Source: an uncultured Gammaproteobacteria bacterium (GTDB taxonomy: Bacteria; Patescibacteriota; Patescibacteriia; Magasanikbacterales; UBA922). From it: 64,000 bases of DNA. The notes under the pieces were generated by a model. It was given only the letters and a program-made list of their open reading frames with translations, ran no database searches and was not told the DNA's origin. Every line of letters starts with the position of its first letter. Position 1 is the stretch's first letter. Below, piece by piece: positions 1 to 64,000 of the stretch. The stretch is taken from assembly GCA_964522405.1 (NCBI GenBank), contig CAZFTR010000006.1, forward strand, positions 2,430 through 66,429, in the 5' to 3' direction. The position numbers and the translations under genes were made by a program.

Positions 1-182
1 AGGAAAATATGAACACCAAGAAGATTAGAAAATTTGCAGAAGAAATTAAGAAAAAGGTTGGTATTAAAATAGAATTTATAGGTGAGGAATATACCACCAA
101 AGAAGCAGAAAGTATGGGGGGAGAAGTGAGTCTTGATGAGAAATCAGCCATGCTTATTCTTCAAAGTTATTTAAGTGGATAG
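1..182 (+). CDS. 3' partial CDS, possibly C-terminal end of a YqgF/RuvX-like Holliday junction resolvase
   Basis: Open frame from window start to TAG at 180-182; tail ...LDEKSAMLILQSYLSG resembles RuvX C-terminus; below ORF-track length cutoff. Confidence 0.3.
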   Translation, partial: ENMNTKKIRKFAEEIKKKVGIKIEFIGEEYTTKEAESMGGEVSLDEKSAMLILQSYLSG

Positions 183-191
183 TGCGGTATT

Positions 192-974
192 ATGCAAGCA
201 ATTACACTCAGTCGCAAAAATTTCCGAGAATACGATCAGGTAATTTCAGTATATACCAAAGAAAAAGGAAGATTGGATTTAATTGCACGCGGAGTAAAAA
301 AAACTACAAGCAGAAATTCGGCTCATCTTGAGCCTTTTTCTTTTGTTGATATTGAAACAGCAAATGGCAAAGAATTTAATATACTAACCAAAGTTAGATC
401 GGTTTATTATTTTCCCAAAATCAGATCAGATTTGGAAAAAAGTCTAAGTGCTCAATTTGCAGTTTTGTTTTTGACCAAATTAGTTCAAGTTGAATATTCA
501 GATAAAAGAGTTTTTGAATATTTAAAAGATTTTTTAAAATTTTTGGAATTAACGCCAAGTCCAAAATCAATTCTACTAGATGCCTATATTCTTGGAATCT
601 TGAGAATTTTCGGTCTAAGTCCAATGCTTGATAGTTGTGTTTTATGTTCCAAAACATTTAGAGAGATAGTAAAAAAACAATTAAATACAGACAAAGAAAA
701 AAGAAAACCCGCAGGATTTTATTTTGCAGGCGGTGGAATAGTTTGCCCGGATTGTAGAGTAGAGAAAATTCAGGTGGGGGAGCAGGTATCAATATGTGGA
801 TTAAAAGAAATAAGTAATATGATTTTTTTGCTCAAGGCAAATTTAAAAGCCGTAAGTACTCTTGAAATTTCTCGTGCTGAGCAGAAAAGATTACATGGTT
901 TGATTTATCAATATACACTTTATCATTCAGAGAAGAAGATTGTTGATTGGGGGAGATTAATAGTTAGTAGTTAA
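192..974 (+). CDS. recO: DNA repair protein RecO
   Basis: 260 aa; N-terminal OB-fold-like region and C-terminal CxxC...CxxC zinc motif (CSKTF...CPDC) typical of RecO. Confidence 0.65.
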   Translation: MQAITLSRKNFREYDQVISVYTKEKGRLDLIARGVKKTTSRNSAHLEPFSFVDIETANGKEFNILTKVRSVYYFPKIRSDLEKSLSAQFAVLFLTKLVQVEYSDKRVFEYLKDFLKFLELTPSPKSILLDAYILGILRIFGLSPMLDSCVLCSKTFREIVKKQLNTDKEKRKPAGFYFAGGGIVCPDCRVEKIQVGEQVSICGLKEISNMIFLLKANLKAVSTLEISRAEQKRLHGLIYQYTLYHSEKKIVDWGRLIVSS

Positions 975-1124
975 CAGAAAACAGTTAACAGTAGTGATTG
1001 GTGAGTGATGAATAGTGGCGGATGATAGGTAATTTCCCCTCCTTTCCAGGGAGTGGGTTAGGGGGTGGTTTCGCGCAAACAAAAAATCCAGCGCCTAGCT
1101 GGTTTTAAAATTTTCCTTTGGGCG

Positions 1125-1153
1125 GCGACAGAGATGTTCGATCTCTGTCGCCG
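1125..1153. terminator. Perfect 12-bp stem hairpin (ggcgacagagat/atctctgtcgcc) downstream of the island-1 ORF
   Basis: Seen directly; T/A-rich flanks on both strands. Confidence 0.4.
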
Positions 1154-1192
1154 CGCCAGTGTGAGTTTTGAGTGCGTTGTGTTGATGACCTT

Positions 1193-1486
1193 TCAGCCCG
1201 CCAATCCGATCAAGATCAGCAGGACCACGACGCCGACCCCGACACCGACGTAGGCCAGCAGCCGGCGACGGCGCTGACGCTCGAGTTGGATCCAGTCCAG
1301 CTCGGTCGGTGTGGGCAAGGCGCGGAAAGCGGCCTCGGCCTCGCGCGTGTCCCAGTGGACTTCGTGGGCGTTGTCGAAACGGCTGATCGCCCAACGCACG
1401 ATGCGGTAGCCAACGTAGATGGCCAACGCCAGTCCACCTGTCATTATGGTCAACACAACCAAGAAAATACAGCCACCTCTGCTCAC
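1193..1486 (-). CDS. Small membrane protein (2 predicted TM helices), GC-rich foreign ORF, GTG start
   Basis: 97 aa with hydrophobic N- and C-terminal segments; AAGGGGG Shine-Dalgarno 7 nt upstream of GTG; alternative overlapping frame 1095-1538 is less protein-like. Confidence 0.45.
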   Translation of the reverse strand: MSRGGCIFLVVLTIMTGGLALAIYVGYRIVRWAISRFDNAHEVHWDTREAEAAFRALPTPTELDWIQLERQRRRRLLAYVGVGVGVVVLLILIGLAG

Positions 1487-1786
1487 GTTTAGTCCCCCTT
1501 AACGTGTTCTTGTGGACAAAATCTAGATATTCATCCAAACTTAATCCACAAGAAAACAGTGTAGTATATCATAAAAAAAGCCTTTTGTCAAGGCAAAAAA
1601 GCCAAAATATTGCCAATTTTAGCCAAAAATGATACTATTTTAACAGTTTACTCTTTGGATTTTTTAAGAGTTACTAAATTAATTTTACAAGGTATTCGGA
1701 TTTACGGATAAATTCTGATAATTCGGATACACTTTATTTATTCGAATATCCGGATACAGCCACTAAATTACATAAAGGTTATTATT

Positions 1787-3079
1787 ATGAACATCCATAT
1801 AAAATCCGCATCCCAACATATCGACCAAGAAGTAACAATTCAAGGCTGGCTAAACAACAAACGTTCATCCGGTTCAATTGCTTTTCTTGAGCTTCGAGAT
1901 GGCTCTGGGTTTATCCAAGCCGTAGTTGCCAAAAATGCAATTGATGAAAAAGTTTGGCAGAGTGTTGAAAAAGCAACCCAAGAAACATCACTCTCAGTAA
2001 CCGGTAAAATCTCTAAACATCCCAAAAAAGAAAATGTTTTTGAACTTCAAGTTTCAGGAATTGAAATAGTTCATATTTCAAATGAGTATCCAATTACCAA
2101 AAAAGAACATGGTCCAGAATTTCTTCTTGATAATCGTCATCTCTGGCTTAGAAGTAAAAAACAATGGGCTGTTCTTCGTCTTCGCCATTTAGTAAAAACT
2201 GGATTTCAAGATTATTTTAATTCCAATGGCTATATTGAATTAGACACTCCAACTTTCACACCAAATGCTTGCGAAGGAACTACTGACTTATTTGAAGTAG
2301 ATTATTTTGGGACTACAGCTTACTTAACTCAGAACGGACAATTATATTTGGAAGCAATGGCCATGTCTTTTGGAAAAGTCTATGATCTTTGTCCAAATTT
2401 TCGTGCGGAAAAATCTAAAACCAGAAAACATCTTACAGAATTTTGGTCGCTCAATCCGGAAATTGCTTTTATAGATCATGAAGAAAGTTTGAAAATTCAA
2501 GAAGAGTGCACAAAGCATATGGTTAAATATGTTCTTGAGCATGGTAAACAGGAATTAGAACTGCTTGAAAGAGATATCTCAGAATTGCAAGCAATAGTAG
2601 ATGGTCAATTTATGCATTATGAATATGCAGACGCAATAGAAGAATTACAAAAACGCGGTTCCAAGATTCAGTATGGAGATGATCTCGGAGCAGAAGATGA
2701 AGTGCTTTTGACAGAAGATTCTCTAGTTCCTGTGATAGTGAAAAATTGGCCAAAGAAGATCAAACCTTTTTATATGAAAGATCATCCAGAAAAAGAAGGA
2801 GTGGTGTTAAATGCCGATGTCTTAGCTTCAAAAGGTTTTGGAGAAATAATCGGCGGATCTCAGCGTGAAGATGACTATGATCTACTAAGATCAAGAATAG
2901 AAAAAGAAGGTTTGGATTTAGAAGTATTTGAATGGTATCTAGATCTTCGAAAATATGGTTCAGTTCCTCATTGTGGCTTTGGAATTGGTATTGAGCGCAT
3001 GACTCGTTGGATGGCTGGTATACATCATATTCGGGAAACAATTCCATTTCCAAGAATGCTTAATCGCATCAAACCCTAA
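1787..3079 (+). CDS. asnS: Asparaginyl-tRNA synthetase (class IIb)
   Basis: 430 aa; motifs TQNGQLYLEA, FRAEKSKTRKHLTEFWSLNPEIAF and GGSQRE...HCGFGIGIER match AsnRS signatures. Confidence 0.8.
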   Translation: MNIHIKSASQHIDQEVTIQGWLNNKRSSGSIAFLELRDGSGFIQAVVAKNAIDEKVWQSVEKATQETSLSVTGKISKHPKKENVFELQVSGIEIVHISNEYPITKKEHGPEFLLDNRHLWLRSKKQWAVLRLRHLVKTGFQDYFNSNGYIELDTPTFTPNACEGTTDLFEVDYFGTTAYLTQNGQLYLEAMAMSFGKVYDLCPNFRAEKSKTRKHLTEFWSLNPEIAFIDHEESLKIQEECTKHMVKYVLEHGKQELELLERDISELQAIVDGQFMHYEYADAIEELQKRGSKIQYGDDLGAEDEVLLTEDSLVPVIVKNWPKKIKPFYMKDHPEKEGVVLNADVLASKGFGEIIGGSQREDDYDLLRSRIEKEGLDLEVFEWYLDLRKYGSVPHCGFGIGIERMTRWMAGIHHIRETIPFPRMLNRIKP

Positions 3080-3207
3080 GAAGCAGAATATACTACACGG
3101 ATTTTATAAAATGTGCTATAATATTTTCATAAGATAATTGGCAAAAAATACAATTTTTGCAGATCTTATGACTATGCAATTTTTGGCATAGATAATTTCT
3201 ATTAAGC

Positions 3208-6200
3208 ATGCGTGGGTCCACAAGACACACAATTATGCAGATAAAAACGGCAGTCAAAAAACTACTGCCTAGTAAGCTTAAACGTTATCAAAAAATAGCG
3301 CTTTTTGCGTTCGTTTTGCTTGGATCATTATTTTTTATTTCGAGTGTTGCTCAGGCAGGACAAGGTCCGGTTACTGATCTTATCAATGGTTTAATCAGTG
3401 CTGTATCTTGGATGCTAATTGTTACTGCTCGTATTTGTATTGGTTTTACTATATTTTTCCTAAGATTTTTTATAACTTTGGCCAGCTACAATGATTATAT
3501 AAATGCCGATATTGTTAAGCTGGGTTGGATCATGGTTCGTGATGTGGCCAATATGGGATTTGTAGTGGCTATGTTGGTTATTGCTTTTGCTACAATTCTT
3601 GGAATTGAGCAATATGAATTCAAAAAAGGTCTGGTAAAAGTCATACTGGCAGCAGTATTTATCAATTTCAGTAATTTGATTGCTCAGGTTTTTATTGACG
3701 CAGCACATGTTTTTACAATTACATTTTTAAACGCAATTTCAGTTACAGCAGGTGGTAATCTGATCACCATGTTCCAGCTCGATAAGATGCTGGATTTTGC
3801 TTCGAACAAGCCTCCTGGTGAGCTTAAGTTTGAAGTTCTGGGTGGTTCTATAGTTGCCTTTGTTTTTTCATTTATGGCTATGGCAGCTATGGGAGCCTAT
3901 GTTCTCGTTATGATGCTTCGTGTAGTTTTGCTTTGGGCTCTTATAATTTTGTCACCACTTGCTTATATTTTTGCAGTTTTACCGAAGACTGAGAAATATT
4001 CTCAAGAATGGTGGAAAGAATTTGGAGAGCAGGTCATGGTGGCGCCAATCATGGTATTTTTCCTATGGTTGTCTTTTGCAGCGCTCGGAAGCGGACAAGC
4101 GCTTGAACAAATCAATTCTTCCCCAGGTGCAGTACCACTGAAGATAAAAACCACAACTGACTATTCTGTATCTTTGACCAAAATTTCAACTTGGGAAAAC
4201 ATGGCCAATTTCTTGTTGGCTATAACTTTCATGTATATTGGTATTCAAAAAGTTGGTGAATCAGGCGCTTATGGAGGAAAAATTCTGCAAAATACCATGA
4301 GTACAGCCAAGAAGATCGGAGTTATTGCAAGTGGATATGCCACAGGAAGATGGTTGGTTGGCGGCGCAGCAGATGTCGGTAAAAAAGGTGTAAAAGAAGG
4401 TCTTTATCGACTTCCTCTTGTTGGTGGAGAAAAATGGGAAAGATATGCTAAGACTTTTGGTCATGGAATAAAAGGTATGTACATGGGTAAGGGTTTTGAA
4501 ATTACAGAAAAGGGTGAGCAGATACAGGGGGATTTGCGCGAAGAACAGACATTGGCAAAAGCATTAAAGGCTGGTGGTTCAGAAGCACTGGCTGGAGATA
4601 TAGAAAGATTAGAAGCACAGCAATCGGCAGCTAATATCAATTTAGAGGGTCAAAGAACAAACTTAGAAGCACAAGAGGCCGCTGGAGATATGGTGAATGC
4701 AGAGAAGACTAGAGCAGGTATAGCAGAAACAGAACGTGAGCTCGAAACCATAGAAGGTCATCTTGCAACAAATAAGAGGGTTAAGGAAAGAATTGACCGT
4801 GAAGGTTATACAGCGGATGATGTGGATGAAATTGAGCAAAATATCCAAGATCTGCAAAAACAATTAAAAGGTCAAGTTGGTGGTCGAGGCGGAGGAAGAG
4901 TGAGTGGCCTAATAGGTGCTATGGCTCGCGCCAATATCAAATCTCAAAAACGTCTCGCTAAAACTGAAAGACAGGCAGATGAAAGAAAACAATTACTCTG
5001 GAAAAGAACCGGTTCCCAGGCTGGTGGTTATTTGGTTGGAATGGGTCGTGTCGGTGATGTATACAGAGGAAGAGAAGCACAAGATCGTGTGGAGCGTGGC
5101 TGGCTAGCAGCTGAGTCTATGCGCTCCAAGGCCAAAGATGAAGAGTATGAAACCATGGGAAAAATGGAAGTTCTGGCCAAGCCACGTCTTAAATACAATG
5201 TAAATACTGGAGAGATTACTTATGAAGATACCAAAGGAACTGTAGCAGAGAGAATAGCAGAGCATGAAGTTGGACGTGATCAGTATCAAGATGCAATTAA
5301 GAAGCTGCAAGGTGAGGCAAGATTGAAAATTGTTGCTGATTTTGATGCTAATATGTCAAAATCTAATAATATTTCAGCAGAAATAGATAAATTGAAAAAA
5401 GAATTAGAAAATGTTGATAGTCCGGAATTTGCCAATAAAATTAAAAAGAGAATTGAACAGTTGGAGCAAGAGTTATCAGGTGTGGAGAGGGGAAGTGAGG
5501 AAGGACAGAAGTTGACTGATGAAATTAAAGTTTTTAAGGGTGTTAGAGATTCATTAGCTTTTGCTCAAGCTCAAAAAAATATACAGGATTTAGAAGCTCA
5601 AACCACTGCAGACGGTTTTGACCCAAGTTCTGAGAAGGGTCAGGAAATGTTGCGTGAATTGGAGCGTCTAAGAGAAGAATTTAGTGCAGAAGGTGGAGAA
5701 CAGAAAATACAAAAATGGGAAAGTTGGAAAACAGATCTAGACGATGGAATTCTTCATGAAGAGAGAAGAAGAGAGCAGAATAGAGAGATTACTGAACAAA
5801 AAAGAGAAGAATTGAAAACAGTTACCGATGAAGATGAACGAGCTAGGATTATAAAAATGATCGAAAGAGGAGAGGAGCATGACTCCAAATCTGCTTCAAT
5901 AATTACAGATTTAAAATCTCGACGATCATTACTTGATGATCCTGATAATTTAGATTTGGTTGAAAAAGAAATTGATGCTGCTCAAAGAAGATTCACAGAT
6001 TGGGTTCCAGCTGATGCTGAAGAGGCTGAGGCGTATAGAGCAGAGAGAACTGAGAAAGAGGCAGAGTTGGCGAGGTTGAGAGAAGAATACGCTCCTTTTG
6101 CGGAGGATGATGTTAGGGCTAAAGAATTACAAGAACAAATTTCTCAAAAAGAGGCTCAGTTAAATGGTATTGATATTAATAGCGATGAAGGAAGAGCTCG

Positions 6201-9200
6201 TTTGCAAGCGCAACAAGAATTACCTGAGGATTTAAGGTTGTTGGAGTCCATGGACGGATATATGTATGGTTTGCAATATTATAGAGATTGGTCACAAGCT
6301 AGACATGACTCTCAAGATGAAGATTTAACTCAAGATGAGAGAGATCAAGCTGCTCAGAGATTTGCAGATATGGATGCTGTGTTTACTGATCACAATTCAA
6401 ATGAAAGAAAAGCTTTTAATAGAGTGGTTGGCATTCAAAATGGTTTAAGTGATGAAATCAGAGGTTATGAAGATAGAAAAAGAGAGATTGATACTGAGAT
6501 GCAAGGATTGCAAGCTATAATAGATGATCCAAATGAATCAGATGAAAACAAGGCTACTGCTGCCCAAAGCATAGGTACTTTAAATGCTGAAAAAGCAGAT
6601 ATTGATACCAATCATGCAAGAGCAGAACGTAGACATGGTATGATAGCTGATGTGTTTTCTAATGATGATTTAGATACAGCACTAAATCAAACAATCACTG
6701 AAAAGATAGGGCAACTAGATGAAGCCATTGCAAAACAATTAGTTGATTTTGGTCCTGCCGGTAGAGCTGGAACCGAAAGAGAAATAGAAGATTTGCGTGC
6801 TGAACATACTGAACGGACGGCAGCAAAAAGAACTCAAGTCCAAGCTGCTCGCCAAAGCGCCAAAGCAGCAATCAGTGCTCAGATAGATGATCAACAAGCA
6901 GCACTCAAAAAAGTACAACAAGGCGTTGTCAAGACAATGACCGGTGTAACCTATGGTTCATTCTTACAAACCAAGGCAGAAGCGCAAATAGTAAGCGAAA
7001 TTCTTGATGCAGATGAAAAGAGATTGGTAGAAGGTCAACTTCAGAAGGAATATAATCTTGGTGCTTTGGTTGATGCCGCTGCTTCTCAAGACAATCGAGG
7101 AGATTGGAGTAAGAGTGTGCAAGCGGCTCGTGAAGAAGGAAAAGTAATCGCAGCTGAGATCGATAAAAAAAGAAAAATTGAAATTGGAAATTTTGATAGG
7201 CAGCTTAGCGGTTTACAAGATAAAAGAGGAGAACTGCAGAAGCAGGCTGATACTTATGGAGCTGCTTCTAGAATTGAAAAAGCAATGACCGGGCTTGATG
7301 CCAAAGCACAAGAATTGAGAGATCAGAAAGATGCGGTTGATGCTAGCGCTGACTCTGATCAAAATAAAAAGAAAAAGAAAGATGCTCTTGATAAGCAACT
7401 GGCTGCTCTGGCACAAAACAGACAAAAAATGGCTGATGATTTGAAGAAAGCCACAAAAGATCGAGATAAGCTTGCTGGTGTGGAAAAAGGAATGTCAGAC
7501 GATGAAAAGAAGACGAAGAGAGAAGAAGGTGAGGCTGCCATTAAGACACAATTAAATACTACTGATTCAGACATATTTACTCTTTCTTCAACTATAAAAG
7601 ATAAAGAAAAAGCTTTGGAAGAAACTGATACTTACTGGGCAGAATTGATGCGCAGAAAAAAACAAAATGCAAGAAAGGTAAAAGATGAACAAACCAGCCT
7701 CGATAAAAGGGCTAATCGATTGCGTTCTGGAGACACTGGTGCTGCCAATGAGATCATTGAATCTATTGAAACAGCTCTTAGTGAAGAACAAGCTAAACCT
7801 GTCGCAGCCAGAGATGAAGCAAAAATTGACAAACTAAAAGGTGATCTTACTTCCATGCGCAAGATTAAGTCCAAGATTGGAAGGGCAGGTCTGGCTTGGC
7901 GCTATGGTGTGGCCAAAGGTAAGCAGGCTGATGCTACTCGTGGTTATAAATATGCTCATAATCTCTTGCTTTCAGAAGCAGAACAGAGGGCAATTCATGA
8001 TGAAAGAGGACTTGATACACCGAAATCAACTCTTACTGAACTGATTGAGGAATATGGAAAGAGTTTTGGTGAGATGTCAGTTGATAGTTTTGTAGCCAAT
8101 GCCGGACCTATGCTAACTAAAATGCTCAAGAAAAATAAAGCAGGTACTATGACTGAGCAAGATCGAGCAGCTCTCATGGGACTTTTTAAGCGTGGGTTTG
8201 ATCGAGCTTGGATTGATGACGCTATTTATGCCATTATGGACAATGAAGAAGCCAAAGAATTAATTGGTGATGAGTTGGGATGGACAAATTCAAAGTATTC
8301 TGATGAAAAAGTAAGAGATATTCAAATGCTTTTTGCCACTGGAGCAAATGTTGATTTTGTAAAAGACAATGCTGTGGTAACTTCAATTTCAGATGTTCTT
8401 GAAAATGATCATGGAATTAGAAATACAGAAGAAGTGATGAAGATGATGAGCACAGGTGTTTATTTGGATAAATCAGGTGTGGATGTTAGTCAACAAGTAC
8501 ATGATAAAGTTCGTGAATCAATGGCGTCTACCAATACAAAATTCAGTAGTGAACAAGAACAGAATTTTGTAAATTTCTTTAAGCATCTAGTTAAGGGAGA
8601 TGAGCAGGCATTGCTGGACGTGCAATCTCAGAGAAATAAAATTGTTGGTGGTTGGATGAAAGAAATCAGAGCCAGACAATCAGAAATGCAATATTTAGGT
8701 AATCTGCGTCCGGAAGCCATTGCCAACGGCCACTATGAAAACGCCGGTTGGGCTCTGACCCGTGAAGTTGGTGGTGGTGAATCACTCTATGTAGCTCAGG
8801 GTTTGAGAAGCGCTAGAGCTCATGTGATGGGAGATGTGAGAAAATCAGATGTGCGAACTCGTGCTAAATCTCAGACTCATTCTTGGGCTGATCTGGATGA
8901 GAGAAATGGACAAGTAGTAACCCAGATCAGAGAAGGTCAATTTACAGATACTTTCAATGGTATTGATCCTAGAACTTTTAACAGTATTAACCCGCGTGCT
9001 CGTGTGCATATGATGGGTCTTTCCGGTAGTGATAAATACTCTGATTTTCGAGATGGATCTGATGGTTCATTTACAGCAGCTCGAATGACTGATAGTACCG
9101 GCGCGCTTACCAATGCCGGAAAAACTTGGTCTCAAGAACTTTCTCAGGATAGTGTGTATGGTAGTCATTTCAAAAAAGCCAAAACTAGAGATCGCCAACA

Positions 9201-9534
9201 GGAATTGATGTCAGCCGGTATTATGAATAGGCTCTATGCTCGTGAGATTCGTGGAAATACTCATGGATTCCTCATGCTTGCTGCAGAAGCTGCCGGTATG
9301 GATCCAACCCAGGCAGCGCGTGATGGTAAAATTAATTTTAAAATGTATAATCCCGCAGAAGGAAAAGAAATAAGATATCGAGATGTAAACAGATTGATCG
9401 ATGATTTCAATAGAGGAGATTGGGAAATGGATGCCAATGGAAGATTTAGTAGAAGTTCTAAACCTTCATCTCAATTGCAACATTTCACTCCGTCAAGTGG
9501 AAAGGCAGATGAGGATTATTATCTCGATGAATAA
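3208..9534 (+). CDS. Giant membrane protein: N-terminal TrbL/VirB6-like polytopic domain fused to ~1700-aa charged coiled-coil region
   Basis: 2108 aa; signal peptide plus about 6-7 TM helices in the first ~330 aa, then long E/K/R/Q/A-rich heptad-like sequence; genomic context with PrgI-like and VirB4. Confidence 0.55.
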   Translation: MRGSTRHTIMQIKTAVKKLLPSKLKRYQKIALFAFVLLGSLFFISSVAQAGQGPVTDLINGLISAVSWMLIVTARICIGFTIFFLRFFITLASYNDYINADIVKLGWIMVRDVANMGFVVAMLVIAFATILGIEQYEFKKGLVKVILAAVFINFSNLIAQVFIDAAHVFTITFLNAISVTAGGNLITMFQLDKMLDFASNKPPGELKFEVLGGSIVAFVFSFMAMAAMGAYVLVMMLRVVLLWALIILSPLAYIFAVLPKTEKYSQEWWKEFGEQVMVAPIMVFFLWLSFAALGSGQALEQINSSPGAVPLKIKTTTDYSVSLTKISTWENMANFLLAITFMYIGIQKVGESGAYGGKILQNTMSTAKKIGVIASGYATGRWLVGGAADVGKKGVKEGLYRLPLVGGEKWERYAKTFGHGIKGMYMGKGFEITEKGEQIQGDLREEQTLAKALKAGGSEALAGDIERLEAQQSAANINLEGQRTNLEAQEAAGDMVNAEKTRAGIAETERELETIEGHLATNKRVKERIDREGYTADDVDEIEQNIQDLQKQLKGQVGGRGGGRVSGLIGAMARANIKSQKRLAKTERQADERKQLLWKRTGSQAGGYLVGMGRVGDVYRGREAQDRVERGWLAAESMRSKAKDEEYETMGKMEVLAKPRLKYNVNTGEITYEDTKGTVAERIAEHEVGRDQYQDAIKKLQGEARLKIVADFDANMSKSNNISAEIDKLKKELENVDSPEFANKIKKRIEQLEQELSGVERGSEEGQKLTDEIKVFKGVRDSLAFAQAQKNIQDLEAQTTADGFDPSSEKGQEMLRELERLREEFSAEGGEQKIQKWESWKTDLDDGILHEERRREQNREITEQKREELKTVTDEDERARIIKMIERGEEHDSKSASIITDLKSRRSLLDDPDNLDLVEKEIDAAQRRFTDWVPADAEEAEAYRAERTEKEAELARLREEYAPFAEDDVRAKELQEQISQKEAQLNGIDINSDEGRARLQAQQELPEDLRLLESMDGYMYGLQYYRDWSQARHDSQDEDLTQDERDQAAQRFADMDAVFTDHNSNERKAFNRVVGIQNGLSDEIRGYEDRKREIDTEMQGLQAIIDDPNESDENKATAAQSIGTLNAEKADIDTNHARAERRHGMIADVFSNDDLDTALNQTITEKIGQLDEAIAKQLVDFGPAGRAGTEREIEDLRAEHTERTAAKRTQVQAARQSAKAAISAQIDDQQAALKKVQQGVVKTMTGVTYGSFLQTKAEAQIVSEILDADEKRLVEGQLQKEYNLGALVDAAASQDNRGDWSKSVQAAREEGKVIAAEIDKKRKIEIGNFDRQLSGLQDKRGELQKQADTYGAASRIEKAMTGLDAKAQELRDQKDAVDASADSDQNKKKKKDALDKQLAALAQNRQKMADDLKKATKDRDKLAGVEKGMSDDEKKTKREEGEAAIKTQLNTTDSDIFTLSSTIKDKEKALEETDTYWAELMRRKKQNARKVKDEQTSLDKRANRLRSGDTGAANEIIESIETALSEEQAKPVAARDEAKIDKLKGDLTSMRKIKSKIGRAGLAWRYGVAKGKQADATRGYKYAHNLLLSEAEQRAIHDERGLDTPKSTLTELIEEYGKSFGEMSVDSFVANAGPMLTKMLKKNKAGTMTEQDRAALMGLFKRGFDRAWIDDAIYAIMDNEEAKELIGDELGWTNSKYSDEKVRDIQMLFATGANVDFVKDNAVVTSISDVLENDHGIRNTEEVMKMMSTGVYLDKSGVDVSQQVHDKVRESMASTNTKFSSEQEQNFVNFFKHLVKGDEQALLDVQSQRNKIVGGWMKEIRARQSEMQYLGNLRPEAIANGHYENAGWALTREVGGGESLYVAQGLRSARAHVMGDVRKSDVRTRAKSQTHSWADLDERNGQVVTQIREGQFTDTFNGIDPRTFNSINPRARVHMMGLSGSDKYSDFRDGSDGSFTAARMTDSTGALTNAGKTWSQELSQDSVYGSHFKKAKTRDRQQELMSAGIMNRLYAREIRGNTHGFLMLAAEAAGMDPTQAARDGKINFKMYNPAEGKEIRYRDVNRLIDDFNRGDWEMDANGRFSRSSKPSSQLQHFTPSSGKADEDYYLDE

Positions 9535-9543
9535 AAAATAATT

Positions 9544-10737
9544 TTGGCGCTAATTAAAAATATGTTTTCATTGCCAACTATAATAATGCAACTTTATCCG
9601 GGTAAGACTGAAGAAGAGATTCAGGCTATTTCTGATGCTTGTCTTAGGGGTGGAGCAAATTATTATCACCGAACTTGGAAAGAAGTAAAAAAAGAAGATC
9701 TGGGCAAAGAAGAGGTTATTCTTAATTTGATTCGCACTATTCACACTTCTCAGCATTCATATTGGGGCGGGGTTGACGAAATTATGAGATCATTGGAAGA
9801 ATGGTCAGACGGAATAATTATTTTTGAAGGCCTAAACAAAGAACAAAATGAATTTTATCAGAGATTTTATTGTTTTATTGGATTTTTGAATTTTGCTTAT
9901 ATTGAATTTAAGAGAAAATTATTTTTGCTTGAATCTAGATTTCTTGTTTTGGCCTGTATCTGGGAAATTCCGGTCTATGTCAATGTACAACTTTATTTTT
10001 CCAGATATGCCTTTGTGGAAGGTATGAGAAATGATGCTATTCTCATGGCTGATTCTATTGAGAGAAATTGGGCGCCGGTAGGAGAAGAGGGTAGAGCGGA
10101 ATTAACTGTTGAAGAGTGGGTTAGGAAATTCAATGAAAAACCATTTACTAATTTTGGTGGTAGAATTGATGATTATTTTGTAGATAATTTGGAAGTAAAT
10201 AGATTTGATCAAGGAGTTCAAAATGTTTTGAGAAAAATCTTTACTCTTTATTGGGGGCTTAGATCCGGATCTGTCTGGAGAGAAATTTCAGAAGATTTGC
10301 ATATTGCCGGATATGAAAACAAAAAAGTGAGAGAAAATAAGACTGCAGATCAATATTACTTGCAAATGCTCCAAGAAGCTGATAAAGAAGGATTTCTTAT
10401 CTGGCTCACGAGTTATGATCATTTTGTAGATTGGGTACTTGCTGTTGGAAAAAGTGATGAGTTTATGAATCAATTATTTTATATTCTTACTCAGAAAGTT
10501 GATTTGGATGATGTTGAAGAATTAGGTTATTTTGTAGATTTGATGGAGGCTTTGCAAAAAAATGAATGGTCACTTGGTTCTGATTTGGTTTACTATGATG
10601 AGGAAACTTCAGGTTTTAGATGGAATCAAGACATAATTGAAGCTCTAAAAGAAGAGGTTGAGTATGTAAAATTATATGGAGAAAAACCAAGACCCCAAGT
10701 GTTAACTATGCCTGAGAAATTAGATATAAAAGAATAG
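9544..10737 (+). CDS. Hypothetical protein (T4SS-cluster associated)
   Basis: 397 aa ORF, coding-like composition, no recognised motif. Confidence 0.5.
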   Translation: MALIKNMFSLPTIIMQLYPGKTEEEIQAISDACLRGGANYYHRTWKEVKKEDLGKEEVILNLIRTIHTSQHSYWGGVDEIMRSLEEWSDGIIIFEGLNKEQNEFYQRFYCFIGFLNFAYIEFKRKLFLLESRFLVLACIWEIPVYVNVQLYFSRYAFVEGMRNDAILMADSIERNWAPVGEEGRAELTVEEWVRKFNEKPFTNFGGRIDDYFVDNLEVNRFDQGVQNVLRKIFTLYWGLRSGSVWREISEDLHIAGYENKKVRENKTADQYYLQMLQEADKEGFLIWLTSYDHFVDWVLAVGKSDEFMNQLFYILTQKVDLDDVEELGYFVDLMEALQKNEWSLGSDLVYYDEETSGFRWNQDIIEALKEEVEYVKLYGEKPRPQVLTMPEKLDIKE

Positions 10738-10743
10738 AAAATT

Positions 10744-12246
10744 ATGCCTCCAGCTGTTAAAAAACAGACTCAATCAGCCCAAGGTCCTGTTAATCAGGGC
10801 ATTTTGGTTAAAAAGGCAGACGGTAGTACAGTTCGAGTTTCTTTTGATGAATTTAAAAGACTCAGAGAAAACATTTCTAGGAAACAGCCGGCAGAACAGG
10901 TTGTAGAGCCACCGGCTATACCGAAAAAAAGATCTGAAAAAGTAGCAAAAAAAGTAAAAGATTTTGCAGAAAAAGAACAGATATCTTCTATAAAAGGTCA
11001 ACGCATTGCCAGGAAGAGACCTGGTCTTTTGCAAAAAAAGAGAGCAGTAGCTCCGCCGCAACCTGTTCAGAAAAAGATCGAAGATCAGGTTAAAACCAAG
11101 ATGCCTTTGTCTGATCCAAGAATAATTCGTGCTAGAAAGACCAAAACTGTAGTCAGCAAACCAAAAATTTCAGCTCCAAAATTGACAAAAAAAGATTCTC
11201 TACCTCTTTTGCATGAAAAACTTGAAGAGCAGGATCTGATTGAGAGGGATTTATCTGATATTACAACTCATGATCATATTGTTGACGAAGTTGTGCAAGA
11301 GTTTCCCATGTCAATTGCTCCTGAGCTTCAGATGCGCATGAGATCTCTTATTGTTTCTTTTTTAAGAGGAGTTCGAGATAAGCATCAGTTTCATGAATAT
11401 GCTATACAGGCTGCGGGGAGCGGTGGTATTGGTTTGACTGATGAACAAGCTTCTAGGTTGGTACTTGTTATAGAAAAAAATAGAAAAGAGTATGAAAGTG
11501 GAAAAATAGAAAAAACCAAGAGTCAAGCAAAAAAAGCAGTTTTGAGTAGTAGGCTCAAAGCTCGAGGAGTACCAGTTAAACCTGTTAGCGCTTATAAGCC
11601 AGAAACTAAAAAGATTCAAAAACAAAACCCATCAAAAATTCAAAAAGCTCTTGTCAAAGAACCAATAGATGATCTGGCAACCACAACTCCGCTAGTGGAT
11701 AGTTTTATTGATCAGGCAATTGCCAAGAAGCAGGCAGAAAAAGTTAATGTGGTTAAAAAGGAACCAACAATAGAAGAACAAAAGCCTGAAGCTAGAAATA
11801 TCGATTTAGTAGAAGCTGTAAAAAATATACAATCAAGACCGACTACACCGACCATAAAAACCAGTGTTGTCAATCAAAAGAAAACAAATAAGCTGGTACA
11901 TGATGTTAGTCATATAAGAACAGAGCATAAGACTGTCGGTCCTCAGGAAGAAATGTTGAGATATGCCAAAATTGATTTTAATAGATTAGCCAGTGACCCC
12001 GAGCATGCTGCCAGACGTTTGATTGCTAAGTTTAATGGTTGGAAAGAAGAGTCTTTTATGATGTATCTGCAAGCTAGAGCTGCATGGTTTAAAAGTCCTT
12101 TATACAAACAATTTCAAGACTCTGCGTTGAAGGCTATTAATAAACGTTTAACTATAAAAAAAACAGTTGAAGGTTCAAAAGATCTAGGATTGTCTTTGCC
12201 GGAATTTCTAGCTATTCTTGAGGTAAATAAAGCGCTGGCTTTATAA
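10744..12246 (+). CDS. Hypothetical lysine-rich basic protein (T4SS-cluster associated)
   Basis: 500 aa; long K/P/Q-rich basic low-complexity N-terminal two thirds, structured C-terminus. Confidence 0.5.
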   Translation: MPPAVKKQTQSAQGPVNQGILVKKADGSTVRVSFDEFKRLRENISRKQPAEQVVEPPAIPKKRSEKVAKKVKDFAEKEQISSIKGQRIARKRPGLLQKKRAVAPPQPVQKKIEDQVKTKMPLSDPRIIRARKTKTVVSKPKISAPKLTKKDSLPLLHEKLEEQDLIERDLSDITTHDHIVDEVVQEFPMSIAPELQMRMRSLIVSFLRGVRDKHQFHEYAIQAAGSGGIGLTDEQASRLVLVIEKNRKEYESGKIEKTKSQAKKAVLSSRLKARGVPVKPVSAYKPETKKIQKQNPSKIQKALVKEPIDDLATTTPLVDSFIDQAIAKKQAEKVNVVKKEPTIEEQKPEARNIDLVEAVKNIQSRPTTPTIKTSVVNQKKTNKLVHDVSHIRTEHKTVGPQEEMLRYAKIDFNRLASDPEHAARRLIAKFNGWKEESFMMYLQARAAWFKSPLYKQFQDSALKAINKRLTIKKTVEGSKDLGLSLPEFLAILEVNKALAL

Positions 12247-12314
12247 ATGAGAATAAGTTTATATTTTTTTAAGGAAATGTGTTTTTGGTATATTAAGTGT
12301 GATATAATGTAGGT

Positions 12315-12749
12315 ATGCAACAATTTGTTGTTCCACAATTTATCGATGTAGAAGATAAGATTTTTGGTCCTATTACCATACGACAGTTTATTATTTTATT
12401 GTTTGGTGGACTTTTGATTTTTTTGGCCTTTAGATATGGTGATTTATCTTTGTTTATAACTACAGCAGTTATTGTAGGTGGTCTGTCTCTTACATTTGCA
12501 TTTATAAAAGTGAATGGCCAAACTTTTCATTATTTTTTGCTCAATATTACTCAAACAGCCAAAAAACCATCTCTTAGAATTTGGAATAAAAATTATACCA
12601 AAAAAGAATTAGAGTTTTATAGAAAAGAAGCATCTGATTTTGAACCTATTGAACATATTGAAACCAAAGAAGTAAAAAGAGATAGAATTAGAGATTTGGC
12701 TTTACTTGTAAATACAGGAGGTTTTTACCGTCCAGACGAATATAGCTAG
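12315..12749 (+). CDS. PrgI/VirB3-like small membrane protein
   Basis: 144 aa with two adjacent TM helices, located immediately upstream of VirB4, as in Gram-positive-type T4SS; extended -10 (TGTGATATAAT) upstream. Confidence 0.45.
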   Translation: MQQFVVPQFIDVEDKIFGPITIRQFIILLFGGLLIFLAFRYGDLSLFITTAVIVGGLSLTFAFIKVNGQTFHYFLLNITQTAKKPSLRIWNKNYTKKELEFYRKEASDFEPIEHIETKEVKRDRIRDLALLVNTGGFYRPDEYS

Positions 12750-12753
12750 ATAT

Positions 12754-13446
12754 ATGAAGAACAAAAAAAACAAAAAACAAAAAACAAAAAAACCTTCAAC
12801 TCAGGTTCATTTGCCGATTGCAGAGGTAAAAGACGGTACTGTAGTCCTAAAAGACGGAACTTTGCGAGCTGTTTTGCTTGTTTCCAGTATAAATTTTGCT
12901 CTTAAGTCTGAAGATGAACAGAATGCAGTTATATCAGCTTATGTTGGTTTTTTGAATTCTATTGATTTTCCTTTACAGATTGTTGTTCAATCCAGAAAAT
13001 TACAAATACGACCTTATCTTGAACAATTAGATGAGTTGCAGAAAAAACAAAAAGACAATCAGCTTCTAAGAATGCAGATTGCAGATTATCGTTCATTTAT
13101 CAAGGAGTTGGTTGAAATGGGTCAGATCATGACTAAGAGATATTTTGTGGTGGTTCCTTATGATCCACTTTCAAATAGAAAAAAAAGTTTTTGGAATAGA
13201 TTCAAAGAAGTTGTGAAACCGATTATAAGTATTCGTTTAAAAGAGGAGAGATTTCAAGAGAGAAGAGAGGAGCTAGATTTGAGATTAAGACATGTTAAAA
13301 ATGGTTTATCAAGTATTGGTCTCCGAGTAGAGCAGTTGGATACTCAAACATTGATTGAATTATTTTATGCAACTTACAATCCCGATGTAGGGTTTTCAGA
13401 AACATTGGGAGATGTTGAAGATATAAATATTGAGCGCATGCTCTAA
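12754..13446 (+). CDS. virB4: VirB4/TrbE N-terminal domain (separated from ATPase domain by a single in-frame TAA)
   Basis: 230 aa; motif AEVKDGTVVLKDGTLRAVLLVSSINFALKSEDEQ typical of the VirB4 N-terminal domain; same reading frame as the downstream ORF. Confidence 0.55.
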   Translation: MKNKKNKKQKTKKPSTQVHLPIAEVKDGTVVLKDGTLRAVLLVSSINFALKSEDEQNAVISAYVGFLNSIDFPLQIVVQSRKLQIRPYLEQLDELQKKQKDNQLLRMQIADYRSFIKELVEMGQIMTKRYFVVVPYDPLSNRKKSFWNRFKEVVKPIISIRLKEERFQERREELDLRLRHVKNGLSSIGLRVEQLDTQTLIELFYATYNPDVGFSETLGDVEDINIERML

Positions 13447-13455
13447 AGAATAATT

Positions 13456-15336
13456 ATGGCATTTAAACCTGTAAGTTTTGGACAAGAAGCACCTGAAAAA
13501 AGGCCGTCATTTTTGCGTAAGAAAAAAAGCGAAAAAGAGGTTGAAGAAACTCTGGTAAGTTTGGAAGAAGAGCGATTGTACAGAGAGGGGACAGTGGCTA
13601 TTCGTGATTTGATTGCTCCTTCTGCTTTCAAGGTTGAATCTACTTTTATCCAGCTTGGAAATACATTTTTGCGCACTATTTTTGTAGTAACCTATCCGAG
13701 ATATATTGCAGTTGGTTGGAATACTCCTATTTTGAATTTGAATATTACCATGGATATCAGCATGTTTTTTTATCCTGTGAAATCTACTATTATCCTCAAA
13801 CAACTCAAGAAAAAAGTTGGAGCTATAGAAGCACAGATTTCTGCAGATGCAGAAAAAGGTGCTCCTCGAGATCCGATTCGTGAAACAGCTCTGAGAGATA
13901 TTGAACAGCTTAGAGATGATCTTACTCAGGGAGTTGAACATTTTTTCCAGTACGCTTTTTATGTGACCATTTATTCACAGGACAAAGATGAACTAGACAA
14001 GACTACCGAGGACATTGAAAATATTTTTGGTTCAAAATTAATTTATACCAAAAATGTGCTTTTTCAAGCTGAACAAGGTTTTACTTCTACACTTCCACTC
14101 GGCATAGATGAGTTAAGCATTGCTTTTAACATGAATTCTTCTCCGATAGCAGCTTCATTTCCTTTTGTTTCGTCTGAGTTGACTAGTGATAATGGAATTT
14201 TATATGGTATCAATCGACATAATAATAGTTTAATTTTGTTTGACAGATTTAGTTTGCAAAATGGAAATATGGTAGTTTTTGCTACTGCCGGTGCTGGTAA
14301 ATCTTATGCGATTAAGCTCGAAGTGCTTAGAAGTTTGATGTTTGGAACAGATATCATTGTCATAGACCCGGAGATGGAATACTTGCATCTTGCAGAAGCT
14401 GTTGGTGGTACTTATATAAATATTTCTCTAGGTTCAGATAGCAAGGTGAATCCTTTTGATTTGCCGACCAAGCCGATCGGTGGTGAATCTGCCGAAGATG
14501 TTATCCGAAAAGCTATTAGTACAGTCAAGGGTTTGCTCAAAATTATGTTTTCCGGTTTTACTCCTCAGGAAGATTCTATTTTGGATACAGCACTGAAGGA
14601 AACTTATGCCAAAAAAGACATTACACCATCATCAGATTTTTCAAATGCAGAACCTCCAATTATGCAGGATTTATTGGATATTTTGGAGGGTATGGAAGGT
14701 GCTGAAACCATGGTCCTCAAATTACAAAAATACACAGAAGGTACCTTTTCAGGATTATTTAATTCTCCCACCAATGTTGATATGAACAATCAGCTGGTAG
14801 TTTTCAGTGTGCGTGACTTAGAAGATGAGCTTAGGCCATTGGCAATCTATACTTTGATAAATTATATTTGGGCTTTGGTTCGGTCAGAACTAAAGAAAAG
14901 AATACTGGTAATCGATGAGGCTTGGTGGTTGATGAGACATGAAGATAGTGCCAAATTTATTCATGCCTTGGTCAAACGTTGTCGAAAATACTACCTGGGT
15001 GTTACTACTATTACCCAGGACGTTAATGATTTCTTATTATCACCTTATGGACAAGCAATTATTACCAATTCAGCTGCTCAGCTTTTGATGCGTCAATCTC
15101 CAGCATCAGTTGATTTGGTCAAAAAAGTATTTATGTTGACAGAAGGAGAGAAATATCTTTTACTTGAAGGGGTAGAAGGTGAAGGAATCTTTTTTGCTGG
15201 GAACAAACATGCAGCCATAAAAGTAGTTGCTTCTTATACAGAACATCAACTAATCACATCTGACCCTAAACAGCTTTTAGAGATAGAGCGTTCAAAAGCA
15301 GAATTTAATAAGCAATTCAAAGATCAACAAATTTAA
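13456..15336 (+). CDS. virB4: VirB4/TrbE/CagE-family type IV secretion ATPase (C-terminal ATPase portion)
   Basis: 626 aa; Walker A VVFATAGAGKSYAIK, Walker B LVIDEAWW, conserved VirB4 C-terminal motifs. Confidence 0.8.
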   Translation: MAFKPVSFGQEAPEKRPSFLRKKKSEKEVEETLVSLEEERLYREGTVAIRDLIAPSAFKVESTFIQLGNTFLRTIFVVTYPRYIAVGWNTPILNLNITMDISMFFYPVKSTIILKQLKKKVGAIEAQISADAEKGAPRDPIRETALRDIEQLRDDLTQGVEHFFQYAFYVTIYSQDKDELDKTTEDIENIFGSKLIYTKNVLFQAEQGFTSTLPLGIDELSIAFNMNSSPIAASFPFVSSELTSDNGILYGINRHNNSLILFDRFSLQNGNMVVFATAGAGKSYAIKLEVLRSLMFGTDIIVIDPEMEYLHLAEAVGGTYINISLGSDSKVNPFDLPTKPIGGESAEDVIRKAISTVKGLLKIMFSGFTPQEDSILDTALKETYAKKDITPSSDFSNAEPPIMQDLLDILEGMEGAETMVLKLQKYTEGTFSGLFNSPTNVDMNNQLVVFSVRDLEDELRPLAIYTLINYIWALVRSELKKRILVIDEAWWLMRHEDSAKFIHALVKRCRKYYLGVTTITQDVNDFLLSPYGQAIITNSAAQLLMRQSPASVDLVKKVFMLTEGEKYLLLEGVEGEGIFFAGNKHAAIKVVASYTEHQLITSDPKQLLEIERSKAEFNKQFKDQQI

Positions 15337-15346
15337 TTAGAAAAAT

Positions 15347-15940
15347 ATGTTAACCCTCAGACAAAGAGTTTTTGTGGCAATCAGTATTATTATGGCAGTT
15401 GTTCTTGCTATTGTTTTATTATTTCTTTATAGGAAATCACAAGTACCGACTGAAATAGAATATGATGGTGGAGATCAGCCACTTCAGGCAAGTGAAGAAG
15501 TTGTTAGTGAGACTGAGTTTGAAGTGAGCGGGGGTATATCTGTAATATCTCCAAAACAAGCTATTGAACCGGGCGCGCTTTATGCTCAAAATTTAGCGCG
15601 GGTATTTGTTGAGAGATTTGCAACTTATTCCAATCAAAATAAAAATCAACATATAGAAGATGTAAAGCCCTTAGCAACTGACAGAATGATTAGCTGGATT
15701 GATACACAGAAAATTGAGCAGAATACTAAATATAGCGGTGTTACTACTGATGTTATGAGTATTGAAATACAAGAGCAATCAGAAGAGAAAACAATTGTAA
15801 AAATAAATGCTCAGCAGGTTGTCCGTTCTCAAGTTGATGGACAAGTTGGTCTGTCAGAAGAAATTATTCAGAAAAAAGCCAGAGTTGAACTTATAAAACA
15901 AGCTGGAGAGTGGAAAGTAGATGGATTTTTTTGGGAATAG
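15347..15940 (+). CDS. Membrane-anchored hypothetical protein (single N-terminal TM; possible VirB8-like role)
   Basis: 197 aa, N-terminal TM then soluble domain; position after VirB4. Confidence 0.35.
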   Translation: MLTLRQRVFVAISIIMAVVLAIVLLFLYRKSQVPTEIEYDGGDQPLQASEEVVSETEFEVSGGISVISPKQAIEPGALYAQNLARVFVERFATYSNQNKNQHIEDVKPLATDRMISWIDTQKIEQNTKYSGVTTDVMSIEIQEQSEEKTIVKINAQQVVRSQVDGQVGLSEEIIQKKARVELIKQAGEWKVDGFFWE

Positions 15941-15974
15941 ATTTTTTGGTCATAGTATATTTTAGGAGGGACTT

Positions 15975-16700
15975 ATGAATTTAAAAAAATATTTTAAAAC
16001 ATTTTTGTATTTATCAAAAGAGGCTTTGTTTCCTCTTTTTTGTATCTCTTGTTCAGCTGAGGGTGATATTTTATGCCAGACTTGCTACATAGCCCTTGAG
16101 ACATATGCTGTTTTTGCCTGTCCTGTTTGTGGTCTCAATAATAATACAGGAGAGGTTTGTAAAAAGTGCTTGTCAGATTCATTTCTACAAAAACATCTTG
16201 CTCTTGGTAGATTTTCAGAAGATTCAATAATACAAAAATTATTGTATGAATATAAGTATAATTATGTCTTGGATATTTTGAAAATTTTTGAGAAATTAAT
16301 TGATAATTTTATTGATAGATATAAGAGTTTTTTTCTTGAAATTGATTTTATTGTTTCAGTTCCACTTCATAGGAGGCGTTTTGCAGAAAGGGGATTTAAT
16401 CAAGCAGATGACCTTGCTTTGGTTTTAGCTTCTAAGATTGATCGGCCTGTCTTGGATTCAGTCTTAAAGAGGATTGTAAATACTTCTCAACAAGCCAAAT
16501 TAACCAAGACCGAAAGACAGAAAAATATAGATAGCGCTTTTGTTATAAACCAAAAAAATTCTCTAAATTTAGCCAATAAATCATTATTGTTAGTTGATGA
16601 TGTTTTAACCACTGGCTCAACTATGCAAGCTTGTGCCAGGCAGTTCAAGGATAATTTCAAGGCAGTTAAGATACGGGCATTTACCTTGGCTAGAGGTTGA
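15975..16700 (+). CDS. comFC: ComF family protein (ComFC-like phosphoribosyltransferase)
   Basis: 241 aa; N-terminal CxxC...CxxC zinc finger and C-terminal PRTase motif LLLVDDVLTTGSTM. Confidence 0.7.
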   Translation: MNLKKYFKTFLYLSKEALFPLFCISCSAEGDILCQTCYIALETYAVFACPVCGLNNNTGEVCKKCLSDSFLQKHLALGRFSEDSIIQKLLYEYKYNYVLDILKIFEKLIDNFIDRYKSFFLEIDFIVSVPLHRRRFAERGFNQADDLALVLASKIDRPVLDSVLKRIVNTSQQAKLTKTERQKNIDSAFVINQKNSLNLANKSLLLVDDVLTTGSTMQACARQFKDNFKAVKIRAFTLARG

Positions 16701-16753
16701 CTTTTTTGCCATTTTCATTTACAATGTATTAACCAATATCCAGATACCACTAT

Positions 16754-16840
16754 GGAGAGATGCCTGAGTGGTTGAAAGGGGCACCCTGCTAAGGTGTTGT
16801 ATCCTAACGGGTACCGAGGGTTCGAATCCCTCTCTCTCCG
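16754..16840 (+). tRNA. tRNA-Ser (anticodon GCU)
   Basis: Acceptor GGAGAGA/TCTCTCC, anticodon loop CTGCTAA, long variable arm, T-loop TTCGAAT. Confidence 0.8.
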
Positions 16841-16896
16841 CCGGGCTTTGCCCAGATGTTTTGCACATTGAATAGTTGAATTTTTGTTAAAATGGT

Positions 16897-16986
16897 GGAG
16901 GGATGGCAGAGCGGTTGAATGCGACGGTCTTGAAAACCGTTGTCCGTGAAAGCGGACCAAGAGTTCGAATCTCTTTCCCTCCGCCA
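16897..16986 (+). tRNA. tRNA-Ser (anticodon UGA), CCA encoded
   Basis: Acceptor GGAGGGA/TCCCTCC, anticodon loop CTTGAAA, long variable arm, T-loop TTCGAAT, 3' GCCA. Confidence 0.8.
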
Positions 16987-17066
16987 TTTTAATAAATATA
17001 AAAAGCCACACAGTTTGCGGCTTTTTTTATTTATGCTATATTATTATATATTTATATAATTAAAAT

Positions 17067-17756
17067 ATGCATCAAGCAAATCCTGGTAAAAAACTAGAAA
17101 TTGAAGTCAGTGGCAGGAAATATCAGAGAATTCCTGTAAAAACTCATGTTATTGTAGACTCAGATAATATTGAAGATTTAGTACAAAAATATCTTAAAAA
17201 TTATTTAAAAGAGAATGACCTGGTTTTTATGAGTGAAAGAGTTGTAGCTATTACCCAAGGTCGGGCTATACCTATAAAAGATATCAGGCCCAGCTTTTTT
17301 GCAAAATTTTTAACAAAGTTTGTTCATAAATCTCCATATGGAATTGGTTTGGGAATTCCAGAGACTATGCAGCTAGCAATTGAAGAGGTGGGATTGATTA
17401 GAATATTATTTGCTGCTTTTGTAGCCGCAGCTACTAAGCCTTTTGGTCTAAAGGGTATGTTTTATAGAATAGCAGGAAGACAAGCTGCTGCAATTGATGG
17501 TCCGTGTTCATATACTTTGCCTCCTTATAACCAATACGCAACTCTTGCTCCGGCAAATCCTAACCAAGTTGCAAAAGAATTAAAATCAAAATTTAATCAT
17601 GACTTTGTGGTAATAGATGCCAATGATCTGGGTGTAGATGTTCTTGGAATCTCAGATAAAAATATTGGGATGGAGTTTGCTGAAAAAGTTTTTCAGGATA
17701 ATCCTCTTGGTCAGTCAAACGAACAAACTCCATTTTGTATTGTTCGTGAAATTTAA
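17067..17756 (+). CDS. F420-0:gamma-glutamyl ligase-like (CofE family) protein
   Basis: 229 aa; segment LVFMSERVVAITQGRAIPIKDI resembles the CofE/FbiB ligase motif; assignment tentative. Confidence 0.4.
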   Translation: MHQANPGKKLEIEVSGRKYQRIPVKTHVIVDSDNIEDLVQKYLKNYLKENDLVFMSERVVAITQGRAIPIKDIRPSFFAKFLTKFVHKSPYGIGLGIPETMQLAIEEVGLIRILFAAFVAAATKPFGLKGMFYRIAGRQAAAIDGPCSYTLPPYNQYATLAPANPNQVAKELKSKFNHDFVVIDANDLGVDVLGISDKNIGMEFAEKVFQDNPLGQSNEQTPFCIVREI

Positions 17757-17822
17757 GATTATCTATTATTATCTTAATCCACACATTTACGAATTTGGCT
17801 AAATTTGCTATAATTTTATCAT

Positions 17823-18287
17823 ATGAAACCTAATATACAGCCTGATAATAGTGATGCTTTTGCAATGTTTTTTAAGACTATTGCTCCTGGTGGCAAAGCG
17901 TCAATGTCAGCTTTTCCCACAAAAGCGCCTGAATCTTGGGATATATCCCAAGAAGAGGGGAAATTGGCAGTAGATATTGCCCAAACAGATGACAAAATTA
18001 TGGTAGTGTCCACTATGGCCGGTTCACTTGTAGACAGCATAGAAGTTTATGTCCAAAACGATGTTCTTACTATCAGAGGTGAGCGAGTTTCTCCAGTAGA
18101 GCTTAGTGAAGAAATAAATTATATCCACGAAGAGTGCTTTTGGGGGAAATTTTCTCGTACTATTGTTTTGCCTTCAGAAGTAAAAGGTGAATTGGCAAGT
18201 GCAGAATTCAAAAGCGGAATATTAAAGATAGAAATACCGAAAAGAAAAACTGATAATAAGATTCCAGTTATTGTAGTAGAAGAGTAA
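17823..18287 (+). CDS. Hsp20/alpha-crystallin family small heat shock protein
   Basis: 154 aa; alpha-crystallin domain with C-terminal ...GILKIEIPKR motif. Confidence 0.75.
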   Translation: MKPNIQPDNSDAFAMFFKTIAPGGKASMSAFPTKAPESWDISQEEGKLAVDIAQTDDKIMVVSTMAGSLVDSIEVYVQNDVLTIRGERVSPVELSEEINYIHEECFWGKFSRTIVLPSEVKGELASAEFKSGILKIEIPKRKTDNKIPVIVVEE

Positions 18288-18296
18288 AAATGATTT

Positions 18297-20294
18297 ATGA
18301 AGTTTGACCTAAAGTCTTTTTTAGATAAAAAAAAGAATATCAAGATTTCATGGAGAAGGATAGGAATAGCCCTTGCTTTTTTTGTTGTCTTGATTTCGGT
18401 TTTACTTTTTGGATTAATTTCTTATGCTCAGGGTTATAAAGATCGCGTTTCCCCTGGTGTGCATGTCGGATCTATTTCCATAGGTGGAATGGATCGTGCA
18501 GAACTGAATAGATTTTTGGAAACCATGAAAGACAAACTCTTCAAAGATGGAATACATATTTCTTATTCAGTTCTTGATCAGGAAAAATCATTTGTTATTG
18601 ATCCTTTAGATCAGGAGAATCTTTTGAATGCAGAGTTGGACACAGAGCTAGCTGCTGATCAGATTATCAATTATGGGAAACATGGAAGTACCTTGGTCAG
18701 GTCAATTTCAACAGTTTTTTCGAGAGTTAGACAGCCAGAGATCAATTTAAGTTCTGTTTCTTTGAACAGGAGTAGGCTATTGGAATTAATTGATCAAGGT
18801 ATAAATGGTCATGAAGTCAAAGCCAAAAATGCTGAGTTGATTATTGATTCTGTCGAACCTCTCAAATATACAATTACTGATTCTCATCCTGGAATAGCAT
18901 TTGAATACAGTGATGCAGCTGGACAGGTTTTATCTTCTTGGTCAAAATTGTCTGTGCCTGATATTAAAGTTGCTACCAATATTGATCAGCCTCTAATTGC
19001 CACCAAAGATCTTGACAGTATTGAAGAAAAATTAGAAATGATATTTGAGGTAGGTCCGCATTTTATACATTACCAATATCCCGATAGTAAAAAAGAGCAA
19101 GTTTGGAAAATTTCTAAGCAGAAAATCGCAGAATTCCTTGTGCCTCAAATAAGTGTTAATAATTTGGTAATACTTGGACTTGCTCCTTCTTCAACTATAG
19201 AATTTATAGAGTATGAAATAGCTGATTTAGTTGAAACTGAGTCTCGCGATGCAATTTTTGAGTTGAATTCTGAAGGTAAAAAAGTTGTTGATTTCCAAAG
19301 TTCTTTATATGGTGTTGGCATTGACAGAGAACAGACTTATGCTGATATAAATTCAGCAATTTGGTCCAGATTTTTAACTGAAATGGAGATTTCTACCAGC
19401 ACAGATCTTACTGTTCAGGTTGTTGATCCGGATTTGAAACTTGAAGATGCTAATGATCTCGGAATAAAAGAAAAGTTGGGGAGTGGCTTTTCAAATTTTT
19501 CAGGAAGTCCTAGAAATCGTATTTTAAATATTAAAAATGCTGTTTATAATAAACTTCATGGAACTCTTGTTCCTCCTGAAGAAGAATTTTCATTAGTAAA
19601 TTCTCTCAGACCTTTTACTCTAGAGGCAGGGTATTTGCCAGAGTTGGTTATAGTCGGAGATAGAATCAAGCCGGAAGTTGCCGGAGGTTTATGTCAAGTT
19701 GGTACAACAATTTTTAGAGCAACTATGAATTCTGGAATGCCAATTACTCAGAGAGTTAACCATGGTCTAGTTGTTGGCTATTATAACGATCCTTCAAATG
19801 GAAATCCGGGTACAGATGCCACTATTTATGATGGCTGGCCGGATTTTAGATTTAAAAATGATACAGGTTCTCATATTCTCATAACTGTTTCTATGAATGT
19901 AAGCACTGGACATCTCGAATTTGCTATGTGGGGCACAAGTGATGGTAGAAAAGGGAGTTATACCCCACCAAAAGTATCCAAATGGATCCCAGTAGGTGAG
20001 TACAAAGAAATTATAACAGATGACCTTGAGCCTGGAGAAAAAGAATGTCAGAGCGCGCATCCGGGAGCAGTTGCTTCATTTACCTATATTCGGGAATTGG
20101 CAAATGGAGAAAAAGAAGAAAGAGTATTTAATAGTAGATATAGAGCAGTTCCAAAAACTTGTTATATTGGCCGAGAAGAAGAAAAAGAATGTCAAGAAGA
20201 TGATGAAGAATGTGTAGTTGATGAAATTGCCGAAGAAGAGGATGAAAATAACGAAAATTCAGATTCTCCTCTAAACCCAGAACAAATAGGTTAA
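18297..20294 (+). CDS. VanW-domain protein with N-terminal TM and acidic C-terminal tail
   Basis: 665 aa; VanW signature GGLCQVGTTIFRATMNSGMPITQRVNHG; terminal ECQEDDEECVVDEIAEEEDENNENSD. Confidence 0.7.
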   Translation: MKFDLKSFLDKKKNIKISWRRIGIALAFFVVLISVLLFGLISYAQGYKDRVSPGVHVGSISIGGMDRAELNRFLETMKDKLFKDGIHISYSVLDQEKSFVIDPLDQENLLNAELDTELAADQIINYGKHGSTLVRSISTVFSRVRQPEINLSSVSLNRSRLLELIDQGINGHEVKAKNAELIIDSVEPLKYTITDSHPGIAFEYSDAAGQVLSSWSKLSVPDIKVATNIDQPLIATKDLDSIEEKLEMIFEVGPHFIHYQYPDSKKEQVWKISKQKIAEFLVPQISVNNLVILGLAPSSTIEFIEYEIADLVETESRDAIFELNSEGKKVVDFQSSLYGVGIDREQTYADINSAIWSRFLTEMEISTSTDLTVQVVDPDLKLEDANDLGIKEKLGSGFSNFSGSPRNRILNIKNAVYNKLHGTLVPPEEEFSLVNSLRPFTLEAGYLPELVIVGDRIKPEVAGGLCQVGTTIFRATMNSGMPITQRVNHGLVVGYYNDPSNGNPGTDATIYDGWPDFRFKNDTGSHILITVSMNVSTGHLEFAMWGTSDGRKGSYTPPKVSKWIPVGEYKEIITDDLEPGEKECQSAHPGAVASFTYIRELANGEKEERVFNSRYRAVPKTCYIGREEEKECQEDDEECVVDEIAEEEDENNENSDSPLNPEQIG

Positions 20295-20321
20295 TAATCT
20301 TCTATAATTAAAATAGCCTAG

Positions 20322-20348
20322 CAACTTTATGATGCTAGGCTATTTTTG
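20322..20348 (+). terminator. Intrinsic terminator after vanW-like gene
   Basis: Hairpin agcctagca...tgctaggct followed by ATTTTT. Confidence 0.5.
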
Positions 20349-20590
20349 ACTAAAATAAAACCCCTCCGATATTCATCGGAGGGGTAGCTAGATTTTTAGG
20401 ATTATCTTCCTAACCCGTATCCAAGAAGGTGTATTCGAGGCAAAGACGAGCCTTGGCCTGTACTTCCCTGAAACACACCCCCATGCTTGTCGTGGATACA
20501 GGATTGCACTTACTTAACCTTTTAACTTGATTAACCTGTTAAATAAGCCCTGTCCTGTATACATAATCCTTGGTTTCTAGCGAACTGACA
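20348..20590 (-). ncRNA. Candidate structured ncRNA (~240 nt; identity unassigned, possibly SRP RNA-like)
   Basis: Minus-strand consensus promoter TTGACA(20614-20619)-17 nt-TATTAT(20591-20596); 5' and 3' ends pair (ctag..aggattat / ataatcct..ctag); ends in strong GC hairpin (ggggtagc side, 20352-20376) plus U-run; internal segment GUGUGUUUCAGGGAAGUACAGGCCAAGGC loosely resembles SRP RNA domain IV. Confidence 0.4.
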
Positions 20591-20752
20591 ATAATAACAT
20601 AAAATTGACTCTTTGTCAATACCTAGGATGTGGATTTGTTAAAAATTGGCTTATTTTAGCTAAACTTATGCAGGTTTTTATTATAGCAGATTTGGGATTA
20701 AAAAAACATAAAATTCCGCCTCTAGGCGGAATTTTATGTTTTTTCGAATCTT

Positions 20753-21379
20753 TTATTTAATCACCTTATCAACTAATCCATATTTAACTGATTCAGTTGC
20801 ATTCATAAAATAGTCCCGATCACTGTCTTTTTCTATTTTTGCCAGATCTTGTCCGCTATGTTCGGCGAGGATGTGGTTGAGTTTATCTTTTATTCTAAGT
20901 ATTCTCTCTGCATGGATTTTAATATCGCTGGCCTGTCCCTGTGTCCCACCCAGAACTTGATGGATCATTACTTCACTATTTGGCAGACAGAATCTCTTGC
21001 CTTTTGCTCCGGCTGTAAGTAGAACTGAGCCCATGCTTGCTGCCATACCAATACATATAGTGGACACATCAGATTTAATATATTGCATGGTGTCATAAAT
21101 TGCCATTCCTGCTGTAACTGAACCTCCAGGAGAGTTGATATATAATTTGATATCTTTGTCTGGGTCTTGGTTCTCTAGAAAGAGCATCTGGGCAATTACT
21201 AGATTTGCTACATTGTCGTCAATGGCACTTCCCAGGAAAATTATTCTGTCTTTTAAAAGGCGAGAATAAATATCATAGGCGCGCTCTCCGTGAGAACTTT
21301 TTTCTATTACTGTAGGTATAAGATATTGTGATCTGATTTCAGGAGTTATATCAATTTTTTCTTGTCTAAGTGTGTGCAT
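20753..21379 (-). CDS. clpP: ATP-dependent Clp protease proteolytic subunit
   Basis: 208 aa; ClpP motifs incl. catalytic Ser context [11 protein letters not shown] and His/Asp regions. Confidence 0.9.
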
Positions 21380-21418
21380 ATTTTTCTATTTAATTCTGAA
21401 TAAATTATAACACGCAAA

Positions 21419-22417
21419 TTATTGTTTAACAAATGTTATTTTATTTTTTTCCAATGTTTCAAAAAAGTATTTTACAGCTTGGTCAAGTGGTTTATTTATG
21501 CTAAATCCAGAAGCTTTTTTATGGCCACCACCACCGAACATCTTTGCGATTTTTGACACATCAACATCGTTCTTTGTAGTCCTCATGCTTATTTTTACAG
21601 TTTTGTCTTGGTTTTCCTTGAATACCATTGAAGCTACCCCTTCTTTTAGATGGTTTAACATGTTAGCAATACCTTCAAGCTCTTCCTCTTTTACCTGGTT
21701 TTTGCCAAAGTCTTCTTGTTTTAAGATTGTATAAGCAATATTTGTTGTTGGGTCGATAACAAGTCTAGATAGTACAATCCCAGTGGTTTTTAAAGCAGCT
21801 ACTGATTTGTTTTGAATCATGCATTTTCTAATAATTCCGGTGTTGGCATGCTGTCTTGAGAGTTCACTGGCTATAGAAAGTGCTTTTTTTGAAGTACCTG
21901 AATTAGAAAAATTGCTGGTATCATATAAAAGTCCTGTCATTAGACTGGTGGCAATTTCTTCATCTATATCAATATCATTTACTTTAAAAAAATTATACAG
22001 AATTTCTGTTGTTGATGAAGAGTCTGGAATCACTAAATTTATATTTCCGTAGAGTTCATTTGAACTGTGATGATCAATATTTATAAGAGTGGGCTGATAA
22101 TCCAGTTTATTTATAAATTCTTCAATTCCTGCATAATCAAGACTACTACAATCAACAGTTAAAATATGCGAAAATTTTTCTTTTTTCCAAATTGACGGAC
22201 TTGTTTTGAGTTCATTGGCATGTTCCAGGAAAGAAAGAGTTGAGGGAGATTCAGTTGCGCAAAAAATAACATGTTTGATGTTCATGCGATCAAGTATTTG
22301 AGCCATAGCAGTTGCAGCACCCATTGCATCTCCATCAGGGTTCTGATGGGGGACTATCATTATGCTGTCAGCTTTTTTTAGCTCATTATAAATTTGTTTT
22401 GCTATTCTTTGTGGCAT
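21419..22417 (-). CDS. nrnA: DHH-family phosphoesterase (NrnA-like oligoribonuclease/pAp phosphatase)
   Basis: 332 aa; DHH motifs (HQNPDGDAMGA, NIDHH) and DHHA1 GGGGHKKASG. Confidence 0.75.
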   Translation of the reverse strand: MPQRIAKQIYNELKKADSIMIVPHQNPDGDAMGAATAMAQILDRMNIKHVIFCATESPSTLSFLEHANELKTSPSIWKKEKFSHILTVDCSSLDYAGIEEFINKLDYQPTLINIDHHSSNELYGNINLVIPDSSSTTEILYNFFKVNDIDIDEEIATSLMTGLLYDTSNFSNSGTSKKALSIASELSRQHANTGIIRKCMIQNKSVAALKTTGIVLSRLVIDPTTNIAYTILKQEDFGKNQVKEEELEGIANMLNHLKEGVASMVFKENQDKTVKISMRTTKNDVDVSKIAKMFGGGGHKKASGFSINKPLDQAVKYFFETLEKNKITFVKQ

Positions 22418-22458
22418 ATATCTATTTTCACATTTATAATTTAGTATAAATTACAAAT

Positions 22459-22862
22459 GTGGACCTCCTTTCTCCTTGTTTTGTCCACGCTTGTTCACGC
22501 CATCATCTGACCGTCTTCGAAGTTGAGGTCGGTCGCGAAGAGCGCGAAGAAGCAGGTGGCGAACATCATGCCTGTGGCCCAGCTGTCCGGAGTCAGCACC
22601 GAGGCGCAGAAACCGAAGGACAGCATCAAGTGCATCCAGCTCCTGTTCCTAACCAGGATCCAGGCCAGCATAATGCCGAGGAAGATGACCACGACGCTAA
22701 TCAGGATCTGTCCGATGGGCGGATTGCCGGTTGCTGCCACGATGAGCTCGGGCAGGATCAGGCCGATGAGGGCCATGACGAACGCTCCAGCCTGAGCGTT
22801 GGCATTATCAGAGTCCATTTTCCCTCCCAGGATCTCTCATTGACCCTTAAAGAACCCTAGCA
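22459..22862. other. High-GC island 2 (compositionally foreign segment)
   Basis: ~60% GC block between nrnA and smc; one ORF with strong RBS. Confidence 0.6.
22495..22818 (-). CDS. Small polytopic membrane protein (3-4 TM), GC-rich foreign ORF
   Basis: 107 aa hydrophobic; GGGAGGG Shine-Dalgarno 4-5 nt upstream of ATG on minus strand. Confidence 0.45.
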   Translation of the reverse strand: MDSDNANAQAGAFVMALIGLILPELIVAATGNPPIGQILISVVVIFLGIMLAWILVRNRSWMHLMLSFGFCASVLTPDSWATGMMFATCFFALFATDLNFEDGQMMA

Positions 22863-22952
22863 AAGCATTATATATGGATTGCCAGAGTTTGTCAATAATG
22901 ATATAATTTTAGCAAAATCAATTGTTTTTAATTGAGATTTTCGTGATTATTT

Positions 22953-25900
22953 ATGTATTTGAAGAAAATCGAACTTAATGGCTTTAAGTCATTTGCAAAT
23001 TCAACTATTCTAGAATTCCCTAAACCAAAAAAGGGATTATTTAGTATTACAGCAATAGTGGGTCCAAATGGTAGTGGTAAAAGCAATGTTGCTGATGCTA
23101 TTCGTTGGGTAATGGGTGAACAGAGTCTCAAGCAAATTCGAGGCAAGAAAAGTGAAGATGTAATATTTGGTGGCTCAGAAGGAAAAGGGAAAATGAGTGT
23201 AGCAAGTGTTACTATTACTCTTGATAATAGTGATAAAAGGGCACCTGTTGATTATGAGGAATTAGTTATAACCAGAAGAGTTTATAGAAGTGGAGAGAGT
23301 GAATATATTATAAATGGAAATTCTGTAAGATTGCTTGATTTGCATATACTTTTGGCACAGGCTCAGTTTGGTCAGGGATCCTATTCAATAGTTGGACAGG
23401 GGATGATTGATCAACTGCTTTTACAAAGTTCTGCAGAGCGTAAAAATTTTTTTGATGAGGCTGTTGGTATCAAGGAGTTTCAGATCAAAAGACATCAGGC
23501 AGTTTTGAAATTAAATAGAACCAATGAGAATATCAAACAGGCTGATATGATCCTTTCTGAAGTTGAACCAAGAATGAAATCACTTAGAAGACAAGTAAAA
23601 AAACTTGAACAAAGACAAGATCTTGAAACAAATCTTGATGATTTACAAGAGAGATATTATGCAACGGTTTATAATAGTCTTTCAGAAACTATAGAAAAAT
23701 TAGAAAGTGAACAAAAACATCATGAAGAAGAATATAAAAAAGTCCATACATCACTTGGGGGAGTTCAAGAAGAATTAAGTTCACTTGCAAAAGAAGAATC
23801 AAGACATGATCAGTTTCAAGCATTACAAAATCAATATCAGGATTTGGTTCACAAAAAAAATCAAATGGAGAGAGACAGAGCAGTTTTGGTAGGTAGGCTT
23901 CATACAGAATATTCAAAAGCAGGAAAGCAAAATATTGCTTGGTTAGAAAAAAAGATAGAAGATCTGGATTTAGAATATCAGAAAATTAGCAAAGATGTAG
24001 AGGTATATGAGTCTAAATTCAAAAAAGCTAAGGAAAATTTAGTAGAATTAAATCATCAATTGTCTGAACTTGAACAAAATAAATTCAAAACACAAAAACA
24101 AATTGTGGAATTAGAAAAAGGAATTTTTGAAACAAATAATACAGAGAGAATAATGCCTAGATCAGGATTTAGAGCGGTTGAAGCTATCTTAAATCAGAAA
24201 AATCAATTTAGCGGATTAATTTATGGAATGGTTGCAGAGCTTGGAAGGGTGGATGACAGACTTAAGTTATCTCTTGAGGTTGCTGCAGGATTTAATCTCA
24301 CCTCAATTGTGGTTGAAAATGATCAGGTTGCGAGTGAGTGTATAAATTTTTTAAAAAAGCATCAGCTTGGTCTTGCTACTTTTTTGCCTTTAAATAAAAT
24401 TAAAGCCCGTCCGGTTCCACATAATATTGATCAATTGTTAAATAATCCAGGTGTGGAAGGTCTTGCAGTGGATTTAATAGAGCATGATCAGAAATTTAAA
24501 AATATTTTTTCCTATGTTTTTGGCGCCACACTCGTAGTAAAAGATGTAAAATCAGCCAGAGATGTAGGAATTGGAAGGGCTAGAATGGTCACTCTCGAGG
24601 GAGATATGTTGAGCACAGGAGGTTCTATGAAGGGTGGTTACAGGAGAAAAACAAACTATTCAATTGGTTTTTCATCTGACGTAAGCTCTCTTTTGACAAA
24701 TACTCAGAATACTGAAGAAAAATTACAAGAGTTAAAAGAATCACTTGGCGAGGTCGAGGATCAGTTTTCTCAAAAACAAAAGCAAATAATGGAATTTAAA
24801 TCAGAGAATGGAGTTTTGGAAAATAAGCTTGAATTAACTGTTAAAAAACAAAATGACCTGGCTGGTGAAAAATCATCTTTTGAGCAGGAGTTGTCACTCA
24901 ATAAATTGGATCCTGCTGAGTATGACGATATGATGAAAGAAATAGAAAAAAGCAAAGAAGATGTTTCAGGTTCAATAGAATCAATTGTCAAAGAAATAAA
25001 TCAGGTTCAAAAACAAATTGAGCAGTTCAATGAAAAAGAAGAAGAGAAAAGAAAAAGAATTTTTGAATTGCAGGATCAGATGCAGGTTGTTCAGTCTGAG
25101 TTAAATACTATTTCTGATAAGAAAAATCATATCCAAGTCGAACTTGCCAAAGTCTATACTAGGCGTGAGGATCTGGAAGAAGATGCTTATCAGGAATTAA
25201 AAGAACATATAGAGTTGATAGTTAGAAAAGCAGGAAAGTTGTTTGATCAAAAAGAATTGGACAGTGCAAAGGTTCAAATTGAAAAAATAAAATATAAATT
25301 GAGCTTGATAGGTGGAATTGATGAAGAAGTTATGCAAGAGTATGAAGAGACCAAAGAAAAATATCAACATTTGATTGCTGATTTGAATGATTTGAAAAAA
25401 GCTTCAATAGACCTGGAAGAGCTTATAAAAGAATTGGATAAGGTGATGAAAAAGAGGCATGCGCAAGCATTTAAGAAAATCAAAAAAGAATTTGCCAGAT
25501 ACTTTAAGATTTTATTTGAAGGTGGCAAGGCAGAATTGTTAGAAGTTTATGGAAAAGAAGGTGAAGAAGAGAGAGAAGATGATGAAGAAGAAATAGAGGA
25601 TGAGGAGCTTGATCAAAAAAAGAAAAAAAGAAAAAGAAAAATTTTACAGGGAATAGATATTTCAGCTACTCCTCCAGGAAAGAAAATTAAAAATATTACA
25701 GCGCTTTCCGGAGGTGAAAGAACTTTAACATCAATTGCTCTGGTTTGCGCTATTTTACATACAAATCCACCGCCATTTGTATTGTTAGATGAAGTCGAAG
25801 CAGCGCTTGATGAAGCAAATACTGTTCGTTTTACAAAGATTTTGCAGGAATTGGCTGAGCAGTCTCAATTTATATTGATTACACATAATAGAGCTACTAT

Positions 25901-25982
25901 GCACTCAGCAGATGTGCTCTATGGTGTGACTATGGGAAATGACGGAGTGAGTAAGTTGGTTAGTATTGGCTTGGGTGGTTAG
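22953..25982 (+). CDS. smc: Chromosome segregation protein SMC (compact form)
   Basis: 1009 aa; N-terminal Walker A GPNGSGKSN, long coiled coils with hinge, C-terminal signature LSGGERTLTSIAL and Walker B VLLDEVEAALD. Confidence 0.85.
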   Translation: MYLKKIELNGFKSFANSTILEFPKPKKGLFSITAIVGPNGSGKSNVADAIRWVMGEQSLKQIRGKKSEDVIFGGSEGKGKMSVASVTITLDNSDKRAPVDYEELVITRRVYRSGESEYIINGNSVRLLDLHILLAQAQFGQGSYSIVGQGMIDQLLLQSSAERKNFFDEAVGIKEFQIKRHQAVLKLNRTNENIKQADMILSEVEPRMKSLRRQVKKLEQRQDLETNLDDLQERYYATVYNSLSETIEKLESEQKHHEEEYKKVHTSLGGVQEELSSLAKEESRHDQFQALQNQYQDLVHKKNQMERDRAVLVGRLHTEYSKAGKQNIAWLEKKIEDLDLEYQKISKDVEVYESKFKKAKENLVELNHQLSELEQNKFKTQKQIVELEKGIFETNNTERIMPRSGFRAVEAILNQKNQFSGLIYGMVAELGRVDDRLKLSLEVAAGFNLTSIVVENDQVASECINFLKKHQLGLATFLPLNKIKARPVPHNIDQLLNNPGVEGLAVDLIEHDQKFKNIFSYVFGATLVVKDVKSARDVGIGRARMVTLEGDMLSTGGSMKGGYRRKTNYSIGFSSDVSSLLTNTQNTEEKLQELKESLGEVEDQFSQKQKQIMEFKSENGVLENKLELTVKKQNDLAGEKSSFEQELSLNKLDPAEYDDMMKEIEKSKEDVSGSIESIVKEINQVQKQIEQFNEKEEEKRKRIFELQDQMQVVQSELNTISDKKNHIQVELAKVYTRREDLEEDAYQELKEHIELIVRKAGKLFDQKELDSAKVQIEKIKYKLSLIGGIDEEVMQEYEETKEKYQHLIADLNDLKKASIDLEELIKELDKVMKKRHAQAFKKIKKEFARYFKILFEGGKAELLEVYGKEGEEEREDDEEEIEDEELDQKKKKRKRKILQGIDISATPPGKKIKNITALSGGERTLTSIALVCAILHTNPPPFVLLDEVEAALDEANTVRFTKILQELAEQSQFILITHNRATMHSADVLYGVTMGNDGVSKLVSIGLGG

Positions 25983-26166
25983 TTTAGTTTTTCTTAATGT
26001 TTTTCGTTGACAATAATTAGTAATGTTATATACTTTAAATATTGGTAAGTTTGAAGCTCAGTAATCGAACTTTGTATATAAAAATCCCCAAAAGGGGATT
26101 TTTATATACTTTGAAACAATTAAGATTTTTTTAATGGTGTTTATTATAAAATATTATCGGTGGAAA

Positions 26167-26240
26167 GGGCGGAGGCTGGCTGGGCCAAATTCAAACTTAC
26201 CATTTTGAATATTGGAGTTCGATTCTCCCTCCGTCCACCA
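26167..26240 (+). tRNA. tRNA-like element with aberrant arms (anticodon region TAC in an 8-nt loop; possibly tRNA-Val(UAC)-derived or pseudo-tRNA), CCA encoded
   Basis: Acceptor GGGCGGA/TCCGTCC, canonical T-loop GGAGTTCGATTCTCC, 3' ACCA; but 3-nt D-loop and 8-nt anticodon loop cttaccat; followed by terminator. Confidence 0.4.
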
Positions 26241-26370
26241 CTGAATTTGACAAAAAAAATTATAAATGATAATTTAATACTTATATGAATCACCAATGTA
26301 TTATTAAAACTGCTAAGAAGACAAAGAAGATCTCGCTCGCGGGTTAGTGTTTTGTTGTATACATTTACAT

Positions 26371-26396
26371 GTCCCGCAGAAAGCGGGATTTTTTAT
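26371..26396 (+). terminator. Intrinsic terminator (tcccgc-agaaa-gcggga + T7)
   Basis: Seen directly downstream of tRNA-like element. Confidence 0.5.
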
Positions 26397-26431
26397 TGTA
26401 GAAGTGAATTTAATAAAGGATGTGAGCACGA

Positions 26432-28069
26432 GTGGCGTGCTTGTATCCCCTTAGAGTTCATTTCACCGTAAAGAGTAGGGAGAGTTCCTTGAGAAGACAT
26501 CCAGGAAGGCGGAAAAGGGTAGTCGCCAAGTTCGGCGGCAGCTCGGTGGCTTCGGCAGTCATGCTGCTCACCATCTCCGAGATCGTAAAAGACCGGCGAC
26601 GGCGGCAGCGCGATTGGATCGTGGTCTCGGCTGCGGGCAAGCGCAGGCAGGTCAAAGGTGATGTAAAAGTCACTGATCTGCTGATCATCTTGCAGAACTT
26701 GATGGAGGACAGCACGCCCAATGACCACCAGGTCAAAGCGTCAGACTTCCAGACGGTCTGCAAGTGGGCGGGCGGCGAGAACAACCTGAGCGTGGACACA
26801 CTCTGGGAATTCATTGCCGAGCATCATCGCCAGATCGCCAGTCATGACGAGATCAACTTCGACATCGAGCCCATCCTCGGCAAGATCAAGAACGAGATCG
26901 TTACCAAGAAGGGTCGAGCATTCACTGTCAGCCGCGGCGAGTACCTTATGGCGTGCATCGTGGCTCAAGTGCTCGGTTACGAGTTCGTTGACGCGGCTCA
27001 GTTGGTCAAGTTCGACGTCGACCAGGCTGGCAACGTTCGGCTCAACGAGCACGAGACCAAGAAGCAGATCCAGGCTCACTGTCTGGGACACAAGTGCGTC
27101 ATCCCCGGCTTCTACGGCTCGAGCATCGAGAACCAGGATCAGATTCTGGTCTTCTCTCGTGGTGGTTCGGACATCTCGGGGGCGCTGATCGCTGCAGCAC
27201 TTTCGACCGACGTCTACGAGAACTGGACCGATGTGCCTGGCGTGGCCATGGCTGATCCTCGGTTCTTCGGAAAGAACGGCCGACGCTGGGTCAAGTGGAT
27301 CTCGGAGATCAGCTACCGAGAGCTTCGTGAAGCAGTTTACGCCCAGGTCCTCCACGAGGACGCCGTTCAGCCGGTTCGCAAGCACGGGATCCCCATCAAC
27401 ATCCGTTGCACTCTGCGTCCTGATCACCCCGGAACCATGGTGGTGCGAGATCGTCGACCTAACGAACGCCTGGTGCAGATCATCGCGGGCCGTAGTGGCT
27501 TCGTGAGTCTGTGCATTGGTCGGGACGAGAGCAACGACGAGATCGGCTACGCAGCTACCATCCTCGAGGTGCTCAAGGCTGAGGGGATTTGGTTCCACCA
27601 CGTGGCGACCAGTATCGATTCGATCAGTGTCATCATCCCTGCCGAGGCACTGAGCAATGGCAAGCTTCGGGACGCGATTCAGGCCATTCGAGATCAGGTC
27701 GAGCCTGACCGTCTGGTTCCGCTCGACGATTTGGCGCTGATCTGCCTGGTGGGCGACCAGGTGGGTGTCAACTCCAACAAGGTCCTGGCCTATGCTCACG
27801 CCGGGCTCTGGAACGCTGGCATCGAGGGGGTGCGTTTGGTCGAGATGGGGTCGTCTCAGCAGAACGTTATCGTCGGAGTCAACAAGTCTGAGCTCGAGGA
27901 CGCCATACGTGCTCTGCACGACGTGTTCGCCAGCTCTACGTTCTCGGGCAAGCTGCTGGCGCTTGGACGTGCCCGGCTTCGGCTGATGCGTCCGGGAACT
28001 GTCCTCACTCGAGCGGGCAACAAGCTCGGACGGTTGGTGCGAATGGCCAAGTTGCGCCGACAGGCCTGA
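26432..28069 (+). CDS. lysC: Aspartate kinase (amino-acid kinase domain + two ACT domains) with arginine-rich N- and C-terminal extensions
   Basis: 545 aa; KFGGSSV, WIVVSAAG, SRGGSDISGALIAAALSTDVYENWTDVPGVAMADPRF, C-terminal ACT repeats; true start may be TTG at 26489 preceded by AGGGAG. Confidence 0.7.
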   Translation: MACLYPLRVHFTVKSRESSLRRHPGRRKRVVAKFGGSSVASAVMLLTISEIVKDRRRRQRDWIVVSAAGKRRQVKGDVKVTDLLIILQNLMEDSTPNDHQVKASDFQTVCKWAGGENNLSVDTLWEFIAEHHRQIASHDEINFDIEPILGKIKNEIVTKKGRAFTVSRGEYLMACIVAQVLGYEFVDAAQLVKFDVDQAGNVRLNEHETKKQIQAHCLGHKCVIPGFYGSSIENQDQILVFSRGGSDISGALIAAALSTDVYENWTDVPGVAMADPRFFGKNGRRWVKWISEISYRELREAVYAQVLHEDAVQPVRKHGIPINIRCTLRPDHPGTMVVRDRRPNERLVQIIAGRSGFVSLCIGRDESNDEIGYAATILEVLKAEGIWFHHVATSIDSISVIIPAEALSNGKLRDAIQAIRDQVEPDRLVPLDDLALICLVGDQVGVNSNKVLAYAHAGLWNAGIEGVRLVEMGSSQQNVIVGVNKSELEDAIRALHDVFASSTFSGKLLALGRARLRLMRPGTVLTRAGNKLGRLVRMAKLRRQA

Positions 28070-28258
28070 TCTACAATTCTACTCGTTACGCTGCGGACTA
28101 GACGCTGACCAGTAGGATTCGCTGCGCAAGCAGTATCGGCCCCAAGCTTACGGGGGAGCTGGGGAAGGCGGGCGCGAATGTTACTCCGCAGACATTCGCA
28201 AGCCCTTTCTAGAAATTTTTCATAAGTTTTTATAAAGGGCTTAATCGGAGGATGCCAA

Positions 28259-28537
28259 ATGGCAGAAGAAGAAAAGAAGAAAGAGTTCGCAGTCGTCTCA
28301 GTGATGATCTGCACTGATCAGGTGGTCTTGTCGCTTCGTGATGGCGACTCATGCGGCGGGTTCCCGCCCTGCGACGCCAAGATTGCGAAGGGCGACTGGA
28401 TCGAGTCGGACGGCGTTGTCTCGTTCGAGGGTCAGGAGGTTCAGATCCAGGACGGACTCGAGGGGATCGCTGAGATCTACATCATCGGTGGAAGGGTGCG
28501 CCAGAACCGAGGTCGGATCACGACCATGGTTCCTTAG
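28259..28537 (+). CDS. Small hypothetical protein (92 aa), GC-rich foreign ORF
   Basis: GGAGG 7 nt upstream of ATG; no recognised family (contains SCGGFPPCD). Confidence 0.4.
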   Translation: MAEEEKKKEFAVVSVMICTDQVVLSLRDGDSCGGFPPCDAKIAKGDWIESDGVVSFEGQEVQIQDGLEGIAEIYIIGGRVRQNRGRITTMVP

Positions 28538-28627
28538 TCTGCATTGGCTACACCAACATCCACTCCGGGGCGACATTGCGCTCTCCTCGGGGTGGAAAGG
28601 AAAAATTTTATGCTATAATAAAAATAT

Positions 28628-29854
28628 ATGAATCAAGAATTTAAAATAGGTAATCATAAAGCAACAGATATAGTAGAAAAATTTGGAACGCCTACCTATG
28701 TTTATGATTTGCAGGTTGTCCGAGATAGGGTAGAGGACTTGCAAAAAAGAATTGGTGCTTATCCTAAAACTGAGTTTCTTTATGCTGTAAAAGCAAATTA
28801 TAATCCTTTTTTGGTGGGTGAGATTATAAATTTGGGTTGTGGAATTGATGCAGTTTCAGCAGAAGAGGTCTTGCTTGCTATTAAATGCGGAGCTGATAAA
28901 TCCAAAATCATGTTCACTGGAAACAATATGACAGATGAGGAGATGAGAAGTGTTCATGAGCTTGGAGTTTTACTAAATATTGGGTCACTTTCGCGTTTAG
29001 AGAAATACGGAAAGGAGTTTCCAGGAAGCAAGGTAAGCATTAGATTTAATCCAAATATTGGAATTGCCTCTCATGAAAGCAATATTACCGGTGGGCCTGA
29101 TTCGAAATTCGGTATCTCATTTAAAAAAGTAGAAGAAGTAAAAGAAATCGCAAACAAGTATAACTTGAACATAATTGGTGTTCATCAACATATTGGTTCT
29201 GGATGGTTACGTTTGCGCGAACCAATTCTTGCTCTTGATGTTATTCTGGAGATTGCTGAGCAATTTTCAAATCTTGAATTTGTCGATGTTGGTGGTGGTT
29301 TTGGTATTCCCTATAAGCCAGAGCAAAATCGTCTAGACATTGGGCTTTTGGGAGAACAAATCAATAAACGCTTTTCAGCGTTTTGTCAGAAATATGGTCG
29401 CGAAATCACACTTAGGTTTGAGCCTGGTAGATATGTAGTGGCTGAATCAGGTCATTTACTAACTAGAGTAAATACAATAAAAGAATCAATTAGCAGAAAA
29501 ATCATTGTTGGAACAGATACCGGAATGCATCATCTGGTGCGAGTAGCCATGTACGATTCATATCATCCCATAGTTAATGCCAGTAATCTGGATGGTATGA
29601 TGCAAGAGTATGATGTCACTGGAAATATTTGTGAATGTGCTGATTTTTTTGCAAGAAACCGAATGCTTCCTGAAATCCGAGAGGGGGATCTTCTTAGTAT
29701 AGATATTGCCGGAGCTTATGGAATGGCCATGGCATATAATTATCAGTTTAGAGGGTTGCCAGCAGAAATAATGATAGATGGAGATCAATTGGTTGAGATC
29801 AGAAAAAGAGAAACTTTTGATGACCTATTTTCTAGATACAATTATGAAACTTGA
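28628..29854 (+). CDS. lysA: Diaminopimelate decarboxylase (PLP-dependent, fold-type III)
   Basis: 408 aa; YAVKANYNP PLP-lysine motif, GGGFGIPY, Orn/DAP decarboxylase architecture. Confidence 0.85.
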   Translation: MNQEFKIGNHKATDIVEKFGTPTYVYDLQVVRDRVEDLQKRIGAYPKTEFLYAVKANYNPFLVGEIINLGCGIDAVSAEEVLLAIKCGADKSKIMFTGNNMTDEEMRSVHELGVLLNIGSLSRLEKYGKEFPGSKVSIRFNPNIGIASHESNITGGPDSKFGISFKKVEEVKEIANKYNLNIIGVHQHIGSGWLRLREPILALDVILEIAEQFSNLEFVDVGGGFGIPYKPEQNRLDIGLLGEQINKRFSAFCQKYGREITLRFEPGRYVVAESGHLLTRVNTIKESISRKIIVGTDTGMHHLVRVAMYDSYHPIVNASNLDGMMQEYDVTGNICECADFFARNRMLPEIREGDLLSIDIAGAYGMAMAYNYQFRGLPAEIMIDGDQLVEIRKRETFDDLFSRYNYET

Positions 29855-30638
29855 ATTCACAAAATTTCATGGTACTGGAAATGACATGATAATGATCGAT
29901 AATCTTCTTGGTGCAATTTCTCTTTCTAAGGAGCAAATAAAAAATATATGTGATAGACATTTTGGTGTTGGGGCTGATGGTTTAATTTTGGTTGAAAGTA
30001 GTAAAAAAGGCGCAGATTGTTTTATGAATTACTATAATGGCGATGGTACACCTGTTGAAATGTGTGGAAATGGCGCCAGATGTACAGCTGGTTTTTTTAG
30101 AAAAATTTCAGGTAATTTAAAAGAAGTATTGAAAATTGAGACCAGATCCGGGATAAAAGATATTTTAGTTAATAATGAAAATACTTTTACAGTAAATCTG
30201 GGTAAACCACTTTTTCAAAGTGAGAATTTTCCTTCAAGACCAACCAAGCTTTTTAGTTTTAATTTCCATTTTGCTTCAATGGGAAATCCCCATGCTGTGG
30301 CTTTTGTACCAAAAGTAGACAATATTCCACTTGCCTCAGTAGGTCCAAATGTTGAAACTCATGAATATTTTCCAAAGGGTATAAATGTTGAATTTGTAGA
30401 GGTTGTAGATAAAGATCAGATAAAAATGATAGTTTGGGAAAGAGGATCAGGTGTAACTCTTGCTTGTGGAACCGGAGCCTGCGCAGCATTCGCAGTTAGT
30501 AGAAAAATTCATAATATTGAGTCTACGGCAGAGGTTTTACTTCCTGGAGGGTCTATAAACATTTCGGAAAATGAAAATGGTGAGGTTAGTATGAGAGGAG
30601 AGGTTGAGGAGGTGTATTCTGGATTTATTGAGGTCTAA
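29844..30638 (+). CDS. dapF: Diaminopimelate epimerase
   Basis: Start moved to ATG 29844 (MKLEFTKFHGTGNDMIMID); catalytic Cys motifs MCGNGARC and ACGTGACAA; ORF-track start 29778 overlaps lysA by 77 nt. Confidence 0.85.
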   Translation: MKLEFTKFHGTGNDMIMIDNLLGAISLSKEQIKNICDRHFGVGADGLILVESSKKGADCFMNYYNGDGTPVEMCGNGARCTAGFFRKISGNLKEVLKIETRSGIKDILVNNENTFTVNLGKPLFQSENFPSRPTKLFSFNFHFASMGNPHAVAFVPKVDNIPLASVGPNVETHEYFPKGINVEFVEVVDKDQIKMIVWERGSGVTLACGTGACAAFAVSRKIHNIESTAEVLLPGGSINISENENGEVSMRGEVEEVYSGFIEV

Positions 30639-30659
30639 TCTTGGTTTTTTGCTTAAATA

Positions 30660-30688
30660 TTGACAAAAAAAAGCATTTTTGCTATAAT
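30660..30688 (+). promoter_or_regulatory. Consensus sigma70-type promoter for rpsP (TTGACA-17-TATAAT)
   Basis: Exact consensus hexamers with 17-nt spacer ~85 nt upstream of rpsP start. Confidence 0.5.
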
Positions 30689-30771
30689 ATCGCCAGCTTA
30701 AAAACCGTCAAACCCGGCTTAGTCGGATCGCTCTTAGGTAATTAAGCTGTTTATTTTTATAAAATACAATT

Positions 30772-31392
30772 ATGTTGGTAATTCGCCTTCAAAGAATTGG
30801 AAAGAAGAAGCGACCAAGCTATCGTTTTGTGATTTCAGAAAAAACTCGTGATCCACAAGCCAAAAGCCTTGAAATTTTAGGTCATTATGATCCTATTCAA
30901 GATCCAAAAGTACTTGAGATCAAGAAAGATAGAATCGAGTTTTGGCTATCACAAGGTGCTACACTTTCTGATACTGTCCATAATATCCTTGTTAAAGAGG
31001 GTGTGATTGAAGGACAAAAACGCAGATCAGTAAATATTTCAAAAAAAAGACAGGTCAAGCTAGATGAAAAGAAATCAGCTGAAGAAGAAAAAGCAAAAGA
31101 AGCTAAAGCTGCAGCTGAGCAAGCAAAAGAAGAAGAAAAAGCCAAAGCTGCAGAAGAGGCAGCAAAAGCAAAAGAAGAAGCTGAAAAACCTGCAGAGCCA
31201 GAAGTAAAAGAAGAAACCCCTGCAGAAGAACTAAAAGCTGAAGAAAAAGTAGAAGAAAAAGTAGAAGAAACTCCAGAGCCGACAGTTGAAGAAAAACCTG
31301 CAGAAGAAGAAAAGAAAGAAGAGGCTCTTGTAGAGGAGTCTAAGGCTGAGGAAGTAAAAGAAGAGCCAAAAGTAGAAGAATCAAAAGAGTAA
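30772..31392 (+). CDS. rpsP: 30S ribosomal protein S16 with long E/K/A-rich low-complexity C-terminal extension
   Basis: N-terminus MLVIRLQRIGKKKRPSYRFVISEKTRDP...GHYDP matches bS16; ~120-aa repetitive tail. Confidence 0.85.
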   Translation: MLVIRLQRIGKKKRPSYRFVISEKTRDPQAKSLEILGHYDPIQDPKVLEIKKDRIEFWLSQGATLSDTVHNILVKEGVIEGQKRRSVNISKKRQVKLDEKKSAEEEKAKEAKAAAEQAKEEEKAKAAEEAAKAKEEAEKPAEPEVKEETPAEELKAEEKVEEKVEETPEPTVEEKPAEEEKKEEALVEESKAEEVKEEPKVEESKE

Positions 31393-31407
31393 TCTAGAAA
31401 CAAAGTA

Positions 31408-31433
31408 AAAACCCCGACTGATTCGGGGTTTTT
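31408..31433 (+). terminator. Intrinsic terminator after rpsP
   Basis: ccccgactgattcgggg hairpin + TTTTT. Confidence 0.55.
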
Positions 31434-31443
31434 AAATTGGTAA

Positions 31444-31659
31444 TTATTTTTTTGCTTTCAAGCCGGATATTGATAAAGCAAAAATAAAAAGGTACATGAC
31501 AAAACCATACACACATACCGGTAGTCCAATCATGTATGAGCATCCGCCATCTATTGGGCAAGTTTGTCTGAACAGTTCTCCATAGGATAAATATCCTGAA
31601 AAGAGAAGTCCTGCAATTGAAATTGCCAGGATAGTTTTAAGAGCTGTTTGTTTTTTCAT
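31444..31659 (-). CDS. Small 2-TM membrane protein with four cysteines (CPIDGGC...PVC)
   Basis: 71 aa ORF, hydrophobic segments; function unknown. Confidence 0.35.
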   Translation of the reverse strand: MKKQTALKTILAISIAGLLFSGYLSYGELFRQTCPIDGGCSYMIGLPVCVYGFVMYLFIFALSISGLKAKK

Positions 31660-31718
31660 ATATTATAGTTGTTTGAATTACGCATCTATTATAACTCTTT
31701 TTGAGAATTTTTTGTATA

Positions 31719-31747
31719 TTGACAATAGTCAAAATATCTGTTATAGT
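31719..31747 (+). promoter_or_regulatory. Consensus sigma70-type promoter for khpA (TTGACA-17-TATAGT)
   Basis: Seen directly ~80 nt upstream of start. Confidence 0.45.
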
Positions 31748-31826
31748 ATAGCCCTATGAAGTTGTCCCGGTTTTTCGGGATGTCGACAGCTTTATGTGTA
31801 ATTAATAATTTATATAGACAGAAGAT

Positions 31827-32171
31827 ATGGAAGAACATCAAGACCAACAGTTTCTGGAGTTCATTGCCAAAGCAATTGTGAACCACCCAGAGGACGTTAA
31901 GTCAACAAGAACTGTTGATGAACGTGGTGTGTTGCTTACTTTGGATGTAAACCAAAGTGACATCGGTTATGTTATCGGAAGACGTGGTCAAACTGTGCGT
32001 GCTTTACGTACATTACTACGTGTGGTTGGTGCTAAAAACAGTGCCAGTGTTAATCTTAAGATTAATGAACCAGAAGGTAGTGAACACCGTCGTCGTGATA
32101 CACGCGAAGAATCAAGTGAAACTTCAACTGAAGATATTGATACAAGCGCTATCGACAATCTAGAGATTTAA
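31827..32171 (+). CDS. khpA: KH-domain RNA-binding protein KhpA (YlqC/UPF0109) with acidic C-terminal tail
   Basis: 114 aa; FLEFIAKAIV...VIGRRGQTVRALRTLLRVVGAK GxxG KH motif; usual position between rpsP and rimM. Confidence 0.7.
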   Translation: MEEHQDQQFLEFIAKAIVNHPEDVKSTRTVDERGVLLTLDVNQSDIGYVIGRRGQTVRALRTLLRVVGAKNSASVNLKINEPEGSEHRRRDTREESSETSTEDIDTSAIDNLEI

Positions 32172-32195
32172 TTAGATTTTATCTCAATCAATCCA

Positions 32196-32232
32196 GCTCC
32201 TCGACAGGGCTGGATTTTATTTATAGATCTTG
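32196..32232 (+). terminator. Intrinsic terminator after khpA
   Basis: atccagc...gctggat hairpin followed by TTTATTTAT. Confidence 0.5.
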
Positions 32233-32340
32233 ATAGGTCTTTTTTTGTTAGAACTATCACTAAAATGAGCAGTAGTGCCTTTTAAGAATTATTTAATGGA
32301 TATTATGTTACCATCTAAATACGTTTTGTTGGTTGTTCCC

Positions 32341-32402
32341 GGTCACGAAATGGGTTGACTGTCTAGCCCCTCGGTCAATCGGAGGATTCGTGGCCCGGAA
32401 TA
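32341..32402 (+). promoter_or_regulatory. Candidate structured 5' leader element (nested helices) upstream of beta-helix protein gene
   Basis: Outer pairing ccggtcacgaa/ttcgtggcccgg enclosing inner hairpin ttgac-14nt-gtcaa; locally GC-enriched; family not recognised. Confidence 0.25.
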
Positions 32403-32422
32403 ATTAATTAAATAAGTTTTTT

Positions 32423-33901
32423 ATGTATAAGGAGAAAATTTTTATTTGGGGTGCAAGTTTAAGTTTGGTATTAGTCAGTTTTTTTGTAGTCAGTCCGGTT
32501 CAGGCAAAAGTTTTTTATGTCAATAGTTCTGGAGATAAATCTGATCAGAGCGATTTGGATCAGAAGTGTAGTACTGGGGATATGATAGTTGTTAGTGGTG
32601 TGGAGCAAGAGGAGTGCAGTTTGCGCGCTGCCATAGAAGAGTCAAATGTAAATGGTGAGAGTGATATTATTTATTTTTTGCATCAAATAAAAAATATATT
32701 GGTAAATGAAAGATTAAAGATAGAGCCTGATAATTTCCCAGGTCAAAATAGTACCATAATTCGTGGAAATATTGCCATTGATGCTAAATATCAGGATAAA
32801 GTATTTCAAATTGCAGAGGGCGCCAATGTGGTTATGAGTCATATTGGTATAACCGGCGGTATGGTGAAAACAGGATCAAATCTAGAAGGGGCTGGAATTA
32901 CCAATCATGGTAATTTAGATTTATTTGATGTTAGTATTTTTGGAAATATTGTAAAGCATGATGATCAGATTGATGGTTCATATATTCGTGGAGCAGGAAT
33001 ATTTAATTCAAGTAAGGGAAAATTAAGTATTTTTCGTTCAAATATTGGTCCTAGAAATATTTTAAAAGGGTCGGGATTTGATGCAGAAGCGCATGGAGCT
33101 GGAATTTTTAATGCAGGAGAATTAGAAATTAAAAAGACTAATATATTTAATAATTATGTTTTTGCTAAATCTACCGGAGAAGTGGGATTTGCAAAAAGTA
33201 GGGGAGGAGGGATTTACAATGTCACATTTGAACGAGTGGATATTGATAATTCAGCAATTTATAATAATAGAGTTTATGCAACCATCTCTGAAATAGGTTT
33301 GAATGCCAGAGCACAGGGTGCGGGAATTTATGGAAAAGCTTGGACAGAAATGCACATTACCAACACTACTATAAGTGGTAATCAGACATTTGTAAAAGCC
33401 GGAGGACCGAATAGTTTTGGATTTGCTCATGGTGGTGCTGTGTATCTTGCAGCTCATACAAAAACATATTTTGCCAACTCGACTATTGCCAACAATAAAT
33501 TAAATATGTCTAGTTACAATTCTGGAAATGTTTCAGGGGTGGGCTCTGCAGTATTTGCAGTTTATACCGGACTTTCTGATGTCAGATTGAAAAATACAAT
33601 TTTAGATAATCCAGGAGAAAATTGCAATTACAAATTGGCCACAGATGGATATAATATCTCGTCAGATTATACTTGTAAGCTGAGTGGTCTTGGAGATAAA
33701 CAAGGCTTGAGTTCAAAACTTGCAGATTTAAAAAATAATGGGGGATTTACCAAGACTCAAGCTTTGAAACAAGACAGTCCTGCAATAAATGCAGGGAATC
33801 CAAATGGCTGCTATGATTTTGAGGGAAGTCAGATAAAAAGAGATCAGAGAGGAAAAATCCGACCTTTAAATTCTTGTGATGTGGGTGCTTATGAAAAATA
33901 A
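32423..33901 (+). CDS. Secreted right-handed beta-helix repeat protein (Pmp-like GAGI repeats)
   Basis: 492 aa; signal peptide; repeated GAGIFN/GAGIYG/GGGIYN motifs typical of parallel beta-helix adhesin-like proteins. Confidence 0.5.
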   Translation: MYKEKIFIWGASLSLVLVSFFVVSPVQAKVFYVNSSGDKSDQSDLDQKCSTGDMIVVSGVEQEECSLRAAIEESNVNGESDIIYFLHQIKNILVNERLKIEPDNFPGQNSTIIRGNIAIDAKYQDKVFQIAEGANVVMSHIGITGGMVKTGSNLEGAGITNHGNLDLFDVSIFGNIVKHDDQIDGSYIRGAGIFNSSKGKLSIFRSNIGPRNILKGSGFDAEAHGAGIFNAGELEIKKTNIFNNYVFAKSTGEVGFAKSRGGGIYNVTFERVDIDNSAIYNNRVYATISEIGLNARAQGAGIYGKAWTEMHITNTTISGNQTFVKAGGPNSFGFAHGGAVYLAAHTKTYFANSTIANNKLNMSSYNSGNVSGVGSAVFAVYTGLSDVRLKNTILDNPGENCNYKLATDGYNISSDYTCKLSGLGDKQGLSSKLADLKNNGGFTKTQALKQDSPAINAGNPNGCYDFEGSQIKRDQRGKIRPLNSCDVGAYEK

Positions 33902-34774
33902 TTATTTAAGGAGGTAGATGGCAATAAGAGCTAGTATAAAAGGTAAAATCATTTTCTTGGTAAATTTTTCTTTGAATACAAAAATTCCAATCGATGAAAT
34001 TACTACCAGAGTTCCAATTGAAACCAGAGAAAAAACTTGGGTTGCGGTTGAGAGTGAAAGTGCTGTATAGAGTGCTGCCAAAGAGGTTGAGATCAAAATA
34101 CCAATTCCCAGCGAACCAATAGAATTTTTCCAACCAATAGTCAGATTCTTTTTTGAAAAAAGTGCCAGTAGGGTGATAGTAATAAAGGATCCGATGTATT
34201 GAAGTTGTAAAACCTGTAATGGTTCGTTGTGGTCAACTGCGAATTTTACAATGAATTTGGCAAATCCTTGAACAACTATTGCTATTGTTATCCATTTGAT
34301 CCATTTAAGGTAGTTAAAGCTTTTTTCACTGCCCCGGTGTGTATTTTTTTGGTAAAACAAAAGTGTTGCTGTGATTGCCAGAATTAGTCCAATGATCTTT
34401 TTGATGCCACCTGGAGTGGAGGTAGAAAGAATCTGATGTTCTCCGAGAAAGAGAATTGCCAAGAATATGGGAATCAAATCTGACATTTTTTTGGTTACTG
34501 TGGTTTTGGAGAGTGATTGTTTTTTGGAGTGATAGGTTGCTGAAATGCCAAAGGCGTACATAAAACCAATTCCCAGAAACCAAAATGTTGCATCACCAAA
34601 TTTTGCGTCAGGTTTGAGAACAGCAAGATAAATTGAGATGGTGGCTATTGAAGCAATGTATTGATAAAACAATATTTGATAGGGGTGAATTTTGTGAACA
34701 AAAATTTTACCAAAATATTGCCCTATGCTCATTGCTGCAACATGACCAAGAATTAATAAATGCCAGATTTGCAT
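33902..34774 (-). CDS. Polytopic membrane protein (EamA/DMT-like transporter, ~10 TM)
   Basis: 290 aa hydrophobic with two-fold repeat organisation. Confidence 0.4.
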   Translation of the reverse strand: MQIWHLLILGHVAAMSIGQYFGKIFVHKIHPYQILFYQYIASIATISIYLAVLKPDAKFGDATFWFLGIGFMYAFGISATYHSKKQSLSKTTVTKKMSDLIPIFLAILFLGEHQILSTSTPGGIKKIIGLILAITATLLFYQKNTHRGSEKSFNYLKWIKWITIAIVVQGFAKFIVKFAVDHNEPLQVLQLQYIGSFITITLLALFSKKNLTIGWKNSIGSLGIGILISTSLAALYTALSLSTATQVFSLVSIGTLVVISSIGIFVFKEKFTKKMILPFILALIAIYLLK

Positions 34775-34775
34775 A

Positions 34776-35555
34776 CTAGATTTTATTAAGTTTTCTAACT
34801 ATTTTTGCTGAGATTCTTCTACTCACAAATCTGTTTAAAAAAATCAAAACCTTGTTTTTTAAACCGGGAATAAAAATAGTTTTTTTATTGATAATCTGCC
34901 TATATCCCGCGAGAGCCACTTTTTCCGGAGTCATGATTTTTCCTTCAAAAAACCTAGCTCCTTTTATGTTGGCAGTTTTTTCAAATTCTGTTCTGGTAGC
35001 ACCTGGTGCAAGTGTTCCAATATAAACTCCGGTTCCATTTAATTCATTAGCAAGCGCTTCTGAAAAACTTAAGACATAGGCCTTGGTGGCAAAATATACT
35101 GCCATTATCGGTCCCGGTTGAAAAGCAGCAGTTGAAGCAATATTGAGAATACTTCCGGATTTTCTTTCAATCATATCTTTGACAAAAAGATGGGTTAGAG
35201 ATGTTAGAGCTGAAATATTTAAGTTAATCATCTTGGTTTGCTGATCTAAATTCAGTTCATGAAAAAAACCATAAGCACCGATCCCGGCATTGTTTATCAA
35301 AATATCTACCTCGATTCCTTTTTCTTTCAGTTCATTATAAATTTTTTGAGGAGAATCTGTATTTACCAAATCAGCTTGAATAGTATAAATTTTTACCTGA
35401 TTTTTTTCAGATAATTCTTTAGAGATATTATCCAATTTTTCTTTTGTTCGTGCAACTAAAACAAGATCATAGTTTCTGGATGCAAAAAGTTTTGCAAATT
35501 CCAGACCTATGCCACTTGTCGCTCCTGTGATCAGTACTGTGTGTTTTTTGTCCAT
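34776..35555 (-). CDS. Short-chain dehydrogenase/reductase (SDR) family oxidoreductase
   Basis: 259 aa; TGATSGIG NAD(P)-binding motif, NNAG, catalytic YxxxK region. Confidence 0.8.
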   Translation of the reverse strand: MDKKHTVLITGATSGIGLEFAKLFASRNYDLVLVARTKEKLDNISKELSEKNQVKIYTIQADLVNTDSPQKIYNELKEKGIEVDILINNAGIGAYGFFHELNLDQQTKMINLNISALTSLTHLFVKDMIERKSGSILNIASTAAFQPGPIMAVYFATKAYVLSFSEALANELNGTGVYIGTLAPGATRTEFEKTANIKGARFFEGKIMTPEKVALAGYRQIINKKTIFIPGLKNKVLIFLNRFVSRRISAKIVRKLNKI

Positions 35556-35560
35556 AATAA

Positions 35561-36049
35561 TTATCCAAAAAGCATATCCATAATAGCCAGAATCAATATG
35601 GCCCCGCCAATTCCAATCACTAATTTTTCAAGTGTTGTAAAAGTTAATTCAAGTTTCTCAGACGGATCTTTTTTGTTAATTTCATTGATGATATTTTGCG
35701 CTTCCATAATTGGCCAAAAACTGGCAAAACCAAGAAGTAGGTATGGTTCCGGTAGAAAACCGAGCAGAGAAATGACAATATAAAATACGGCCAGCTGAAT
35801 TGAAGAAAAGACAATTTTTTTCTTTTTGTATAAATTTGTAATTCGGTCGAAAAGCGGGAAACAATAAATAACAGAAAAAAGCGCTCTAAAAATTGGCATG
35901 ATTTTTGATTTTTCATGTTGTTTAACAATCATCCAATTCATCCAAAACCAGTACAGTTCATAAATTCCAAAAGTGCAAATTGAAAGCAGGGCAATTTTTA
36001 AAGGATGAATTGTTGGAAATTTTAATTGTTTTGTTTCTTTTTCTTCCAT
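35561..36049 (-). CDS. Hypothetical membrane protein
   Basis: 162 aa, several TM segments. Confidence 0.4.
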   Translation of the reverse strand: MEEKETKQLKFPTIHPLKIALLSICTFGIYELYWFWMNWMIVKQHEKSKIMPIFRALFSVIYCFPLFDRITNLYKKKKIVFSSIQLAVFYIVISLLGFLPEPYLLLGFASFWPIMEAQNIINEINKKDPSEKLELTFTTLEKLVIGIGGAILILAIMDMLFG

Positions 36050-36112
36050 ATTTTAGTAATTAAAGATCTTTCTTATTTGTTGGTAAGTATTGTTGCAAAT
36101 ATGTCAGAAGGA

Positions 36113-36760
36113 TTAAATCTTTCCGGTGAATACCACTTCTCCGTCTTTTTCTATTAACCATTTTGATAAGAATATCTTTTCAAAATTGCCTTTTTCAAAT
36201 TCTATTGGTTTAATAATTCTCAAAATATCTCCCGGACTTACTTTTATTCCAGTATCAAAATCTGCATTTTTAAAACTGTCATATACTAGATGAGTACAGT
36301 AAAATTTATCCGGGCCATTTTCAAAAAGAAAATCAAATGGTTTGCCGATTTGGCTTTTTGCGTATTTGACTGCTGAAGATGTAATTTTCTTTCTTCCCTC
36401 CTCATTAATTTTTGGTCGTAGAAGAATCAGGCTATCATATTCTTTAAAAATTTTTTTGAGTGAAATATATTCAACCCCATCAGCTGCTGCATGAACACCT
36501 CTTCTGTGGCCAACATACAATATTGAGTGAGTAACCGGCTCAAATGTTGTTAGTCTGACTGCTCTTCTCAAAGATCCTACTAATAGAATATCTCCAGCTC
36601 GGATAATTTTTTTGATCTGGTGGTATTCTTTTTTGGTTAGCATTTTTTCACGAAAACTTATTTTTGTAACAGAAAACATGAACATTAGATTTGCAGCTAT
36701 TTTTTCCCAAATACTGGCGTCTTTGGTGAAGTTTTTTATTATGTGATGTTTATATTTCAT
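36113..36760 (-). CDS. YiiX/DUF830-like permuted papain-fold protein
   Basis: 215 aa; GDILLVGS..., SHSILYVG, GKPFDF...FYCTHLVYDSF pattern consistent with the permuted NlpC/P60-like family. Confidence 0.4.
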   Translation of the reverse strand: MKYKHHIIKNFTKDASIWEKIAANLMFMFSVTKISFREKMLTKKEYHQIKKIIRAGDILLVGSLRRAVRLTTFEPVTHSILYVGHRRGVHAAADGVEYISLKKIFKEYDSLILLRPKINEEGRKKITSSAVKYAKSQIGKPFDFLFENGPDKFYCTHLVYDSFKNADFDTGIKVSPGDILRIIKPIEFEKGNFEKIFLSKWLIEKDGEVVFTGKI

Positions 36761-37629
36761 GTCATGGTTCTTAATCTTTTTATTCTCTCATGTGCTGGTG
36801 GATGAGTAGAGAACATATTTACAAAGGTTTTTTTCTTGATGGGATTTGATATAAATAAGTGTGCAGTTGCAGTGCTGGCAGTTTCAAGACCTATTTTTGA
36901 ATTGGATATTTTTTCTAATGCGCTGGCCAGCCCTTCCGGATATCTGGTAAGTAGTGAACCGGAAGCGTCAGCAAGAAATTCTCTTTTTCTAGATATTGCT
37001 AGTTTTATTAGTTCTGAAATAATAGGAGATAGTATTAGAAGTGCTAGGCCGACCAGTGCTATAATCCCACTAGTATTTCCTTTTCTGCTTCTTCCTCCGT
37101 ATATTCGCATACGAAAAGTATAATCAGCAAGTAGGGCAATTGTTCCAACTAGAACCACGACAATAGTCATTAGTCGGATATCAAAGTTTCTGATATGTGA
37201 AAGTTCATGTGCTATTACTCCTTCAAGCTCTTGTTTTTCAAGCGAGTTTAACAATCCTTGGGTCACTGCAATTGAAGCATGCTCTGGATCTCGTCCGGTT
37301 GCAAATGCATTCAGGGCATTTGAATTGATAATATGAATTTTTGGCATGGGAATTCCAGCAGTAATTGAGAGGTTTTCTACTAAGCGCCAAAGTTTGGGAT
37401 GGTCTTTTTTCTCTATTTGTTTTGCTTTGGTTGATTTGAGTGCTATTTTGTCTCCTTTGTAATATCCAGTGAGTGACATTGTAATTGCGATTATCATAGC
37501 AAAGACCACTGCGCCGTATCCATAACCCATAAATTCATTGAAAGCCCAGCCAATTGCAATTACAAAAACCACAAAAATCAAAATTAGAAGATTGGTTTTT
37601 CTTTTATTAGAGTCTATTTCTGAGTACAT
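36757..37629 (-). CDS. htpX: Zinc metalloprotease HtpX homologue (M48)
   Basis: 290 aa; HELSHI zinc motif, 4 TM topology, typical HtpX length. Confidence 0.8.
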   Translation of the reverse strand: MYSEIDSNKRKTNLLILIFVVFVIAIGWAFNEFMGYGYGAVVFAMIIAITMSLTGYYKGDKIALKSTKAKQIEKKDHPKLWRLVENLSITAGIPMPKIHIINSNALNAFATGRDPEHASIAVTQGLLNSLEKQELEGVIAHELSHIRNFDIRLMTIVVVLVGTIALLADYTFRMRIYGGRSRKGNTSGIIALVGLALLILSPIISELIKLAISRKREFLADASGSLLTRYPEGLASALEKISNSKIGLETASTATAHLFISNPIKKKTFVNMFSTHPPAHERIKRLRTMT

Positions 37630-37679
37630 ATCTAGTTAGTAGCTGACAGTTTGTAGTTTACAGTTAACAATTTGCAGAT

Positions 37680-38243
37680 TTATAATTTTACCTCTACATT
37701 TTCTCTTTCTTTTTCATCTTCTACTTCAAAAAATTCAAATTTAGTGAATTTGAGCATTCCAGCAATCATATTATTGGGAAAAGTTTCAATCTTGGTATTA
37801 AAATCCCGAACCATTCCGTTGTAAAATCTGCGAGAGGCTTGGATTTTGTTCTCTGTATCAGACAGCTCATCCATTAGTTGGGCAACATTTTGGTTTGCTT
37901 TTAGGTCTGGGTACGCTTCAACAGCAATTTGTAGTTGTCCCAACATATTTCCCAACATTCCTTCTGTTTTTGCTAGTTCTTTGGTTTTCCCACCTTTTTG
38001 TTCTTCTACAGCCTTTGATCGGTATTTAGTTATTTTTTCCAGTAACTCTCTTTCATGCTTCATAAAGCCTTTTACGCTGGAGACCAGATTGGGGATCAGG
38101 TCATGACGTCTTTTTAGTTGCACATCAATATCACTCCAACCTTCCTTGGCACGATTTTTTAGCCTAATTAGGCTGTTGAAAACTCCAATTATCCATAGTG
38201 CTAGTAGCACTACAATCCCTATTATAAAATAGCTTAATTTCAT
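37680..38243 (-). CDS. lemA: LemA family protein
   Basis: 187 aa; N-terminal TM followed by LemA domain; conserved LemA-HtpX gene pair. Confidence 0.75.
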   Translation of the reverse strand: MKLSYFIIGIVVLLALWIIGVFNSLIRLKNRAKEGWSDIDVQLKRRHDLIPNLVSSVKGFMKHERELLEKITKYRSKAVEEQKGGKTKELAKTEGMLGNMLGQLQIAVEAYPDLKANQNVAQLMDELSDTENKIQASRRFYNGMVRDFNTKIETFPNNMIAGMLKFTKFEFFEVEDEKERENVEVKL

Positions 38244-38327
38244 ATTAATTATTAACTTGAATAAACTGTATTATTATGACATAATACTTCCATTATTTTA
38301 CCTTTTTTAGTACATTTCAGTCAATCT

Positions 38328-39503
38328 ATGATTACAGCAATAATTTTTATCGTAATTTTAAGTATTTTAGTATTGGCCCATGAGTGGGGTCATTTTATTA
38401 CTGCCCGAAAATCCGGCATGAAGGTTTATGAGTTTGGAATTGGTTTTCCACCCCGCGCTTTTGGCTTTTACAAGGATCCAAAAACCGGAAAATTTGTTTT
38501 TGTTGGTGGAAAGGGTAAAAGTAAGCTCAGTGAAACAGTTGGTGGAGAAGAAAAAGAAGTTACTGATGAATTCCCATCCACTCTTTATTCTATAAATTGG
38601 CTTCCTTTGGGTGGTTTTGTAAAGATTAAGGGAGAAAATGGAGAAAATGCTCAAGATCCGGATAGTTTTGGATATCATCCTGCTTGGAAAAAATTAGTTG
38701 TTTTGGTAGCAGGTGTATTTATGAATTTTGTCTTGGCAGCAGTTTTACTTGGATTTGGGTTTATGATTGGGTTGCCAGCCGATGCTCAGATGCTTTCAGA
38801 TAAGCATGCAGTAGTGGTAGAAGAGCCGTCAGTCATAATTCAGCAAGTTGATCCAGAAACTCCGGCAGAAGAGGCAGGTTTACAGTTTGGGGATAAAATT
38901 TTGCAAATAAATGGTACAGAAGTGGTGGATGCTGCTCAGCTAGTTGAGGCAGTCGGAGAAAATGGCGAAAAAACCATTGAAATTGAAATTCTTAGGGGAG
39001 ATGAAAGTCTAAATTTGGCTATTACACCAAAAAAATTAAAAGAAGATGGGCCAGCAAAGATCGGAGTTATGCTTGCAGATGCCGGAATTGTGCGATATCC
39101 TTGGTATATAGCCATATTCAAGGGGTTTAGTGCTGCTTGGTTTGCTACAATCAATATAATTATTGCTTTTTACGCACTTATTAAGGGGTTGATATTAGGG
39201 CAAGGAGTGCCATTTAGTGTGGCCGGTCCTGTGGGAATAGCTGTGGTGGTTGGTAAGAGTGCCAGACTTGGGTTGAATTACTTGATAAATGTGACAGCAA
39301 TGATTTCTCTTAGTTTGGCAGTTATAAATATTTTGCCTATTCCAGCACTTGATGGTGGTCGAGCATTGTTTGTGATTATTGAAAAGATTACTGGTAGGCC
39401 GGTTCCGCTTAAGTATGAGCAGGTGGCACATACAATTGGATTTTTATTACTTATGGCTTTGATTATATTTATTACTGTCAAAGATGTGATTGGGTTATTT
39501 TAA
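38328..39503 (+). CDS. rseP: RIP metalloprotease RseP (site-2 protease, M50, with PDZ domain)
   Basis: 391 aa; HEWGHF HExxH motif in TM1, PDZ region, C-terminal LDGG motif. Confidence 0.8.
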   Translation: MITAIIFIVILSILVLAHEWGHFITARKSGMKVYEFGIGFPPRAFGFYKDPKTGKFVFVGGKGKSKLSETVGGEEKEVTDEFPSTLYSINWLPLGGFVKIKGENGENAQDPDSFGYHPAWKKLVVLVAGVFMNFVLAAVLLGFGFMIGLPADAQMLSDKHAVVVEEPSVIIQQVDPETPAEEAGLQFGDKILQINGTEVVDAAQLVEAVGENGEKTIEIEILRGDESLNLAITPKKLKEDGPAKIGVMLADAGIVRYPWYIAIFKGFSAAWFATINIIIAFYALIKGLILGQGVPFSVAGPVGIAVVVGKSARLGLNYLINVTAMISLSLAVINILPIPALDGGRALFVIIEKITGRPVPLKYEQVAHTIGFLLLMALIIFITVKDVIGLF

Positions 39504-39864
39504 AATTATGAGCAGTGATGATAATAACAATTTAACTAATATTGAGAGTGTAAGATATAGAAAATGGTTGGAAGAAATCTTTCCTGAAGATGGAGATTAT
39601 GGTATAGAAAGAGAAGAGTTAGTAGATGGTTTTGTAGAGCAGTTTTCAGATTTGAAAGAAGGTAGTTATGAGGAAAAAGTTCATGAAACTTGGAGACAGA
39701 TGCGACCTTTTTTTCAAATGGTCCGAGAGGCAAATCATGGAATTATTGAAATGTATATTTTGTTAGCTTTAGATAAAGTAGTTGATGCCAAAAAAGAAGT
39801 AAAAACACCCAGAGCAGATGCAGAAATACACCGACCTGATTTCACAAAACCAAGAAAAAAATAA
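39490..39864 (+). CDS. Hypothetical protein
   Basis: 124 aa ORF overlapping rseP end by 14 nt. Confidence 0.4.
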   Translation: MGYFKIMSSDDNNNLTNIESVRYRKWLEEIFPEDGDYGIEREELVDGFVEQFSDLKEGSYEEKVHETWRQMRPFFQMVREANHGIIEMYILLALDKVVDAKKEVKTPRADAEIHRPDFTKPRKK

Positions 39865-39870
39865 TTTCTT

Positions 39871-40902
39871 ATGAAAAAACAATTAGAAACAATTCAAAAA
39901 GATTTTGAAAAAGGAATGAGTGGAATCAAATCTATTTCTGAACTTGAGTCTTTTGAGCAGGAATATTTTTCTAGAAAATCCGGAAAAATGTCTGTTATTA
40001 TGAAAGATATGAAAGATCTTTCAGTTGAAGACAAAAAAGAAATAGGAAAATTAAGTAATCAAATAAAGATCCAATTTATTGCAGACATAGAAACCAAAAG
40101 AAGCGAACTTGAGAGTGTGAAATGGGATTCAATAGAGTCAGAAGATGCGCTTGACGTAACAACTCCAAATTTAACAGACAAGAATAAGGGAAGCATCCAT
40201 CCGGTAACTCGAGCCAGATGGGCCATGGAAGATGTTGCTCGTTCTATGGGCTTTATTATAGAGGATGGTCCTGAACTTGAAAGTGATTTTTATGTTTTTG
40301 AGGGATTAAATTTTCCTCCAGATCATCCAGCGAGAGAAAGCATGGATACTTTTTATATAAAAAATAACAAAGATCAGTGCATGAGAGCTCATGTATCAAA
40401 TCTGCAAGTTAGAATGCCGGAGAAACACGGAGTGCCTCTGCGGGCTGCCTATCCGGGAAGAGTTTTTCGAAATGAAGCCACTGATGCCAGTCATGAGCAC
40501 ACTTTTGATCAGTTTGAAGCAATTGTAATTGATCGAGATATAAATATTGGGCACCTGATTGGGGTTATCAAGGAGTTACTCAGAGGACTCTTTAAAAAAG
40601 ATGTAAAAATTCGTTTGCGACCCGGGCATTTTCCTTTTGTAGAGCCTGGATTTGAAATGGATATTGCCTGCATGCTTTGCTCAGGTGATGGTTGCCCAGT
40701 TTGTAAACATACTGGCTGGGTAGAGATGCTTGGTTGTGGTCTAACTCATCCGGAAGTTATTCGAGCTGGAGGTTATGATCCAAATGAATGGCGAGCATTT
40801 GCTTTTGGTATGGGATTGACTCGGCTGGCCATGATGAAATATGGAATAAAAGATATACGACTTTTCCAGTCAGGTGATCTTAGATTTTTAAATCAGTTTT
40901 AA
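39871..40902 (+). CDS. pheS: Phenylalanine--tRNA ligase alpha subunit
   Basis: 343 aa; class II motifs incl. FPPDHPARESMDTFY and GFAFGMGLTRLAM. Confidence 0.9.
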   Translation: MKKQLETIQKDFEKGMSGIKSISELESFEQEYFSRKSGKMSVIMKDMKDLSVEDKKEIGKLSNQIKIQFIADIETKRSELESVKWDSIESEDALDVTTPNLTDKNKGSIHPVTRARWAMEDVARSMGFIIEDGPELESDFYVFEGLNFPPDHPARESMDTFYIKNNKDQCMRAHVSNLQVRMPEKHGVPLRAAYPGRVFRNEATDASHEHTFDQFEAIVIDRDINIGHLIGVIKELLRGLFKKDVKIRLRPGHFPFVEPGFEMDIACMLCSGDGCPVCKHTGWVEMLGCGLTHPEVIRAGGYDPNEWRAFAFGMGLTRLAMMKYGIKDIRLFQSGDLRFLNQF

Positions 40903-40903
40903 T

Positions 40904-43336
40904 ATGCTTATAAGTACTAATTGGCTAAAAGACTTTGTTTCTCTGGAGGAGAAAATTGATTCAGAGGAGCTTTCATTGCAACTTACAATGCATTCTTTTG
41001 AAGTTGAAGAAATAAGAGATCTTTCAGAGAACCTGGAAAATGTCGTAGTTGGTGAAATTAAAACTTTGTCAAAACATCCTGATGCAGATAAGTTAACAGT
41101 CTGTGAAGTTGGCATCGGTGATGAAACAGTTGAGATTGTTTGTGGTGGTTCAAATCTTCGAGAAGGAATGAAAATCGCGCTTGGGAAAGTCGGGGCAAAA
41201 GTTAAATGGCATGGAGAAGGAGATCTTGTTGAATTAAAACCAACCAAAATTCGTGGAGTAAAATCGCTTGGGATGATTTGCGCTGCAGAAGAGATTGGTC
41301 TTGGTGAGATTTTCCCGAAGAGTGATGAAAAAGAAATTCTGGATCTTGGAGATATTGAGGATAATCCAGGTACACCACTTGCTAGTGCTCTTGGTTTTGA
41401 TGACTTGGTAATAGATGTGGATAATAAATCTATTACTCATCGGCCGGATCTTTGGGGGCATTATGGTGTTGCTCGTGAGATTGCCGCATTAAGAGGAGAA
41501 AAACTAAAGAAATTAGATCCTGCACGCATAAAAGAAGGAAAAAATAAAATAGAAGTAGATGTAGAAGATCCAGTACTTTGTCCTAGATATATGGCAGTGG
41601 GGATGGAAGGAATTAAGATAGGAGACTCTCCAGAATGGATGCAGAAAAAGCTTCTTTCAGTAGGTCTTCGGCCAATAAACAATATTGTGGACATTACAAA
41701 TTATATTATGCAAGAAATTGGTCAACCAATGCATGCCTTTGATGCGCAAAAGCTAGGAAGTGAAATTAAAATTAGACATGCAGAAAGGGGTGAGAAGTTT
41801 ACTGCCTTAGATAAAACAAAACATAAATTAACAGAAGAAATGCTGGTTATTGCTGATTCATCAAAACCAGTTGCAGTTGCTGGTGTTATTGGAGGAGAAG
41901 ATAGTGGGGTTACAGAGAACACAACAAGTGTAGTTTTTGAATCAGCAAATTTCCATTCTACAAATGTGCGCAGAACTGCGTTAGCGCTTGGGATTCGGAC
42001 TGATTCATCAACAAGATTTGAAAAATCACTTGATCCAAATAATTGTGAATTAGCACTAAGAAGAGCTGTTGAGTTAGTTTTAGAAATTATACCAGGTTCA
42101 CGAGTTAGCAGCCGTGTTGCTGATGACTCAAATTTTAATTTAAATCAAGGTCCAATTCGACTTGAATTAGATTTTTTAAATGAAAAAATTGGAGTAGAAA
42201 TCGAAAAGAAAAAAGTGATTAGTATTCTTGAGAATTTGGGTTTTGGGGTGAAAGATAAAAAAGACATTTTAGTGGTTAGTGTCCCAAGTTGGCGCGCTAC
42301 CAAGGATATTTCAATTCCAGAAGATCTTGTCGAAGAGGTGGCTCGTATATATGGATATGAAAATATTCCGGTTAGTTTGCCAAAGTTTTCAATTACACCT
42401 CCGCCGGAAAATGCACTTCGAGATATAATTCGTTCTGTTCAGACTACACTTGCTCGAGAATGTGGCTTCAATGAGACGAGTAATTATTCATTTATTTCTC
42501 CAGAGTTGTTAGAAAAATTAGAATTAGACACAAGAAAATATATCGAATTAGATAATCCAGTTTCAAAGGACCGTCCATTTTTGCGCAGAACACTAATTGC
42601 AAATATGCTGGAAAATGTTGAGTCAAATTTGCATAGGTTCGACCGAGTTGCTTTATTTGAAGTTGGTAGAACTTATATTGCAGAAGAAAAGGGCATGGAA
42701 ATGAAACCTGGAACAGGGGAGTTTTTGCCAAAACAGGATACTATTCTAGGGGTTGTATTTGCTCAGAAAGATTTAGACGCTCCATTTTATGAAGTTTCAG
42801 GATGTATTGATAGGGTTTCTAGAGCTCTTAGTACTGATTTGAAAGTTATTAAATCAGATTCAAAAAAATATTTACTTGCTCATCCAGGAAGATTGGGTGA
42901 AATTATGCTAGGAAAACAAAATGTTGGGTATATTTCAGAATTACATCCAAAATTACAACAAAAAATGGGAATTGTGGAGAGAGTTGCAATTCTTGAACTA
43001 AATTTAAGTATCTTATCAGAGAATTTAGAAGAAATTATTAGGTATGAGTCTCCAGCTGAATATCCAGAGGTTGGCAGAGATATTGCTTTTGTTTGTGATG
43101 CGCAAGTTGCACATGTAGGTTTAGTAGAATCAATGAAAAATCTGGATAAGCTAATTTCAAAAATAGAATTATTTGATGTTTATACTGGAAAAGGAATTGA
43201 GAAAGGAAAAAAGAGCATGGCTTATCATGTGGAGTATAGGTCAGATCAGAAAACTCTTGAGGCTGGTGAGGTTGATCAGATTCATGAGAAATTGATTGAA
43301 GAGCTTAAGAGTAAATTTGGTGTTGAGGTTAGGTAA
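40904..43336 (+). CDS. pheT: Phenylalanine--tRNA ligase beta subunit
   Basis: 810 aa; N-terminal tRNA-binding (Myf) domain, B3/4, B5, FDX-ACB domains; follows pheS. Confidence 0.9.
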   Translation: MLISTNWLKDFVSLEEKIDSEELSLQLTMHSFEVEEIRDLSENLENVVVGEIKTLSKHPDADKLTVCEVGIGDETVEIVCGGSNLREGMKIALGKVGAKVKWHGEGDLVELKPTKIRGVKSLGMICAAEEIGLGEIFPKSDEKEILDLGDIEDNPGTPLASALGFDDLVIDVDNKSITHRPDLWGHYGVAREIAALRGEKLKKLDPARIKEGKNKIEVDVEDPVLCPRYMAVGMEGIKIGDSPEWMQKKLLSVGLRPINNIVDITNYIMQEIGQPMHAFDAQKLGSEIKIRHAERGEKFTALDKTKHKLTEEMLVIADSSKPVAVAGVIGGEDSGVTENTTSVVFESANFHSTNVRRTALALGIRTDSSTRFEKSLDPNNCELALRRAVELVLEIIPGSRVSSRVADDSNFNLNQGPIRLELDFLNEKIGVEIEKKKVISILENLGFGVKDKKDILVVSVPSWRATKDISIPEDLVEEVARIYGYENIPVSLPKFSITPPPENALRDIIRSVQTTLARECGFNETSNYSFISPELLEKLELDTRKYIELDNPVSKDRPFLRRTLIANMLENVESNLHRFDRVALFEVGRTYIAEEKGMEMKPGTGEFLPKQDTILGVVFAQKDLDAPFYEVSGCIDRVSRALSTDLKVIKSDSKKYLLAHPGRLGEIMLGKQNVGYISELHPKLQQKMGIVERVAILELNLSILSENLEEIIRYESPAEYPEVGRDIAFVCDAQVAHVGLVESMKNLDKLISKIELFDVYTGKGIEKGKKSMAYHVEYRSDQKTLEAGEVDQIHEKLIEELKSKFGVEVR

Positions 43337-43339
43337 ATG

Positions 43340-43452
43340 ACAATGAACAATAATCAAAGAGCAATAAACAATAAGAGGCCAACAATATAATACAGAAAAC
43401 AAATAATAAGTTATATGTGACATTGATCATTGTTTACTGATTATTGTTCATT
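43340..43452. repeat. Perfect 15-bp inverted repeat pair (caatgaacaataatc / gattattgttcattg) separated by 83 bp
   Basis: Seen directly in the pheT-downstream intergenic region. Confidence 0.6.
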
Positions 43453-43540
43453 GTGCGGATTTTGTGTTATAATATTCATACTTATAAATTTAACCATCAC
43501 TGGTGAAAAATGCCTGTCACCCGGATGGAGGGGAAAAACT

Positions 43541-43897
43541 ATGGACTTCAATACTAGTCAGGATTTACTCTATATAGTATTATCTTTTTCAATAATTTGG
43601 TTTACAGTATTTCTTTGCTGGCTGCTTTATCAAGCAGCAAGAGTTCTCAGAAATGCCAACAAGATTATTGAAAATCTTACCGAGAAATTAGAGCTTATTG
43701 CTGACGCAATTGAGTTCATCAGAAAAAAAGTAGACACCATGAGTGGGAAAATGGGAATGTTTGGTTCGATGATGTCAACTGTAGTAGATAAATTTGTAAT
43801 TGGGAAAATTTCAGGCAAGCTTCAAGAAAAAGTAGATAAGTTGGAAAAGAAGAAAAAGCCCAAGAAAAAGACCACAGCCAAAAAGAAGAAGAAATAA
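43541..43897 (+). CDS. Small membrane protein with lysine-rich C-terminal tail (start moved to ATG 43541)
   Basis: GGAGGGG Shine-Dalgarno 7 nt upstream of ATG 43541; ORF-track start 43430 lies inside the upstream inverted repeat. Confidence 0.45.
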   Translation: MDFNTSQDLLYIVLSFSIIWFTVFLCWLLYQAARVLRNANKIIENLTEKLELIADAIEFIRKKVDTMSGKMGMFGSMMSTVVDKFVIGKISGKLQEKVDKLEKKKKPKKKTTAKKKKK

Positions 43898-43925
43898 AAA
43901 AAGCCCCGTAAATCGGGGCTTTTAA
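43898..43925 (+). terminator. Intrinsic terminator (agccccg-taaat-cggggct + TTTT)
   Basis: Seen directly. Confidence 0.55.
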
Positions 43926-43935
43926 ATTGTCTATT

Positions 43936-44544
43936 TTATTTTACAATTAAACTACCTTTCATCTCCCCATGCCCAGATCCACAATAAACTGAACAGAAGA
44001 ATGAAAAAGTTCCTATTTTGTCTGCGGTAAATTCAATGATTTTAGTTTCACCGGGTTCAAGTTCTTGATTGATACCAAATTCTGAAATTATAAGACCGTG
44101 ACTGACATCAATACTTTTTACCACTAGCCGCACTTTATCACCTTTATTAACAGTAATTACAGATGGTTCAAATTGCCATTTTTTAGCAGTGATATTAAAT
44201 TCTTTTGTCTCTGTTTTTATTTCTTCTGGAATCACTTCCGTAGTTTCAGATTTTTTCTCAATTTTTTCTTTTACCATCTCAACTTCTATCTTCTGCTCTT
44301 TTTTTACCATCTCTTCTTTTACTATCTCATCTTTTATTTTCTCTTCTTCTTTTACCATCTCAACCTCTATCTTTTCCTCTTCAGCGATAATTTTTGTTTC
44401 TGAATCAGAATCTAGTTCTAGTTTTACCTCAACTTCTTTCATAGCTGCTTTTTCTTGAGTTGGAGTTTCTGATGGAGTGCATCCAGCCCCAACTGTAATT
44501 AGCAATACAAATAGGATTGCTGATAATTTATATATTTTTTGCAT
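43936..44544 (-). CDS. Cupredoxin-domain lipoprotein with CuA-like copper-binding motif and repetitive E/K/V-rich linker
   Basis: 202 aa; lipobox LITVGAGC; C-terminal HGL...CSVYCGSGHGEM resembles the COX2/CuA ligand set (H, C, C, H, M). Confidence 0.5.
   Translation of the reverse strand: MQKIYKLSAILFVLLITVGAGCTPSETPTQEKAAMKEVEVKLELDSDSETKIIAEEEKIEVEMVKEEEKIKDEIVKEEMVKKEQKIEVEMVKEKIEKKSETTEVIPEEIKTETKEFNITAKKWQFEPSVITVNKGDKVRLVVKSIDVSHGLIISEFGINQELEPGETKIIEFTADKIGTFSFFCSVYCGSGHGEMKGSLIVK
44190..44460. repeat. Imperfect tandem repeats (~60-70 bp unit) inside the cupredoxin gene linker
   Basis: Repeated tttaccatctcaac(t/c)tctatctt units encoding KIEVEMVKE-type repeats. Confidence 0.5.
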
Positions 44545-44612
44545 ATATTTTGATTAAAATTTATGCAATCTAGTATATCAGAATTGAATTTTCTTCTCAA
44601 GTAGCCGGTGCT

Positions 44613-47600
44613 ATGATTAAAATTGATAAAAACCAACTATTAGTATATTATACATCTACTATGTCCAAGTTCACACATCTTCATGTGCACTCTCATTACT
44701 CGCTTTTAAATGGTCTTACCAAGATAAAACCGCTGGTTAAAGCTGCCAAAAAGCGGGGATTTGATGCTCTTGCGCTTACTGATTATGGATCAATGTATGG
44801 GGCTATTGAGTTTTACCGAGCTTGCCAGGCAGAGGAGATTAAGCCGATTATTGGATTTGAAGCTTTTGTGGCTCCTCGCAGTAGACATGACAAAGATCCT
44901 GAACATGACAAAGAAGTATATAATCTAACACTTCTGGCAGAAAACTATGATGGATATAGAAATCTGATGAAATTATCTTCTCTTGGTCATCTTGAAGGTT
45001 TTTTCAATGAAAAACCGAGAATTGATTTAGAGCTTCTTGAAAAATATCATGATGGGGTTATTGTGCTTTCCGGATCAATAAAAGGTCAAATTCCACAATT
45101 TCTCAAAAATAACAAAATAGAGGAAGCAACTGAACTTGCCAAAAAATACCATGATATTTTGGGACAAGATAATTTCTTTCTTGAGCTCCAGGATCATCCG
45201 GCAATTTCCGGGCAAGTTGATGTGAACACAAAACTTATTCAATTATCAAAGGATTTAAATATTCCGTTGGTGGTTACTCGAGATGTTCACTATCTGGAGC
45301 CAACCGATGCTGATGCTCAAGATATTCTTACTTGTATTGGAAATGGTTGGAAAGTTGGTCAGCCTAACAGAGAAGATTATCGTCAAGTTGATCGATCTCT
45401 AAATACTGCTCAAGATATTTCTTCTCGTTTTCGCCATGTTTCAGAGGCTATAGAAAACACAGGAAAAATTGCTGATCGAGTCAACATAGAAATTGAACTG
45501 GATAATTGGCATTTTGCTCCGGTTGACCTGCCGCCTGGAAAAACAGCAGATCAGCATTTGCGAGATGAGGCTTTTCGTTGTGTTACAGATTTTTATCCGG
45601 AGTTGACCGATGAATTAACCAAGCGTATTGATTATGAATTAGATATTATCAAGACAAAAGGTTATTCTCCATATTTTATCTGTGTTGCAGACTATGTTCG
45701 TTATGCAAAACAAAATGGAATTGTAGAATCAACTCGTGGGTCTGCTGCCGGTTCTTTGGTTTCTTATGTTTTGGGAATTACTACAGTTGATCCGATGAGA
45801 TTTAAACTTCCATTTGAAAGATTTTTAAATCCTTTTAGGCCCAGTCCACCTGATGTTGATACAGATTTTGCTGATGATCGTCGCGATGAAATGATTCAGT
45901 ATGTTACCAAGAAATATGGTTCAGATAAAGTTGCCCAAATCATTACTTTCGGAACCATGGCAGCGCGTGCCAGTGTTCGAGATGTGGGAAGAGCAATGGG
46001 CTTTGCTTATGGTTTTTGTGACCAGGTTGCAAAATTAATTCCTCCGGGAGCGCAAGGTTTTCCTATGACTATAGAAAGGGCTCTAAAAGAAGAGCCTGAT
46101 TTAAAAAAACTCTACGATACCAATGAAGATGTAAAAAAATTGCTTGATCTTGCGCAACAAGTAGAAGGATGTGCTCGCCATACTTCGATTCATGCAGCTG
46201 GAGTGGTTATCTCACCAACTCCACTTATAGATTTTTCTCCGGTTCAAAGAGAAACCGGAGGAGATAGGATTACCACCCAATATGAAATGCATTCAGTAGA
46301 GGCTGCTGGAGTTTTAAAAAACGATTTTCTGGGAATTAGAAATCTGGCAATTCTTGGAAACGCAGTTGAGATCGTAGAAAAAACTACCGGAGATAAGATA
46401 GATATTTATAATCTTCCACTTGATGATCAGGATACATTTGAGAAATTAGCACGAGGAGAAACAATGGGAGTTTTTCAGCTCTCAGGTTCTGGAATGACCA
46501 GATGGCTCAAAGAACTAAAGCCCAATCGAATTGAAGATATTATGGCCATGGTGGCGCTCTATCGTCCAGGCCCAATGGATGTGATTCCAGATTATATTTA
46601 CCGAAAATATCATCCGGAGGCAGTCAGCTATCCTGACCCAAGATTGGAGAATATTCTTGAGGCGTCTTATGGTCTTTTGGTTTATCAGGATGACGTCATG
46701 CTTACTGCTATTGAACTGGCAGGTTATGATTGGATGGAAGCAGATAAATTTCGAAAAGCCATGGGAAAGAAAATTCCCGAAGAAATGGCCAAACAGAAAA
46801 TTAAGTTTTATCAGGGATGCCGTGATCATGGAAATTTAAAGAAAGACTTAATTGATGATCTTTGGAAAGCAATTGAACCCTTTGCTGCTTATGGATTTAA
46901 CAAGGCTCATGCAGCCAGTTATGGAATTGTTGCTTATCAAACTGCATATATGAAAGCACATTATCCGGTGCAGTACATGACATCAGTTCTTCAAGCAGAA
47001 GCAAAAGATACTGAGAAAGTTGCAGCAATTGTTCATGAGTGTGATCGCATGGGAATTGATGTGCTTCCTCCGGATGTAAATGAAAGTTTTAGAAATTTTG
47101 CCATGGTTTCCAAGCAAGGTGAGAAAGGAAGAATCCGTTTTGGAATGACAACGATAAAGGGTCTTGGTGAACATATTTCCGGAGTTATTTATCAGGAAAG
47201 AAAAAAACATGGTCAATATACCAGTTTGGAAAATATGTTAGAGAGAATTGATGATAAAGATCTCAACAAAAGATCACTCGATGCTCTGATTAAATCAGGA
47301 TCACTGGATTGTTTTGGACATGACAGGGGAGTGCTTCTGGCAAATATTGAAAATATATTATTTTTTGTAAAACAGTTTCGAGAAAAATCAACCAATAATC
47401 AGGATTCGCTTTTTTCCGGAACAGCAATAGCATTTGATGAGAAAGTGGTTTTAAAACCGGCAGAAGAAGCAACCATGGATGAAAAATTAGTTTGGGAAAA
47501 AACACTTTTGGGTTTGTATGTTTCTTCACATCCATTTGCGCCATTTGAAGAAAAATTAAAAGATAAGGTGATACCACTTAACCAAATAGAAGACGGTGAA

Positions 47601-48134
47601 AGAGATGCTTGGGTTACAGTTGGTGGGGTAATAGATAAAGTTACCAGAAAAATTACTAAAAAAGGTTCAGTAATGCTTTTTGTAACCCTGGCTGACAGGT
47701 CCGGTTCAATGGAGATGTTAGTTTTTCCAAAGAAGTTTGAAGAAACCAAAGATCTTTGGGAAGAGGGAAAAGTAGTTTGTATAGTTGGAAAAACCCCCAA
47801 AGAAGAAGGGGATAATAAAATATTTGTAGAAAATGTACATGTATTAAACCTAGAAAATGCTGAGCAGGTTAGCCGACATGTCTCGCTTGGAAGTTCAGTT
47901 GAAGCCAAAAAAGAAAAAATCAAAACCGCTCAAATTTCTATTTCAAAAGAAGAATTAAAATCTCTTACAGATGAATTAAAAGAATTATTTGAAAAATTTC
48001 CAGGGCAGTATTTATTATACCTGGATATTCTCGGACAAAAAGTAAAAACTCAGACTAAGATTGAAGCGAGTGAGGAGTTTGAAAAAGAACTTGAAGAGAT
48101 AATTGGAGAAGGCAAGTTTAGGAAGTTTGAATAG
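44613..48134 (+). CDS. dnaE: DNA polymerase III alpha subunit
   Basis: 1173 aa; N-terminal PHP domain HLHVHSHYSLL, polymerase core, OB-fold C-terminus. Confidence 0.9.
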   Translation: MIKIDKNQLLVYYTSTMSKFTHLHVHSHYSLLNGLTKIKPLVKAAKKRGFDALALTDYGSMYGAIEFYRACQAEEIKPIIGFEAFVAPRSRHDKDPEHDKEVYNLTLLAENYDGYRNLMKLSSLGHLEGFFNEKPRIDLELLEKYHDGVIVLSGSIKGQIPQFLKNNKIEEATELAKKYHDILGQDNFFLELQDHPAISGQVDVNTKLIQLSKDLNIPLVVTRDVHYLEPTDADAQDILTCIGNGWKVGQPNREDYRQVDRSLNTAQDISSRFRHVSEAIENTGKIADRVNIEIELDNWHFAPVDLPPGKTADQHLRDEAFRCVTDFYPELTDELTKRIDYELDIIKTKGYSPYFICVADYVRYAKQNGIVESTRGSAAGSLVSYVLGITTVDPMRFKLPFERFLNPFRPSPPDVDTDFADDRRDEMIQYVTKKYGSDKVAQIITFGTMAARASVRDVGRAMGFAYGFCDQVAKLIPPGAQGFPMTIERALKEEPDLKKLYDTNEDVKKLLDLAQQVEGCARHTSIHAAGVVISPTPLIDFSPVQRETGGDRITTQYEMHSVEAAGVLKNDFLGIRNLAILGNAVEIVEKTTGDKIDIYNLPLDDQDTFEKLARGETMGVFQLSGSGMTRWLKELKPNRIEDIMAMVALYRPGPMDVIPDYIYRKYHPEAVSYPDPRLENILEASYGLLVYQDDVMLTAIELAGYDWMEADKFRKAMGKKIPEEMAKQKIKFYQGCRDHGNLKKDLIDDLWKAIEPFAAYGFNKAHAASYGIVAYQTAYMKAHYPVQYMTSVLQAEAKDTEKVAAIVHECDRMGIDVLPPDVNESFRNFAMVSKQGEKGRIRFGMTTIKGLGEHISGVIYQERKKHGQYTSLENMLERIDDKDLNKRSLDALIKSGSLDCFGHDRGVLLANIENILFFVKQFREKSTNNQDSLFSGTAIAFDEKVVLKPAEEATMDEKLVWEKTLLGLYVSSHPFAPFEEKLKDKVIPLNQIEDGERDAWVTVGGVIDKVTRKITKKGSVMLFVTLADRSGSMEMLVFPKKFEETKDLWEEGKVVCIVGKTPKEEGDNKIFVENVHVLNLENAEQVSRHVSLGSSVEAKKEKIKTAQISISKEELKSLTDELKELFEKFPGQYLLYLDILGQKVKTQTKIEASEEFEKELEEIIGEGKFRKFE

Positions 48135-48136
48135 AA

Positions 48137-48308
48137 CTGTCATCTCGAGCGGAATAAGGCCGAGCAAAGCCCTGTTGCTCGCGAGCGACAGGGCGAGGCG
48201 AGAGCGAATGAAGTGGGGGAATCCCTTGGTAAATAAGTGAAGTGGGAAGTAAATCAAGGGATCTCTCGACTTCGTTTTTCTTTCAGAAAACTCCGCTCGA
48301 GATGACAA
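48137..48308. repeat. 172-bp element bounded by 17-bp terminal inverted repeats (ctgtcatctcgagcgga / tccgctcgagatgacaa) with nested internal inverted repeats
   Basis: 16/17 IR match; internal near-perfect 13-bp hairpin gccctgttgctcg/cgagcgacagggc; nested cgagag/ctctcg and atcccttg/caagggat; duplicated tgaagtggg. Confidence 0.5.
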
Positions 48309-48312
48309 TATA

Positions 48313-48350
48313 AAAAGCACCCCCTGAATTACTTCAGAGGGTGTTTGATT
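48313..48350. terminator. Bidirectional intrinsic terminator-like hairpin (accccctgaa-ttac-ttcagagggt + TTTGATTTTG)
   Basis: Seen directly. Confidence 0.4.
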
Positions 48351-48424
48351 TTGAGTGCCCGCCGTCCGTGTCGCTCGGGGCAGGCGCGGGGGCGGGGTGG
48401 GGAGGAGGGAATGGTGGTGGGGGC

Positions 48425-48877
48425 TCAGCGGTTGAGTTTGGGTTTCTCGGGGCGGATCTCGATTGTCCAGCGTGGTCCCAGCCAGGACCAGCGCTTGACC
48501 GCCAGGTAGTCGTGGCTGTCGATCCTGCGATCCTTGGACGAGTCCCTGACGTGGATGATCTTGATCACTGTGCGTCCGAATCGGTCGACCCGGACGTAGA
48601 GACGCCAGAAGGGTTCCAGTTCGGCGCTGTCTGAGGCGTTCTTGATCATCTCCGCGGCAGCTTCGATGCTGACGCTGACATTGCTGTCGGGCGCGATGAT
48701 CAGTACGCGCTCTGAGGGGTCGGTGCCGGCGGCGTAGCCGACGATCTTGGAGTCGCTGAACTCCGTGAACGTCGCCACCCCAACCTTGCGGTTGAGAAAC
48801 GCCACGATTCTTCTCAGTCTCGCCTCCAGTCTCTCTGTTGTTTCGCTTCTCTTGGGGTTATCGAACATTGACCTCAT
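48425..48877 (-). CDS. Hypothetical protein (150 aa), GC-rich foreign ORF
   Basis: Coding-like GC3-rich codon usage; GGAGGA immediately upstream of ATG; no recognised family. Confidence 0.45.
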   Translation of the reverse strand: MRSMFDNPKRSETTERLEARLRRIVAFLNRKVGVATFTEFSDSKIVGYAAGTDPSERVLIIAPDSNVSVSIEAAAEMIKNASDSAELEPFWRLYVRVDRFGRTVIKIIHVRDSSKDRRIDSHDYLAVKRWSWLGPRWTIEIRPEKPKLNR

Positions 48878-48948
48878 TCCTCCGGAATCACTAGCCGGCT
48901 CATGCCGGGCAAACTGATATTGCGGCTATATTACCGCTTGCTTGGATT

Positions 48949-49215
48949 TTAGTCAAATGCTACATCCCCATTTTCTTTTGCTTTTTTGTCTTCATATGGA
49001 GCAATCTGGCGACGGTAGAATTCCAGCTTGGCTGATTCAAGTGCACCGATAAGTTCATTGTAGTCTGCGTATCTTCCTTCTCCGCGTAGTTTTAGAAGAA
49101 GTTTGGTAATTGTATAATTTATTTCTCCTGCTCTTTGGTCTGTATTTATGATTTCCGCGAGGGCATTAATTTTTGGATCTAGGCGATCTCGGTCTTCTTG
49201 TAGAATGTAGGGCAT
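48949..49215 (-). CDS. Hypothetical protein (88 aa)
   Basis: AT-rich native-like ORF. Confidence 0.4.
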   Translation of the reverse strand: MPYILQEDRDRLDPKINALAEIINTDQRAGEINYTITKLLLKLRGEGRYADYNELIGALESAKLEFYRRQIAPYEDKKAKENGDVAFD

Positions 49216-49310
49216 AGAATTTTAGTTAATAGTTAACAGTTTACAGCTGATAGTTAATAGTTGTTTTTTTGTTTACTACTAACTGTAAACTGTCAGCTGT
49301 AAACTAAAAA
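49216..49310. repeat. Intergenic imperfect palindrome built from GTTAACAG/GTTTACAG/CAGCTG words
   Basis: ttaacagtttacagctgatagtt ... ctgtcagctgtaaactaa inverted arrangement; related word sets recur at 961-1030 and 37630-37680. Confidence 0.45.
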
Positions 49311-50507
49311 TTACAATTTAGTTAAATCTGTTTTTATTCTATTAAGCAATAGTGGTGCAATAAAAGTTGAAAGCGCCATTAATACTAATAATAAATATAA
49401 ACCTGACGAATCAAAAGTTGTTATAAAAAGCAAAGGAACAAAACTAAGTGATCGACCGGTCAGGTTTACTGTTTCTCGTATAACCAGATATTCAACTCGG
49501 TGGGTGATATGATCTTTGAGTCCATGGAGTAGATTTTGATAATAAACTCTTCCGACTAGAGTTATGGTTGGTTCCAGCATTTCTTTTATTGAACCATAAA
49601 TAATATAAATCACAAAGCCTGGCCAAGCAATAAGTGAAAGAGTTGCAGCTGATAATAATCCTCCTGAAAACAAAGCTAATTTTTTATAATATTTATAGTG
49701 AAAATATTTTCCAATAATTAAGGTAGTAATAATAGACCAAAATGTGAAAAAAGAAATCCAGCTTCCAACTTTGAATTCGCTGGCTAAAATTGTTAACAGA
49801 AAAATAGGAATTATTTTTCGTATTGCTCCTATCTGTCCAAAATTAATAAAGAAATAGTTTACTGTTGCCAATTTGAGGTCTGTTTTCTTTTTTACGATTT
49901 TGAGAGTTTCAAAAAGATGAAATTTATTTTTTGTGTGAACATGAGTTTGTATATTACCCAGCAAAAGACAGGCAAAAATACCCGCAAGTCCAAGCAAGAA
50001 AATGTTTCCATAACCAAAACCAAAAGCATTGATACTGATTAGAAAACCACCCAGAGCCGGGGCAAGTAGATTTGCTACAGTAGTTAGTGATCTGTCTAGT
50101 CCTGCATAATTACCACGATTTTTGGTGTGAGTTAGATCAAAACTTAAGACATGATAGCTAAGCCAGTACATGGCATTGAAAATTCCATATCCAACAGCAA
50201 CAGGTATAATATGATTGGCAACATTGTCGCCAACAATAAACATTAGAAACAAGTAAAGCCCCATTCCCAGTGTTCCTATATTTTTGATCGATCTCACATA
50301 GCCTTTTTTGGCTAAGGGAGCGAAAAGCCAGAAGAATATAGTATGGGAAATATAAAAAGCAATTTCAAAGATGGCAATCTGGGAAAGATCATTGGTAAGA
50401 TTCCAAATATAAAGACTTATAAAAAGCCTAAAAAGAGTTCTGGTGAATACCCAGAAAGTGTGCGAAACCAGGAGTTGCTTGAGAACAGGAAGAGAAATAT
50501 TATTCAT
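49311..50507 (-). CDS. MFS-type transporter
   Basis: 398 aa, 12 predicted TM helices in two 6-TM halves. Confidence 0.65.
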   Translation of the reverse strand: MNNISLPVLKQLLVSHTFWVFTRTLFRLFISLYIWNLTNDLSQIAIFEIAFYISHTIFFWLFAPLAKKGYVRSIKNIGTLGMGLYLFLMFIVGDNVANHIIPVAVGYGIFNAMYWLSYHVLSFDLTHTKNRGNYAGLDRSLTTVANLLAPALGGFLISINAFGFGYGNIFLLGLAGIFACLLLGNIQTHVHTKNKFHLFETLKIVKKKTDLKLATVNYFFINFGQIGAIRKIIPIFLLTILASEFKVGSWISFFTFWSIITTLIIGKYFHYKYYKKLALFSGGLLSAATLSLIAWPGFVIYIIYGSIKEMLEPTITLVGRVYYQNLLHGLKDHITHRVEYLVIRETVNLTGRSLSFVPLLFITTFDSSGLYLLLVLMALSTFIAPLLLNRIKTDLTKL

Positions 50508-51552
50508 AAACCTTCCAGTTTGGATTTGCTTTTACCGCTTTCCAGTCATTAAATTCTTTTTTTGAGGCTTTGAAATATGCAGCGGCTCCGATCATGGCAG
50601 CATTGTCCATGCAATATTTAGGCTCAGGGTAGAGAACTGGAATATCTAGAGCTGACTTTAGAGTTTTTCTAAGTTTTTTGTTTGCAGAAACTCCACCAGC
50701 GACAATTATAGTTTTTGGTTGATATTTTTTTGCGGCTCTAAAGGTTTTTTTTACCAAGACATCAACTATCGCTTGTTCAAAACTGGCACAGAAATCATCT
50801 ATAGTGATTTGGTTCTGATTAGATTGTCCAAACCAAGTTGAAATTTTTCCAAGAGGGTTAGTTCTAAGAGTTGCCAATTTATTATCTCGCAACCAATAGA
50901 GCGCAGAGGTTTTAAGACCGGAAAAACTAAAATCAAAATTCTTTTTATCCAGCATGGGGCGCGGAAATGGAATTGCGTTAGCATTTCCATTTTCAGCATG
51001 TTTAGAAATTTTTGGTCCACCCGGATAATCCAATCCCAGAAGTTTGGCAACCTTATCAAAAGCTTCACCAGCAGCATCGTCTGTAGTTTTTCCAATTAGT
51101 TCGTATTGGCCATGATTTTTCATCAAGATTAGTTCTGTGTGCCCACCACTAACTATAAGTGCAATAGCTGGAAATTCAATTTTTTGATTATCGAGAAGAA
51201 CCGAGTGGATATGTCCTTCGATATGATTTATAGAGATAAAAGGAATATCCCAGAGATAGCTCAGAGCTTTTGCAGCTTCTGTTCCAACCAATAGTCCAGT
51301 GATAAGCCCTGGGCCAGTTGTGGCTGCGATAATATCGGGTTTTTCCTGGTTTTTCATTACTTCTTCAATCACCGGCATGATGTTTTCTGCGTGGGCTCTT
51401 CCAGCTACTTCCGGAACTACACCGCCATATTTTTGGTGAATGTCAATTTGACTAGCGGTTTTTTCTGAGATAATTTCAAAAATGCCTTGGTCAATTTTGA
51501 GCAGAGCAACAGATGTGTCGTCACATGAGCTTTCAATGGCTAAGATTTTCAT
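50500..51552 (-). CDS. tsaD: tRNA N6-adenosine threonylcarbamoyltransferase
   Basis: 350 aa; MKILAIESSCDDTSVAL N-terminus, metal-binding HxxGH (HIEGH), Kae1/TsaD family. Confidence 0.9.
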   Translation of the reverse strand: MKILAIESSCDDTSVALLKIDQGIFEIISEKTASQIDIHQKYGGVVPEVAGRAHAENIMPVIEEVMKNQEKPDIIAATTGPGLITGLLVGTEAAKALSYLWDIPFISINHIEGHIHSVLLDNQKIEFPAIALIVSGGHTELILMKNHGQYELIGKTTDDAAGEAFDKVAKLLGLDYPGGPKISKHAENGNANAIPFPRPMLDKKNFDFSFSGLKTSALYWLRDNKLATLRTNPLGKISTWFGQSNQNQITIDDFCASFEQAIVDVLVKKTFRAAKKYQPKTIIVAGGVSANKKLRKTLKSALDIPVLYPEPKYCMDNAAMIGAAAYFKASKKEFNDWKAVKANPNWKVYE

Positions 51553-51640
51553 ATTTTTATTCTACAAAACAATTCTAACAGAAAGAGGGGTTTTTTTCTA
51601 GAGTAAATAAAAAACTACCTTAAATAAGATAGTCTTCTGG

Positions 51641-52200
51641 GCGTCCTCCTTTTGACGCCTCCTTGGTTTTGGGTAAAAGAGCCTGGGATTGGATGTTCAC
51701 CAGAACGGCGAGCAATTGCGGCAGGGCACCGCGGTGGTGGGTTAGTCGTTGTCGAACTCTCCGTCGATGGGTTCGTGCGGGTAGGCGCCTCCCTCCAAGA
51801 GCTCTTTCTTCAGGGTGAGGAGGGTCTGCTCGCCGAGCTCGCCGTCGGCGATGAGGTCGGTGTCCTCCAGTCCCTCGGAGAGGATGAGCATGATCAGGTA
51901 GGCCTGGATCTGCTTGAGCGTCGGCATCCCGTCGGGCAGACTGACCTCGTCGTCGTACATGCGCTGCACGGTGGCGCGGTCGATCTGGCCGGTGACCTCG
52001 AGGCCGTCCGTGGCCTCCTGGTACTGGCGCAGCGCCAGCTCGGTCTGCTCACCGAGCTCGCCGTCGGCGATGAGGTTCTCGGTGTTGTGTCCCGCGACGA
52101 TCAGGAAGGCCTGAACGCCTTTGATTCTTTTGTTGCTGAGCTCGATAGTCATGGTCCGTGCAATCTCCGTAGTTGTTCCGTCCGATTCTGAATCGAACTT
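51641..52200. other. High-GC island 5 (compositionally foreign segment)
   Basis: ~62% GC block between tsaD and the tRNA region. Confidence 0.6.
51742..52152 (-). CDS. Protein with two tandem peptidoglycan-binding (PG_binding_1-like) repeats, GC-rich foreign ORF
   Basis: 136 aa; repeated IADGELGEQTELALRQYQ / IADGELGEQTLLTLKKEL motifs matching the DG-FG--T--AV--FQ PG-binding consensus. Confidence 0.5.
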   Translation of the reverse strand: MTIELSNKRIKGVQAFLIVAGHNTENLIADGELGEQTELALRQYQEATDGLEVTGQIDRATVQRMYDDEVSLPDGMPTLKQIQAYLIMLILSEGLEDTDLIADGELGEQTLLTLKKELLEGGAYPHEPIDGEFDND

Positions 52201-52280
52201 TAAGACTGCTTTATTATATATAGAATTTATTATTTGTCAAGGTTTTTAGTTTGGTTTTATAAAATATATTTATAAAAAAA

Positions 52281-52306
52281 CAACAGAACCAAAAATGGTT
52301 CTGTTG
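52281..52306 (-). terminator. Intrinsic terminator (caacagaacc-aaaaat-ggttctgttg, U-run on minus strand)
   Basis: 10-bp perfect stem; minus-strand T7 follows; terminates element X. Confidence 0.5.
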
Positions 52307-52340
52307 CAAGGAATAAACGGTAAACGTATGTCATACCGTT

Positions 52341-52470
52341 TGGTAGCCCCAAGGGGAATCTCAGTCGCTACTTCGTGCTCCTGGGAAAACCTTCTGGTTT
52401 TCCCAACCTTTCCTCAGCATGTAAGGGGGCTCTGCCCCCTTACCATCCCCCAGTTCGATTCCCTCACCAA
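52341..52470 (-). ncRNA. tRNA-like structured element X ending in a copy of the tRNA-Glu 3' end plus CCA
   Basis: 3' end ...attccccttggggctacca duplicates 18 nt of the tRNA-Glu T-arm/acceptor; two internal hairpins (gtaaggggg-cagag-cccccttac and gggaaaacc-agaa-ggttttccc); own downstream terminator; no intact cloverleaf. Confidence 0.3.
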
Positions 52471-52475
52471 TCTAC

Positions 52476-52513
52476 AATAAAAGACAACCAACTTTCAGTC
52501 GGTTGTCTTTTAT
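52476..52513. terminator. Bidirectional intrinsic terminator after tRNA-Glu (aaagacaacc ... ggttgtcttt with A/T runs)
   Basis: Seen directly. Confidence 0.55.
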
Positions 52514-52515
52514 TG

Positions 52516-52587
52516 TAGCCCCAAGGGGAATCGAACCCCTGTTTTCTGGATGAAAACCAGATGTCCTAACCACTAGACGATGGGGCC
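52516..52587 (-). tRNA. tRNA-Glu (anticodon UUC)
   Basis: Minus-strand cloverleaf GGCCCCATCGTCTAGTGGTTAGGACATCTGGTTTTCATCCAGAAAACAGGGGTTCGATTCCCCTTGGGGCTA; anticodon loop TTTTCAT. Confidence 0.85.
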
Positions 52588-52760
52588 GTCTTAGTTTCTA
52601 TTTAAAATAGATGAGAAGATTATATCTGTTTTTTGAAATTTAGTCAAGATTTTGATTATATTTCCTCCACAAGACACTAAAGCCATTACTTTGCGAAGGA
52701 AGACAGACAGTTCAGAATATTCCTTATTTTAGGCAAAAATCGCTTTTCCACACTTATCTA

Positions 52761-52789
52761 TTGACTAAAAACACAAAAACAAGTAATAT
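52761..52789 (+). promoter_or_regulatory. Near-consensus promoter (TTGACT-17-TAATAT) and ~170-nt structured leader upstream of rplJ (possible L10 autoregulatory leader)
   Basis: Hexamers seen directly; leader contains hairpin ctccgat-gtatat-atcggag; leader function inferred from conserved rplJL regulation. Confidence 0.35.
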
Positions 52790-52971
52790 ATAGCTCACAT
52801 ACCGCAGACAGTAGCTCTCCGATGTATATCGGAGTTAAATACGCTACCGAGGTGACAAATACTTTCTTGACTGAGAGTATACAAAGGTCGCGCCTAAACG
52901 TTTCTGTGGTTGAATAAACCACTTTTTTGTTTCTATTTTTTTAGAAACACAATATAACTTAATAATAAGTT

Positions 52972-53493
52972 ATGGCAAAAACTAAACAATTAAAAGAACA
53001 AGCTATACAAGATTTGGTAGATAATATTAAATCTGCTAAATCAGTGGTATTTGCTAATTTTCAAGGCTTAAAAGTTAGTGAGTCAGAAGAACTTCGTGGC
53101 AAATGTCGTGAACAGAAAATTGACTATCTTGCTAGTAAAAAAACTTTGCTTAAAAAAGCATTGTCTGAAGCTGGCTTTGATGTTGACACTAAGAGCTTTG
53201 AAGGTGGTGTTGCTGCTGTATTTGGTACAGAGGATGAAGTAGCTCCTGCTCAAGTTATTGCTGGCTATGCCAAAGACCACGAAGTTGTAAAAATCTTCGG
53301 TGGAATTTTGGAAGGCAATTTTATTGATGCAGCAAAAGTTACTGAACTTTCTAAATTACCAAGCAAGCAAGAACTTTATGCAAAATTGGTTGGATCAATC
53401 AATGCTCCAGTTTCTGGTTTTGTAAATGTACTTGCTGGCAATTTGCGTGGCTTAGTTGGTGTTCTTAATTCTATTAAAGAATCAAAAGCTTAA
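52972..53493 (+). CDS. rplJ: 50S ribosomal protein L10
   Basis: 173 aa; uL10 family N-terminal domain and L7/L12-binding C-terminal helix. Confidence 0.85.
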
Positions 53494-53516
53494 TAAAAAT
53501 ATTAATATATAAATTT

Positions 53517-53936
53517 ATGACTGAAGAAACACAAGAAAAAACTCCAGTGGAAGTTCCAGCAAAATTCAAATCTCTTGTAGAAGAGATTGAAAAAATGTCT
53601 GTTCTTGATCTTTCTGAATTGGTTTCAATTCTAGAAGACAAGTTTGGTGTTAGTGCTGCTGCTCCAGCTATGATGATGGCTGGTCCTGCAGCTGGCGCTG
53701 GTGATGCTGGTGCTGCTGAAGAAAAGACTGAATTCAATGTTGAGTTAACTGACATTGGTGGAAACAAGATTGCAGTTATCAAAGCTGTTAAAGCTGCAAC
53801 TGGTCTTGGTCTTGCTGACGCTAAAGCTCTTGTTGATGGCGCTCCTGCTACTATTAGGGAAGCTGTTAAAAAAGAAGAGGCTGAAGCTCTTAAAGCTTCT
53901 ATTGAAGAAGCTGGTGGTAAAGCTGAACTTAAATAA
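53517..53936 (+). CDS. rplL: 50S ribosomal protein L7/L12
   Basis: 139 aa; Ala-rich hinge and conserved C-terminal domain ...[22 protein letters not shown]...EAGGKAELK. Confidence 0.9.
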
Positions 53937-53940
53937 TAGT

Positions 53941-53972
53941 TTTACAATCAAAAAATCCCTGATAATTTCAGG
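53941..53972 (+). terminator. Intrinsic terminator after rplL
   Basis: atccctga-taattt-cagggat hairpin + TTTTTTG. Confidence 0.6.
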
Positions 53973-53991
53973 GATTTTTTGTTTTTATAGA

Positions 53992-56271
53992 TTACAATGC
54001 AAATTTGTATATTCTGTTACTATCCAAAACATAAACTGATCCATCCTCCTCATCTATTGCCATTGATTTTGGATCCTGCCACTCTTGGGCAGTAAATTGC
54101 TGTCTGAATTTTCCATCTTTATTCAATACTATGATGCGCTGATTGGTTGATTCAAGGATGTAAAGATTGTTTGAGTCTGAATTTGTCCAAATCAATTTTG
54201 GATTTTCAAGTTTTGGATCAAGTCCACTGATTTCAAATGATTGAGGATTTCCTCTGAAAAATTTAACAATTTCTCCATTTTGTTTGAGTACAAATATATT
54301 TCCATCTACTATTATCGATACTCCATCGCTAAGGTCTGTTGAGGTGTCTTGTATCCAGGGAGAGCCTTGATCATAGCCGGTTTGTGTGGGATTGTGTTTG
54401 TAGATTTGATTATTTTGAGTATCTAAACTGTAGATTTTTCTATTGTAGATGTTTAGAGATTTTATGCTGATATTTTCATTTTGGTATGAGATGTCTTTGG
54501 CTGTTATTGCTCCTGATTCTATGTTATAACCAGCTATCCTGTTATCTTTAGTTAGCAATACGGCATAGTTTTTTTCATGATCTGCTGCAGAAGCGATAAA
54601 GTTTTTAATAGTATCAAGTGTTTGAACTGAGTTTTCAGCATTACTGGTATTTATCTCGTAGAGCATGCCGTCTTCTGATCCAAAAACAATCAATTTACCA
54701 TCTATGAGTTCCATAGTTTCAGCTTGAGCATTTTCGTTTAATGATTCAATTGCAAAAAATAATTCTGGTTGAACAACTTTCATATTTCTTAATTTTTGTA
54801 GAAATACATCAAGCTGTGAATTTAATTCAGTTATTTTTTCTTTTTCTTTTTTCTTTTTATCAGGGAGTGTTTTTACCAGTTCTTCAGCTTCTTTGAGTAG
54901 TTCAAATGCTTTTTTCTTTTCATCATATACTAGTGCTGCTTCTGCTGCATCTTTTTTGTCTATTACTGCTTGAACTGTGTTATTGTATTGTTCAGCTTGT
55001 GCGTCCCTGTTTTCTTTTACCTTCAAGTAGGTTAGGCTGCTGACAAAAAATATACCAAGGACAATAGTTATGCTTAGGATTAATTTGCTTATAATCGGCA
55101 TTCTCTGAACAAATTCTTTTTTATCCCCAACTGTTTTTTTCAGTGAGCGAACTGTGTGAGACCGAACGTCTTTTTTGTTGGTGATAATAAAAAACAAAGT
55201 ACGCAACATTTCCAGTACTTTGGATACTGCCTTTAAAATAATTAAACCAATACCTTTTCCAATAGTGAAAATTGCCTGTCCTAGTGATATAAGTAGTTTG
55301 CCCCAAAAAGTATTTTCTGGTTTTTCAGCTTTTTTTCTATAATTTGTTTCAACTCGATATTGTCTATGCTCTCTTTTTGGCTTGTTTTCTTTTGTGTCTT
55401 CTTTATGTTTTGAAGATTTTGATACTGATTTTTTTTCTGAACCCTTTCCCTTTTTTTGCTTGCCAATATCTTTTACTCTTCCTTTTAAATATCCCAAGAT
55501 AGGAGGGGATAGGGTTTCTTCGGTTGTCTTTGCTGATTCCAGTAGTTTGTTTAGAGATTCTTTTGAACCTTGTTGATGGTCTTTTGGAGCTTGTCCGGTT
55601 CTGGGCGTATCATGTTTGTCTGTTATGTGTAGAACTATTCCACCAAAAGAAGTATCTTCACTCATGTCTTGTAAAACTTTTTGAATATGTTCTGCGCTGA
55701 TTCTGGTGGATTTATTGGTAAATATTTTTCTTATTCTATCATAGCTAAAATAATCAAGAATATGAGGTGTGCATATTAATACATAATCTCCAGGGTTTAT
55801 ATTTCCTTCTATCATTTCAGAAAATAATTGTTCAGTTTGCTCTGTCTCCTGATCAATAATTCTGGTGTATGAGAGTTTGTCTTTGTTTTTGAAAAAAAGA
55901 GCAACCTTAGGATCACCATGATAAGTAAGAGATAATTTTTTGTCTTGCATAACACCAACTATGCAGTGTATCTCAGTATTTTCGTATTGCAATATATGAT
56001 GAGCTCTTCTATTTATTTCCTGTAAAATCTGCTCAAGCAAATTTTCAGATTGTTCTTCTTCGTCATAGTATCTGCTCTCTATGTCATCGATTATTTTTTG
56101 TAGATATTCAATTTGTTCTTCATATCCATTTTTTATTTCTGCTACAACAAAAAAATAGCCTCTTTTTTTCTCATATTCAGAGACTGGTTCGGCAATATGC
56201 AAGAGCACATGTGATTTTTTGTGGTTTTTCCCCTCTACAAAAAATTCATGCAATTCTAATATATTATTCAT
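53992..56271 (-). CDS. Multidomain membrane protein: N-terminal PP2C/SpoIIE-like phosphatase-like domain, basic linker, TM segment, C-terminal beta-propeller-like repeats
   Basis: 759 aa; N-terminal pattern ...CIVGVMQD...GDYVLICTPHILDYFS resembles PP2C-fold; C-terminal repeated YxLD/IYSLD motifs; assignment tentative. Confidence 0.35.
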   Translation of the reverse strand: MNNILELHEFFVEGKNHKKSHVLLHIAEPVSEYEKKRGYFFVVAEIKNGYEEQIEYLQKIIDDIESRYYDEEEQSENLLEQILQEINRRAHHILQYENTEIHCIVGVMQDKKLSLTYHGDPKVALFFKNKDKLSYTRIIDQETEQTEQLFSEMIEGNINPGDYVLICTPHILDYFSYDRIRKIFTNKSTRISAEHIQKVLQDMSEDTSFGGIVLHITDKHDTPRTGQAPKDHQQGSKESLNKLLESAKTTEETLSPPILGYLKGRVKDIGKQKKGKGSEKKSVSKSSKHKEDTKENKPKREHRQYRVETNYRKKAEKPENTFWGKLLISLGQAIFTIGKGIGLIILKAVSKVLEMLRTLFFIITNKKDVRSHTVRSLKKTVGDKKEFVQRMPIISKLILSITIVLGIFFVSSLTYLKVKENRDAQAEQYNNTVQAVIDKKDAAEAALVYDEKKKAFELLKEAEELVKTLPDKKKKEKEKITELNSQLDVFLQKLRNMKVVQPELFFAIESLNENAQAETMELIDGKLIVFGSEDGMLYEINTSNAENSVQTLDTIKNFIASAADHEKNYAVLLTKDNRIAGYNIESGAITAKDISYQNENISIKSLNIYNRKIYSLDTQNNQIYKHNPTQTGYDQGSPWIQDTSTDLSDGVSIIVDGNIFVLKQNGEIVKFFRGNPQSFEISGLDPKLENPKLIWTNSDSNNLYILESTNQRIIVLNKDGKFRQQFTAQEWQDPKSMAIDEEDGSVYVLDSNRIYKFAL

Positions 56272-56399
56272 ATTTTGCTAAATTTTGCCTATAAATCAAT
56301 AATTGCCAGTTTTGACATAATACCTAGGAATTATTATACTATATTCTACTATTTTATAACAATTAGATATCTACAAGATATTGCTGATATTTTATTTTT

Positions 56400-57014
56400 T
56401 TGCTAAGAATCATAGTTAATTATATGCTTGAACAATTATTTGGTTCAAAGACCAGACTAAAACTACTAAGGACTTTTTTTAGAGAAACAGAGCGGGCTTT
56501 TTTTGTGCGCGAGCTGGCTCGGGCTATTGATATGCAGATAAATGCAGTAAGAAGAGAGCTTAAATTACTGGTAGAGATTGGTTTAGTTGTGGAAATTGAT
56601 CATCAACCTGAAGATGAAGAAAAGAGTGGGGCAAGTCTGAGAAAATATTATCGACTTGATGATAGCTCAATTATTTATTCTGAATTGCAAGCGCTTTTGC
56701 TGAAAGAACAACTTATGGGAGAGCAGAGGTTTATAGAAGATTTGAAGAAAAAAGCAGGTGATATTAAACTTTTGGTTTTATCTGGAAAATTTACCGGAGA
56801 TCTGATTTCTGCCACTGATTTGCTTATTGTTGGAAAGATAAAGGAAAGGGTGTTGGCAAAAATGGTTGGTCAGTATGAAAAAGAATTTGGTTTTGACATA
56901 CGATATACTGTGATGAGTGCTGAAGAATTTGAAGAGAGGCGATATGTAATGGATAAATTTATTTTTTCTTTGTTTGAGTGCAAACATCTCAAGGCTGTAA
57001 ATGAATTAGTATAA
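56400..57014 (+). CDS. Hypothetical winged-helix-like protein (alternative start ATG 56424)
   Basis: 204 aa; N-terminal KTRLKLLRTFF...VRELARAI resembles wHTH; C-terminal domain unknown. Confidence 0.4.
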   Translation: MLRIIVNYMLEQLFGSKTRLKLLRTFFRETERAFFVRELARAIDMQINAVRRELKLLVEIGLVVEIDHQPEDEEKSGASLRKYYRLDDSSIIYSELQALLLKEQLMGEQRFIEDLKKKAGDIKLLVLSGKFTGDLISATDLLIVGKIKERVLAKMVGQYEKEFGFDIRYTVMSAEEFEERRYVMDKFIFSLFECKHLKAVNELV

Positions 57015-57016
57015 AT

Positions 57017-57418
57017 ATGTATTTATTGATCAATCTTTCTCAAAAAAACCAAATCAACCTATCTTTGTTCGATAGTAAAACCAAGAAAGATTGGCAGAGT
57101 GAGGGGCCAAATCGAGATCTACTAGTTTCTATTGATCAGTTTTTAAAAAAAGCACTCGTGGAGCATTCACTTTCAGGAAAAAAATTGAACAAAAAAGATG
57201 TTCAAGGAATTATGGTTGTGGTTGGAGCAGGAGGGTTTACCAGTACCAGAATCTCAACTGTGATTGCCAATGCTTTTTCTTATGCACAAGCTATTCCAGT
57301 TCTCTGTATTACTGAAAATCAGGTAGATAGTATCCAAGATCTAATACCAAAATTGCTTGATCAGCCAAAAGATCAATTTATCTCAGCCACTTATAGTGGC
57401 GAGCCAAATATTGGATAG
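57017..57418 (+). CDS. tsaB: TsaB/YeaZ-like protein, N-terminal domain only (short form)
   Basis: 133 aa; VVVGAGGFTSTRISTVIANAFSYAQAIPV matches the TsaB G-x-G-S-F-T-G-x-R motif; lacks the C-terminal half. Confidence 0.45.
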   Translation: MYLLINLSQKNQINLSLFDSKTKKDWQSEGPNRDLLVSIDQFLKKALVEHSLSGKKLNKKDVQGIMVVVGAGGFTSTRISTVIANAFSYAQAIPVLCITENQVDSIQDLIPKLLDQPKDQFISATYSGEPNIG

Positions 57419-57697
57419 ATGTATAATTTAAAATTAAAAATTTACGGATCAGTTCAGGGAGTTTTTTTCCGAGTTTTTGTCCAAGAAAATGCCAGGAAGT
57501 TGGGTCTGGTTGGGACTGTATTGAACGCGACTGATGGAACTTTGGAAATCATGGCAGAAGGTCAAAAAACAGAATTAGAAAAATTAAAAGCTCTCTGTCA
57601 GAATGGTCCTGAATTTGCCAAGATAGAAAAAATTGAAGAAGATTGGCAAGAGATAGAACATGGAAAATTTAGTGATTTTAACATAATTTATAAATAA
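57419..57697 (+). CDS. acyP: Acylphosphatase
   Basis: 92 aa; VQGVFFR and GLVGTVLNATDGTLEI match acylphosphatase signatures. Confidence 0.75.
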   Translation: MYNLKLKIYGSVQGVFFRVFVQENARKLGLVGTVLNATDGTLEIMAEGQKTELEKLKALCQNGPEFAKIEKIEEDWQEIEHGKFSDFNIIYK

Positions 57698-59227
57698 TTG
57701 ATTAAAATGCTTACTGATTATCAACGTTATAGATTTTATGAAATTCTTCCAGGCTTGTCTGTCTGGTCTACTTTGATATTAGCTTTATCATTGTCATTCA
57801 TCAAACCTCTATGGATGATTTATTTTATAATTATTTTTGATGTTTATTGGGTTTTGAAAGTAATTAATTTTTGTTTTTATCTGTCACTAGCTTGGTATAG
57901 GTTTAGGCGGGTGCGTTCATCTGATTGGAAAGATCGTCTCAAGCATGAAGTTGATAATTGGCAAGATAAAATGCATGTGGTTTTTCTTACTCTTTATAAT
58001 GAGGAGTGGGAAGTGGTTGAAAGTTCTCTGAAAAGTCTTGAAAATTCAATTTATGACAGGGAGAAATTTGTGGTGGTAATTGCTGGAGAAGAAAGAAAAA
58101 AGGAACATTTTGAAAAGATTTGCAAGAAGGTCCGTCAGAAATTTACAGATTCTTTTGGAGATATTGTTTATATTGCACATCCAAAAGATCTTAAAGGTGA
58201 GATCCCGGGAAAAGGTTCAAACCTGCATTTTGCTGAAAGAAGGATAAAAAGGTATATTGATGAAAAAGGTTGGGATTACAAAAAAGTAATTGCCACTATT
58301 TTTGATATAGATACTGTAGTTCATCATGAGTATTTTGCTTATCTGACTTATGTTTATTGTAAACATCCAAATCCTACCAGAAGTTCATATCAACCAATAG
58401 CAGTCTACAATAATAATATGTGGGATTCGCCTTCTGTGCTTCGAATTATGGCTTTTGGTACTACCTTTTGGATGCTGACTTCCTTGGCGCGTCAAGATGC
58501 TTTGGTAACTTTTTCTTCACATTCTATGAGTTTTCAGGCCATTGTTGACGCCGGTTTCCATGAAAAGAGAATTGTCAGCGAGGATTCCAGGATTTTTTAT
58601 CAGTGCTTGCTCAGATACAATGGAAATTATTCTGTAACCCCAATTTATCTGCCTGTATCCATGGATACAGTGCGTGATGACAAATGGTGGACTAGTGTGA
58701 AAAATCTTTATAAGCAGCAGAGGCGTTGGGCTTGGGGAGTTGAGCATGTTCCTTATTTGATGTGGGAATTTAGAAAAAAAAGAAAACAAATTCCTTGGTA
58801 TAAAAGATTTAAATGGATTTTTGTGGAGTGGGAAGGAAAATGGTCCTGGTCACTGGTGGCCTTATTGATTACTTTTTTGGGACAGCTACCTTTGCTTTTT
58901 GCTTCTGAGTCTGTTCGGCAAAGCGCATTATTTTTCAATGCTCCGCATATGCTGCAAATACTTATGACTTTGGCCATGCTTGGTCTTCTTTTGTCAGCTT
59001 TGCTTAGTTTTCCATTGTTGCCTAAGCGTCCGGATTCTCATCCAAAACATAAGTATATTACTATGCTTTTACAATGGACGCTTTTACCGATCTCTATGAT
59101 TTTTGTTAGTGCTATTCCGGCAATTGATGCTGTTACTCATCTGATGTTTGGCAAGTATCTTGGTTTCAATGTTTCCCAAAAACAAAGAAAGAAAAACCGG
59201 GAAGTCGCATTAAAAGCTATTAAATAA
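57698..59227 (+). CDS. Membrane-embedded family 2 glycosyltransferase (cellulose/chitin-synthase-like, QxxRW motif)
   Basis: 509 aa; N- and C-terminal TM helices, cytoplasmic GT-A domain with D,D,D residues and QQRRWAWG. Confidence 0.6.
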   Translation: MIKMLTDYQRYRFYEILPGLSVWSTLILALSLSFIKPLWMIYFIIIFDVYWVLKVINFCFYLSLAWYRFRRVRSSDWKDRLKHEVDNWQDKMHVVFLTLYNEEWEVVESSLKSLENSIYDREKFVVVIAGEERKKEHFEKICKKVRQKFTDSFGDIVYIAHPKDLKGEIPGKGSNLHFAERRIKRYIDEKGWDYKKVIATIFDIDTVVHHEYFAYLTYVYCKHPNPTRSSYQPIAVYNNNMWDSPSVLRIMAFGTTFWMLTSLARQDALVTFSSHSMSFQAIVDAGFHEKRIVSEDSRIFYQCLLRYNGNYSVTPIYLPVSMDTVRDDKWWTSVKNLYKQQRRWAWGVEHVPYLMWEFRKKRKQIPWYKRFKWIFVEWEGKWSWSLVALLITFLGQLPLLFASESVRQSALFFNAPHMLQILMTLAMLGLLLSALLSFPLLPKRPDSHPKHKYITMLLQWTLLPISMIFVSAIPAIDAVTHLMFGKYLGFNVSQKQRKKNREVALKAIK

Positions 59228-59230
59228 AAT

Positions 59231-60697
59231 ATGTTTGAGATTAGAAAAAAAAGAAGATTTTGGCCATATGTATTGTTGGTCTTTTTTATTTTTTTATTTT
59301 TTTCTGGAATTTACTTATATAATTTTGTTGTTAATTTTGATCCGGTTTCCTTTGCAAGTCATCCCTCAGTTCAAAAAGAGATTAAAAAACGAATTGGATC
59401 TGAAAATGTCGGGGCTTTTGAATTGGCTCCTTATCTGCTTGGTTTTGAAAAACCAAAAACTATTTTAGTTTTGTTTTTAAATAATACTGAATTAAGGCCT
59501 GGGGGAGGATTTATAGGAACTTATGCTGTTATTGAGATGAATAAGGGGAAAACCAGAGTTCTTAAACTTGAAGGAACTGAAAGTATTGATAATGCAGCTG
59601 ATAAATCTTTACTTCCTGAGCCGCTACCAATCATGAAAGAACAATTATTGGTTGACAGATGGTTTTTTAGGGATAGTAATTGGTCTCCGGATTTTAGTGA
59701 GAGTTCAAAAAAAGCCCTTGAATTATACAGGCTTGAAAATGGTCTTGCTGCAAATAAGATTGATGCTGTGGTGGGAATAACAACAGATGTATTGGAAGAG
59801 TTACTCTTGCTCACCGGTCCTGTCAGTGTTCAGGAAATTGAGTTTAATTCTGAAAATGTAACTGAAAAGCTGGAATATGAGGTTGAATATGCTTACAAAG
59901 AAAGAGGAATTTCATTTGCTGATCGAAAAAGAATTATTGAGCCTTTTATGCATGAGGTTTTGAATAGGCTGGCAAAAAAAGGCATATATAATATGAAAAA
60001 GTATTTTTCAGTTTTAGAAAAATTGGCCAGTGAAAAGCAGATTTTATTTTATTCTCCTGACCAAGAGTTGCATGAAATTGCCAAGAAGATCGGCTGGACA
60101 AATGAAATAGAGGAGGTGGATGGCGATTATCTGATGTGGATTGATGCTAATCTGGCTGCACTTAAAACCGATCATGCTCTTGAGAGAGATTTGAGTTATA
60201 CAATAGAAAATAAAAATGAGGAGTACCTTGCTAAAGCAAAAATGCAATATACTCACTCAGGATCATTTGATTGGAGAACCTCCAGATACCGAAGTTATAC
60301 TCGTCTTTTTGTTCCAAATGGCGCAAAATTAAATTCTATTATTTTTGATAATGGAGATACGCTCAAGGAATTTGACATGGAAGATGTTGATCTGGGTCAA
60401 GAATTAGGTAAACAATGGTTTGGAGTTTTTATTTCAATTGAACCGGGAGAAAGAGTCAGTCTGGAGTTTAATTATTCTTTGCCGGAAACAGTCATATATA
60501 GCAATGGTAGTTTGTACAAACTTTTTGTTCAGAAGCAGGCCGGAACTAAAAATCCGGGATTGACTCTAGGTCTGAATTTTGATAAAAATATACTACAGAC
60601 TGAGCCGGTGGAATCAGATCATAAGTCTGATAATTCATATTCATACCAAACAGATTTAAGAATAGATAGGGAGTTTTCAATTAAATTTAAAGAGTAA
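59231..60697 (+). CDS. DUF4012-domain protein (N-terminal TM anchor)
   Basis: 488 aa; ...VLFLNNTELRPGGGFIGTYAVIEM... matches the DUF4012 core; commonly adjacent to GT2 genes. Confidence 0.5.
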   Translation: MFEIRKKRRFWPYVLLVFFIFLFFSGIYLYNFVVNFDPVSFASHPSVQKEIKKRIGSENVGAFELAPYLLGFEKPKTILVLFLNNTELRPGGGFIGTYAVIEMNKGKTRVLKLEGTESIDNAADKSLLPEPLPIMKEQLLVDRWFFRDSNWSPDFSESSKKALELYRLENGLAANKIDAVVGITTDVLEELLLLTGPVSVQEIEFNSENVTEKLEYEVEYAYKERGISFADRKRIIEPFMHEVLNRLAKKGIYNMKKYFSVLEKLASEKQILFYSPDQELHEIAKKIGWTNEIEEVDGDYLMWIDANLAALKTDHALERDLSYTIENKNEEYLAKAKMQYTHSGSFDWRTSRYRSYTRLFVPNGAKLNSIIFDNGDTLKEFDMEDVDLGQELGKQWFGVFISIEPGERVSLEFNYSLPETVIYSNGSLYKLFVQKQAGTKNPGLTLGLNFDKNILQTEPVESDHKSDNSYSYQTDLRIDREFSIKFKE

Positions 60698-60699
60698 GT

Positions 60700-61707
60700 A
60701 TGTTGATAAAAAAAGTAGCAATTGATCTTGGAACTACCAATGTATTGGTTCATGTTCCTAAACATGGAATAGTAATCAATGAACCATCTGTAGTGGCGGT
60801 TTCCAAAGAAGATGGAAAAATTTTGGCGGTTGGAGTAGAGGCCAAAGAAATGATTGGAAGGACTCCGGATACTATTGTGGCAGATAGACCGCTAAAAGAT
60901 GGAGTAATAGCCAGCTACAAGACAACAGAAGCTATGCTAAGATATTTTATAAATAAAGCTCTGGGTGGCTTTCGTTTGTTCCGCCCGGAAGTTATGATTG
61001 CAGTTCCTGCCGGGATTACTTCTACAGAACGTCGTGCTGTGATTGATGCTGCTATGACAGCAGGAGCAAGAGCAGCATATATTATCAAGGAACCAATTGT
61101 GGCAGCTATTGGAGCGGATATTCCAATTGGGAGCGCTTCTGGTCATATGATTATAGACATTGGTGGTGGAACTGCTGAGATTGCAGTTATTTCACTTGGT
61201 GGAATTGTATCTTGTGGATCAGTTAGAATTGGTGGAAATAAATTTGACGCTTCGATTAGTGAACATATTAGAAGAAAGCATGGTTTGGCAATAGGAGAGA
61301 GAAGTTCAGAAGATGTAAAAATAAAAGTGGGTTCAGCCATGTTTATGAATAAGCCCCTTGAAATGGAAGTAAAGGGAAGAGATATGGTCAGTGGTTTGCC
61401 GAGAACTCTTACAGTGACTTCAGATGATACTACTGAAGCACTTCAGCATGACCTAGAGGGTTTGGTTCAAGCTGTTAAAGAAGTCCTTCATAAAACTCCA
61501 CCGGAACTTTCAGCAGATGTGATGGATAAGGGTATTATTATGTCCGGAGGTTCTAGTCAGCTTCGCAATCTTGATGAACTTTTTGCCGAAGCCACCGGTG
61601 TTGCTTGCTATGTTGCTGATGATCCACTTCTTTGCGTGGCCAAAGGAACCGGTGTTGCGCTTGAAAATCTGGAAAATTATAAGAGAAGCGTTTTGTCTAC
61701 TAAGTAA
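60700..61707 (+). CDS. mreB: Rod shape-determining protein MreB
   Basis: 335 aa; actin-fold phosphate-1/2 motifs [28 protein letters not shown]. Confidence 0.9.
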
Positions 61708-61718
61708 ACTGCAATTTT

Positions 61719-62927
61719 ATGAATGATCTTAGTAAGATAGATCTGGCTATAGAAAAATTAAAAAAAGGTGAAATAGTGATCATTGTTGATGATGAGAATA
61801 GAGAAAATGAGGGGGATTTAGTGATTTCTGCAGAGCATATTACACCGGAAAAAATGAGTTTTATAATTCGCTATACAGGTGGAGTTGTTTGTTTAGCTCT
61901 TTCAAATCAGATTGTAGACAAACTGCAACTGCCTCATATGGTCCCAAATAATACTTCTAAAAGAGAAACACCATTTACTGTAAGTATTGAAGCCAAAGAG
62001 GGGGTTGATACTGGCATTTCAGCAAAAGATCGAGTAACTACTATTCAAGCGGCCATAAATGACAAAGCGCAAGCAGAAGACCTGGTTAAACCTGGTCATG
62101 TTTTTCCTTTACGCGCGCATGATGGTGGAGTTCTCTGGAGAGGTGGTCATACCGAGGCTTCAGTGGATTTATGCAAGATAGCAGGACTGAAATCAGCTGC
62201 TGTAATAAGTGAGCTTATGAATGATGATGGAACTATGATGAGGATGAGCGATATTGAAAATTTTGCCAAAGAAAATGATCTTTTGGTAATATCAGTTGCA
62301 GAGATTATCGAACATAGGCATAAGACAGAAACTTTTATTGAACTTTTGGCTGAAACTGATTTAAAGACAGAAAGTGGAAATTGGCATTTGAAAGTTTACC
62401 ATGATTTATTGCACAAGACTGAACAGATAGCTTTGATAAAAGGAAAATTGAACAAAGATCTACCCACGCTGGTTAGAGTACATTCAGAATGCATGACCGG
62501 AGATATTTTTTCTTCAAAACATTGTGATTGTGGTCAACAACTGGATAAATCAATGGAAATCATAAATCAAGAAGGTGAGGGCGTGTTACTTTATATGAGG
62601 CAAGAAGGAAGGGGTATTGGTTTGGTGAATAAAATAAGGGCTTATGAGCTCCAACACAGAGATAAGCTTGATACTTATGAAGCAAATAAAAAATTAGGTT
62701 TTGCAGAAGATTTAAGAGATTATGGTGTAGGAGCTCAAATTCTCAAAGATATTGGTTGTGGCAAAATTCGTTTGATGACTAATAATCCAAAAAAAATGGG
62801 AGGCATATCAGGTTATGGAATTGAAGTGACAGAGCAAGTTCCAATTGAAATTGAGCCAAATGGTGTAGATGATGATTATCTAAAAGCAAAAAAAAATAAA
62901 ATGGGGCATATTTTGAAAAAAGTATAA
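61719..62927 (+). CDS. ribBA: Bifunctional 3,4-dihydroxy-2-butanone-4-phosphate synthase / GTP cyclohydrolase II
   Basis: 402 aa; RibB N-terminal half ([11 protein letters not shown]) and RibA C-terminal half with CxC...C zinc site and RQEGRGIGL. Confidence 0.9.
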
Positions 62928-62935
62928 ATTATTAT

Positions 62936-64000
62936 GGATCAATTTCTAATTCAAGCAATCGATTTGGCAAAGGAAGCGGTTGGTTTGGTTTCTCCCAATC
63001 CTGCAGTTGGTGCTTTGATTGTTCGAAATGGAAAAGTTATTGGAAAAGGATATACCAAACAAGCCGGAAAAAATCATGCTGAGATAGAAGCATTAAATTC
63101 AGTTAAAAATAAAAAATTACTAAAGGATGCAACCATGTATGTCACTCTTGAACCTTGTGCTCATTCTGGAAAAACAGCACCTTGTGCAGATGCAGTTGTC
63201 TCAGCCGGAATAAAAAAAGTAGTTATTGGCATGAAAGATCCTTTCACAGAAGTTAATGGAAAAGGAATTGGAAAATTGAAAAAAGCTGGAATTGGAGTTG
63301 AACTCTTGAATAAAAAATTGGAATTATTTCAGGAAGTAAAAAACTTAAATCAGCCTTTTTTGAAATTTGTAAAAACAGGTTTGCCTTTTGTGACTTTAAA
63401 AGCAGCAGTTTCTCTTGACGGAAAAATTGCCACAAGAGTCGGAGATTCAAAATGGATTAGCTCTGAAAGTTCCAGAAAAGATTCTAGAATAGAAAGAGGT
63501 GCGGCTGATTCAGTTTTGGTTGGAGTTGGAACTGTTAATGCAGATAATCCGGAACTTGCAGCACATGGTAAATTCAAAAATAAAAAATTATTAAGAGTAG
63601 TAATTGATCCGGAATTAAAATCAAATATCAAATCAAAGATTTTTAGAGATCAGAATGTATTTATTGCTCACACAGATCGGGCAAGCAAGAAAAATATTTT
63701 AAAATTTAAAAAATCAAGAATAAACATCAAGTCTTTTGGAAAGAAAAAAGTTTCTATAAAAGCTTTGTTAAAATATCTGGGACAAAAATCAATTCAGCAT
63801 ATTTTTGTAGAAGGTGGTGGGGGAGTTCATGGATCATTCCATGATGCAGCTTTGTCTGATAAAATACTGGTAGATCGAGTATTGTGGTATCTATCTCCAA
63901 AAATAATTGGCGGAGAGAATTCAGTGGATTCTGTAGCTGGAAATGGTATTAGAAAAATAAACCAAGTTCTGAAATTAGAACAAAAGAAAATCAAACAAAT
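62936..64000 (+). CDS. ribD: Riboflavin biosynthesis protein RibD (deaminase + reductase), 3' partial at window end
   Basis: Open frame to window end; CMP/dCMP deaminase zinc motif HAEIEAL...EPCAHSGKTAPC then reductase domain. Confidence 0.85.

Follow-up and report, generated by a model that had tools for sequence, protein, structure and literature searches.

A candidate family of small structured RNA cassettes behind tRNA genes of Patescibacteria, with ends that match the neighboring tRNA

In a 64,000-nucleotide stretch of Patescibacteria DNA (the window), an 18-bp direct repeat of the 3′ end of a tRNA-Glu gene shows where a cassette has been inserted; neither a departed element that left a scar nor a decayed tRNA accounts for it. 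The reading that we moderately favor is that this cassette, element X, is a small non-coding Patescibacteria element inserted directly behind a tRNA gene, with ends made from the 3′ end of that same tRNA; the host is known from Magasanikbacteria genomes, the other 81 loci being metagenome contigs. X belongs to what is apparently an undescribed family of ∼125-nt structured non-coding cassettes, and no description of the element was found in the literature searched.

The repeat, GTAGCCCCAAGGGGAATC, lies at 52343–52360 and 52515–52532. The first-pass annotation had warned that it would be uninformative if common; it has no further site in the 64 kb, even with two mismatches, and dinucleotide-preserving shuffles gave no match (0/100; chance expectation 0). 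The copy at 52515–52532 is the 3′ end of tRNA-Glu(UUC), whose gene encodes C74 and not the full CCA, and whose last 4 nt sit in the foot of a spacer hairpin (CUAC/GUAG). The gap between the two copies is 154 bp and holds no ORF resembling a recombinase. On the minus strand X ends in ...GAUUCCCCUUGGGGCUACCA, the CCA being 52343–52341 by direct reading of the sequence. The features of the region, with the basis for each in parentheses, are as follows.

52515–52587, minus strand: tRNA-Glu(UUC) gene (ARAGORN; Rfam RF00005, 68.1 bits)
52515–52532, minus strand: repeat copy 1, equal to tRNA nt 57–74, GAUUCCCCUUGGGGCUAC (exact 18-mer)
52472–52518, minus strand: spacer hairpin plus T-run of tRNA-Glu, terminator-like (inverted repeat I1, 22-nt arms, 95% complementary)
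52341–52469, minus strand: element X, whole, with closing stem P1, three hairpins, joiner, and tRNA-like tail with CCA (covariance model R1)
52453–52463, minus strand: P1 5′ strand, GGGAAUC plus GAAC (inverted repeat I11, 11/11 with tRNA 52526–52536)
52421–52443, minus strand: hairpin 1, 10 bp with a 3-nt loop (I23, 10/10 pairs)
52408–52418, minus strand: purine-rich joiner, GCUGAGGAAAG (already conserved in the first four genomes, which were compared ahead of pattern searching)
52382–52405, minus strand: hairpin 2, UGGGAAAACC AGAA GGUUUUCCCA (I22, 10/10 pairs)
52364–52381, minus strand: hairpin 3 region, GGAGC ACGAAGUA GCGAC (alignments; the pairing is our reading)
52341–52364, minus strand: CUGA, then P1 3′ strand and tail, comprising GAUU, T-stem 3′ CCCCU, acceptor 3′ UGGGGCU, A73, and CCA (sequence)
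52343–52360, minus strand: repeat copy 2, inside the X tail (exact 18-mer)
52280–52307, minus strand: intrinsic-terminator-like hairpin with a T7 run, downstream of X (12 pairs)
51742–52240, minus strand: sigma-70-type promoter (perfect, 52240–52213) driving a 136-aa PG_binding_1 gene, 62% GC (sequence)

This layout bears out what the first-pass annotation had described, namely the direct repeat of the tRNA-Glu 3′ end, a tRNA-Glu terminator between its copies, two strong hairpins within X, an acceptor-like minus-strand end with CCA, a terminator belonging to X, and the lack of a canonical cloverleaf. R1 matched the window copy at 52344–52469 on the minus strand with 85.3 bits (E = 3.4e-22), the full model being covered. 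For the minus strand, a 135-nt RNA has a folding energy of −54.4 kcal/mol (z = −3.6), and the plus strand folds equally well. ARAGORN did not call X as a tRNA in its -i (introns), -ps, or -ps80 modes with thresholds down to 80%, and the Rfam tRNA model gave no match at E up to 10. Similarly, ARAGORN found no tmRNA in the window or at any X locus, and there was no Rfam tmRNA match. Searches of Rfam 15 returned nothing for X (51–54 kb at E up to 10; whole window at gathering; 15 member loci at E up to 1). Specifically, neither a T-box riboswitch, with X being followed by a terminator and unrelated genes, nor a small self-cleaving ribozyme (hammerhead, twister, twister-sister, hatchet, pistol, HDV-like) was matched in Rfam. 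The segment GAGGAAAG(UCC), which we take to resemble RNase P conserved region I, and GGAUUCGAAC, which presumably resembles the tmRNA 5′ end, likewise had no Rfam match to RNase P and tmRNA, respectively. Sub-threshold Rfam matches to psRNA14, Esr41, and mir families near X were chance matches to hairpins, and sX4 matches in member loci were caused by the tRNA.

Relatives of X were found behind tRNA-Glu in three Magasanikbacteria genomes (loci L007, L008, and L013), and a metagenome scan recovered a further 81 loci; R1 gave 81 matches. As defined by R1, the family comprises a T-stem-derived P1, hairpin 1, the UGAGGAAAG joiner, hairpin 2, hairpin 3 (of variable length among members), and a tail with the sequence of the tRNA 3′ end. 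All of these are present in the window copy, whose tail agrees with tRNA-Glu at 15/15 positions. GGAAAG and the central part of hairpin 2 were preset in the scan pattern, so the invariance of the joiner and hairpin 2 and the uniformity of the family are in part artefacts of the search. Members share the strand of the tRNA and lie ∼40–50 nt behind its gene; with few exceptions, a tRNA detected at a locus had its 3′ end ∼60–125 nt upstream of the core (mostly 90–105) and on the same strand. The order on that strand is tRNA, hairpin plus T-run, X, and usually a second hairpin plus T-run. X lies behind tRNAs of at least 17 specificities (30 anticodons, 17 amino acids, plus Val). The core stands directly between two tRNAs in L113 and L163, and X abuts the tRNA in L122. 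Viral contigs scanned with hairpin 2 alone gave seven matches, none X-like, and phage and plasmid collections gave no X match. In L089, what looked like a second X where the recombinase gene ends proved to be an antisense tRNA-Gly.

The arms of X are copied from the neighboring tRNA. The 3′ tail repeats the tRNA sequence in direct orientation, starting in the T-loop (nt 57–60) and reaching nt 74; over 15 positions, 26 of 51 tails had no mismatch with their own tRNA and 37 of 51 had two or fewer, versus a median of seven mismatches, and 0.04% at two or fewer, for non-cognate tRNAs. In four Magasanikbacteria with differing acceptor stems the tail is identical to the tRNA. In some members the copy goes 8–57 nt further into the flank, and the repeat reaches 17 nt (L150), 38 nt (L132), and 57 nt (L133) past the tRNA. 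As read from the sequences, perfect repeats that extend 17–57 nt into non-functional flank signal recent DNA-level duplication rather than selection. The 5′ strand of X reproduces the T-loop and the 3′ strand of the T-stem (GUUCGAUUCCC in the tRNA-Glu of the window) as an inverted Watson–Crick copy, a pattern that is family-wide (...NNNNNAAUCGAAC). Where the tRNA T-stem has a G·U pair, X carries the Watson–Crick complement in at least eight cases, versus one or two in which it copies the tRNA. The inverted tRNA-Glu pieces inside the window copy, GTTCGATTCCC at 52453–52463 (I11) and TCTGGTTTTC at 52393–52402 (I17), had been overlooked in the first reading. Together, the two arms close a four-way junction by a helix that mimics the T-stem, and the acceptor 3′ strand and discriminator (in the window, also the CCA) are predicted to be left as a single-stranded tRNA-like tail. 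At five loci (the window, L007, L013, L091, and L107) the tail encodes a CCA and the tRNA gene does not; such a CCA occurred in 5 of ∼25 cases versus ∼1.5 expected. The CCA had raised the idea of a retrotransposed mature tRNA end, which we rejected; many tails also copy the downstream flank of the gene, which points to duplication at the DNA level.

Between the arms, the core consists of the three hairpins and the purine-rich joiner, and 24 of its 30 modelled pairs show changes on both sides. In the R1 alignment 91.5% of cells were paired, and 0/500 shuffles reached these values, the covariation alignment (A5) having been fitted to R1; in the unfitted seed alignment 89.8% were paired, and 0/500 shuffles matched the covariation score. 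Seven of the eight modelled pairs of hairpin 1 covary across the family; in hairpin 2 the outer pairs covary, and the inner pairs do so in diverged copies. RNAalifold on a plain MAFFT alignment recovered hairpin 2 alone, the full core needing a hand-defined structure and model-based alignment. Stem G·U and A·C combinations numbered 84 versus 63, a count that decides neither the strand nor RNA versus single-stranded DNA. Kink-turn-like tandem G·A pairs are suspected in hairpin 3 and also at the foot of P1.

These data bear on two further proposals of the first-pass annotation. That X is a degenerate tRNA-Glu paralogue or pseudogene was suggested by its 3′ 18–20 nt, which are those of tRNA-Glu, and by short matches to the anticodon arm and T-loop; however, the internal matches run in inverted orientation, the same core stands behind tRNAs of at least 17 specificities, and neither ARAGORN (relaxed, intron modes) nor the Rfam tRNA model detects a cloverleaf. 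A tRNA has contributed the closing stem and tail and nothing else, the core being unrelated to tRNA. The family data thus refute this reading, which we regard as hardly credible. The notion of a tRNA-derived small RNA holds for the two ends of X and fails for the rest.

The hairpin between tRNA and X passed a crude terminator test at 34/71 loci in sense and 10/71 in antisense, and a downstream hairpin plus T-run was present at 30/71 in sense, 14/71 in antisense, and 1/71 after shuffling. Position-specific counts upstream of X revealed no conserved promoter, the only signal being a T-run. With a terminator-like hairpin ahead of most copies and no conserved promoter, X transcription may therefore be weak. 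In the window, the PG_binding_1 gene sits between X and tsaD and is probably separate cargo at the same hotspot. GC-rich orphan ORFs likewise follow X in L007 and L013.

Several observations point to insertion rather than vertical inheritance. As the first-pass annotation had recommended, we looked for empty sites in relatives: X is absent from 29 of 33 tRNA-Glu loci (X-bearing, 4 of 34), and in L005, L022, and L032 tRNA-Glu runs straight into tsaD. At the position of X, relatives carry X or nothing, and not a normal tRNA. X was also not found in 77 other rplJ loci (557 kb in total), and one of the three tRNA genes in the window has an X. The cores cluster across tRNA types and not by tRNA identity. 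Specifically, the four tRNA-Glu copies represent three core clades, one hairpin 1 sequence type is common to the window, L008 (Glu), L135 (His), and L137 (Met), and on a single contig (L152) the cores of a Lys-X and an Arg-X are nearly identical. The L100 tandem has the order tRNA, matching X, decayed X; the tRNA-proximal copy is the best match, and the tail of the distal copy has decayed.

Alternatively, X could be a small RNA of the host that acts as the partner of its tRNA, with P1 and the tail having to resemble the T-stem and acceptor 3′ end of that tRNA. It might soak up factors that bind tRNA 3′ ends, serve RNase P, RNase Z, or the CCA-adding enzyme as a decoy or substrate, or be a guide-like RNA similar to an RNase P external guide sequence. 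X genes would then be old, their arms co-evolving under selection and their cores homogenized within a genome by gene conversion, with which the within-contig core similarity is compatible. Such a role would account for a core that is strongly conserved and covarying, a feature that spread by purely selfish DNA-level means leaves unexplained. It would also suit tails that equal the tRNA despite differing acceptor stems, a CCA found in the tail and not in the tRNA gene, and the L113, L163, and L122 layouts, which would allow co-transcription and processing. The patchy distribution among tRNA-Glu loci and among the window tRNAs, the perfect repeats running into the flank, the decayed distal tail in L100, the three core clades behind one tRNA type, and the terminator-like hairpins that separate tRNA from X all argue against it, and we consider a host small RNA unlikely.

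The first-pass annotation had taken the repeat for the att scar of an integrative element. Its outward signs stand, as there is a repeat of the tRNA end, there are empty sites, and DNA has been inserted. However, the copies are just 154 bp apart, a span that contains neither an integrase nor the remains of one, and this DNA is no content-free residue, since it is a conserved, covarying element present at 80 loci or more. No distal att site was evident either, in that a third tRNA-Glu end beyond the GC-rich gene was not found (no correctly placed 9-mer at one mismatch or fewer). A third 18-mer copy in L013 was a duplicate flanking an assembly gap on both sides.

A related possibility is that repeat, spacer, and X body together form a small integrative cassette of 172 bp, which integrases encoded elsewhere move conservatively, with the tRNA 3′ end as attB, the X tail as attP, and the 18-mer as att core. 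The att cores of tRNA-integrating islands usually have this size and place, 16–18 nt from the T-loop to the 3′ end, as the repeat does. In L116 an element bearing a serine recombinase abuts the X tail, and in L116 and L127 an array of 100% identical 203-nt units bounds cargo that includes a serine recombinase and Rep and toxin-antitoxin genes; in L166, cargo has entered the tRNA at its final 8 nt, and comparison of L130 with L111, which are otherwise more than 99.9% identical, reveals a 908-bp cassette integrated with a 4-nt repeat. Together with the empty sites, these cases are what a conservatively moved cassette would lead one to expect, and the L116 and L109 arrangements suggest that an element carrying a recombinase can take an X tail as its own attachment site. 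Yet a conservative crossover into another tRNA would yield a chimeric, dead tRNA and mismatched arms, whereas the same core lineages stand behind different tRNAs with both arms matched; the att-scar reading fails on this point too, as a conservative integrase crossover cannot give an intact tRNA plus arms matched to each tRNA. Moreover, the repeat ends on its right side anywhere between 0 and 57 nt beyond the tRNA, an inverted 5′ arm is unexpected for an att site, and most copies, including that in the window, have no integrase inside or adjoining. We therefore judge a conservatively moved cassette quite unlikely.

All-versus-all clustering of the ORFs from −5 to +7 kb at all loci showed no protein, recombinases included, that recurs beside X, and the same ORFs held no recurrent effector of the kind that would partner an omega RNA (tnpB) or a retron ncRNA (reverse transcriptase). 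The protein of the L130 cassette, guessed to be an HNH nuclease, had no Pfam match. The tRNA flanks also held mini-hairpin elements, a GIY-YIG gene, orphan-gene cassettes, and GC-rich orphan genes. Flanks of tRNA genes in such tiny genomes appear to be busy cassette sites.

For the inserted cassette with tRNA-derived ends that we favor, we infer that new copies could arise by synthesis-dependent repair or template switching at T-loop DNA, which all tRNAs conserve. An existing X would serve as template, entered through inverted T-loop microhomologies at both of its ends (AAUCGAAC ... GAGAUU). Both arms would thereby be re-templated from the new tRNA and its 3′ end duplicated over a variable length, leaving the tRNA intact. 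X would be transcribed by read-through or, where it abuts the tRNA, putatively directly, and would give a structured RNA whose tRNA-like end may be handled by the tRNA 3′-end machinery. The conserved core would bind a factor encoded elsewhere or be catalytic, presumably serving persistence or spread. Given the features observed, the conjunction of spread by template switching, re-templated arms, a read-through transcript, and a factor-binding or catalytic core is a tentative proposal that may well fail in one of its parts. We are more doubtful of a bolder version, in which X represents a new class of protein-less, self-retargeting mobile structured RNA element whose arms are re-templated at each new tRNA gene, whose core is a ribozyme or a handle for an enzyme encoded elsewhere, and which carries an exact mimic, and potential dual-strand guide, of its target and makes secondary landing pads for mobile DNA.

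The closest parallels among mobile DNA are integrative elements and islands that target tRNA 3′ ends, including tandem arrays such as those of tycheposons (10.1101/2020.12.28.424599). Like them, X lies directly behind the tRNA, has a direct 3′-end repeat starting in the T-loop, and leaves empty sites in relatives, and the units in L116, L127, and L100 each regenerate a tRNA-end core as in tycheposon-type arrays. Unlike these islands, the X unit is 154–172 bp, non-coding, and devoid of an integrase, adds an inverted copy of its target, and has a repeat of varying length; and in contrast to the products of att × att crossover, one X core lineage occurs behind many tRNAs with both arms re-matched.

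Among RNAs, the terminal helix and single-stranded NCCA-like tail of X imitate a T-stem and acceptor end, as do the tRNA-like domain of tmRNA, YrlA (Y-RNA-like), mascRNA/MALAT1, and viral 3′ tRNA-like structures, and by analogy the end of X could recruit tRNA-processing enzymes. X differs from these RNAs in that it lacks a T-loop and a D-arm mimic and seldom has a paired acceptor stem, and from generic tRNA mimics in that it mimics one specific neighboring tRNA. Its layout of stem, 7-nt acceptor 3′ strand, discriminator, and CCA is also that of RNase P external guide sequences (stem-loop type), although the sole obvious target would be the 5′ strand of the cognate tRNA itself. Dicistronic tRNA-snoRNA genes of plants and tRNA-linked small RNAs that RNase Z or RNase P sets free (cited in PMC12045711, refs 66–67) likewise have a small structured RNA gene just downstream of a tRNA on the same strand, and the L113, L122, and L163 layouts would allow release by tRNA end-processing; X differs in the terminator-like hairpin before most copies and in duplicating the tRNA end.

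TnpB omega RNA, IS110 bridge RNA, and TIGR-Tas tigRNA likewise join a conserved scaffold to variable, target-matched segments, and the 3′ segment of omega RNA resembles that of X in being the DNA that flanks the element. X might accordingly be imagined as the guide of an RNA-guided nuclease, recombinase, or transposase encoded elsewhere, its antisense 5′ arm and sense 3′ tail pairing with both strands of the T-arm/acceptor DNA. The conserved scaffold with two target-matched arms and the suspected kink-turn-like G·A pairs at the P1 foot and in hairpin 3 are suggestive in this respect, and TIGR-Tas has been reported in Candidate Phyla Radiation bacteria (PMC12045711). But the arms of X pair with one another and would be sequestered in P1, the adjoining intact tRNA gene would be a permanent self-target, no recurrent effector gene is present in cis, and X matches neither the 36-nt tigRNA array nor any Rfam guide family and is unlike omega, bridge, and tigRNAs in sequence and structure. 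A guide function is thus improbable in our estimation.

To our knowledge, the non-coding RNA content of the Candidate Phyla Radiation is almost unexplored. If confirmed, X would add a widespread and abundant structured RNA family to this group, and a covariance model for its annotation now exists. X explains an oddity seen repeatedly in these genomes, the recurrence of a tRNA 3′ end within a few hundred bases, which would otherwise be taken for the scar of a prophage or island, and X tails can serve as extra attachment sites. How a conserved core gains arms that fit any tRNA is a testable question of template-directed insertion, and, if an enzyme takes part, it might offer an interesting principle for programmable targeting.

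The 64-kb window contains the 18-mer GTAGCCCCAAGGGGAATC, the 3′ end of tRNA-Glu(UUC), just twice (52343-52360 and 52515-52532). No third copy was present in the window when two mismatches were permitted, and 100 dinucleotide-preserving shuffles of the window gave no match, showing that the duplication reported in the first-pass annotation is real. The left-hand copy lies in element X, a ~125-nt structured cassette behind the tRNA gene. The features of the locus are as follows.

52515-52587, minus strand: tRNA-Glu(UUC), called by ARAGORN and by the Rfam tRNA model (68.1 bits); its 3′ end is the right-hand 18-mer copy
52472-52518: spacer hairpin with 22-bp arms and a T-run, between the repeat copies and beginning within the last four bases of the tRNA
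~52469 to 52341, minus strand: element X, whose minus-strand reading ends ...GAUUCCCCUUGGGGCUACCA
52453-52463: inverted tRNA-Glu T-loop and T-stem within X, GTTCGATTCCC
52421-52443 and 52382-52405: the two perfect 10-bp hairpins of X
52280-52307: terminator-like hairpin of X with a T7 run

The strand, end sequence, two strong hairpins and terminator-like hairpin of X had all been described accurately. X folds better than shuffled sequences on either strand. The initial suggestion of a degenerate tRNA paralogue was rejected: ARAGORN made no call on X, including in runs with introns permitted and lower thresholds, and no Rfam family matched it at E values up to 10. We consider a decayed tRNA scarcely credible, despite the tRNA-like end. 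The inverted tRNA-Glu pieces in X, which also include part of the anticodon arm, had been overlooked. In the window, GGGAAUC (52463-52457) pairs with GAUUCCC (52360-52354) to form the closing stem, P1, and the tail is CUUGGGGCUACCA. An additional hairpin, AAACGGUA ... UACCGUUU (52313-52340, minus strand), lies between the tail and the terminator and had no counterpart seen in other family members.

The genes around X are rplJ, rplL, tsaD and dnaE, and the best RplJ relatives assign the window to Candidatus Magasanikbacteria, a Candidate Phyla Radiation (Patescibacteria) lineage. A ribosomal protein L10 leader (RF00557; 52784-52937, plus strand) upstream of rplJ scored 41.9 bits against a gathering threshold of 44 (E=1e-4), and rplJ-rplL is followed by a convergent 759-aa gene instead of rpoB. 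Among 80 rplJ loci compared, 33 have tRNA-Glu nearby, and in 29 of the 33 nothing X-like lies behind it, which supplies the empty sites that the first-pass annotation had proposed looking for. Indeed, tsaD directly follows tRNA-Glu in three of these relatives (L005, L022 and L032); in the window, X and a 62% GC gene occupy this junction. A covariance-model search of the other 77 rplJ loci (557 kb) did not find X. Three related loci, L007, L008 and L013, do contain X homologs at the same place and on the same strand, between the tRNA hairpin and a second hairpin with a T-run. The acceptor 3′ strands of the four tRNA-Glu genes differ (UUGGGGCUAC, GUGGCGCUAC, UACGGGCUGC and GUAGCGGUAC), and in all four genomes the X tail is identical to the tRNA-Glu of its own genome.

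A metagenome collection was scanned with a pattern taken from the conserved purine-rich joiner and hairpin 2, which returned 81 loci. In almost all of those where a tRNA was found, its 3′ end lies ~60-125 nt (mostly 90-105) upstream of the core on the same strand. These tRNAs represent 30 anticodons and 17 amino acids, to which a diverged copy adds Val. Across the final 15 nt of the tRNA call, the tail was identical to its own tRNA in 26 of 51 nonredundant pairs and had two or fewer mismatches in 37 of 51. By contrast, comparisons of tails with tRNAs for different amino acids gave a median of 7 mismatches, with two or fewer in 0.04%. Thus, family tails match their own tRNAs, and the 18-mer repeat is a family-defining property rather than a quirk of the locus.

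In every member, the 5′ strand of X consists of the T-stem 3′ strand in reverse complement and then AAUCGAAC, which reverse-complements the T-loop; in some members (L098, L106, L149, L154 and L157) this complementarity extends into the acceptor strand. The core consists of hairpin 1 (8-10 bp, with mostly GNRA-type loops), the purine-rich joiner UGCUGAGGAAAG, hairpin 2 (10-11 bp with an NGAA loop) and a variable hairpin 3. The 3′ end comprises (G)UGAGAU and then a direct tRNA copy from T-loop nt 57-60 to nt 74, containing the T-stem 3′ strand, acceptor 3′ strand and discriminator. In the modeled structure, the two arms pair as P1, which mimics the T-stem, with the acceptor 3′ strand remaining single-stranded. 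At G.U pairs of the tRNA T-stem, the corresponding base of the X 5′ strand is the Watson-Crick partner of the 3′ strand in at least 8 cases and the tRNA's own base in 1-2, indicating that the 5′ arm truly is an inverted copy and does not duplicate the 5′ T-stem strand. Tandem G.A pairs are suspected from the sequences at the foot of P1 (GAAC versus GUGA) and in hairpin 3.

A covariance model of P1, hairpin 1 and hairpin 2 (R1; 30 pairs), built from 27 members, identified 81 copies in the collected loci, including X of the window (85.3 bits, E=3.4e-22). In the model-based alignment 91.5% of cells were paired and 24 of the 30 pairs showed changes on both sides, which none of 500 shuffles matched; sliding the partners by 1-3 columns reduced pairing to 38-59%. 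The unfitted seed alignment was 89.8% paired, with a covariation score attained by 0 of 500 shuffles. Invariance of GGAAAG and of the center of hairpin 2 follows from the scan pattern, which fixed them; diverged copies that the model recovered carry A-U to G-C compensations in this fixed part. Wobble pairs in the stems (84 G.U and U.G versus 63 A.C and C.A) did not decide the strand. X is always on the tRNA strand, lies within or directly against tRNA transcription units in L113, L122 and L163, and is followed by a hairpin and T-run in 30 of 71 copies in sense, compared with 14 of 71 antisense and 1 of 71 shuffled; on these grounds we assigned the tRNA strand as sense. No conserved promoter was found upstream of X copies.

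One explanation of the matched arms is a host small RNA obliged to mimic its tRNA, to which we assign some limited probability. The tails follow the tRNA of each genome, as it would predict, but clustering of the cores does not track tRNA type: a distinctive hairpin 1 is common to the window, L008 (Glu), L135 (His) and L137 (Met), and L007 and L013 (both Glu) fall in other groups. Contig L152 carries X behind tRNA-Lys and behind tRNA-Arg, with near-identical cores and arms that fit their own tRNAs, and L158 contains a mosaic X pair. On the left, the repeat has a constant boundary in the T-loop; the right boundary varies, usually falling at nt 74, and can overshoot into the downstream flank, by 8 (L131), 12 (L118), 17 (L150), 38 (L132) or 57 nt (L133). 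Such perfect repeats of nonfunctional flank indicate recent duplication at the DNA level. In L100, tRNA-Glu is followed by X with a matching tail and then by a second X with a decayed tail; the tRNA-proximal copy thus appears to be the newest. No recurrent protein family was found within 5-7 kb of X. The facts fit a small noncoding cassette that colonizes the 3′ flanks of tRNA genes, deriving its arms from the target. The att scar originally proposed was right in that the repeat marks insertion at a tRNA gene but wrong about what lies between the copies, a conserved X cassette.

Larger mobile DNA also appears to use these sites. In L116 and L127, tRNA-Ser is followed by spacer-X, 6.1 kb of cargo, 8 nt of tRNA end plus spacer-X, 4.6 kb of cargo and a third unit; the unit of 8 nt plus spacer-X (203 nt) is 100% identical. 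The first cargo encodes a large serine recombinase, whose reading frame enters the X tail, and Rep, APH, M23 and LigT-like genes, and the second AbiEii, GNAT-ASCH and PRiA4_ORF3 genes. A related recombinase gene likewise abuts a genuine tRNA-Gly in L089. Recombinase elements thus appear to exploit the 3′ ends of tRNA genes, copies of which X tails can provide. In L166, 800 bp of cargo lie between tRNA-Gln and CTCGGAAC-spacer-X. A miniature cassette moved by an integrase would suit such settings, yet we regard it as unlikely: a conservative att x att crossover moving from tRNA to tRNA would replace the recipient 3′ end and leave mismatched arms.

Other occupants were found. L130 (100-1007) differs from L111, 99.95% identical elsewhere, by a 908-bp cassette exactly at the tRNA-Ser(UGA) 3′ end with a ~4-nt repeat, which is a presence/absence polymorphism; the encoded protein, a Cys-rich orphan of 237 aa, has no match in Pfam. 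L015 (579-1025) has a GIY-YIG nuclease gene in tRNA-Glu, flanked by a 38-nt direct repeat of the tRNA 3′ half beginning in the anticodon loop, and L014 is the empty site; the reading frame crosses an assembly gap and was assembled by hand. Further cassettes have tRNA-end repeats on both sides, as in X, with different cores.

L096, ~4070-4200, minus strand: X′, with a ~110-nt core
L111 and L161, behind tRNA-Ser: 53-nt single-hairpin element
L135, behind tRNA-Arg(UCU): partial tRNA copy interrupted exactly in its T-loop by a 30-nt two-hairpin insert

The tRNA 3′ flank thus serves these genomes as a general site for cassettes, among which X is the commonest noncoding one. In L161 (~3000-3140), a tRNA-Ser-like 3′ end, GGUACCGUGAGUUCGAAUCUCACCCUCACCGC, follows a long GC-rich structured stretch that gave no ARAGORN call and could represent a tRNA that is disrupted or atypical.

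Six isolated ORFs of 56-62% GC are present in the window, in a ~35% GC genome.

1095-1538, minus strand: Pfam, no match
22459-22860, plus strand: Pfam, no match
26432-28069, plus strand: AA_kinase and ACT
28338-28631, plus strand: Pfam, no match
48425-48877, minus strand: Pfam, no match
51742-52152, minus strand: PG_binding_1

Some have strong promoters of their own: a 12/12 σ70 consensus (TTGACA, 16 nt, TATAAT; 52213-52240, minus strand) precedes the PG_binding gene, and a similar TTGACA...TATACT promoter precedes 1095-1538. GC-rich orphan ORFs also adjoin tRNA-Glu or X in L007, L008, L013 and L096, and these ORFs suggest that foreign or unusual cassettes are often taken up. The 5′ UTR of the PG_binding gene contains a T-loop-like palindrome, AGUUCGAUUCAGAAUCGGAC (52185-52204, minus strand), 10 nt of which match the X 5′ arm exactly in inverted orientation; it may be the leftover of an older tRNA-end cassette, or chance.

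To explain the spread of X, we tentatively favor synthesis-dependent repair or template switching that would start in T-loop DNA, which is near-identical across tRNAs. T-loop microhomology is found at both X ends in inverted orientation (AAUCGAAC ... GAGAUU), so the 3′ end of the recipient bottom strand could anneal to an existing X as a primer, be extended across the core and then switch back to the recipient. Such copying would leave the tRNA intact and produce an X with an inverted left arm and a direct right arm, along with a variable-length target duplication. That the core is strongly conserved argues for an active product of X, most likely RNA. This RNA might bind a factor encoded elsewhere or catalyze a reaction, and the tRNA-like end could let it reach the tRNA 3′-end machinery.

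X resembles several known systems in part, with defined differences from each. It is similar to tRNA-targeting islands and tycheposon-like arrays in insertion place and repeat; to tmRNA, YrlA, mascRNA and viral tRNA-like ends in terminal mimicry; to plant tRNA-snoRNA dicistrons in gene layout; and to omega, bridge and tigRNA guides in its plan of a scaffold with target-matched segments. A guide RNA serving an enzyme encoded elsewhere would account for this last likeness, but no effector gene recurs next to X, and we consider it a long shot. We place X among tRNA-targeted insertion elements, with a real chance that its mechanism is new. It matched no tRNA, tmRNA, T-box, known ribozyme or other Rfam 15 family, and we found no description of it in the literature searched. 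X is a widespread, well-supported family of predicted RNAs, absent from both sources, with an unusual and testable design.
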